A stretch of 23,220 nt of DNA from a virus (lineage: Duplodnaviria > Heunggongvirae > Uroviricota > Caudoviricetes), in the IMG/VR virus record IMGVR_UViG_2582581315_000004, positions 89,802-113,021 of that record; one strand, given 5' to 3'. The translations under genes and the position numbers were made by a program. Below the pieces are notes generated by a model. The model had not been told where the DNA came from and did no database searches. It saw only the letters and a list, made by a program, of their open reading frames with translations. Shown here piece after piece: positions 1 to 23,220 of this stretch (position 1 is the first letter of the stretch; each line of letters starts with the position of its first letter).

Positions 1-1
1 T

Positions 2-1870
2 TATAACGAGACGCTTGGCTACGGCCGCTTCACCAACGGTCCGGTAAATCTCACGCAGATGAACCTTGACGAGGTACTTGCACTTCAGAGCAAGATGCTT
101 GATCAAACCAGGGCGCTTCCTTCAACTGATCCTCTCTACAATTCCTCCGCGGTCGGCCGCTACCAGATCACCAGCGAAACGCTGCGCGATATGATGAAGC
201 AGTTGAACCTCTCTGGAGACACTGTCTTCAATCAGGAAACGCAGGACAGGATTGCGCAGCAGATCATTCGCTCGACCGGCGGTGACGCATCGAAACTGCG
301 CGGTCGGTGGCCAAGTCTCAACAACACCCCCAACGATGTTGTCGACGCAGCTTCGAAGCAGACCTTGACAAACCTTCCGCGCATGGACGTGTCCACGCAA
401 AAGTGGATCGACGGCCTGAAGGATCTCGACCTCCAAGGGAAGGTGAAGTCGCTGAACGAGTTCGACCAGCAGGTCCTTCAGACCGGCCAGTCGATGGGCA
501 CGACCAAGGAGGAGATGCTCCAGTACATCGCGGCCGTGACATCCGGTGACATCGACAAGATCCCGGATAAATTCAAGGTCATCCAAGATAGCCTGAAGAT
601 GGGCATCGACAACGGATTTGGGCGGCAGCTCAAGGATCTCCGCGATTCCGGAGGCCAGAAGATTCTTACGGATCTTCAGCAGCAGGTTATCCAGACCGCA
701 AAGTCCTTTGGCGCGACGGAGCCCGAGATAAAGGCTTACGTCCAGGCACTGACGGACGGGCGACTGGATCAAATTCCGGATAAATTCAAGAAGATACAGG
801 ACGCTCTTCAGATCGGGATTGATAGTGAGTTTTCGAAGCAGCTGAAGCAGCTCTCAGACAATGAGTCTATTAAATTCCTATCTGATCTTCAGCAGAAGGT
901 CGTCGAAACTGCTCGTCAGTTTGGGCTCTCCGAGCCGGAGATCCGGGCTTATGTGGCCGCCGTCTCAGACAACCGCCTGGATCAGGTTCCAGCCAAATTC
1001 CAGGCGATAACTGATCAGCTCCAGAAGACTGCCGAAAATGACCATTTGATTCAATTCACCGACGGCCTCGCGGACTCAATCGGCAGCCTGTTCACTGATA
1101 TGGCAAATGGCGACGATGCTTTCGGCAATCTCATCAAGAACCTTGAGAAGTTGGTTGTCCAAATTCTGATAGTCGAGCCAATCGTCGCGAGCCTCAAGGC
1201 AAGCTTCCGGAATCTCGCAGGAGGAGTCAGCAGCAGCGCTGGTTTCGATATTGGCGCGACGAGCACCAGCTCCGGTGGGATCATCAGCTCTATTTTCGGC
1301 AGCAAGGGCCTCTTCGGCGGCATCCTTGGCCTGGCCGATGGTGGACCGTCTGACATCGTGGATCAGAAGGCTGGGGCTGTACGCGGACCTGGCGGCCCGC
1401 GCTCCGACAAGAAGCTCGTCTATCTTTCGAACGGGGAATATGTCTTCGACGCGGAAGCCACCAAGAACGCCGGCGTCGAGCAGCTGCAAATGCTCCAGCA
1501 ATATCTGAAGCGTGGGAAGCTGAGCGATCTCCTTCGGCCGAAGTCACAGAAAATGGCTGATGGTGGAGCTGTTCAAGGGGGTGGGGGGACTGTACCGTCA
1601 TCGCAATATCTTCCTGGAAATCAGAAAATGGTGGCGGCGAACGGCAACAATATGGCCTCGTCGCTTGCTCGTGCACCGCGGGCCAAGGCAGCAGACAACC
1701 TCCACATTTCGTTCGAAACGAAGGTCTCTGAGGATGGCACGCTGCAAACTTACGTCGCCGGTGTGGCAAGAACTGAGAGTGCGTCCAGCGTCAAGTCGGG
1801 AATTTCCCAGTATGACCGCACGCTGCCGGACCGAATGGATCAGATCAAGCGTTCACCAAAGAAACGTTAG
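2..1870 (+). CDS. Tail tape measure protein, C-terminal part (5'-truncated by the window), with a lysozyme-like domain
   Basis: The frame is open from base 2 (YNETLGYGRFTNGPVNLTQM...), so the ATG at 59 is internal. It contains a lysozyme-like SSAVGRYQI..TL...F...TQD motif and the typical tape-measure C-terminal GPGGPRSD...LSNGEYV..A.A motif, and lies directly upstream of the tail-tip genes. Confidence 0.88.
   Translation, partial: YNETLGYGRFTNGPVNLTQMNLDEVLALQSKMLDQTRALPSTDPLYNSSAVGRYQITSETLRDMMKQLNLSGDTVFNQETQDRIAQQIIRSTGGDASKLRGRWPSLNNTPNDVVDAASKQTLTNLPRMDVSTQKWIDGLKDLDLQGKVKSLNEFDQQVLQTGQSMGTTKEEMLQYIAAVTSGDIDKIPDKFKVIQDSLKMGIDNGFGRQLKDLRDSGGQKILTDLQQQVIQTAKSFGATEPEIKAYVQALTDGRLDQIPDKFKKIQDALQIGIDSEFSKQLKQLSDNESIKFLSDLQQKVVETARQFGLSEPEIRAYVAAVSDNRLDQVPAKFQAITDQLQKTAENDHLIQFTDGLADSIGSLFTDMANGDDAFGNLIKNLEKLVVQILIVEPIVASLKASFRNLAGGVSSSAGFDIGATSTSSGGIISSIFGSKGLFGGILGLADGGPSDIVDQKAGAVRGPGGPRSDKKLVYLSNGEYVFDAEATKNAGVEQLQMLQQYLKRGKLSDLLRPKSQKMADGGAVQGGGGTVPSSQYLPGNQKMVAANGNNMASSLARAPRAKAADNLHISFETKVSEDGTLQTYVAGVARTESASSVKSGISQYDRTLPDRMDQIKRSPKKR
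467..1030 (+). repeat. About 2.6 tandem copies of a 213-bp (71-aa) repeat inside the tape measure gene
   Basis: QQVLQT/QQVIQT/QKVVET start at 467/680/893. PDKF/PDKF/PAKF codons fall at 563/776/989. gatcttcagcag occurs at 671 and 884. All spacings are 213. Confidence 0.92.
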
Positions 1871-1910
1871 CGAGATCTCTTATGCAAATCTCATTAGGGA
1901 TTGAAATCAA

Positions 1911-2564
1911 GTGACAATCTCATATCCATACCCGCTTCCTTACTTCGCCGATGTGCTGAAGATCGACAGTGTCATCTGGGATATTCAGCGCAACGATCAA
2001 TCATCGGGGAGCGGGGATGGCCGCATTTGGACGGCGGAGTTGGCGCCAGCGCTTTGGCTGGCGACGATCAACATCGCACAGATGGATTCCGACAGCGCCA
2101 AGCAGGTGGCCGCGAAGATCAGAAAGCTTCAAGGATCGCGCCAGCAATTCTTTCTCTCCGATCCCCTCAGCAAATACCCTCAGGCGGATAGGGACGGCTC
2201 TCTGCTTGCCGGGCATACTGTCGTGATCAATGCGATCACAGATAATGGCACCATCCGGCTCGGCGGGCTGCCGGCGGGTTACGTCCTGACCGTCGGCGAC
2301 AAGCTGTCATTCTCTTACAGCAGCAATCCAACGCGATATGCATTTCACGAAGTGTCGGAGACGGTCGTAGCCTCGTCAGGCGGGATCACGCCCGACATGG
2401 GAATCTTCCCAAACCTTCCCGCGGGCATCACCACCGGGATCGTGATCACACTGATCAAGCCGGCGTGCAAATGCATATTGTTTCCCGGTAGCCATAACCC
2501 AGGGACGACAGGCAAAGACCACACGACAAGCGGCGCCGCGTTCAAGGCCATCCAGAAAAAGTAA
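1911..2564 (+). CDS. Phage tail protein (probable distal-tail/Dit-like)
   Basis: 217-aa ORF with a GTG start and AGGGG upstream, immediately after the tape measure gene. The function is positional inference. Confidence 0.7.
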   Translation: MTISYPYPLPYFADVLKIDSVIWDIQRNDQSSGSGDGRIWTAELAPALWLATINIAQMDSDSAKQVAAKIRKLQGSRQQFFLSDPLSKYPQADRDGSLLAGHTVVINAITDNGTIRLGGLPAGYVLTVGDKLSFSYSSNPTRYAFHEVSETVVASSGGITPDMGIFPNLPAGITTGIVITLIKPACKCILFPGSHNPGTTGKDHTTSGAAFKAIQKK

Positions 2565-2605
2565 CCTCGACATTATCCCTGCGCGGCAGGGCAGGGTGCA
2601 TCATC

Positions 2606-3229
2606 ATGAAGAGTATCGACGGGAATTTCTTCTCGGCGCTCACGGCATCGCGCGATCAAGGCATCATGCCGCGCCAGTTTATCTGGATCACGGCGAAGGA
2701 ATTGAATTCCACTGTCCCGGTGACGTTTGGCATCTGGACCGGCGATGATGACATTTCGATTTCCGTGGTCAGCGGCACGACGGGCTTGCCCGAAGCGAGA
2801 CTCTACTACGGAGCTCTCAACCTCACCATCAGCGACATGCCACGGGTCTCCGACATGACGGCACAATCGATCAGCCTGGAGATGAGCCAGGTTGCCGACG
2901 TCACGCAATTGATTGCACGCGGTTATGACATTCGTTTGGCGAAAGTCGAGATCCACGAGATGACCCTCGATACAGCAACTGGCCAATTGTCGGCTTCCCC
3001 TCAACTCGCGTTTCTGGGCCAAGTCGACACCGCTCCGATTGAGACCCCCGCCGCTGGCCAGGACGGCAAGATCACGTTGAATGTCATCTCTGACGCGATC
3101 TCCATGCTCAACCGAACAAACCCGCAGAAGAGCTCATACGAAGGGCAGAAGCGGCGCGCCAACGACCAGTGGGGCAAATACGCCAGCACCGTCGCCAATT
3201 GGTCAATTCCGTGGGGGCAGAACGCATAA
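2606..3229 (+). CDS. Phage minor tail protein (gpL/DUF2163-like)
   Basis: 207 aa, ending in a ...SSYEGQKRRANDQWGKY...WG motif typical of this position. Its stop overlaps the next start (TAATG). Confidence 0.65.
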   Translation: MKSIDGNFFSALTASRDQGIMPRQFIWITAKELNSTVPVTFGIWTGDDDISISVVSGTTGLPEARLYYGALNLTISDMPRVSDMTAQSISLEMSQVADVTQLIARGYDIRLAKVEIHEMTLDTATGQLSASPQLAFLGQVDTAPIETPAAGQDGKITLNVISDAISMLNRTNPQKSSYEGQKRRANDQWGKYASTVANWSIPWGQNA

Positions 3230-3654
3230 TGATCGAGCTCTCGAGACTACCGGATTGGCGGCGCCGATTTGCCGAAGAGGTCGATCACTTGCGTCGCACA
3301 CCGTTTGATTGGGATGGGCATGATTGCGTCGTCGGATTGGCTGGCAACATGGCGCTGGCGATCACGGGCACGGATTGCGCTGAGCAGTATCGCGGCGCGT
3401 ATTCGACGGCCGCCGGCGCTCTCAAGGTGATGCGCAAAGCTGGCTTCGAAAATGTGGCCGACATGGTCGCTAGCATGCTTCCGGAAATACACCCCTCTAC
3501 CGCCCATGTCGGCGATATCGCCGCCATTCCGATGGATTCTCCGTTTGGTTTCGCCCTCGGTGTGGTGAACGGCGAACGCATATTCGTTCTCATGCCAAGC
3601 GGTATTGGAACCGTCGATCTGCTCGACGCGACCAGGGCCTTTAAGGTCGGATAA
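3229..3654 (+). CDS. NlpC/P60-like tail assembly protein (gpK-like)
   Basis: PFDWDGHDC motif and GDIA motif. Start reassigned to ATG 3229, which is coupled to the upstream TAA. Confidence 0.75.
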   Translation: MIELSRLPDWRRRFAEEVDHLRRTPFDWDGHDCVVGLAGNMALAITGTDCAEQYRGAYSTAAGALKVMRKAGFENVADMVASMLPEIHPSTAHVGDIAAIPMDSPFGFALGVVNGERIFVLMPSGIGTVDLLDATRAFKVG

Positions 3655-6348
3655 ATGAACTTCAAAAAACTGCTGCTTGCCACGACTGCGTTGTTTGCGG
3701 CGTCGACTTCGGCTGCCCATGCGGAACCAGTTACGATTGCCCTTTTCGGCGCGGCGTTCGCTGCGACAACGGCCGGCTCACTGGTATCGATTGGTTTCGG
3801 TCTTGCGATCACTTATGGCCTTTCGCTTCTCCAAAAGGCTTCATCGAGTAGCTCCGCATCTCAGGGCGGCACGCAAGTCGACGTCCAGATGGGTGATGAC
3901 AAACCCATCAGCTTCATCGCCGGCAAATTCGCCACGGCCGGTAAGCGCAAATATAGCGGCACCTGGGGTGACGGGGGGAAGACGCCGAACGCCTTCTTTG
4001 TCGACGTCATCGAAATTGGGAGCATTCCGAATAACGCCGGATCGGCGGGGATCACCAGTGTCTGGATCGATGATCAGTTGTGCGGTGTCCGTTGGGATGA
4101 ACCTCACCCTGACGGCCGCGGTTATCCGGTGGTCGAATATCGCGAAAGTGACGGGAAGGATCATCTTTGGCTCAAATTCCTTGATGGCAGGCAGACTTCG
4201 GTCGACCCATATTTGACCAGCAAGTTCGGCACGAACGCTGATCGCCCCTGGACAGGCGACATGGTCGGCTTTGGGTGCCAGGTCGTGATTTTGACCGCGC
4301 GCTACGACACCGATCTTTTCAGCGGCATCCCGCAGGGGCTCTACGAACCTCACTCGGTTCCGCTTTACGATGTCCGGAAGGACTCTTCCAACGGCGGCAG
4401 CGGTACTCATCGGTGGACCGATCCGGCGAGCTGGGAGCCTACGCAAAATCCAGCCGTGATAATGTACAACATCATTCGCGGCATCTATTACAATGGCGAG
4501 TGGGTTTACGGCGGCCAGAACCTCGCAGCGTTCCGCCTTCCTCCATCGAGTTGGATGGCTGCCGCCAACGCCTGCGATGCGCTTGTAACATTGGCCGACG
4601 GCTCTCAGGAGCCGGCATATCGGGCCGGCTACGAGTTCCATGGCGATGAGAAACCCGCCGACGCCGTCGAGAAGTTGCGCGCAGCCTGCAATGGGCGCCT
4701 TGCCGAAGTCGGAGGCATCTTCAAGCTTTTGGTCGGTGCACCGGGCGGCGCCGTCTATGGGTTCACCGATCAGGACATCATCGTCACTGAATCGCAGAGT
4801 CTCGCTCCATTCCCGACGCTCGACGACACCGTCAATGCGATCGAGGCAACCTATCCTGAGCCGGCCGAGAAATGGGCATCTAAAGACGCTCCTGGTCGAT
4901 ATTCGGATGTCCTTGAGGCTGAGGATGGGGGCCGCCGCCTGCCGGCCAGCGTGAGCTTCGAGGCGGCGCCGTTTGGCAATCAGGTGCAGCGCCTGATGAC
5001 CGCGATGGTGCAGGAAGAGCGCCGCTTCCGCATTCATCAGTTCTATCTGCCGCCGGACGCCTATGCGCTTGAGCCGAACGATGTCGTCACGTGGAGCTCA
5101 GACCAAAATGGGTACACGAACAAGAAATTTCTTGTCACGAATATTACTGGCCAGCGCACCTTCAACCAGCTCGTCTCGCTAAAGGAAATCGATCCTTCAG
5201 ACTACGACTGGAACAGCAGCATGCAGCTGCCCACGTCGATCGGCTGGATCGGGCCAATTACAGCGCCGTCGCAGCCGTTATATGGCTGGACGGTAGAGCC
5301 GGCCGCAATCAACAGTAGCGACGGATCGCCATGGCGGCCATCAATCAAGGTCAGCTGCGCTCCTGACCAGGACGACGTGAGCAATGTGTGGGTGCAAGTG
5401 CGCCTCGCAGCGACAGGCGATATCGTCTTCGACAGCGACGCGACGCGATATGAATCGCCTTATAGCTGGATCATCAATGCCAGCTTCAAATCGAACACGA
5501 ACTATCAGGCCCGCGGCAAGTTCATACCGATCAGTAGCCGTTCCACCGACTGGTCGGAATGGCTACCCGTAACTACGCCGACGGTCTTGATCGGTGCGGA
5601 CGAGATCTATCTCGACGGCGTTGTCAGTGAGCTGCAGAATTTCGTCTCTGACGCAACCGTCTGGATCCGCGACGGCACTCGACAGTCGCTCATGGACGCA
5701 CAGCGCCTCGCTCGGCTTGGTCAAGACCAAGACATGGGCAACTTCACGGACCGCCAGCAGATGCGCCGGGAGCTTGCCAGTGTGACGGCGCAGATTACTG
5801 CCAGTTACATCGAGACCATTACCGTCGCAACAGGCCCAAACTCAGCCATAGTCCAGCGTCTGGAAGAACTTTCAGCGACTATTCCCAACTTGGCAACCGT
5901 TGCTGCGCTCAATCTGTTGTCGGCACATGTCGACACAGTTGAAGGTGAAGTCCAGGCAAATGCCGACGCCATCACGTCGCTGACCGCTCAAGTTGGCGAT
6001 GTGAGCGCAAGTGCAAATTTCAGGATGAGCGTCTATGCCGCCCCTTCTGGATATAGCTCACGCATCGGCATGGAAGCGCGAGGGGGTAGTGCTGGGGCCT
6101 ATCGGTCAGCGTCTTTGTTTATTGACGTCCCAAGCAGCACGAGTGACCCCACTCGCGTATCGATCAATGCTGACCAGTTCTCCATTACAAATGGTGGCAG
6201 CGAGGGGCAGCCGTTTATCTTTCAGAGCGGTGTGCTGACCTTGAATGCGGCGAATATCGGCACGGTAACGGCCGGTCTGATCAATGGTGGCGCCGGCTCA
6301 AAGATGGTTATCGACATCACAAACGGCGTCCTCACGGTCTCGGACTGA
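3655..6348 (+). CDS. Tail tip hub / host-specificity protein (gpJ-like)
   Basis: 897 aa. It has NPA.IMYNIIRG, W.AAANACD and LRAACNGRL..VGG motifs, a late coiled-coil segment and a C-terminal INADQF..F beta-rich region typical of J-like proteins. Confidence 0.85.
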   Translation: MNFKKLLLATTALFAASTSAAHAEPVTIALFGAAFAATTAGSLVSIGFGLAITYGLSLLQKASSSSSASQGGTQVDVQMGDDKPISFIAGKFATAGKRKYSGTWGDGGKTPNAFFVDVIEIGSIPNNAGSAGITSVWIDDQLCGVRWDEPHPDGRGYPVVEYRESDGKDHLWLKFLDGRQTSVDPYLTSKFGTNADRPWTGDMVGFGCQVVILTARYDTDLFSGIPQGLYEPHSVPLYDVRKDSSNGGSGTHRWTDPASWEPTQNPAVIMYNIIRGIYYNGEWVYGGQNLAAFRLPPSSWMAAANACDALVTLADGSQEPAYRAGYEFHGDEKPADAVEKLRAACNGRLAEVGGIFKLLVGAPGGAVYGFTDQDIIVTESQSLAPFPTLDDTVNAIEATYPEPAEKWASKDAPGRYSDVLEAEDGGRRLPASVSFEAAPFGNQVQRLMTAMVQEERRFRIHQFYLPPDAYALEPNDVVTWSSDQNGYTNKKFLVTNITGQRTFNQLVSLKEIDPSDYDWNSSMQLPTSIGWIGPITAPSQPLYGWTVEPAAINSSDGSPWRPSIKVSCAPDQDDVSNVWVQVRLAATGDIVFDSDATRYESPYSWIINASFKSNTNYQARGKFIPISSRSTDWSEWLPVTTPTVLIGADEIYLDGVVSELQNFVSDATVWIRDGTRQSLMDAQRLARLGQDQDMGNFTDRQQMRRELASVTAQITASYIETITVATGPNSAIVQRLEELSATIPNLATVAALNLLSAHVDTVEGEVQANADAITSLTAQVGDVSASANFRMSVYAAPSGYSSRIGMEARGGSAGAYRSASLFIDVPSSTSDPTRVSINADQFSITNGGSEGQPFIFQSGVLTLNAANIGTVTAGLINGGAGSKMVIDITNGVLTVSD

Positions 6349-6358
6349 GGAGAGTGAA

Positions 6359-6757
6359 ATGGTAGCTCGCCTGATAATGCAGCCCGGAAGAATTATTGTC
6401 TCCAGGGCCGGGTTCTCCGTCTCTACCGGCATGCCGGATAGCCAGAAACTGTTTGATTCTGATTGGAACTGGAGCGGAGTTCTGCTTGAGGCCGGTGTCG
6501 TTGTCGACCCCGGAGGCGGCGATATGGTCATCCCATTCACCCGCAATTATGGCTACGTTCCGGCAGTCATCGCCAGGCAATTGGCGGCAAGTGCCTATTC
6601 GGTTCCATGGAGCGGATATCAGGTGGTCACGCCGGGGTATGAAACCAATGCCACGCCCAATCTTCCCGGCCAGATATATAGCGACAGAATTGTCCTGCCG
6701 AGGACCAGCGGCGTCAGCTACGGAACAGTCGAATACGAAGTCTTTGGGCTTGATTGA
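6359..6757 (+). CDS. Small tail-associated protein (paralog A)
   Basis: ATG 6359 with GAGGAG upstream; 132 aa; its TGA overlaps the next ATG. Confidence 0.7.
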   Translation: MVARLIMQPGRIIVSRAGFSVSTGMPDSQKLFDSDWNWSGVLLEAGVVVDPGGGDMVIPFTRNYGYVPAVIARQLAASAYSVPWSGYQVVTPGYETNATPNLPGQIYSDRIVLPRTSGVSYGTVEYEVFGLD

Positions 6758-7236
6758 TGGTTGAAAGAATAAAGATCGGGAGGCACCCGGTATTAAATGA
6801 CTACGGCATATTCATCAGCAAGCCGGGTGTCGATGTCAACAATATAACGACGAACTTCCTTCTCGATAGCCGGTTTCGGACGCTGGGCATTCATGCCTTT
6901 GGACAGCAGTCTATGACCAGATCCACGGCAATTTCCGGCGTTACAATCTGGTATGCTGACGCAACATTTCCAGATCTCGGCTATCGGCCTATGTGGTATG
7001 GAAATATCAAATATGACTCCGCTAACTCAGCAGGCTTGCCGGTCAACAGCGCTGGATTCCCTTTGTCTGTCTGTGCGAGCTATGGCCAGCTCGGCAGTGG
7101 CGGTGAAAGGTTTATCGAGAATGGCGTTTGGTGGGTAAGCAATACCCAGATTCGAGCACGCGCGGTCATGAATGTAGGCGGATCCTCAGGCTCTATGACT
7201 TTCACGTGGATCGTTTTTAGAAACAGGTATGCGTGA
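6757..7236 (+). CDS. Small tail-associated protein (paralog B)
   Basis: TGATG coupling at 6755-6759; ISKPGVDV...LLDSRF motif. Confidence 0.7.
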   Translation: MVERIKIGRHPVLNDYGIFISKPGVDVNNITTNFLLDSRFRTLGIHAFGQQSMTRSTAISGVTIWYADATFPDLGYRPMWYGNIKYDSANSAGLPVNSAGFPLSVCASYGQLGSGGERFIENGVWWVSNTQIRARAVMNVGGSSGSMTFTWIVFRNRYA

Positions 7237-7620
7237 ATGAGTACCAGAAGAGTCTTCTTGGGAAATAGCGGCGGCAACTTTGTGTTTCGATCCGCGCCTC
7301 CAGGCTTCGATGTCATCACAAGTGATGCTGCCTTTTTGTCGATCTATGAGGGGCTAATTCCATGCGTCCCCAAGGCCTCAGGCGTCGTTGCCGTTCCATA
7401 TAGCTCGAGCCTGAGCGCAAGCACGACAGTAAACATTCCGTCTCAGGTGTTTTCGTATCCGCCGTTTATTCTCATCAAAAGCATGGACGGTGTGCTCCCA
7501 GGCCAGGGCTCCGTTGGTGGCTGGTTTGTCGCCGGCGCAACGCCGCGCTTGCAGATCTTCAATAGGTGTCTGCCGGCGATTACGCGCACCATCAAATGGT
7601 GGGCATTCGCCGAACTCTAA
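7237..7620 (+). CDS. Small tail-associated protein (paralog C)
   Basis: Abuts the previous stop (TGA ATG); RRVFLG...SAPPGFDV motif. Confidence 0.7.
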   Translation: MSTRRVFLGNSGGNFVFRSAPPGFDVITSDAAFLSIYEGLIPCVPKASGVVAVPYSSSLSASTTVNIPSQVFSYPPFILIKSMDGVLPGQGSVGGWFVAGATPRLQIFNRCLPAITRTIKWWAFAEL

Positions 7621-7678
7621 TCGAAAAAGCGGCATGATTTTATAGCTGTGCTGCGACAGTTCTCATTGGATTGGATGC

Positions 7679-7927
7679 ATGGAAAAGAAACAGATTCCCG
7701 ATGGCGTTTTGATTGGCGAGCTTCGCGCCAGGCTCCAGTTTGCGGAAGAACGCAACTTGCTCTTGGCTACTGTTGCGAATGAGCTCGATGAAGAGCTGAA
7801 GGCGAATGAAGCGGCGCATGCTGCAGAAATGATCGAGCTAGCCAAGTCGCGAGATATGTATCGCGATGAATTGCTGGCCGCACAGCAAATGCTCGCACAA
7901 TACCCGAATACTCTGCCCGCGCCGTAA
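7679..7927 (+). CDS. Small coiled-coil hypothetical protein
   Basis: 82-aa helical, Glu/Ala/Leu-rich ORF co-oriented with the tail genes. Confidence 0.65.
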   Translation: MEKKQIPDGVLIGELRARLQFAEERNLLLATVANELDEELKANEAAHAAEMIELAKSRDMYRDELLAAQQMLAQYPNTLPAP

Positions 7928-8162
7928 GCTGGACAGGAAACTATCCCTTCGGCGAGGTCGCGCGGCAGAGCTGCGCACTTGCCGCTATCAATGAAACCAC
8001 CCCAGTCGGGGGAATGATCAGCTTGATGGTCGATGATCATCCGGACCGATCGCGCTCGCGCTTCAGGTGAAAGCCTGTCGGCCGCCTGCTGATGCGGCAC
8101 ATATCCGAAAACACGATCGACAAGCGCGATCCTTCGGAAATCACATATTTGGAGGTAAGCGA

Positions 8163-10853
8163 ATGGCGGTAGTTGTCCTACCCTCAACCTATAGGGATGG
8201 AACCGCGACCGTAGCCGCCAATGGCGTCACGGTGACCGGAACTGGTACGCTATGGACTAATTCTATCATTGCGGGCGACTTTTTCGGAACGCACAAGGGT
8301 TTCCCGATCCGCATTCTGTCCGTTGATAGCGACTCGCAGCTTACGCTTGCCTATGCGTGGCCGGGGGCCGCGCAGACGAATGCAGCCTACGAGATCATGC
8401 TTCAGAGCGACGTCGGTCGAATGCAGGAGACCTCGCGAGAGCTTCTGCAGAAGATGCAGAGCGGCAACCTCGACGCGCTCGCCGGCCTCAACGGACTGCC
8501 CGATACCATCCCGTACTTTTTGGGGCCGGGCGCCATGGGGCTGTATACAAAGCAGCAACTGACCAATGGCGCCAGGTTCGACGTTCAGGTGCCGGACATC
8601 GCCGGCCGCGCCGCTTACGATGCGCAGGCTGCTGGCTATGCGGTTCTCGTGTCCAACGTTGGTGATGGTCGAGCGGCGATCTATACGAAGAAGAGCCCGA
8701 CGTCTGGCGACTGGTCTACGGCTGCATACATTACTGGCCCAGTTGGTGCTACGGGTCCTGTTGGTATGAATTGGCGCAATGGGTGGAATGCTGCCAACAC
8801 CTACGCAATCAATGACGGCGTCTACTGGCTGGGATCGTCATGGATTGCTATCACTGCCGGCCTCGGTAGCACGAACGGCGCGCCAAGCATCGCCAACTCC
8901 GGCAATTGGCGGCAAATGACGCTCGGCTTTAATATCCTCGGGACATATAACCCTGCGACTACTTATTATCGCACGGACTCCGTTCTTTATAACGGCTCGA
9001 CGTGGCAGGTGCTTCCGAGCGTGGCCTCAACTGTTGGCAATGCGCCACCTAACCTCCCGACTACGAGCAATGCATGGTGGCAGCTGATCGCCCAAAAGGG
9101 CGCAGACGGGACCGGCGTCGGCGACATGCTCAAGGCCACGTATGATCCGACGAATATTGCCCTTGATGCGTTTAATCAGAACAACCACTATGGCAACGAT
9201 CCGTTTACCGTTGGCACGGTGGCTGCTCTTCAGGCGCTAGACACGACGAAGCACACGTGCGCATTTCTCGCCGTTATATCTGGGTCTAGGAACGGCCTAT
9301 TCATCTGGAGCCCCGGTGATTATTCCGCGAGGGTAGCCGCAGATACGGCTCAGGGCATTTTCATCAAGGCAAACGCCATCGCCGCTACTTCTGGGGCTTG
9401 GGTTAGAGCAGAGGTAGCCTTCTTTAGTAATTCATGGAAGGTCGGTTGGTTTGGTGTTAATCCCAACAATACACCGGTAAATAACACAACCAATCTAAAT
9501 GCGGCGCTGGCTCTTGCTGTCATGCAAGATAGTGCCATCGAGTTTCCTGCCGGTATACATCAGTTTAGCGCGAAAATCACGATATCTACCGCGTTCAACT
9601 TGGTGCTGTTCTCGAATGCAATCAAGGAGTGTGAGTTACAGTGGACCGCATCGAACGGCGGTATTGATCTAACGTTCACTGATCCATTACAGCCGCCCAC
9701 GATTAGGGGCCTTAACTTCACGACGACTATTGCGGGCGGCGGCACTGCGCTCAAGGTGACGGGCACTGCGCTTGCGTCTGCAACGCTTGCCGGTCCGCTA
9801 ATTGAGGACGTCGATTGCCGAGGCAAGACGGTTGCTAGCACCTATTGGACGCAGGGCATCTACCTTAAGCTCTGCTGGTATCCGCGAGTAATCAGGCCTG
9901 ACATTAAGGGGATGGACGATACCACATCGCCGTTCGACATGACGGAAGGCATCTATTGTGAAGATTGTCAGGCTCCGTTCATCCGCGACGTGACCATCTT
10001 CCATTGTGAGCACGCTATATACGCCACTGGCTCACTTCATGGCGAAGGTCTCAGCGTCATTGGCGGCGAAATTGTTGGCGTATCCGAGGGCATTAGATGG
10101 AATCTTGGTGCGGTTAAGCCCAGCATCGTCATATCTGACTTGCATATCAACGCTTATGTGAACTGCGTCAATCTAAACAACGTCTATCAGATAACCATTC
10201 ACGATTGCCTATTCTACAAGACGCATCTGTCGACGTCGAATTGGTATGGCGTGCAGCTCACGAATTGCGCGCAGGTCAATATTCACGATATGAACTTCTC
10301 TACGGCTGGCCTGATCGACACGACGCCGGGCGTTTCCACTCCAGTGGCGCTAGTCAATAGCCACGACTGCCGAATCACAAACTGCCTTGCATTCGGATGG
10401 TTGACGCCAAACTCATCCTTCGTCCTTCTGGCAAACTCGACTACGGCTGACAACGTCATGGATGGACTGACGATTGCCAACGATGGAAGCCGGTCGAACT
10501 TTGTAGGCTTTGCTGGCATTGTAAGCTCGCCGGGTCCAAACACCTTCCGCAACTGCGTTCCGGATGTTAACGCTCAGATGGCGAGCGGCGACACGACTCC
10601 AGATGTCGGAAACCTCTCGAGTCCAGTCCTTGAATATACCGGTGGCGCGGTATCTGTTACGACATTCGACAACCCCAAAACTGGACAGGAATTCACGCTG
10701 TTCTGCAACACCGGTTCGTCCGTCCTAACGCTTGTGAATAATGCCACCGGAACAGGTCTTATTGTAAAAGGGGGCAACTTCCTAATGCCAGCTGGATCAT
10801 GTGTGCATTTCAAGTATCACGGGAGCCTCTGGCGCGAGATGTGGCGTAGCTAA
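8163..10853 (+). CDS. Tailspike/tail fibre with a parallel beta-helix (pectin-lyase-like) domain; putative polysaccharide depolymerase
   Basis: GGAGG RBS at 8151 supports ATG 8163 (896 aa). It has an N-terminal virion-attachment region, a short collagen-like stretch, two W..TY..D.V...GS.W modules and a GDMLKATYDP motif. The beta-helix cap NTTNLNAAL...IEFPAG is followed by Asn/Ile/Cys-rich rungs. Confidence 0.85.
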   Translation: MAVVVLPSTYRDGTATVAANGVTVTGTGTLWTNSIIAGDFFGTHKGFPIRILSVDSDSQLTLAYAWPGAAQTNAAYEIMLQSDVGRMQETSRELLQKMQSGNLDALAGLNGLPDTIPYFLGPGAMGLYTKQQLTNGARFDVQVPDIAGRAAYDAQAAGYAVLVSNVGDGRAAIYTKKSPTSGDWSTAAYITGPVGATGPVGMNWRNGWNAANTYAINDGVYWLGSSWIAITAGLGSTNGAPSIANSGNWRQMTLGFNILGTYNPATTYYRTDSVLYNGSTWQVLPSVASTVGNAPPNLPTTSNAWWQLIAQKGADGTGVGDMLKATYDPTNIALDAFNQNNHYGNDPFTVGTVAALQALDTTKHTCAFLAVISGSRNGLFIWSPGDYSARVAADTAQGIFIKANAIAATSGAWVRAEVAFFSNSWKVGWFGVNPNNTPVNNTTNLNAALALAVMQDSAIEFPAGIHQFSAKITISTAFNLVLFSNAIKECELQWTASNGGIDLTFTDPLQPPTIRGLNFTTTIAGGGTALKVTGTALASATLAGPLIEDVDCRGKTVASTYWTQGIYLKLCWYPRVIRPDIKGMDDTTSPFDMTEGIYCEDCQAPFIRDVTIFHCEHAIYATGSLHGEGLSVIGGEIVGVSEGIRWNLGAVKPSIVISDLHINAYVNCVNLNNVYQITIHDCLFYKTHLSTSNWYGVQLTNCAQVNIHDMNFSTAGLIDTTPGVSTPVALVNSHDCRITNCLAFGWLTPNSSFVLLANSTTADNVMDGLTIANDGSRSNFVGFAGIVSSPGPNTFRNCVPDVNAQMASGDTTPDVGNLSSPVLEYTGGAVSVTTFDNPKTGQEFTLFCNTGSSVLTLVNNATGTGLIVKGGNFLMPAGSCVHFKYHGSLWREMWRS

Positions 10854-13224
10854 CGGCTGTGAGTATAACGGGAGGCCTTTTAGAAGCCTGGACGGATGGA
10901 ATCTTTTCAGGCTGCCTCCCCAGTGTCCCGCTTTCAAGGTCACTGAAGACCTCTGGCAATGACGTATGGTCCCCCTTGGAGTAATTCGCCTGCTTCGCGT
11001 GGAAGAGATACGCACTGGTGTCTGCGGCAAGCTTTTCAGCAGACCGAGCCCAAAACTTTGGATGTCTCCTTCCTAGCAGGCGAATAAGGTTCGCTTTGAC
11101 CGCCCACAATTTCTCTCTACCAGAGAGTTTCGCCCAAATTTCGGCACCGCTTTCGGTGCGCATCCATTTGGATATCGACGTTTGCTTTTCGAGGTTTTGC
11201 CAGATCTGGATTTTCCGGTAGTGGTCGAAGTCGGGCTGGCGAGAGTTGTCACCCAATACCTGCGCGACATAGGCCATGGTAACGATGTACTCTGAATTGT
11301 ATCTCGATCCAGGAAGCAGATATTTCGAAACGTCAGAGTAAATTTTGTCTTTGCCGACGTCGTGATTCAGCTTTTTGAAGCCATCGTCGACTTTCGCATT
11401 CATCATGGTGAATCCAAAAGAGACTTTCGAGACACCCTGAAAAGCCATGCGCCTCGGTTCCGCGACTACCTTTTTGGCGAGCTCAAATGCAAGGTTTGCA
11501 AAATAGTAGTCAGGAAACGGCGAGTGCATGACGTTTCCGCCAATTCGCATCCGGTCGAGGAGATCTTTGCTGCAGCAGAATGCTGGCATGTTGAACATGA
11601 ATGACCGGCGCATATGCAGCGAGTTGTCGACCGAGCGACGGATCGTGTCGGCATCGATGACGAATGGATAATCGGCATCCGCAAGGAAATCGGCCATTGG
11701 CAGGTCAGCGACATACCCCTCGCGTCTACCGGGAACGACGCCTGGATGCATAAACTGATAGAGGTTTGTGAAGATCAGGTCAGGCTCTTCGAAGCGCTCT
11801 ATCAGTTCATTCATGCGCTCAAAGTAACGAGGAGCAATCCCATCGTCATCGCCGACCATGGTCACGAAGTCGCCCTTGGCCATGTTGATGGCGTTGTTCC
11901 AGCTCTCTGTAACGGGCAGAAATTCGTCAGATCTCTCGGAGCGAATGCGTGGGTCGCCGAGTGCATTGATTGCGGCGGCAACCGGCTCCCTAGAGCAATT
12001 GTCGAAAACGACAATCTCCCAGTTGTCATAGTTTTGCTGAGTGACCGTCTTGATAGCGTCAAGCACAAGATCGAGGCGGTTGTGCGTGGGAATGGCGATG
12101 GAGAACAAGGGCTGGCGCTTGGCTTTCGGTGGCGCAGTGAATTCGAGGCACCGGTCAGCGAGCGATGTTCTGCGGCCGAACGAGGTACCATAAATCTCAA
12201 TGTCAGGCGTCAGGTCAGGCGCATACCCGCCCCAAGTCATAACGCGGTGGGCGTGCTTCTCAGGTTCGGAATATCGGTCATAGGCCGCCGTCTGATTGTC
12301 GACTGCGAGCAAGTTTGATTGATCGCCAGATCTGAATGCCCCGCATGTCGGCCATTGATCCAGCGAATAACCGACGCCATCCGCGCCGACCATGAGAAGC
12401 TCTTTGCCTTGGCGGAGCATTTTAAGCGAGATCCCGTCAGGGCCGCTTTCAAAGCGGCAGCACGCTATTTTGCTCTTGTCGATGAGTTGGACATCAAGAA
12501 AGTCCGCTCGGCTGACCATGAATGCAGTGCTGCGAAGGTGGGGGTTTGGGAAATGCGGGAAGTCTCGAAAGTTGGAGGGAAAGCCGCCGTCATAGCTGAT
12601 TGCATTCGCCCATACCGCTGGAAACTTTTTCTGTAGCTCCAAAATGGATGGCCTTTTGCCGATGGCATCCCCGATCATTCGTCTTAGACGCAGGTATTTT
12701 GATTGCGTCGCAAGGACAGTAACTCGCGATATAGGGTTGATGATCCATGCAAAGGAACGAGCCAAGGTGCTGTTGAGTTTTGCGGGAATGCCGACGGCCC
12801 ATGAGACGAAGCTGACGACCTTGAAAGAGCTGTATAAGCTCTCGAACGATCCGGAGGCGCCAACCATTCCAACTCCAGGCTTGCTCATATTGGCCCATAG
12901 TTTTGCGAGCCAATCATCTGATCGAACGAGCGTGAACGTGTTAAAGCAACAAATATATTCATTCTGAATTTCGAGAGCAGCTTCCCTATACGCATGGATG
13001 TCGAGCCCGATGTCGTCTTCGACGATAATGGTTTTATGGTCGATGCCGGTGAATATGGCACCAATGGCCGCCAATTCGCCAGGCTTGTTGAAGCCTTTAC
13101 AGATTATGTACAGGTCATGTTGCTCGCCGGCGGGATGTCGCCGATATGCCTCGGCGAATGCCTCAAAGGCCGGGAATCCTTCATTTAAGCGAGCAAGATA
13201 AACAACTGCGATTTTCTTCTGCAT
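10810..13224 (-). CDS. Two-domain glycosyltransferase: uncharacterised GT-like N-terminal domain plus GT2 domain (moron)
   Basis: C-terminal half has canonical GT2 motifs: SIAIPTHNR, EIVVFDNCS, WNNAINMAKGDFV and GDDDG. Start reassigned to ATG 13224 (AGGA upstream), giving 804 aa. Antisense to all flanking phage late genes. Confidence 0.88.
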   Translation of the reverse strand: MQKKIAVVYLARLNEGFPAFEAFAEAYRRHPAGEQHDLYIICKGFNKPGELAAIGAIFTGIDHKTIIVEDDIGLDIHAYREAALEIQNEYICCFNTFTLVRSDDWLAKLWANMSKPGVGMVGASGSFESLYSSFKVVSFVSWAVGIPAKLNSTLARSFAWIINPISRVTVLATQSKYLRLRRMIGDAIGKRPSILELQKKFPAVWANAISYDGGFPSNFRDFPHFPNPHLRSTAFMVSRADFLDVQLIDKSKIACCRFESGPDGISLKMLRQGKELLMVGADGVGYSLDQWPTCGAFRSGDQSNLLAVDNQTAAYDRYSEPEKHAHRVMTWGGYAPDLTPDIEIYGTSFGRRTSLADRCLEFTAPPKAKRQPLFSIAIPTHNRLDLVLDAIKTVTQQNYDNWEIVVFDNCSREPVAAAINALGDPRIRSERSDEFLPVTESWNNAINMAKGDFVTMVGDDDGIAPRYFERMNELIERFEEPDLIFTNLYQFMHPGVVPGRREGYVADLPMADFLADADYPFVIDADTIRRSVDNSLHMRRSFMFNMPAFCCSKDLLDRMRIGGNVMHSPFPDYYFANLAFELAKKVVAEPRRMAFQGVSKVSFGFTMMNAKVDDGFKKLNHDVGKDKIYSDVSKYLLPGSRYNSEYIVTMAYVAQVLGDNSRQPDFDHYRKIQIWQNLEKQTSISKWMRTESGAEIWAKLSGREKLWAVKANLIRLLGRRHPKFWARSAEKLAADTSAYLFHAKQANYSKGDHTSLPEVFSDLESGTLGRQPEKIPSVQASKRPPVILTAVSYATSRARGSRDT

Positions 13225-13480
13225 TCGTGCCAATTCCTGAAATCGCGCCCCCCGGCGACTTTGGATATTCGATAGTTGGCTCAACCTCTGGGTACCGAGG
13301 CCTAGCCCAGGCACCAAACCATGTATTCTCGTACAGGTAGGCCTTGAGAAGGTTAACCGATCTGCATCGGTTGATATCCTCTACCATTGACTGAATCTGG
13401 TGTGAAGTAGTCGCCATCAGTTGGCGACCGATACAATGCCCGTGTGTCGGGTCTGCAACTCCAAGGCATAGGAACCTTCC

Positions 13481-13789
13481 ATGAACCACGCGAAACTTTT
13501 CGCGGCGGTGCGCGCGCGCGTGCTCAATCGCTTGAAGCTGGCCTTCGATCGACTGGAGCATATCCCCGACGCCAAAGCCGTGCTCTTCCATGCATGGAGC
13601 GTCCGGCTTTGGATAGCCGCCTCCGCCATCATTCTCCTCGAGCCACTCTTCGAGTTGCTCGTCGATCTCTCTGACAGTTGGAACATTTACACGCGCGCTT
13701 GCCTGCGAGCTCTCGCCGGCATTTTCGGCCTGCTGGGCATCTGGGCGCGTGTCGTCAAACAAAAGGAACTGCAAGATGCCGATAAATAA
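13481..13789 (+). CDS. Putative holin-like membrane protein
   Basis: 102 aa with a HAWSVRLW motif, two hydrophobic segments and a basic C-tail. It overlaps the lysozyme start. The exact start is uncertain. Confidence 0.65.
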   Translation: MNHAKLFAAVRARVLNRLKLAFDRLEHIPDAKAVLFHAWSVRLWIAASAIILLEPLFELLVDLSDSWNIYTRACLRALAGIFGLLGIWARVVKQKELQDADK

Positions 13790-14357
13790 GATTGTCGCCA
13801 CAAAGCGCGGCAAGGCGCTGGTTGGCTCGGTAGTCGCCGCAGCTGTCGCCGGCATGGTCGCCATTTTTCCGGGTCAGGCGCCCGTTCATGACGACACTGC
13901 ACTTGCCATTAAGATCTTACAGCCGTGGGAAGGCAGAAAGCTTGTCGCCTATCTAGACACCCTGCCAACCAAGCCAGTTTACACCATCTGCGATGGCGAT
14001 ACCGACAACGTACGCAAGGGCATGGTTGAGACGGACGCCGGCTGTGATGCTCGCCTCGCTAAGAAGATGGAAAAGGACTATCGGCCGCATCTCGTGAAGT
14101 GCGTCGCTGATTGGGACAAGAAGCCGCTCAGTTGGCGCGGCTCGATGCTGACGCTTTCGTGGAATGTTGGCGTGGGCGCAACATGCAATTCGACGGCGGT
14201 TCGCCTGGCTCGTGAAGGCAAATATCGCGAAAGCTGTGAAGCGGCCACAGCATTCAACAAGGCCGGTGGTCGTGTGCTCAAGGGACTGGTCAACCGCCGC
14301 GAGATGGGCGACGCGCAGCGCGAGGGCGAGGCCGAAATCTGTGTGAGCGGCCTATGA
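13776..14357 (+). CDS. GH24 lysozyme (endolysin) with an N-terminal SAR-like anchor
   Basis: WEG....AY.D...TIC.G.T catalytic region, WNVGVGA.C.ST and GLVNRR motifs. The N-terminus is basic and followed by a Gly/Ala/Val-rich segment (ALVGSVVAAAVAGMVAIF). Confidence 0.92.
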   Translation: MPINKIVATKRGKALVGSVVAAAVAGMVAIFPGQAPVHDDTALAIKILQPWEGRKLVAYLDTLPTKPVYTICDGDTDNVRKGMVETDAGCDARLAKKMEKDYRPHLVKCVADWDKKPLSWRGSMLTLSWNVGVGATCNSTAVRLAREGKYRESCEAATAFNKAGGRVLKGLVNRREMGDAQREGEAEICVSGL

Positions 14358-14854
14358 GCGCCGTCGTCGCAGTCTTGTCCTCGATCGCCTCTTGGATGAT
14401 CAAGACCTTCGGAGTCGCCGGCTGCGCGCTGGCGATCGTCCTCGTCTATTACAACGGCCTTCCATTCCTCAATCGCTATCCTTGGCTGGCAAATGTGCCC
14501 GTCATTGGCCAATTCGCCGTCGGGCACGTCGAGACGTATGCCGTCGACCAAGTGAAGCTCGCCACGGCCAAGCAGACGGCTATCTGTGATGCCAAATTGG
14601 AGAAGCTGGTTTCCGGAACTGAGCTCGCCGCGGCAACCGCCCGCGCCGACTATCTGCAGCAGCAATTGACAAGGGCTCAAGCCCTTCGCGAGCAGGCTGA
14701 CAAACAGGCAGCCGACTTGGACACTCAGGCACAGGAAGCACAAAATGCGCTGGATCAAAAACTCGCTGCAGACAGGGGCGGCGATGATCGCGCTCGCTGG
14801 TCTGCCTCTGACATCATGTGGATCGACAGCCAATTTCCGAGATCTGGAAAATAG
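14354..14854 (+). CDS. Rz-like inner-membrane spanin
   Basis: N-terminal transmembrane segment and a long coiled-coil, located directly after the lysozyme (ATGA overlap). Confidence 0.72.
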   Translation: MSAVVAVLSSIASWMIKTFGVAGCALAIVLVYYNGLPFLNRYPWLANVPVIGQFAVGHVETYAVDQVKLATAKQTAICDAKLEKLVSGTELAAATARADYLQQQLTRAQALREQADKQAADLDTQAQEAQNALDQKLAADRGGDDRARWSASDIMWIDSQFPRSGK

Positions 14855-15083
14855 AGCGAACGCCGCGGCCGCGGCAAAGGCGACGATTGAGACGAAACCT
14901 GTGTTCCCCGATCTGCCGGCGAAATGCCGTCTGAAGATGGCCCGGGTTCGCTCTCAGGTCGGAGGGCTTTCCAGCCACGACATCGTGCAATGGAATATCA
15001 ATGCCGATGCGCAGGATTCAAGGACTCTATTCTGCGCCGATTTCTATCAGACGGCGACGGGCACGGGAGGATCAAAATCTTGA
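14745..15083 (+). CDS. Rz1-like outer-membrane lipoprotein spanin
   Basis: Lipobox LTS-C after a basic/hydrophobic leader, Pro-containing mature part, and a 110-bp overlap with the Rz-like gene in the +1 frame. Confidence 0.75.
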   Translation: MRWIKNSLQTGAAMIALAGLPLTSCGSTANFRDLENRANAAAAAKATIETKPVFPDLPAKCRLKMARVRSQVGGLSSHDIVQWNINADAQDSRTLFCADFYQTATGTGGSKS

Positions 15084-15538
15084 GAGAGCTCAGCTATATG
15101 GGGCCGGCCCTCTGGATCCGGATCAAGCATCGTTTTGGACCTCGGATGATGGAGTGGTTTCTGGCGGCGCATATGACTCTTTGGGGGCTTTTCCCAGCCA
15201 TGAACCGGGAGCTCTTTCTGCAAGACGCCTTTTCCGGGTTTCTGGCGGTCGTCGGTCGCCACGAGGCCATCGTAGGAACCATCATGATCGGCTTCGGCCT
15301 CCTTCGCTTCATTGCCTTGGTTATCAACGGCGCGCGCAAGGACGTGACGCCTCATATTCGGCAGATTTCAGCAGGCATTGGCTTTCTCATATGGGCCGGC
15401 ATATCGTATTGCTACGCATCCTCCAATGTCGCCTCGACCTGGCTCGCTGTCTATCCGCTCTTCGTGGTTGGCGAGCTCGTCAACATCCATCGGGCCGCGC
15501 ATGATCAAGGGGAAGCAAGGCATGGAAGAAATAACTAA
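15080..15538 (+). CDS. Multi-pass (about 4 TM) membrane protein
   Basis: GGAGG at 15066 supports TTG 15080, which overlaps the upstream TGA; ATG 15098 is an alternative start. Four hydrophobic segments. Confidence 0.7.
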   Translation: MRELSYMGPALWIRIKHRFGPRMMEWFLAAHMTLWGLFPAMNRELFLQDAFSGFLAVVGRHEAIVGTIMIGFGLLRFIALVINGARKDVTPHIRQISAGIGFLIWAGISYCYASSNVASTWLAVYPLFVVGELVNIHRAAHDQGEARHGRNN

Positions 15539-15875
15539 TAAGCTGCTCCAGCAGCCGATCGTGCTCGTCGCTTTCGGCCTTGGGTTGGCTATGGTGTATG
15601 CGGTTCGGCAGTGGGGATTGAGGTCGGGGGAGAAGGCCGGCGCCGGCCAACAAGCGGCCGCCCAGGTAGCCGCGGTCATCGTTGATCCGACCGCTCTCAA
15701 CAATGCATCGAAATCGGTCGAAGAACTGACGAAGTCACTGGCGGCCGGGCATGTCCTCCAGGAACATCACGTGCATATGCTGTGTCGTCGGCTGGAAGGT
15801 CTCACCGAAGCTGTGGGGCAACTCACTCGTGAGGCCGTCGAGATCCGTGTGGCCCTGCTAGCGCAGCGCCGGTAA
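15522..15875 (+). CDS. Single-TM protein with a C-terminal coiled-coil
   Basis: ATG 15522 preceded by a purine-rich GGGGAAGCAAGG. Hydrophobic PIVLVAFGLGLAMVYAV segment. It overlaps the previous gene. Confidence 0.68.
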   Translation: MEEITNKLLQQPIVLVAFGLGLAMVYAVRQWGLRSGEKAGAGQQAAAQVAAVIVDPTALNNASKSVEELTKSLAAGHVLQEHHVHMLCRRLEGLTEAVGQLTREAVEIRVALLAQRR

Positions 15876-15900
15876 ATCTTGATCAGAAACTATGCGCTTT

Positions 15901-15929
15901 GCCCCTCCGCTCCGGCGGAGGGGCTTTTT
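15901..15929 (+). terminator. Rho-independent terminator ending the late/lysis operon
   Basis: 8-bp stem ccctccgc-tccg-gcggaggg followed by cTTTTT, 25 bp after the last + strand gene. Confidence 0.82.
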
Positions 15930-15954
15930 GCGTTTGAGATGAATGGTTCGAATG

Positions 15955-16140
15955 CTAGGCGGGCTTGTTGCCGTACGGCTGGCGATAGTCCAGCCATCTG
16001 TGTTCATAGCAAAACCAACGCGTCTCGCCCTTGCCGACGGCGTAGCCCCATCCGCCCCACGCCTTGCAACCAGGTTGCTCGCAATAGTGCTCGAAGAGAA
16101 TTGATGGAAGCCGTTTAGCTGTCTCTGTGTGGTCGCTCAT
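15955..16140 (-). CDS. Small putative Zn-binding protein (C-x4-C ... C-x2-H)
   Basis: 61 aa containing HYCEQPGC..WG.WG...WFCYEH. Its ATG overlaps the upstream TGA (4 bp). Confidence 0.75.
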   Translation of the reverse strand: MSDHTETAKRLPSILFEHYCEQPGCKAWGGWGYAVGKGETRWFCYEHRWLDYRQPYGNKPA

Positions 16141-16856
16141 TCCGCCAGTCCATTGAGTCGTTTCAGTGCATCATAGTAATCCTCGACGTCGCGCGCAGCT
16201 TGCCGTGCGATGTCTGCGCTCCCACTGGAGGGGCTATTGAGGATCCGGTTCATGGTCACCAAGCAGGTCCAGTGCCATCGCTCCTGCAGGCCCGCTGAAT
16301 AGTCTTGCCAAATTCTCCCAAACTTGATGCCGCCTTCATATCCGAAAAAATCAGCCATATGCGGCCCATTGGCCCGCCGCCACTTGTAGCGAGGCACCAA
16401 CTCTCCGAGGCGATGGAGATAAGATAGCGCGCAGTCCGCCGCGCTTTCCGTATTCCCGCCGGTGACCACTGCCAGCTTGGGCGGCGGCCGACGAGAGATC
16501 TCGAATGCGGTCAGCAGCGCGTCTGCCGTCTGTTGGCCTATGACTTCCAGCGTCCGGTGCGCCAAATCGAAGTTCCTTGTGCAAAGCGAGAAGGCGTCTT
16601 CATCCGGAACTCCGTTAAGGACACCTGCGATCGGCGGCACCAACGAGTCCGGCCCGACCTTTTCTCCGTTCCGATGAAACTCAAGGGATTGGGAAAGATG
16701 AGCGCCAATCTCCCGCGCTATGGCAGGGAACCGTTCCCTGTCTCGGCGCTTGCCTACCTGATAGCCGCTAAAGCGCCGAAGCTGTCCTCGGCGCATGCAG
16801 CGGAAGCAGATATAAACGGACAGGCGAATTCGATCGGCAATTGTTTCCTCGGTCAT
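16137..16856 (-). CDS. Hypothetical protein with an N-terminal CxxC and a C-terminal Trp-rich domain
   Basis: 239-aa ORF co-oriented in the operon. CFRC lies near the N-terminus; the C-terminal region reads YKWRR...DFFG.EG...GRI...W.W...ARQAAR.VE.YYD. Confidence 0.7.
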   Translation of the reverse strand: MTEETIADRIRLSVYICFRCMRRGQLRRFSGYQVGKRRDRERFPAIAREIGAHLSQSLEFHRNGEKVGPDSLVPPIAGVLNGVPDEDAFSLCTRNFDLAHRTLEVIGQQTADALLTAFEISRRPPPKLAVVTGGNTESAADCALSYLHRLGELVPRYKWRRANGPHMADFFGYEGGIKFGRIWQDYSAGLQERWHWTCLVTMNRILNSPSSGSADIARQAARDVEDYYDALKRLNGLAE

Positions 16857-16913
16857 TTGGCACCATCAGTTTGTTATTGTTTTTGAAGACGGCCGCCACG
16901 TCTTGCCTCTCGT

Positions 16914-17624
16914 CTATTGCGCTCTGATCAGTTCATCGTCGGGCAGGGGGCGCTGAAGGAGCTTCGCCGTCTCCCATGGCTCCGTTAGCCAGGTCTCGAT
17001 CTCCTCCTCGGTTCTCAGAATGACTGGCATCGCTTTCTCGTGCACGGCCTCGACAACGCTATTGGCCTCAGTGGTGAGAAATCCAAACAGATCGGCTGTC
17101 TCGAGTCCGTTCTTGATCGTCCGAACGCGTGTCCATTGGGGAACCCAGCAGCCGGCGAAAAAGGCTACCTGTCGGCCATCGGCGAATGCAAACCAGGCGT
17201 TGGGAACTCGGCCACCCTCGACCTTGCCTCCGTGATCTGGCTCCGCAAAGCGAGTGAAAGGGACGACGCAACGGTTCTCGACGCCAAACCATTGTTTCCA
17301 GTGAGCCAGGTCGGTGTTTCGGATGTTGGTCAGACCGCGGTCCGGTTCGTTCTTTAGCAACTCGGCGAAATTGACCCCTTCCCCTTTGGCCTTCTTCTTG
17401 TCAGCTCTCTTTTTCGCAGCCTCGCGCTGGATGTGAGGAAAGCCCGGCATCGCCCACTGCACCTTGACCAACTCGCGGCCCGCCGGCGTATTGCGGACGA
17501 TCGGCGCCATATAGTTTGGATAGAGATCGAGCTCGGGCTCAAGGTTGCCGACACTATCGATCAACGCCTTGGTGATCTGCCGGATGGCCTCCTGGTTGGT
17601 CGAGATGTTGTAAAGGTTGCACAT
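16914..17624 (-). CDS. SOS response-associated peptidase (SRAP/HMCES/YedK family)
   Basis: N-terminal M-C(NLY) catalytic Cys2, RCVVPF..FAEP (Glu), FAG.W, FLTTEAN and VH.KAMPVIL (His). Confidence 0.93.
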   Translation of the reverse strand: MCNLYNISTNQEAIRQITKALIDSVGNLEPELDLYPNYMAPIVRNTPAGRELVKVQWAMPGFPHIQREAAKKRADKKKAKGEGVNFAELLKNEPDRGLTNIRNTDLAHWKQWFGVENRCVVPFTRFAEPDHGGKVEGGRVPNAWFAFADGRQVAFFAGCWVPQWTRVRTIKNGLETADLFGFLTTEANSVVEAVHEKAMPVILRTEEEIETWLTEPWETAKLLQRPLPDDELIRAQ

Positions 17625-17630
17625 GCCTCA

Positions 17631-17645
17631 GTACCTTTTTTGCTC
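17631..17645 (-). promoter_or_regulatory. Possible degenerate LexA box at the SRAP ribosome-binding region
   Basis: Minus strand reads GAGC-N7-GTAC, one mismatch from the GAAC-N7-GTAC variant of the alphaproteobacterial SOS box, 7-21 bp upstream of the SRAP ATG. Confidence 0.35.
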
Positions 17646-17666
17646 GCTCCTAAGATGCGGCTTAAA

Positions 17667-18176
17667 CTAACGCTTTTCGTTCCTGAAAATGAAGATGGCT
17701 CGTCCGCGCTTCTCGCAGCGCCGGCACTTTAGCAGCTTCTCGAGGTCATCGGTCTTTGCCTGCGCTCCGTACTTTCGAAGGAGCGCGCGCGTATCGACAT
17801 AATACATCCAGCCACACCGGCATTTGGCGAAGACGATCTCCCACTCCAGGATCCCGCTCAACGTCCTTTCCCCAAGCGGCAGGTAGCCGCGGGGGATCTT
17901 GACCTCAGGTGTCCATTCAATCTTCTGGAATTCCGGCCGTGCCGGCGCCATCTGGCACCGATCCCAGCCCACCTTCGCGAAATTTGGGCACCCAACCGCC
18001 TTTGAGACGATGTCGGGAAGGCTCGGGACGTTGACGTCGCCCAGCACCTTCAACATGGAATCGACGTCATAGTTCTTTTGCTTGCGGCACCTCGAGCACC
18101 AAAAGCAGGCAATTTCACCCTTGTGATGGGATAGCCACTGGATGCGCTCATGCCATTTGGGAAACTCATCGGTCAT
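17667..18176 (-). CDS. Hypothetical protein with two tandem putative Zn-ribbon domains
   Basis: 169 aa: CSRC...GC-x10-C followed by CRC...CRRC. Each half has a Y.VD..(L)L...G segment. Confidence 0.78.
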   Translation of the reverse strand: MTDEFPKWHERIQWLSHHKGEIACFWCSRCRKQKNYDVDSMLKVLGDVNVPSLPDIVSKAVGCPNFAKVGWDRCQMAPARPEFQKIEWTPEVKIPRGYLPLGERTLSGILEWEIVFAKCRCGWMYYVDTRALLRKYGAQAKTDDLEKLLKCRRCEKRGRAIFIFRNEKR

Positions 18177-18711
18177 CTTTTTGGGTCATGTACCAAACCC
18201 AGGTAGGATGCGTTTCGATCCCATCGACGATGAGCTGAAGCGTATTTTCCAAGCTTTCGCTGATATCGTACGAGTTTGGCCCAAGCACCAACCCTGAGAT
18301 CATGATGAGCGTGCAGATCTTTTCTTCGGCCTCATCTAAGGCAAATTGCAGGTCCGCAAAATATGCAGACGGCAACGCGGTATAGACATGCGCGCGCTTG
18401 AAAATGACGTCTGATCGACCCTCCACTTCCTTGGCGAGAATGTACGCGACCTCTTTCGTCGGCAGGTCGAATGGCCCCTCCCACCAAAAAGTAAAAGGTG
18501 GCTCATCGTCCTCTTCTTCATGATCGTAATCATAGGCGCCGATCTGCTCGAGTGTCCCGCGAGCATCCCTGATCATTCTCAGGAATGCGTCGGACTTGCC
18601 GATCGCTCCATCTCCTCGACGCTCATCAAAAACATCTTGGCTCACGAAAGCGACAAGCTCCTTGAGCACCTTCGCATCATGACGCGTGATTGTGTATTCG
18701 CTCGGTTGCAT
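18166..18711 (-). CDS. Acidic hypothetical protein, first gene of the accessory operon
   Basis: 181 aa with GGAG 9 nt upstream of the ATG; overlaps the next gene by 11 bp. Confidence 0.75.
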   Translation of the reverse strand: MQPSEYTITRHDAKVLKELVAFVSQDVFDERRGDGAIGKSDAFLRMIRDARGTLEQIGAYDYDHEEEDDEPPFTFWWEGPFDLPTKEVAYILAKEVEGRSDVIFKRAHVYTALPSAYFADLQFALDEAEEKICTLIMISGLVLGPNSYDISESLENTLQLIVDGIETHPTWVWYMTQKDDR

Positions 18712-18791
18712 GGCGCACGTCTCCAGTCCGCCGATCGACGGCGGTCCTCTTCATCCAATTTTCGGTAAACTATGGCCGGGAAGCCTCGTTT

Positions 18792-18806
18792 GTTCTCAAA
18801 ATGTTC
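18792..18806. promoter_or_regulatory. Alphaproteobacterial LexA (SOS) box GTTC-N7-GTTC
   Basis: GTTCtcaaaatGTTC is an exact match, 81 bp upstream of the operon's first ATG and overlapping the predicted -10. Confidence 0.82.
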
Positions 18807-18827
18807 TCGTTTTGAGAAAGAGTCAAG
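18799..18827 (-). promoter_or_regulatory. Putative sigma70 promoter of the accessory operon
   Basis: Minus strand CTTGAC (18827-18822, the rhizobial -35 consensus), N17, then a weak -10 ACATTT (18804-18799). Confidence 0.6.
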
Positions 18828-20022
18828 AGGCAGCTATGGGCATCGAATTTCTGGAAGGGCGCCGTCTTTGCCCGCTGTTCTTTCTGAGCTTTGCCGAAGA
18901 ATGCTCGATCGGTGGAGCTTCGTCTTTGATTTTCTTCAGCCAATGCCAATCGGCGTACTTGTCCCCGATTTGACGAATGTGGGTGTAGCGTTTCAGGCTC
19001 GTCCAGGAACGATGGCCAGAGACCGTGGCGGCGCGGGGAATACTCCAACCAAGCTCAAAGAGGCGCGAGATGCCGTCATGGCGCAAGTCGTGAAAATGAA
19101 GATCTTCGATCCCCAGTAGTTTGCAGTTGGTGGTGAAGTTTGATGAGATGGTGCCTGGGTTATAGGGGAATATTTCAGGAGCAATCCTCGGCATTGAATC
19201 GATAACTAGGAGAGCTTCGGGGGGGAGGGTGCACCGTACGTCGTTCCCGACCTTTTGTCCTGGATGCTTCATATCCCGAACCAAAATTTCCGAATTTTCG
19301 CGATCCAGATCGTCCCACCTGATCGTGGTGATCTCCTCCTGCCTGCGGGTGGAGAAGATCCCGAACAAAATTATCTTGTGCATCGGCGACGCCTCGAGCG
19401 TGCGGGTGCTTCGCTCGCGGAAGAAGGTAAGGAGGATCTCGAGCTCCGGCAATGTCGGGCGCCTGTCTCGCTCAGCGCTCGTGCTTGTGATCCCTAAGCG
19501 CCTTGTGACTTTCGCGGCGTCTTTGAAGGCTTGCTCATCGAGTTGGTATCCCCACATCGGTCTGGCGATCGCAAAGACCGACCCGAGGTGCGACATATAG
19601 TTGCCGACCGTTTGAGGTTGGCGCCCAACACGCTCCTCGTCGTCATGCTGCCATCCCGCAAAGAGATCCTTGGCAAAGCTGGTTATGTCGGCGCTGGTGA
19701 TGGCTGCGCAGCGCATAGAGCCAAGCTCATGCTTCTTGATCACGTTCAACACCTGCGCCTTCGTCTTGCCGAAGTCCTTCACCGACTCCTTTGTGTATTG
19801 GTCGATCGCTTCCGCGAGTGTCACGTCGGGTTGCTGCAATCGGTCCAAGGCGCCTGGCTCTTCGAGGGCAGCCTCTCTCTTCTTCAGCCACGATTTTGCC
19901 ACCGGCTTACGGTCGAAAGTTTGAGCCTCGGTATGAACGACCTTACCATCTCGCTTTATTCTGATTTGCGCTGTATAAGATTTTGTCCCGTTCTTTCGGG
20001 TTCTCTCTGATATGGTGCCCAT
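18823..20022 (-). CDS. int: Tyrosine integrase, dusA-associated type
   Basis: Catalytic motifs STRRQEE (R), HFHDLRH (H-x-x-R), SGHRSW (H) and LKRYTH (Y); N-terminal arm-binding-like YTAQIRIK. Start reassigned to ATG 20022 (399 aa). Divergent from dusA. Confidence 0.95.
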   Translation of the reverse strand: MGTISERTRKNGTKSYTAQIRIKRDGKVVHTEAQTFDRKPVAKSWLKKREAALEEPGALDRLQQPDVTLAEAIDQYTKESVKDFGKTKAQVLNVIKKHELGSMRCAAITSADITSFAKDLFAGWQHDDEERVGRQPQTVGNYMSHLGSVFAIARPMWGYQLDEQAFKDAAKVTRRLGITSTSAERDRRPTLPELEILLTFFRERSTRTLEASPMHKIILFGIFSTRRQEEITTIRWDDLDRENSEILVRDMKHPGQKVGNDVRCTLPPEALLVIDSMPRIAPEIFPYNPGTISSNFTTNCKLLGIEDLHFHDLRHDGISRLFELGWSIPRAATVSGHRSWTSLKRYTHIRQIGDKYADWHWLKKIKDEAPPIEHSSAKLRKNSGQRRRPSRNSMPIAAS

Positions 20023-20024
20023 CT

Positions 20025-20063
20025 GAGTGCTACAAAACTCCGCTCGAGTGCTACGCCGTAGCA
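20025..20063. repeat. GAGTGCTAC direct repeat (x2, 21-bp period) plus an inverted GTAGCA; putative integrase arm-type sites
   Basis: GAGTGCTAC at 20025 and 20046; TGCTAC-gcc-GTAGCA palindrome at 20049-20063. Confidence 0.65.
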
Positions 20064-20066
20064 ACA

Positions 20067-20095
20067 GGCATATTGGAATGGGCGCTAACGGTCAA
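20067..20095 (-). promoter_or_regulatory. Putative sigma70 promoter of the integrase
   Basis: Minus strand TTGACC (20095-20090), N17, TATGCC (20072-20067), 45 bp upstream of the ATG. Confidence 0.55.
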
Positions 20096-20166
20096 ATTCT
20101 TACGAGAATGTGACGATATAAATGGACTGGGTTCGTGGGTAATTCGTTGTATTCTCGCAAGAATTT
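20094..20166. repeat. 16-bp inverted repeat (15/16 match); each arm is an ATTCT-N4-AGAAT palindrome
   Basis: aaattcttacgagaat (20094-20109) versus attctcgcaagaattt (20151-20166). Confidence 0.8.
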
Positions 20167-21145
20167 ATTTGCCGTTGCACCCATGATCGACTGGACTGAC
20201 CGGCATTGCAGGTATCTGCACCGGCAGATCAGCCGCCATGCGCTGCTCTATACCGAGATGGTGGTGGCCGACGCGATCATTCACGGCCCGCGTGACCGTT
20301 TGCTCGGCCATGATGCGACCGAGCATCCAGTCGTCCTGCAGCTCGGCGGCTCCGATCCGGCCAAGCTTTCCGAGGCGCTGCGGATCGCGGAGCCTTATGG
20401 CTATGACGAGATCAATCTCAATGTCGGCTGCCCGTCCGACCGTGTGCAGTCCGGCACCTTCGGCGCCTGCCTGATGCTGACGCCGGAGACGGTGGCTGCC
20501 TGCATCGCCGCTATGAAGGCGATATCGAAAGCGCCAGTGACAGTGAAATGCCGCATTGGCGTCGATGAGCAGGAGCCGGAAGAGGCGCTGCCGGAGCTGA
20601 TGACGCGCGTGCTCGATGCTGGTGCTGACGCGATCTGGATTCATGCGCGCAAGGCCTGGCTGAAGGGCTTGTCGCCGAAAGAGAACCGCGAGATCCCGCC
20701 GCTGGATTACGATATCGTCTATCGCATGAAACAGCGTTGGCCTGAGGTCTTCATCGGCATCAATGGCGGCATCCAGACGCTGGACCAGGCCGAGGCGCAT
20801 CTCGCCCATGTCGACGGTGTCATGCTCGGCCGCGCCGCCTATCAGAATGCCGCCATTCTGGCAGACGTCGACCACCGTTTCTTTGGCGAACCGGCCGCCG
20901 AGGCTGATTGGAACGACCTGCGTGACCGGATGATGGCCTATGCCGAACGTCATATCGCCGATGGCGGCCGCTTGCATCATGTTGCCCGCCACATGGTCGG
21001 CCTGTTTGCCGGCTTACCGGGCTCGCGCCGCTATCGCCAGATCCTTTCCACCGACGCCAACAAGCCTGGCGCGGGGCCAGAGGTGATCGCGGCGGCTTTC
21101 GCTGCGGTGGATTTTGCGGGTGAGGGTGAGCGGGCGAGTGCTTGA
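20135..21145 (+). CDS. dusA: tRNA-dihydrouridine(20/20a) synthase A
   Basis: FAVAPMIDWTDRHCR, LQLGGSDP, EINLNVGCPS, VTVKCRIG, NGGI and GVMLGRAAY motifs. The start codon is uncertain (GTG 20135 or TTG 20147). Confidence 0.96.
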   Translation: MGNSLYSRKNLFAVAPMIDWTDRHCRYLHRQISRHALLYTEMVVADAIIHGPRDRLLGHDATEHPVVLQLGGSDPAKLSEALRIAEPYGYDEINLNVGCPSDRVQSGTFGACLMLTPETVAACIAAMKAISKAPVTVKCRIGVDEQEPEEALPELMTRVLDAGADAIWIHARKAWLKGLSPKENREIPPLDYDIVYRMKQRWPEVFIGINGGIQTLDQAEAHLAHVDGVMLGRAAYQNAAILADVDHRFFGEPAAEADWNDLRDRMMAYAERHIADGGRLHHVARHMVGLFAGLPGSRRYRQILSTDANKPGAGPEVIAAAFAAVDFAGEGERASA

Positions 21146-21166
21146 GGGGTCGGCGATCCCAATCCG

Positions 21167-21338
21167 CCCTCGTGGTTCGAGGGCCCTTCGGGCCACCTCA
21201 CCATGAGGGCTAATCGACCGCGACCGGGTCTGATCGAAAATCGGCTTTGAACAACGCTGCGAGGCTAACTCCACCCTCATCCTGAGGTGCGGAAGGCCCT
21301 GAGCTTGGCGAAGGGGCTGTAGCCTCGAAGGACGAGGG
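21167..21338. repeat. Two inversely oriented copies of a palindromic intergenic (REP/RIME-like) element
   Basis: Copy 1 (21167-21209, read on minus) is ccctcatGGtgagg...cctcgaaCCacgaggg. Copy 2 (21274-21338) is ccctcatCCtgagg...cctcgaaGGacgaggg, with a nested ccctgagcttggcgaaggg. Confidence 0.8.
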
Positions 21339-21377
21339 TGGCCCCAGCCTGGCGAGAGAAAACCAACCTCACAAACG

Positions 21378-21405
21378 AAAAACGGCGCGGTTTGCACCGC
21401 GCCGT
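21378..21405 (-). terminator. Rho-independent terminator of the cold-shock gene
   Basis: 10-bp stem acggcgcggt-ttgc-accgcgccgt preceded by an A-run on + (U-run on minus). Confidence 0.85.
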
Positions 21406-21435
21406 CCGAAACCTTATCCGGCTGTCACCAAAGGC

Positions 21436-21648
21436 TTAGGAAGCCTGGATGTTGACGGCCTTCGGGCCCTTGCCCATGCGATCCGGCTCGGTGTCGAAAG
21501 TGACCTGCTGGCCTTCGCGCAGCGACTGGATGCCAGAAGCCTGGAGAGCGGAGATATGGACGAAAACGTCCTTTGCGCCGCCGTCAGGAGTGATGAAACC
21601 AAAACCCTTGTCCTGGTTGAAAAATTTTACGGTGCCCTTGGTGGCCAT
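21436..21648 (-). CDS. cspA: Cold-shock protein, CspA family
   Basis: 70 aa: GTVKFFN.DKGFGFI (RNP1) and DVFVHIS (RNP2). The specific paralog name is not resolvable. Confidence 0.95.
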
Positions 21649-22065
21649 GGGGGATAGTCCTTTACCCATCAGTCTTAGTTTATCCGGACGAAACCGGACG
21701 GCTTTGCCTCCGCGACATGCGAAGGCCAGTCGAGAAGTCACGTACGGGGAAAGAACGTCTGCGCGGGTCGCAAGACCCAACCGTTGCCTGCCGCAAGCGG
21801 ATCACCAAATCAGTCCAGTCACCGGCATGCAAATGCCCGAGCATGCATATGGGTGACAGGGTTTTGGGAAAAAGGCAAGGGGTGTTTTATTTGGCGGCTG
21901 AAATGGGCAAGGAATCAATGGGTTCGAAGGCCTTAGGTGCTTCAGGCTATTCTCGATCGGCGGTTCCTTTAAGTATTATAAGTCAATGCTGACTTGCTTT
22001 TTACCGCTTTCTTGCGCATTGGCGCGAGCTGCTTGGCCGTAGATTCTCGCCAATCGTGTGGCTGC

Positions 22066-23154
22066 TTACGCTCCTCGCGAAGCCTTCTTCTCCTCGCCGT
22101 TCTCCACCAAAGTAAACACCGCGCAAGGCTCGACAATCCCCCGCAATTCATGCTCTCCCAACGGAAGCAGCACCACGCTCGTCTCCGCCGCAACCGCGCC
22201 CGAGATCAGCACGTTGCGACCGAGCGGTTTGCACAGGCCTTCGAGCCGGCTGACGAGATTGACGGCGGGGCCGATGGCGGTGAAATCCAGGCGGTCGGCG
22301 GCGCCGATATTGCCCCAGAGCATGTCGCCGAAATGCAGGGCCGCGCCGAAGGGGAGCGGCGGCAGCCCTTGCGTCAGGCGGGTCGCGTCGAGATGGGCCA
22401 TGCCGGCGCGGATGGCGGCGACGGCGCGCAGCGCCGCTTCGCAGGCCTCGGCCGGCGTTCCGGTAACGGGGAAGATCGCCAGCACGCCATCGCCGATGAA
22501 TTTCAGCACTTCGCCGCCGAAGGCGTGCACGGCGCCGGCGACGCGGTCGAACCAGGCGTCGAGGGCGGCGATCACGACAGTCGGCTCCGTCGCTTCGGAA
22601 AGGGCGGTGAAATCCCTGAGGTCGGCGCAGAGGAGGGCCGCGCGGATGGTCTCGCCGGTGCTGCGGCGCAGCGCGCCGTCCTGCACCCGGGCGGCACTCC
22701 TCCGTCCGAGATAGGCTTCGAGCAGGGCCGATAGCGCCGCGCGTGCAGCAAGGCCTGCAAGAGGGGCCGCGGCAAAGCGCGCAACCTGGCGCAGGCGGTC
22801 GACCTCGGTGGGATCGAACGGCCGTGTACCGGCCCAGCCCAGCACAGGGCTGTCCGGCACGGTACCGATGGTCTCCTCGCATATCGGGCCGAGCCCGCCA
22901 AGCCAATCATGTCCGGCCTGGCCAAGGGAAGTGCCGGCAAAGCCCAGGGCCTCGATCACGGCACCGGTCTCGGCCTGCCACAGCCAGGTGCGTTGCGTGA
23001 CGATCGGATGCGGGACGGCGAGCGTCAGGGCACCGCCGGCAAGCGGCAGGCCGGCCGACAGCAGTTGACCGCCCAGATCGGCCAGGAAGCGTTCGGGGCT
23101 GGGCGATGTGCCGGCTTCGTCGACCAGCCAGGCAAGGGGGGCGGGCAAATCCAT
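22066..23154 (-). CDS. Class III adenylate/guanylate cyclase domain protein
   Basis: ADLRDFT, VLKFIGDG and DFTAIGPAVNLVSRLE motifs; the Lys/Asp specificity residues suggest ATP. The start at ATG 23154 is tentative. Confidence 0.9.
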   Translation of the reverse strand: MDLPAPLAWLVDEAGTSPSPERFLADLGGQLLSAGLPLAGGALTLAVPHPIVTQRTWLWQAETGAVIEALGFAGTSLGQAGHDWLGGLGPICEETIGTVPDSPVLGWAGTRPFDPTEVDRLRQVARFAAAPLAGLAARAALSALLEAYLGRRSAARVQDGALRRSTGETIRAALLCADLRDFTALSEATEPTVVIAALDAWFDRVAGAVHAFGGEVLKFIGDGVLAIFPVTGTPAEACEAALRAVAAIRAGMAHLDATRLTQGLPPLPFGAALHFGDMLWGNIGAADRLDFTAIGPAVNLVSRLEGLCKPLGRNVLISGAVAAETSVVLLPLGEHELRGIVEPCAVFTLVENGEEKKASRGA

Positions 23155-23220
23155 GCCGCGATCATGCCACGGCGGTTCCAGGCTGTCATCCGCCTCGCTG
23201 CAACCGCGATTGCGTGGCAC

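Follow-up and report, generated by a model that had tools for sequence, protein, structure and literature searches.

An antisense glycosyltransferase gene beside the tailspike gene of a Rhizobium prophage: a candidate for surface conversion of the lysogen

What might a large glycosyltransferase (GT), encoded antisense between the tailspike and lysis genes of a temperate phage, do in the lysogen? Serotype conversion by phage is well documented for enteric Wzy-type O-antigens, mostly via membrane enzymes. To our knowledge there are very few examples of an ABC-transporter-type O-antigen being converted by a soluble cytoplasmic enzyme, and we found none reported in rhizobia. The gene pair analysed here lies in a window of 23,220 nucleotides, positions 89,802 to 113,021 of the IMG/VR record IMGVR_UViG_2582581315_000004. 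The original prediction was that a single soluble enzyme rewrites the surface glycan of the lysogen, and that the tailspike and GT genes are physically interlocked and travel as a matched pair.

The prophage and its convergent gene pair

The coordinates of the two genes and of their overlap are those of the ORF listing and translation.

8163-10853, plus strand: tail fibre/tailspike gene, 896 aa (ATG at 8163, stop at 10853)
8163-9152, plus strand: fibre N-terminal anchor and shaft, residues 1-330, common to Rhizobium/Sinorhizobium phages; GC 0.590
9153-10853, plus strand: fibre receptor-binding part, a beta-helix depolymerase-type domain and a C-terminal beta-sandwich (Pfam, structure); GC 0.522
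10810-13224, minus strand: GT2 gene, 804 aa (ATG at 13224, stop at 10810)
10810-10853, both strands: 44-bp convergent 3' overlap of the fibre and GT genes
10810-10902, minus strand: GT residues 775-804 and stop codon, disordered, non-conserved C-terminal tail (pLDDT <50)
10903-12126, minus strand: GT residues 367-774, canonical GT2 (GT-A) domain followed by a helical C-terminal region (Pfam, model)
12127-13224, minus strand: GT residues 1-366, second GT-A-fold domain, no Pfam model (structure model)
13225-13480, no strand: divergent GT-holin intergenic region, 256 bp, presumed GT promoter region
13481-15083, plus strand: lysis cassette (holin-like, endolysin, i-spanin-like, o-spanin-like)
13481-13789, plus strand: holin-like, 102 aa, two hydrophobic segments
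13749-14357, plus strand: endolysin (Pfam Phage_lysozyme, E 2.8e-21)
14354-14854, plus strand: i-spanin-like, 166 aa, membrane anchor and coiled coil
14745-15083, plus strand: o-spanin-like lipoprotein, 112 aa, lipobox LTSCG
18823-20064, minus strand: integrase (Pfam Phage_integrase)
20135-21145, plus strand: host dusA (Pfam Dus); the prophage end lies at 18823-21145

The DusA encoded in the window is 93% identical to DusA of Rhizobium species. Judged from sequence, the host is a Rhizobium and the prophage is integrated at dusA. The layout of the lysis cassette matches that of P22 genes 13-19-15-Rz1.

The fibre starts with MAVVVLPSTY, the consensus N-terminus of 19 homologues. Residues 1-130 match phage tail-fibre PHROGs, and residues 1-323 are 49-54% identical to the fibres of Rhizobium phages (RHph_TM3_3_9, Y5A and others). 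Further along, Pfam Phage_depo_C matches residues 827-891 with 26.1 bits (cut-off 25), and Pfam Beta_helix falls just below its cut-off on residues 596-781. An Atlas model of residues 340-896 has TM scores of 0.6-0.77 to P22-tailspike/Phage_tail_beta-type clusters, and the structural matches of the C-terminal part are P22-tailspike and pectate-lyase-like phage proteins. This part is also 30% identical over 548 aa to a tailspike-like protein adjoining the GT homologue of M. dulcispinae. The model is that of a tailspike of the P22 gp9 type, with a predicted right-handed beta-helix receptor-binding/catalytic domain behind a modular, phage-specific anchor. A tailspike pattern scan of IMG/VR gave no match, and a PDB sequence search with the tailspike found nothing.

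As originally predicted, the tailspike and GT genes converge and share 44 bp, and a consensus scan found no canonical terminator at their junction. A plus strand hairpin at approximately 10870-10920 lacks a U-tract, and shuffled sequence folds about as well (z -1.14). On the GT side, the overlap covers the last 14 codons of the 30-residue tail; GT homologues carry 0 to ~55 unrelated residues past a conserved ...DLESG... block. On the fibre side it covers the conserved C-terminal end of the tailspike, and homologues align up to residue 896. Since the GT side is disordered and the tails of the homologues are variable and unrelated, the overlap looks incidental and not selected. We therefore rejected the proposed physical interlock as a functional feature. 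The overlap may be a by-product of GT insertion, and would at most cause transcriptional interference between late and cargo transcription.

The GT gene appears to be a true moron: one low-GC gene inserted in antisense orientation, with the fibre gene on one side and the holin-endolysin-spanin cassette on the other. Its GC is 0.525 against 0.58-0.59 for the flanking phage genes, and it lies antisense to both tail and lysis genes. It is absent from three related prophages that share the J, small-ORF and fibre-anchor genes. One of them (L021) has no antisense gene of at least 120 aa from fibre to lysozyme, another (L022) has an antisense Acyl_transf_3 in the equivalent slot, and in the third (L024), whose lysis genes could not be placed, no large antisense gene follows the fibre. 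The GT is the sole GT2 in the 113-kb provirus record, where neither AT3 nor a further GT2 was found. A 227-aa minus-strand ORF at 13181-13864 was considered as a partner of the GT and rejected, since neither Pfam nor PHROG nor tblastn supports it and it is antisense to the plausible holin and the endolysin start.

Domains and family of the glycosyltransferase

Pfam PF00535 (Glycos_transf_2) matches GT residues 375-479 with 66 bits against a cut-off of 23.3 bits (E 5e-18), a match confirmed on the provirus record. The model of residues 367-774 has a pLDDT of 91.9, and the sequence matches of this region are SpsA and K4CP. The domain holds a conserved DDD at 459-461; among 46 homologues G458, D460 and D461 are invariant and D459 nearly so. 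A DXD-type acidic metal/nucleotide-sugar motif after strand 4 is present in this C-terminal catalytic domain only. An NCBIfam search with the GT gave only far-sub-threshold GT2 matches, and there is therefore no curated family for it.

Residues 1-366, folded alone, have a pLDDT of 94.7. This N-terminal domain matches BcsA, HAS, WrtF, TarP, K4CP and SpsA by VIA-align with Z 14-15 and an rmsd of 3.2-3.4 Å over 173-183 residues. The chain is thus modelled as two separate GT folds, an N-terminal GT-A (residues 1-366, Z ~15) and a GT2 (residues 367-600). In the model, N95-T96 stands where a DXD is usual after strand 4; the N-terminal domain may therefore not be catalytically competent, a point against conversion of the lysogen. 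Its conserved residues are D70, D75, E128, D309 and N310. A profile search with this domain found 2263 representative clusters, and many of these are proteins of 340-400 aa that consist of the domain alone. It represents a large GT-A family without a Pfam model and merits biochemical study. The best whole-model fold matches by Foldseek are the two-domain polymerases K4CP and LARGE1, plus RmlT and the prophage-encoded TarP. The maximum Kyte-Doolittle 19-residue mean of the GT is 1.2, so a membrane segment is not predicted and the enzyme should be soluble.

The eight homologues examined outside prophages all lie in chromosomal polysaccharide loci, and all adjoin other glycosyltransferase, methyltransferase or sugar-nucleotide genes. 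Three of these loci (L012, L027, L028) have ABC2_membrane and ABC_tran genes of the Wzm/Wzt type, and five (L012, L025, L026, L028, L029) have dTDP-sugar/rml-type or related nucleotidyltransferase genes. The O-antigen of Rhizobium tropici is made by soluble GT-A enzymes together with Wzm/Wzt, and the Rhizobium O-antigen operon is described with such a layout (PMC12595478). This context supports the GT family as one of surface-polysaccharide (O-antigen type) biosynthesis loci.

The enzyme might instead modify or make a K-antigen capsule, an exopolysaccharide or a glycoprotein. Its main benefit could then lie in ecology, through plant interaction, desiccation or defence against other phages, more than in self-exclusion. 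Fibre residues 352-431 resemble the tail fibre of phage 16-3, whose receptor is a capsular K antigen, and capsules are the product of some two-GT-A enzymes (K4CP, PmHS2). One related locus (L100) carries KpsC/S-like capsule cargo after its fibre gene. We nevertheless find a target other than O-antigen rather doubtful. The transporter genes of the three family loci are those expected of Wzm/Wzt and occur with rml-type genes, and no KpsMT, KpsE or KpsD-type genes were seen beside the GT homologues.

A full-length homologue was found neither in IMG/VR nor in 50,697 deposited phage genomes; both gave only generic GT2-core matches. There is therefore no functional support from cultured phages, which counts against conversion of the lysogen. 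The lack of such a homologue also counts against a lytic-phase GT that would add sugars to the phage's DNA or to virion proteins, an alternative named in the original prediction, or would reshape the envelope while the cell dies. DNA-hypermodifying phage GTs do exist (preprint 10.1101/2023.12.21.572611). The GT gene is, however, antisense to the late structural and lysis operons, and its homologues belong to polysaccharide loci outside phages, together with sugar-nucleotide genes and, in three of these loci, genes for export. A phage-directed function of this kind seems very improbable.

The distribution of the GT is sporadic: in the family around the M. dulcispinae genome, with 301 genomes, only that genome itself has it. 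The window GT is a singleton in a 15-billion-protein collection, and its closest relatives among the context-examined homologues are chromosomal (77% and 65% identity). In two Mesorhizobium prophages a member of this GT family is encoded antisense, with a beta-helix tailspike gene on one side and lysis genes on the other, and has a methyltransferase partner. In chromosomal loci the family is always found with other GTs or methyltransferases, an observation that speaks against conversion by one gene. Since both the chromosomal and the Mesorhizobium prophage copies have partners, the lone GT of the window may lack a needed partner or acceptor.

It could be a passenger that is neutral or in decay, acquired when illegitimate recombination at the often-exchanged fibre end brought in part of a host polysaccharide locus. 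Such a gene would give no phenotype because it is silent, or is without partner enzymes or an acceptor. The chromosomal relatives, the singleton status and the partners usual in the family fit this explanation. So does the 13225-13480 region, where a consensus scan found no sigma-70-type promoter; there is an AGGA 10 nt upstream of the GT ATG. That neither a promoter nor a terminator of the GT is recognisable, by consensus scan and folding test, also weighs against conversion. Yet the 804-codon frame is intact, all 61 of the 61 family-invariant positions are kept, the DDD motif included, and the two Mesorhizobium prophages retain the family at the equivalent position. A passenger is in our view unlikely, also in light of the cargo found at this site in related phages.

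The cargo slot and surface conversion

Of 76 related loci, 19 have identifiable cargo that follows the fibre gene in antisense orientation. It is glycan-modifying in 15 (AT3, AT3-SGNH, TylF/MT24, GT99, KpsC/S-like or GT2) and a porin in the other four. The slot beside the receptor-binding gene repeatedly holds antisense surface-modifying cargo in this phage group. This enrichment argues for selection on such cargo, against the passenger explanation. In this alpha-proteobacterial prophage group the site that follows the tail-fibre gene serves as a general cargo slot, and the acyltransferases, methyltransferases, GT99, KpsC/S-like enzymes and porins that it holds make it a simple way to mine surface-modifying genes.

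Had the tailspike and GT genes travelled as a matched pair, as first proposed, tailspike type and cargo should co-vary. Across the 76 loci, the class of the cargo did not go with the C-terminal type of the fibre; of 23 pairs with the same cargo, 2 also shared the fibre type, against 6.6% expected (p=0.41). The two Mesorhizobium GTs are 81% identical whereas their adjoining beta-helices are 21% identical, and the closest context-examined relatives of the window GT are chromosomal. In favour of a pair, the receptor-binding part of the tailspike (GC 0.522) and the GT (0.525) together make up a single low-GC block, flanked on either side by GC of 0.58-0.59. The other homologues found of this beta-helix are likewise all GT-linked (4/4, in a sample partly chosen through the GT itself); three have an adjoining GT2, and the genome of the fourth holds the GT family elsewhere. 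The closest homologue of the tailspike C-terminal part (51-66% identity, in MAG G004) is a broken remnant with no GT adjoining. A pair that travels together is not borne out.

The surface conversion part of the original prediction fared better than the interlock and the matched pair. Moron status, the O-antigen-type family, the cargo slot and a P22-like layout all agree with a single soluble enzyme that rewrites the surface glycan of the lysogen. We suggest, with a probability of roughly 0.55, that the GT is a lysogenic-conversion enzyme that alters the O-antigen in the cytoplasm before export.

We infer the expression of the GT in the lysogen, its substrate and its effect on adsorption as follows. 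A Rhizobium prophage would have acquired one copy of the GT family as single-gene cargo, antisense between a depolymerase-type fibre and the lysis genes. The lysogen would transcribe it from the upstream 256-bp region, independently of the late operon. The enzyme would work at the inner membrane face on undecaprenyl-linked O-antigen (or a similar glycan) before export by Wzm/Wzt, and the glycan would gain a branch, a cap or a short new polymer. Once exported, it would be a poorer substrate or receptor for the tailspikes of this and similar phages, and could provide superinfection exclusion and protect released virions. Legume host recognition is influenced by rhizobial O-antigen. A prophage that rewrites it could therefore change both the phage resistance and the symbiotic performance of inoculant strains.

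Comparison with known systems

Known conversion systems had been described in the original prediction as all multi-gene or membrane-bound. This generalisation does not hold, as TarP (PMC9650247) and WbbY (PMC10629545) are single soluble enzymes.

In brief, WbbY of Klebsiella pneumoniae O1 (with WbbZ) is a single soluble polymerase of two GT modules, encoded at an unlinked locus, that adds a new polymer onto an O-antigen of the ABC-transporter pathway; an active copy is found in a Caudovirales genome (PMC10629545). By analogy, WbbY may be the best functional counterpart of the window GT. It differs in having a pyruvyltransferase partner, and polymerase activity of the window GT is only presumed. 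More speculatively, the GT could need no partner and, as a two-module polymerase or a capping enzyme, graft a new glycan by itself onto Wzm/Wzt-made Rhizobium O-antigen, much as WbbY turns Klebsiella O2a into O1, with the Pfam-less N-terminal domain founding a new widespread GT-A family. If true, one phage gene would switch both phage susceptibility and the O-antigen sensed by legumes. We consider this rather unlikely.

TarP of Staphylococcus aureus is a prophage-encoded wall-teichoic-acid glycosyltransferase (PMC9650247; PDB 6H1J). As is proposed for the window GT, this lone soluble GT-A (GT2) enzyme of a prophage works from the cytoplasmic side to change the decoration of a glycopolymer on the surface; it also matches both window GT domains in structure. 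It has, however, one catalytic domain of ~320 aa, a Gram-positive host and a ribitol-phosphate teichoic acid substrate, and identity is ~12-15%.

The chondroitin polymerase K4CP (PDB 2Z86), PmHS2 and LARGE1 likewise carry a pair of GT-A domains on a single soluble or peripheral chain, and are top Foldseek matches to the whole GT model over 640-780 columns. Identity is 9-11%, and a different arrangement of the domains keeps the whole-chain TM low (0.2-0.3). The N-terminal domain of the window GT is without an obvious DXD, and alternating-sugar polymerisation is without support in this enzyme.

WrtF and the GTs of R. tropici CIAT 899 are soluble GT-A enzymes that make Rhizobium O-antigen and belong to a wzm/wzt operon (PMC12595478). 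WrtF matches both window GT domains in structure but is a single domain of ~270 aa, chromosomal and not phage-borne, with an identity of ~11-17%. According to the significance statement of that paper, WrtF works without metal cations, and it is therefore a possible model for the DXD-less N-terminal domain.

The order and orientation of the genes are those of P22, where tailspike gene 9 is followed by convergent gtrC-gtrB-gtrA. Both are temperate phages with a receptor-binding depolymerase gene directly before antisense O-antigen-modifying cargo, and the presumed purpose, altering the glycan used by the tailspike, is shared. P22 gtrABC encodes three membrane proteins (the flippase GtrA, the bactoprenol transferase GtrB and the serotype-specific membrane protein GtrC) that act with a lipid-linked sugar in the periplasm on a Wzy-type O-antigen, whereas the window has a single gene for one predicted soluble two-domain enzyme with no membrane segment and no homology to the gtr proteins beyond the generic GT2 core of GtrB. 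The P22 gtr genes further have an annotated promoter and terminator of their own, a 58-bp gap and a place beside attP; the window GT has a 44-bp overlap, no terminator and a place between fibre and lysis genes. Taken with TarP and WbbY, the locus probably represents a known phage strategy, re-decoration of the host surface, here carried out with an unusual enzyme.

Gene order and host of the provirus

The window covers the final 23 kb of an IMG/VR provirus record that is 113 kb long. Its genes are as follows.

Features of the window (coordinates, strand, feature)
59-1870, plus, tape-measure gene
3655-6348, plus, J-like tail protein (PHROG 5616, E 2e-205)
between the J-like gene and the tail fibre gene, plus, three small conserved ORFs
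8163-10853, plus, tail fibre gene (896 aa)
10810-13224, minus, glycosyltransferase (GT) gene (804 aa, ATG at 13224)
13481-13789, plus, holin-like ORF (102 aa, two segments)
13749-14357, plus, endolysin (Phage_lysozyme, E 3e-21)
14354-14854, plus, i-spanin-like ORF
14745-15083, plus, o-spanin-like ORF (lipobox)
between the lysis cassette and the integrase, SRAP operon
18823-20064, minus, integrase
20135-21145, plus, dusA

The encoded DusA and that of Rhizobium species share 93% identity, so the host is a Rhizobium. A minus-strand 227-aa ORF at 13181-13864, overlapping the GT start, is probably not a gene: neither families nor homologues support it, and it is antisense to the holin-like ORF (13481-13789) and the endolysin start. 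As this ORF is probably spurious, the GT gene is monocistronic, with an upstream gap of 256 bp. The gap separating the last small tail ORF from the fibre gene is filled by an antisense ORF of 174 aa (7663-8187, minus), of which 25 bp lie within the start of the fibre gene. No homologue of it is present in four related prophages, and its only PHROG match is weak (E 6e-4). This ORF may be a second small cargo gene or may be spurious.

The glycosyltransferase, the tailspike and their overlap

The GT has no membrane segment. Its C-terminal half is a canonical GT2 domain with the invariant DDD motif. The N-terminal 366 residues (window 12127-13224, minus), for which there is no Pfam model, also have a GT-A fold (pLDDT 94.7 when modelled alone) and match BcsA, hyaluronan synthase, WrtF, TarP, K4CP and SpsA structurally (Z 14-15, rmsd ~3.2 Å, ~180 residues). 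The whole model is closest to two polymerases with two domains each, K4CP and LARGE1, and next to RmlT and TarP. A profile search with the N-terminal domain gave 2263 representative clusters at E<=0.001, with 1093 at E<=1e-30. The members are often stand-alone proteins of 340-400 aa, or fusions with other domains, and the many stand-alone proteins among these clusters thus make it an autonomous, widespread and unnamed domain. N95-T96 occupies the usual DXD position, so this domain may or may not be catalytic. A possible model is WrtF of R. tropici, a GT-A enzyme reported to be metal-independent (PMC12595478). In a locus outside prophages, a 407-aa single-domain GT2 (L029:4138-5361, minus) adjoins the closest GT relative and is 36% identical to window GT residues 374-674; the C-terminal module therefore exists as a stand-alone enzyme too.

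Residues 1-330 of the fibre form a phage-specific anchor and shaft with ~50% identity to fibres of Rhizobium and Sinorhizobium phages, whose C-terminal parts differ widely (ConA-like lectin, chitin-binding, pyocin-knob, S74 peptidase and SGNH domains). The C-terminal part of the window fibre is a beta-helix with a Phage_depo_C beta-sandwich, and its Atlas model aligns with P22-tailspike-type clusters. A putative polysaccharide-degrading tailspike is a fair reading of this protein. Over residues 352-431 (window 9216-9455) the fibre is 51% identical to Rhizobium phage RHph_X2_24 and to p023, a tail fibre protein of Rhizobium phage 16-3, which shows that rhizobial phages swap fibre segments in a mosaic manner. 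For the C-terminal part, the closest relative (51-66% identity) is at L031:14002-15742 (minus) in MAG G004, where a stop or frameshift splits the frame, the N-terminal anchor is absent, the surrounding genes are non-phage and no GT is adjacent. On a different contig of this MAG, a chromosomal polysaccharide locus contains the GT homologue.

The original prediction of convergent ORFs overlapping without an evident terminator is confirmed. The fibre and GT ORFs have bases 10810-10853 in common, a consensus scan gave no terminator at their junction, and a hairpin at ~10870-10920 lacks a U-tract and is no more stable than folds of shuffled sequence. The physical interlock that had been proposed is not supported, however, since the overlap is confined to the disordered, variable GT tail. 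It takes in only the last 14 GT codons; residues 775-804 are disordered (pLDDT <50 in a confident model, mean pLDDT 91.9), and in the homologues the conserved DLESG block is followed by tails of 0 to ~55 unrelated residues. Over these same positions the opposite strand encodes the conserved tailspike end. We read the overlap as a by-product of the insertion join site, not as an interlock.

GT homologues and the cargo slot beside the fibre gene

The moron status of the GT gene was examined against related prophages, which have tail genes in common with the window (identity 42-52% for J, 50-68% for the small ORFs and 34-70% for the fibre anchor). One of these, L021, has no antisense gene of >=120 aa between fibre and lysozyme. 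In L024 no large antisense gene follows the fibre, and the lysis genes were not located. L022 has an antisense Acyl_transf_3 gene in exactly the slot of the GT. The GT gene (GC 0.525) and the receptor-binding part of the fibre (0.522) make up a low-GC block of 4.1 kb, with the fibre anchor (0.590) and holin (0.579) on either side.

We found 67 full-length GT homologues, mostly of 750-830 aa, in Rhizobium, Mesorhizobium, Phyllobacterium, Rhodopseudomonas, Hyphomicrobium and metagenomes; the family is sporadic (1 of 301 genomes sampled). Eight loci outside prophages were examined: one each from R. leguminosarum, Rhizobium sp. LEGMi198b and Phyllobacterium, two from MAGs, and three on metagenome or read-assembly contigs, of which two are short. 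The homologue adjoins other glycosyltransferase, methyltransferase or sugar-nucleotide genes in all eight; dTDP-sugar/rml-type or related nucleotidyltransferase genes are present in five, and Wzm/Wzt-type genes (ABC2_membrane and ABC_tran) in three (L012, L027 and L028). Loci for ABC-transporter-dependent O-antigen have this layout, and theirs is the pathway described for R. tropici (PMC12595478). In the tree, the window GT clusters with chromosomal-type contigs (77% and 65% identity) and the GTs of two Mesorhizobium prophages form a separate, well supported clade, which suggests at least two phage-associated lineages.

Three observations favour a link between GT and tailspike. In both Mesorhizobium prophages the GT is antisense, between a beta-helix tailspike and holin/lysozyme genes, and the M. 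dulcispinae tailspike is homologous to that of the window over residues 373-896 (30% identity, E 2e-44). A metagenomic phage with a fibre aligned to residues 4-723 (29.5% identity) has two unrelated antisense GT2 genes after it. Three others speak against a matched pair that travels together: the two Mesorhizobium GTs are 81% identical whereas the beta-helices are 21% identical, the closest relatives of the window GT are chromosomal among homologues with context examined, and the closest tailspike relative is a broken remnant without an adjacent GT. We also surveyed 80 IMG/VR loci with the same fibre anchor and used the 76 with a complete fibre >380 aa; in 19 of these the fibre is followed by antisense cargo that could be identified.

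Antisense cargo after the fibre gene in the survey (cargo, loci)
Acyl_transf_3 with or without SGNH, 10
Porin_2, 4
TylF or MT24 methyltransferases, 3
KpsC/S-like, 1
two GT2 genes, 1
GT99 gene, second cargo in one Acyl_transf_3 locus

Co-variation of tailspike type with cargo type, a check named with the pairing claim, was run on these 76 loci. Cargo class showed no association with fibre C-terminal cluster; of 23 same-cargo pairs, 2 shared a cluster, where 6.6% were expected (permutation p=0.41). What emerges is a general slot for cargo next to the receptor-binding gene, filled with surface-modifying genes, and no strict enzyme-tailspike pairing. A small sample, partly picked through the GT, hints at a link between the window-type beta-helix family and GT2 cargo.

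The porin cargo (Porin_2, E 4.5e-107 for a representative) lies shortly after the tail-fibre gene of four related proviruses (L049:12841-14022, L059:10584-11732, L069:10660-11787 and L097:10636-11748, all minus) and could be a receptor replacement or decoy. The same slot holds a GT99-family gene with a WbbB-type Kdo transferase N-terminal domain (L058:12193-13755, minus; E 3e-21) and a KpsC/KpsS-like Capsule_synth gene (L100:10130-12214, minus), both from ABC-transporter-type glycan pathways. A podovirus-like prophage of Mesorhizobium amorphae, with a T7 gp14-like protein nearby, has a larger glycan cassette between tailspike-like gene and holin region (L003:7165-15644). Besides the 820-aa GT homologue, this cassette encodes a GT10 fucosyltransferase (E 2e-37), a Methyltransf_24 protein that ends in a coiled coil, and a sulfotransferase-like protein. 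In Mesorhizobium dulcispinae, the first 46 residues of the 952-aa tailspike-like ORF (L008:12570-15428) are a fragment of the terminase large subunit, and another terminase fragment, of 228 aa, lies separately nearby; this prophage appears rearranged and degraded, yet its GT is intact.

Proposed function and known systems

Lysogenic conversion from the cytoplasmic side is the best-supported reading for the GT. Its substrate would be the lipid-linked glycan, to which it would add a branch, cap or second polymer ahead of export by Wzm/Wzt; this would explain why the cargo is a soluble enzyme and not a gtr-type membrane trio. Such conversion fits the Rhizobium pathway; expression, substrate and effect on adsorption are what we infer. 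Of the original prediction that the GT rewrites the lysogen surface, a surface-converting cargo beside a tailspike stands as the likely reading, whereas interlock and matched-pair co-inheritance are not supported.

The fibre-GT arrangement is that of P22, in which convergent gtrCBA comes after tailspike gene 9. The statement that known systems are all multi-gene or membrane-bound is out of date: WbbY is a two-module polymerase whose gene lies at an unlinked locus and of which a phage genome carries an active copy (PMC10629545), and TarP is a prophage-borne soluble GT-A enzyme acting on teichoic acid (PMC9650247). Both are precedents for the proposed cytoplasmic-side conversion. New here are the rhizobial host, the cargo slot documented above and the enzyme type, which has two GT-A domains and comes from a family of surface-polysaccharide loci, part of which include Wzm/Wzt genes.

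Follow-up and report, generated by a model that had tools for sequence, protein, structure and literature searches.

A LexA-boxed SRAP gene cassette as probable SOS-induced damage-tolerance cargo of a temperate Rhizobium phage

Why would a temperate phage carry an SRAP gene among four other tightly packed genes behind an apparent SOS box, and what could these genes do together? The question is raised by a viral DNA stretch of 23,220 nucleotides (positions 89,802 to 113,021 of IMG/VR record IMGVR_UViG_2582581315_000004), referred to here as the window. The cassette occupies positions 18711 to 15955 on the minus strand and consists of five co-oriented genes, encoding proteins of 181, 169, 236, 239 and 61 aa. 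The features of the locus, in the direction of the cassette, are as follows:

18823..20064, minus strand: tyrosine integrase (Pfam Phage_integrase and phrog_1), directly upstream of the cassette and co-oriented with it
18821..18826, minus strand: -35-like hexamer TTGACT, overlapping the TGA stop codon of the integrase (18825-18823); putative promoter element
18792..18806, minus strand: putative LexA operator (SOS box) GAACATTTTGAGAAC, an exact GAAC-N7-GAAC that covers the presumed -10 region
18166..18711, minus strand: A181, ORF for an acidic leader protein of 181 aa, in a variable slot
17667..18176, minus strand: B169, ORF for a basic protein with two tandem four-Cys Zn-ribbon-like modules
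16914..17624, minus strand: SRAP236, ORF for an SOS-response-associated peptidase (YedK/HMCES family) with Cys2
16137..16856, minus strand: D239, ORF for a two-domain protein, a lineage-restricted insertion between SRAP236 and E61
15955..16140, minus strand: E61, ORF for a small C3H zinc-knuckle protein with an EsV-1-7-like motif
15901..15924, plus strand: GC-rich hairpin with a 10-bp stem (nine GC pairs) and a T-run 3' on the plus strand

The successive junctions from A181 through B169, SRAP236 and D239 to E61 measure -11, +42, +57 and -4 nt. An earlier note, made from the sequence alone, had read these genes as a co-oriented operon with two overlapping junctions and without umuDC or imuABC. 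All five ORFs are indeed present with overlaps of 11 and 4 nt, none of the umuDC or imuABC genes occurs among the ORFs examined, and co-orientation and tight junctions favor, in silico, an operon organization. The integrase is context and lies outside the SOS unit; dusA (20135-21145; Dus match 2e-77) is divergent from it. No terminator was predicted between integrase and cassette, so that LexA-independent read-through may occur. The hairpin sits where the cassette converges with the lysis and tail genes. It is a terminator for the plus-strand genes and probably also marks the end of the cassette transcript, although the minus strand has no T-run. Ku, ATP-dependent ligase and DinB are all absent from the window, and neither Ku nor ATP-dependent ligase was found across the 113-kb record.

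SRAP236 matches Pfam PF02586 over residues 1-231 (1.6e-17, 64.2 bits with a cut-off of 27.1) and phrog_1599 of PHROG (5e-32), and it aligns over residues 1-233 with the solved Agrobacterium SRAP structure PDB 2aeg (E 4.6e-77). Its N-terminus reads MCNLY, with Cys2 aligned to Cys2 of 2aeg. The proposed SRAP identity with Cys2 is thus borne out by matches over the whole domain and by the Met-Cys start. In the alignment, the stretches TNIRN, FAEPD and HEKAMPV agree fully or almost fully with 2aeg; they are candidate sites of the conserved active-site Asn, Glu and His. In SRAP proteins, Cys2 reacts with abasic sites in single-stranded DNA to give a reversible thiazolidine cross-link (literature cited in PMC13705206). 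Homologues of SRAP236 at E<=1e-20 are found in 76 of 401 sampled Rhizobiales genomes.

Distances from the putative operator are 14 nt to TTGACT and 17 nt to the integrase stop, both upstream, and 80 nt to the start of A181 downstream. The perfect SOS box claimed ahead of the operon is exact at 18806..18792 on the minus strand. GAAC-N7-GAAC is the reverse complement of GTTCN7GTTC, the direct repeat that constitutes the Caulobacter motif (da Rocha 2008, tabulated in PMC9578287). The window contains two such boxes versus 0.68 expected, which is not significant (15 of 100 shuffles reach two), and the 113-kb record has six matches versus about 3.4 expected by chance. The box by itself is no more than chance would give in the window; what lends it weight is its conservation at homologous loci. 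Among the six matches in the record, only the cassette box is both intergenic and AT-rich in its spacer, as the conserved boxes are.

The promoter-plus-box arrangement is found upstream of homologous SRAP cassettes in all seven phage or prophage loci examined, which are the window, prophages of A. rhizogenes, R. lusitanum and Rhizobium sp., Sinorhizobium phage phi2LM21, Agrobacterium phage Rivra and phage Yong-M2-251. They share the element TTGACTC-N14/15-GAGAACA(T/A)NNNN(A/G)GAAC, and TTGAC(T) precedes the box by 14-16 nt in six of the seven, as well as in several chromosomal cassettes; the -35 of phage Yong-M2-251 is TTGTAT. Box and -35 position are kept in the seven cassettes although their flanks fail to align, and protein identities among them range from 31% to 73%. 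Identical or near-identical boxes occupy the same position at loci L002/L003, L004=L011, L005, L001, L006 and L008. On chromosomes, surveyed in 400 sampled Rhizobiales genomes, a perfect box lies within about 430 nt upstream at 12 of 20 B169-family loci. Relative to a background of 0.021 per window searched, this is an enrichment of about 30-fold (P about 8e-16, a nominal value as the 20 loci are not phylogenetically independent). A perfect box is likewise located within 500 nt upstream of SRAP, or of its gene run, in 14 of the 30 best SRAP loci. Both the motif and its conservation at homologous loci point to membership of the alphaproteobacterial LexA regulon, and the control by host LexA that the earlier note had proposed gains in silico support from a promoter and operator conserved where the flanking DNA has diverged.

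The eight cysteines and the C-terminal Arg of B169 are invariant across 29 diverse homologues, and a profile search retrieved 92 cluster representatives, which comprise a double form of about 150-175 aa and a single form of about 80-90 aa. In the AF2 model (pLDDT 67; 74-91 in the C-terminal module), beta-hairpin Cys knuckles surround a short helical insert. Comparison with solved structures yielded no match, only weak Zn-ribbon echoes such as MCM (Z 2.2-2.9). The Zn-chelating Cys pairs, in two sets of four, are predicted to form Zn ribbons, and by Cys pattern and gene position B169 is a probable member of the published ZnR1/ZnR2 family. A ZnR gene is found no more than 1.5 kb from SRAP in 7 of the 30 best SRAP loci. 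The two are co-directional in the window and at L008, L006, L011, L060, L068 (with the order box-ZnR-ZnR-SRAP) and L073, and divergent at L041, L042, L048 and L053. Chromosomal pairs are often divergent or convergent and not co-transcribed, which fits co-regulation and is weaker as evidence for a complex. Such pairs also reside beside ordinary chromosomal genes (GGDEF/EAL, P-type ATPase, ABC transporter) and are therefore not phage-specific machinery.

E61 matches phrog_29777 (6e-18), whereas its match to Pfam PF19114 (EsV-1-7) stays below the cut-off of 25 (15.2 bits, E 0.019). It has an atlas feature score of 0.96 to clusters in which 20-54% of members carry PF19114, and its homologue P0129 carries a precomputed PF19114 match. 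The putative ligands C20-x4-C25-x18-C44-x2-H47, a C-x4-C...C-x2-H pattern, are invariant in 12 sequences. The middle spacing of 18 differs from the 16 of the algal-virus EsV-1-7 motif. E61-like genes are within 1.5 kb of SRAP in five of the eight best genomic homologues, and among these they lie downstream of SRAP wherever the strand is readable. The start of E61 overlaps the stop of the preceding D239, and E61-like genes have 4-nt overlaps in L060 and Rivra as well.

The family of D239 comprises 11 proteins among 5.8 billion, the named ones all from Rhizobium or Agrobacterium. Its N-terminal domain is modeled with a pLDDT of 86-96, and structure comparison was uninformative, with a best Z of 5.3 and no known fold. 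The C-terminal domain (155-236) matches phrog_12188 and p56 of phi3LM21, a gene that adjoins an ATP-dependent ligase. The CxxC motif is restricted to this sequence, and a single Cys (C198) is invariant among 10 homologues, so that D239 is not a conserved Cys-cluster protein and probably not a zinc protein. Since B169 and D239 are without informative structural relatives, a role as DNA-binding partner is argued from charge, Zn motifs and gene coupling. A181 is acidic as noted before (pI 4.4) and had no match in Pfam, PHROG, NCBIfam (E<=0.1) or PADLOC; its homologues are confined to L004/L011 (73% identity) and L002 (31-33%). The leader genes that follow the box differ between phages and are unrelated (A181; 79 aa; p63/p62; 104 aa; 123 aa), and the ZnR-SRAP-E61 core persists despite them.

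A181, found at three related loci, and D239 are accordingly narrow, lineage-restricted additions. The picture of an SRAP surrounded by Zn-binding proteins holds for B169 and E61 with their invariant ligands and fails for D239, leaving two of the four partners rather than three. Recurrent linkage of the four families to SRAP was likewise recovered in the neighborhood survey for those of B169 and E61 and not for those of D239 and A181. Judged by gene neighborhoods, the recurrent core is a Zn-ribbon protein, SRAP and a C3H protein.

We posit, with a probability of about 60%, that the cassette is SOS-induced damage-tolerance cargo (a 'moron') of a temperate phage that has integrated at dusA in Rhizobium, and that it protects abasic sites on single-stranded DNA. 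During lysogeny, LexA of the host would bind the operator over the -10 of the TTGACT-type promoter and keep the five genes silent. Upon DNA damage, RecA-stimulated LexA cleavage would release them as a single transcript. Cys2 of SRAP236 would then cross-link abasic sites in single-stranded DNA, covalently and reversibly, and protect them from cleavage for as long as replication gaps remain. In several lineages the coupling of the Zn-ribbon and C3H genes to SRAP is tight or translational, and B169 and E61 would most likely be its DNA-binding or recruiting partners, or else controllers of cross-link release, with A181 and D239 as presumed lineage-specific add-ons. Either the lysogen that has suffered damage or the phage genome that replicates once induced may benefit, or both may. 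The earlier note had also considered counter-defense against glycosylases, modulation of induction and the Zn proteins as sensors, which are further candidate functions. In a bolder version, B169 and E61 would be the first dedicated bacterial SRAP cofactors, and in temperate phages the kit would have been joined with an immunity-specific leader (A181), so that one LexA operator served both to protect phage DNA and to report damage to the lysis-lysogeny switch; we regard this combination as speculative and rather unlikely.

The leader slot also allows a different explanation. In coliphage 186 (tum) and the Gifsy prophages, a LexA-repressed antirepressor triggers induction, and the cassette, or at least A181, could similarly inactivate a non-cleavable CI-like repressor, with SRAP and its partners as passengers. 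As its immunity repressor, the record encodes an HTH_3 protein of 160 aa in which about 75 residues follow the HTH and Peptidase_S24 finds no match; its divergent partner is a Cro-like HTH protein of 81 aa. The lack of a recognizable self-cleavage domain in the repressor leaves room for an SOS antirepressor in the leader slot. However, the family search used for CI was insensitive and missed the SRAP gene, so that the absence of S24 rests mainly on protein length. A variable leader beside a stable core is the pattern expected of immunity-specific antirepressors, and the singular spacer and setting of the cassette box within the record agree with it. The R. lusitanum relative keeps both A181 (73% identity) and CI (70% identity), but this co-occurrence reflects merely two closely related prophages. 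A phage SRAP has itself been proposed as a lysis switch by Aravind et al. (PMC3765255). On the other hand, A181 shows no similarity to antirepressors (Tum, Ant, KilAC/Bro) or any other family, which would be compatible with an analogous function, and the core often stands behind the same box at chromosomal sites outside prophages, where it needs no phage repressor as target. We therefore consider an antirepressor cassette doubtful.

Much less probable is a role in counter-defense, by which SRAP and its partners would protect phage DNA at abasic sites that host antiviral glycosylases (Brig1-like) or other base-excising defenses create. Repression by LexA is more in keeping with a response to damage than with an early role in infection; counter-defense genes are normally expressed immediately on entry, although the incoming genome meets LexA too. 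Antiviral glycosylases that attack phage DNA and leave abasic sites in it do exist, but deletion of yedK left Brig1 immunity unchanged in E. coli (PMC11078745). The cassette sits in the accessory region of temperate phages, whereas many Rhizobiales carry the same cassette, with its LexA box, on the chromosome, and PADLOC returned zero matches among the five cassette proteins, with no match to an anti-defense family either. Least credible to us is that the box is a chance or vestigial match and the genes are constitutive or integrase-co-transcribed cargo. The non-significant motif count in the window and the lack of a predicted terminator behind the integrase would allow this, but the retention of box and -35 position between non-aligning flanks and the enrichment upstream of chromosomal homologues speak against it.

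The partner genes of SRAP are of interest in their own right. The chemistry of SRAP/HMCES is well understood, less so lesion delivery and the later removal of the cross-link, and we know of no bacterial SRAP partner protein. Here, a small protein set accompanies SRAP, with the same predicted LexA switch in front, on chromosomes and in several unrelated temperate phages. Proteins of the B169 and E61 types are concrete, easily cloned partner candidates in the tractable Agrobacterium, Sinorhizobium and Rhizobium. The cassette also adds an alphaproteobacterial example of prophage cargo wired to host LexA, and it raises the question whether, in phages with a repressor that cannot self-cleave, the cassette is tied to induction through its variable leader gene.

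SRAP236 shares the Pfam family and the N-terminal Cys2 with E. coli YedK and human HMCES, and the same chemistry would be expected by analogy. It differs from YedK in belonging to the AGR_pAT_140 (2aeg) subgroup with a Lys-rich insert and in its place inside a LexA-boxed operon; to our knowledge, YedK acts alone and is not known to have dedicated Zn-protein partners. As a kind of system, the cassette is not new. The earlier note had called the module undescribed, which is overstated, as Aravind, Anand and Iyer (2013) had already described alphaproteobacterial ZnR1->ZnR2->SRAP neighborhoods with Ku, ATP-dependent ligase and DinB next to them, and had also speculated on phage-borne SRAP as a damage sensor (PMC3765255). 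The core of the cassette is a phage-borne version of this neighborhood, noted then by comparative genomics. As in the 2013 class, Zn-chelating ribbon-like proteins are encoded directly upstream of or divergent from SRAP, and the 'Ku-ATP-dependent ligase and ZnR associated' SRAP class is matched by relatives with two Ku genes or ligases beside the cassette; the R. lusitanum relative has two Ku genes and small ORFs between integrase and box. Differences are its setting as prophage cargo, one double-module ZnR instead of two genes, the added C3H EsV-1-7-like protein downstream of SRAP, A181 and D239, a window free of the Ku, ligase and DinB genes, and a LexA operator that is unreported in the 2013 paper (PMC3765255).

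A comparable case is Sinorhizobium phage phi2LM21, where only SRAP (p58) and ATP-dependent ligases were annotated in an 'extra genes' region (Decewicz et al. 2017, PMC5537653), a paper that mentions neither a LexA box nor Zn proteins. The right arm of this phage carries p58 between the ligases, past the lysis genes, and in our analysis the same LexA box and promoter precede p63-p62-p61(E61-like)-p60-p59(ZnR-like)-p58. Unlike in our cassette, the E61-like gene comes before SRAP, and A181 and D239 are absent. In regulation, the nearest analogy may be 186 tum and the dinI-antirepressor operons of Gifsy-1/2/3, which likewise have a host LexA operator on a promoter far from the immunity region. These operons are small, as is our cassette, and may combine a gene of the damage response with small genes specific to the phage, and the prophage repressor here is similarly without an evident self-cleavage domain. 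The cassette has no homology to Tum, DinI or known antirepressors, and is set apart by its alphaproteobacterial direct-repeat operator and by a conserved repair-type core that is also chromosomal.

The cassette comprises five minus-strand genes, which are named here after the lengths of their products. In order along the minus strand, the cassette and its surroundings read as follows (window positions):

20135-21145, divergent from the integrase: dusA, host gene for tRNA-dihydrouridine synthase (Dus 2e-77)
20064..18823, minus strand: tyrosine integrase, co-oriented with the cassette and upstream of it
14 nt upstream of the SOS box, overlapping the integrase TGA: TTGACT hexamer (-35-like)
18806..18792, minus strand: SOS box GAACATTTTGAGAAC, an alphaproteobacterial direct repeat
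18711..18166, minus strand: A181, an acidic protein
18176..17667, minus strand: B169, a zinc-ribbon (ZnR) protein
17624..16914, minus strand: SRAP236, a YedK/HMCES-family SRAP
16856..16137, minus strand: D239
16140..15955, minus strand: E61, a C3H protein
15901-15924: strong hairpin at the end of the plus-strand tail and lysis genes, on which the five cassette genes converge from the minus strand

The five open reading frames described in the earlier note were confirmed, with junctions of -11, +42, +57 and -4 nt in this order. Its assignment of the third gene was also borne out: SRAP236 is a clear SRAP (Pfam 1.6e-17; phrog_1599 5e-32) with a Met-Cys N-terminus, and residues 1-233 match the solved Agrobacterium protein 2aeg (4.6e-77). 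The uncharacterized proteins of the cassette matched no Pfam, NCBIfam or PADLOC family. Comparison with homologous loci reveals a conserved core (ZnR, SRAP and C3H genes), a variable leader slot, and D239, which is inserted here.

The window represents the final 23 kb of the 113-kb IMG/VR provirus record, with tail, tail-fibre and endolysin genes on the plus strand up to ~15.9 kb. Flanked by the lysis genes on one side and the integrase and dusA on the other, the cassette thus fills the accessory slot of a temperate phage, which separates the lysis genes from the integrase/attachment end. The prophage is inserted at the 5' end of dusA, with the integrase pointing away (window 18823-21145), an arrangement consistent with the class of dusA-targeting integrases. 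A search for attL found no copy of the dusA 5' end of at least 14 nt elsewhere in the record and thus did not reveal the left end of the prophage. Neither Ku nor an ATP-dependent ligase was found in the 113-kb record, a result backed by local tblastn with proteins from relatives, while the negatives of the whole-record family search (S24, Ku, ligase) are weak because the same search returned no candidate for SRAP (PF02586) despite the Pfam match of the window SRAP at 1.6e-17. The phage also encodes its own DNA polymerase III beta sliding clamp (446 aa, all three DnaN domains; G000:C1:42622-43962 of the whole record, locus L107 1820-3160, minus strand), which is adjoined by a second HTH_3 protein. 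By eye, clamp-binding motifs of the QL[SD]LF type were absent from all five cassette C-termini.

The SOS box starts 17 nt past the integrase stop, and its end lies 80 nt ahead of the A181 start. It has the form GAAC-N7-GAAC of the alphaproteobacterial LexA operator (motif GTTCN7GTTC, from Caulobacter; PMC9578287). This motif occurs twice in the window (0.68 expected) and six times in the whole record (~3.4 expected), counts that by themselves are no more than chance, and the case for the box therefore rests on its conservation. D239 homologues led to homologous cassettes in the A. rhizogenes, R. lusitanum and Rhizobium sp. prophages, and similarity at the DNA or protein level led to others in three deposited phages ('Synechococcus' phage Yong-M2-251, Sinorhizobium phage phi2LM21 and Agrobacterium phage Rivra). 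All seven cassettes (7/7) carry a perfect box, either directly upstream of the SRAP-containing gene run or in the adjoining divergent intergenic region. When the upstream regions are aligned, conservation is confined to the -35 hexamer (TTGTAT in Yong-M2-251) and to the box plus its GA/A flanks, while the surrounding DNA does not align; the consensus of the site set is TTGACTC-N14/15-GAGAACA(T/A)NNNN(A/G)GAAC. The AT-rich spacer reads CATAAT in several copies and would be the -10 element. This layout is what would be expected of a LexA-repressed promoter, from which we infer LexA binding, and the previously proposed LexA wiring is thus supported in silico by a box and -35 element that persist at homologous loci while their flanks diverge. 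Given this conservation, the box is unlikely to be non-functional. A search for RNA runs, with the region and with the SRAP gene alone, listed none.

The cassette box is the sole well-formed LexA site in the record. The second box of the window (GAACCTTCCATGAAC, 13472-13486) has a GC-richer spacer, is without a -35 partner and lies across long ORFs of both strands; chance probably accounts for this match. An AT-rich inverted repeat (TCTCAAAA...TTTTGAGA) was seen by eye across the cassette box (window 18793-18817, minus strand). The A. rhizogenes copy has a similar repeat (CAAAATG...CATTTTG) that is absent from copies with the CATAAT spacer, and the repeat probably just follows from the spacer sequence.

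B169 is a basic protein (pI 9.3) whose close-family search returned only Rhizobium-type proteins; when a profile was run against 1.84 billion cluster representatives, 92 were retrieved. The family exists in a double-module form of ~150-175 aa and a single-module form of ~80-90 aa, with eight Cys and a C-terminal Arg as invariants. The AF2 model (pLDDT 67; C-terminal module 74-91) predicts two repeats with Cys-knuckle strands around short helices. Fold searches (PDB Foldseek, VIA wide) gave no solved-structure match (best Z 4.3, uninformative), and the matches among AlphaFold DB clusters were only small unnamed Zn proteins. A genome-contig scan with the close ZnR alignment found only two loci. 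We then surveyed 400 genomes drawn from the order to which the R. lusitanum genome belongs, and the counts hold for these sampled genomes of the order: 19/400 contained a match, and 20 loci were expanded to ~12 kb. A perfect box lies within ~430 nt upstream of the B169-family gene in 12/20 loci against a background of 0.021 per search window in the same loci, for which the nominal P of ~8e-16 is no true probability and the enrichment is descriptive, since the loci are phylogenetically related. In 7 of the 20 loci a SRAP gene is present within 6 kb, often divergent from the same box. Three ZnR-SRAP loci have ordinary chromosomal neighbours, including GGDEF/EAL, IS transposase, P-type ATPase, ABC permease and alginate lyase genes.

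The same linkage was seen from the side of SRAP, of which homologues at E<=1e-20 were found in 76/401 genomes. In 14 of the 30 best loci, SRAP or its co-directional gene run is preceded by a perfect box at a distance of no more than 500 nt, and in 7 of the 30 a ZnR gene is present no further than 1.5 kb away. Two of these loci illustrate the arrangement: L068 reads box-ZnR-ZnR-SRAP, and L060 reads box-ZnR-SRAP-E61-like with 4-nt overlaps. The E61 family, in which the C3H ligands are invariant, is matched in 14/401 genomes. In 5 of the 8 best places the E61-like gene is no more than 1.5 kb from SRAP, on its downstream side wherever the strand is readable, and in two more of the eight it adjoins a ZnR gene. 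With a Pfam score below the cut-off and an Atlas feature score of 0.96, E61 is a borderline case of the EsV-1-7 cysteine-rich motif family. Rivra (PV764937.1) contains an E61-like C3H ORF of 54 aa (5001-5165) that overlaps the SRAP stop by 4 nt and is unannotated in the deposited record.

D239 and A181 are of narrow distribution. The D239 family has only 11 members, of which the named ones come from Rhizobium and Agrobacterium, and a viral-contig scan found no relatives. Its predicted fold combines a confident helical N-domain with a weaker alpha/beta C-domain, and fold searches with the protein (PDB Foldseek, VIA wide) returned nothing informative (best Z 5.3). Atlas makes the same division, with each domain as a stand-alone, unnamed family, and the C-terminal domain also occurs on its own, for example as phi3LM21 p56, which adjoins an ATP-dependent ligase. 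The CxxC of D239 is not conserved, and its former label as a CxxC/Trp-rich Zn protein should therefore be dropped. A181 homologues were found only in R. lusitanum and A. rhizogenes relatives, and an Atlas search gave nothing usable. In other phages, the slot right after the box is occupied by different small genes, some of which recur mosaically among unrelated phages. Such genes are found within or next to the box-proximal leader region of the R. lusitanum prophage (L004 3838-4077), Rivra (L008 3365-3876), phi2LM21 (L006 4105-4735), Yong-M2-251 (L001 6140-6379) and the Rhizobium sp. prophage (L005 4319-4555). Between the R. lusitanum 79-aa gene and Rivra g33 the identity is 59%, and between phi2LM21 p63 and Rivra g32 it is 53%. 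The Yong-M2-251 80-aa gene was considered as a D239 C-terminal domain and rejected, as BLASTP groups it with phi2LM21 p64 and the 78-aa gene of the Rhizobium sp. prophage.

Two phages labelled as infecting Synechococcus, Yong-M2-251 (OM868082.1, 5955-8207) and PP438429.1, are ~68% identical at the DNA level to this Rhizobium prophage cassette, and their SRAPs are 61-71% identical to Rhizobium and Agrobacterium prophage SRAPs. They have a GAAC-N7-GAAC box of the alphaproteobacterial type, with the SRAP operon on one side and two weak ZnR-like genes on the other. The Synechococcus host label, or the origin of the module, deserves a look.

According to our analysis, the best-supported reading of these gene arrangements is that the cassette may act as an SOS-derepressed damage-tolerance unit. 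The reversible Cys2 cross-link of YedK and HMCES to abasic sites in ssDNA is established (reviewed in PMC13705206). DNA damage would lead to SOS derepression and expression of the cassette, and SRAP would then shield abasic sites in ssDNA. The tight or overlapping ZnR-SRAP and SRAP-E61 junctions in several lineages suggest co-production and, by inference, partnership, and we posit that B169 and E61 are good candidate SRAP cofactors. The presence of the core on chromosomes argues that it acts on DNA damage generally rather than on a phage-specific target. Of the earlier interpretation, the LexA wiring and, for B169 and E61, the recurrent linkage to SRAP stand.

The main alternative is that A181, as leader gene, would encode an antirepressor under LexA control, as is common in phages whose repressors are non-cleavable. 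The immunity region, ~85 kb from the cassette (G000:C1:22615-24250; loci L106 and L108), encodes a 160-aa CI-like HTH_3 protein and a divergent 81-aa Cro-like HTH partner. The CI-like protein gave no S24 self-cleavage hit in the family search, whose negatives are weak, and too few residues follow its HTH for S24. In addition, the only well-formed LexA site of the record precedes A181, and the leader slot varies among phages, as antirepressor genes do with immunity type. However, nothing in the A181 sequence favours such a role and the co-occurrence of A181 and CI is seen only between two closely related prophages, which makes an antirepressor rather improbable in our view. It is in any case compatible with damage tolerance as the role of the other four genes. 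Counter-defence against glycosylases that make abasic sites is possible, but we found no specific support for it, and yedK is dispensable for Brig1 immunity (PMC11078745).

The module had been called undescribed, which was not borne out. Aravind et al. (2013; PMC3765255) report operons of the forms ZnR1->ZnR2->SRAP(->DinB) and <-ZnR2||SRAP-> from Bradyrhizobium, Afipia, Rhodopseudomonas and Nitrobacter, describe the ZnRs as two uncharacterized Zn-chelating ribbon-like domains, and suggest phage SRAPs as possible damage sensors for a lysis switch. The phi2LM21 paper (PMC5537653) annotates SRAP as an 'extra' gene and mentions neither LexA nor Zn proteins. As in the 2013 class, to which our loci are likened by gene layout, ZnR either immediately precedes SRAP or is divergent from it, and the cassette is adjoined by two Ku genes or by ligases in R. 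lusitanum, Rhizobium sp., phi2LM21 and phi3LM21. The five-gene, prophage-borne form is a new version of this published ZnR-SRAP SOS neighbourhood.
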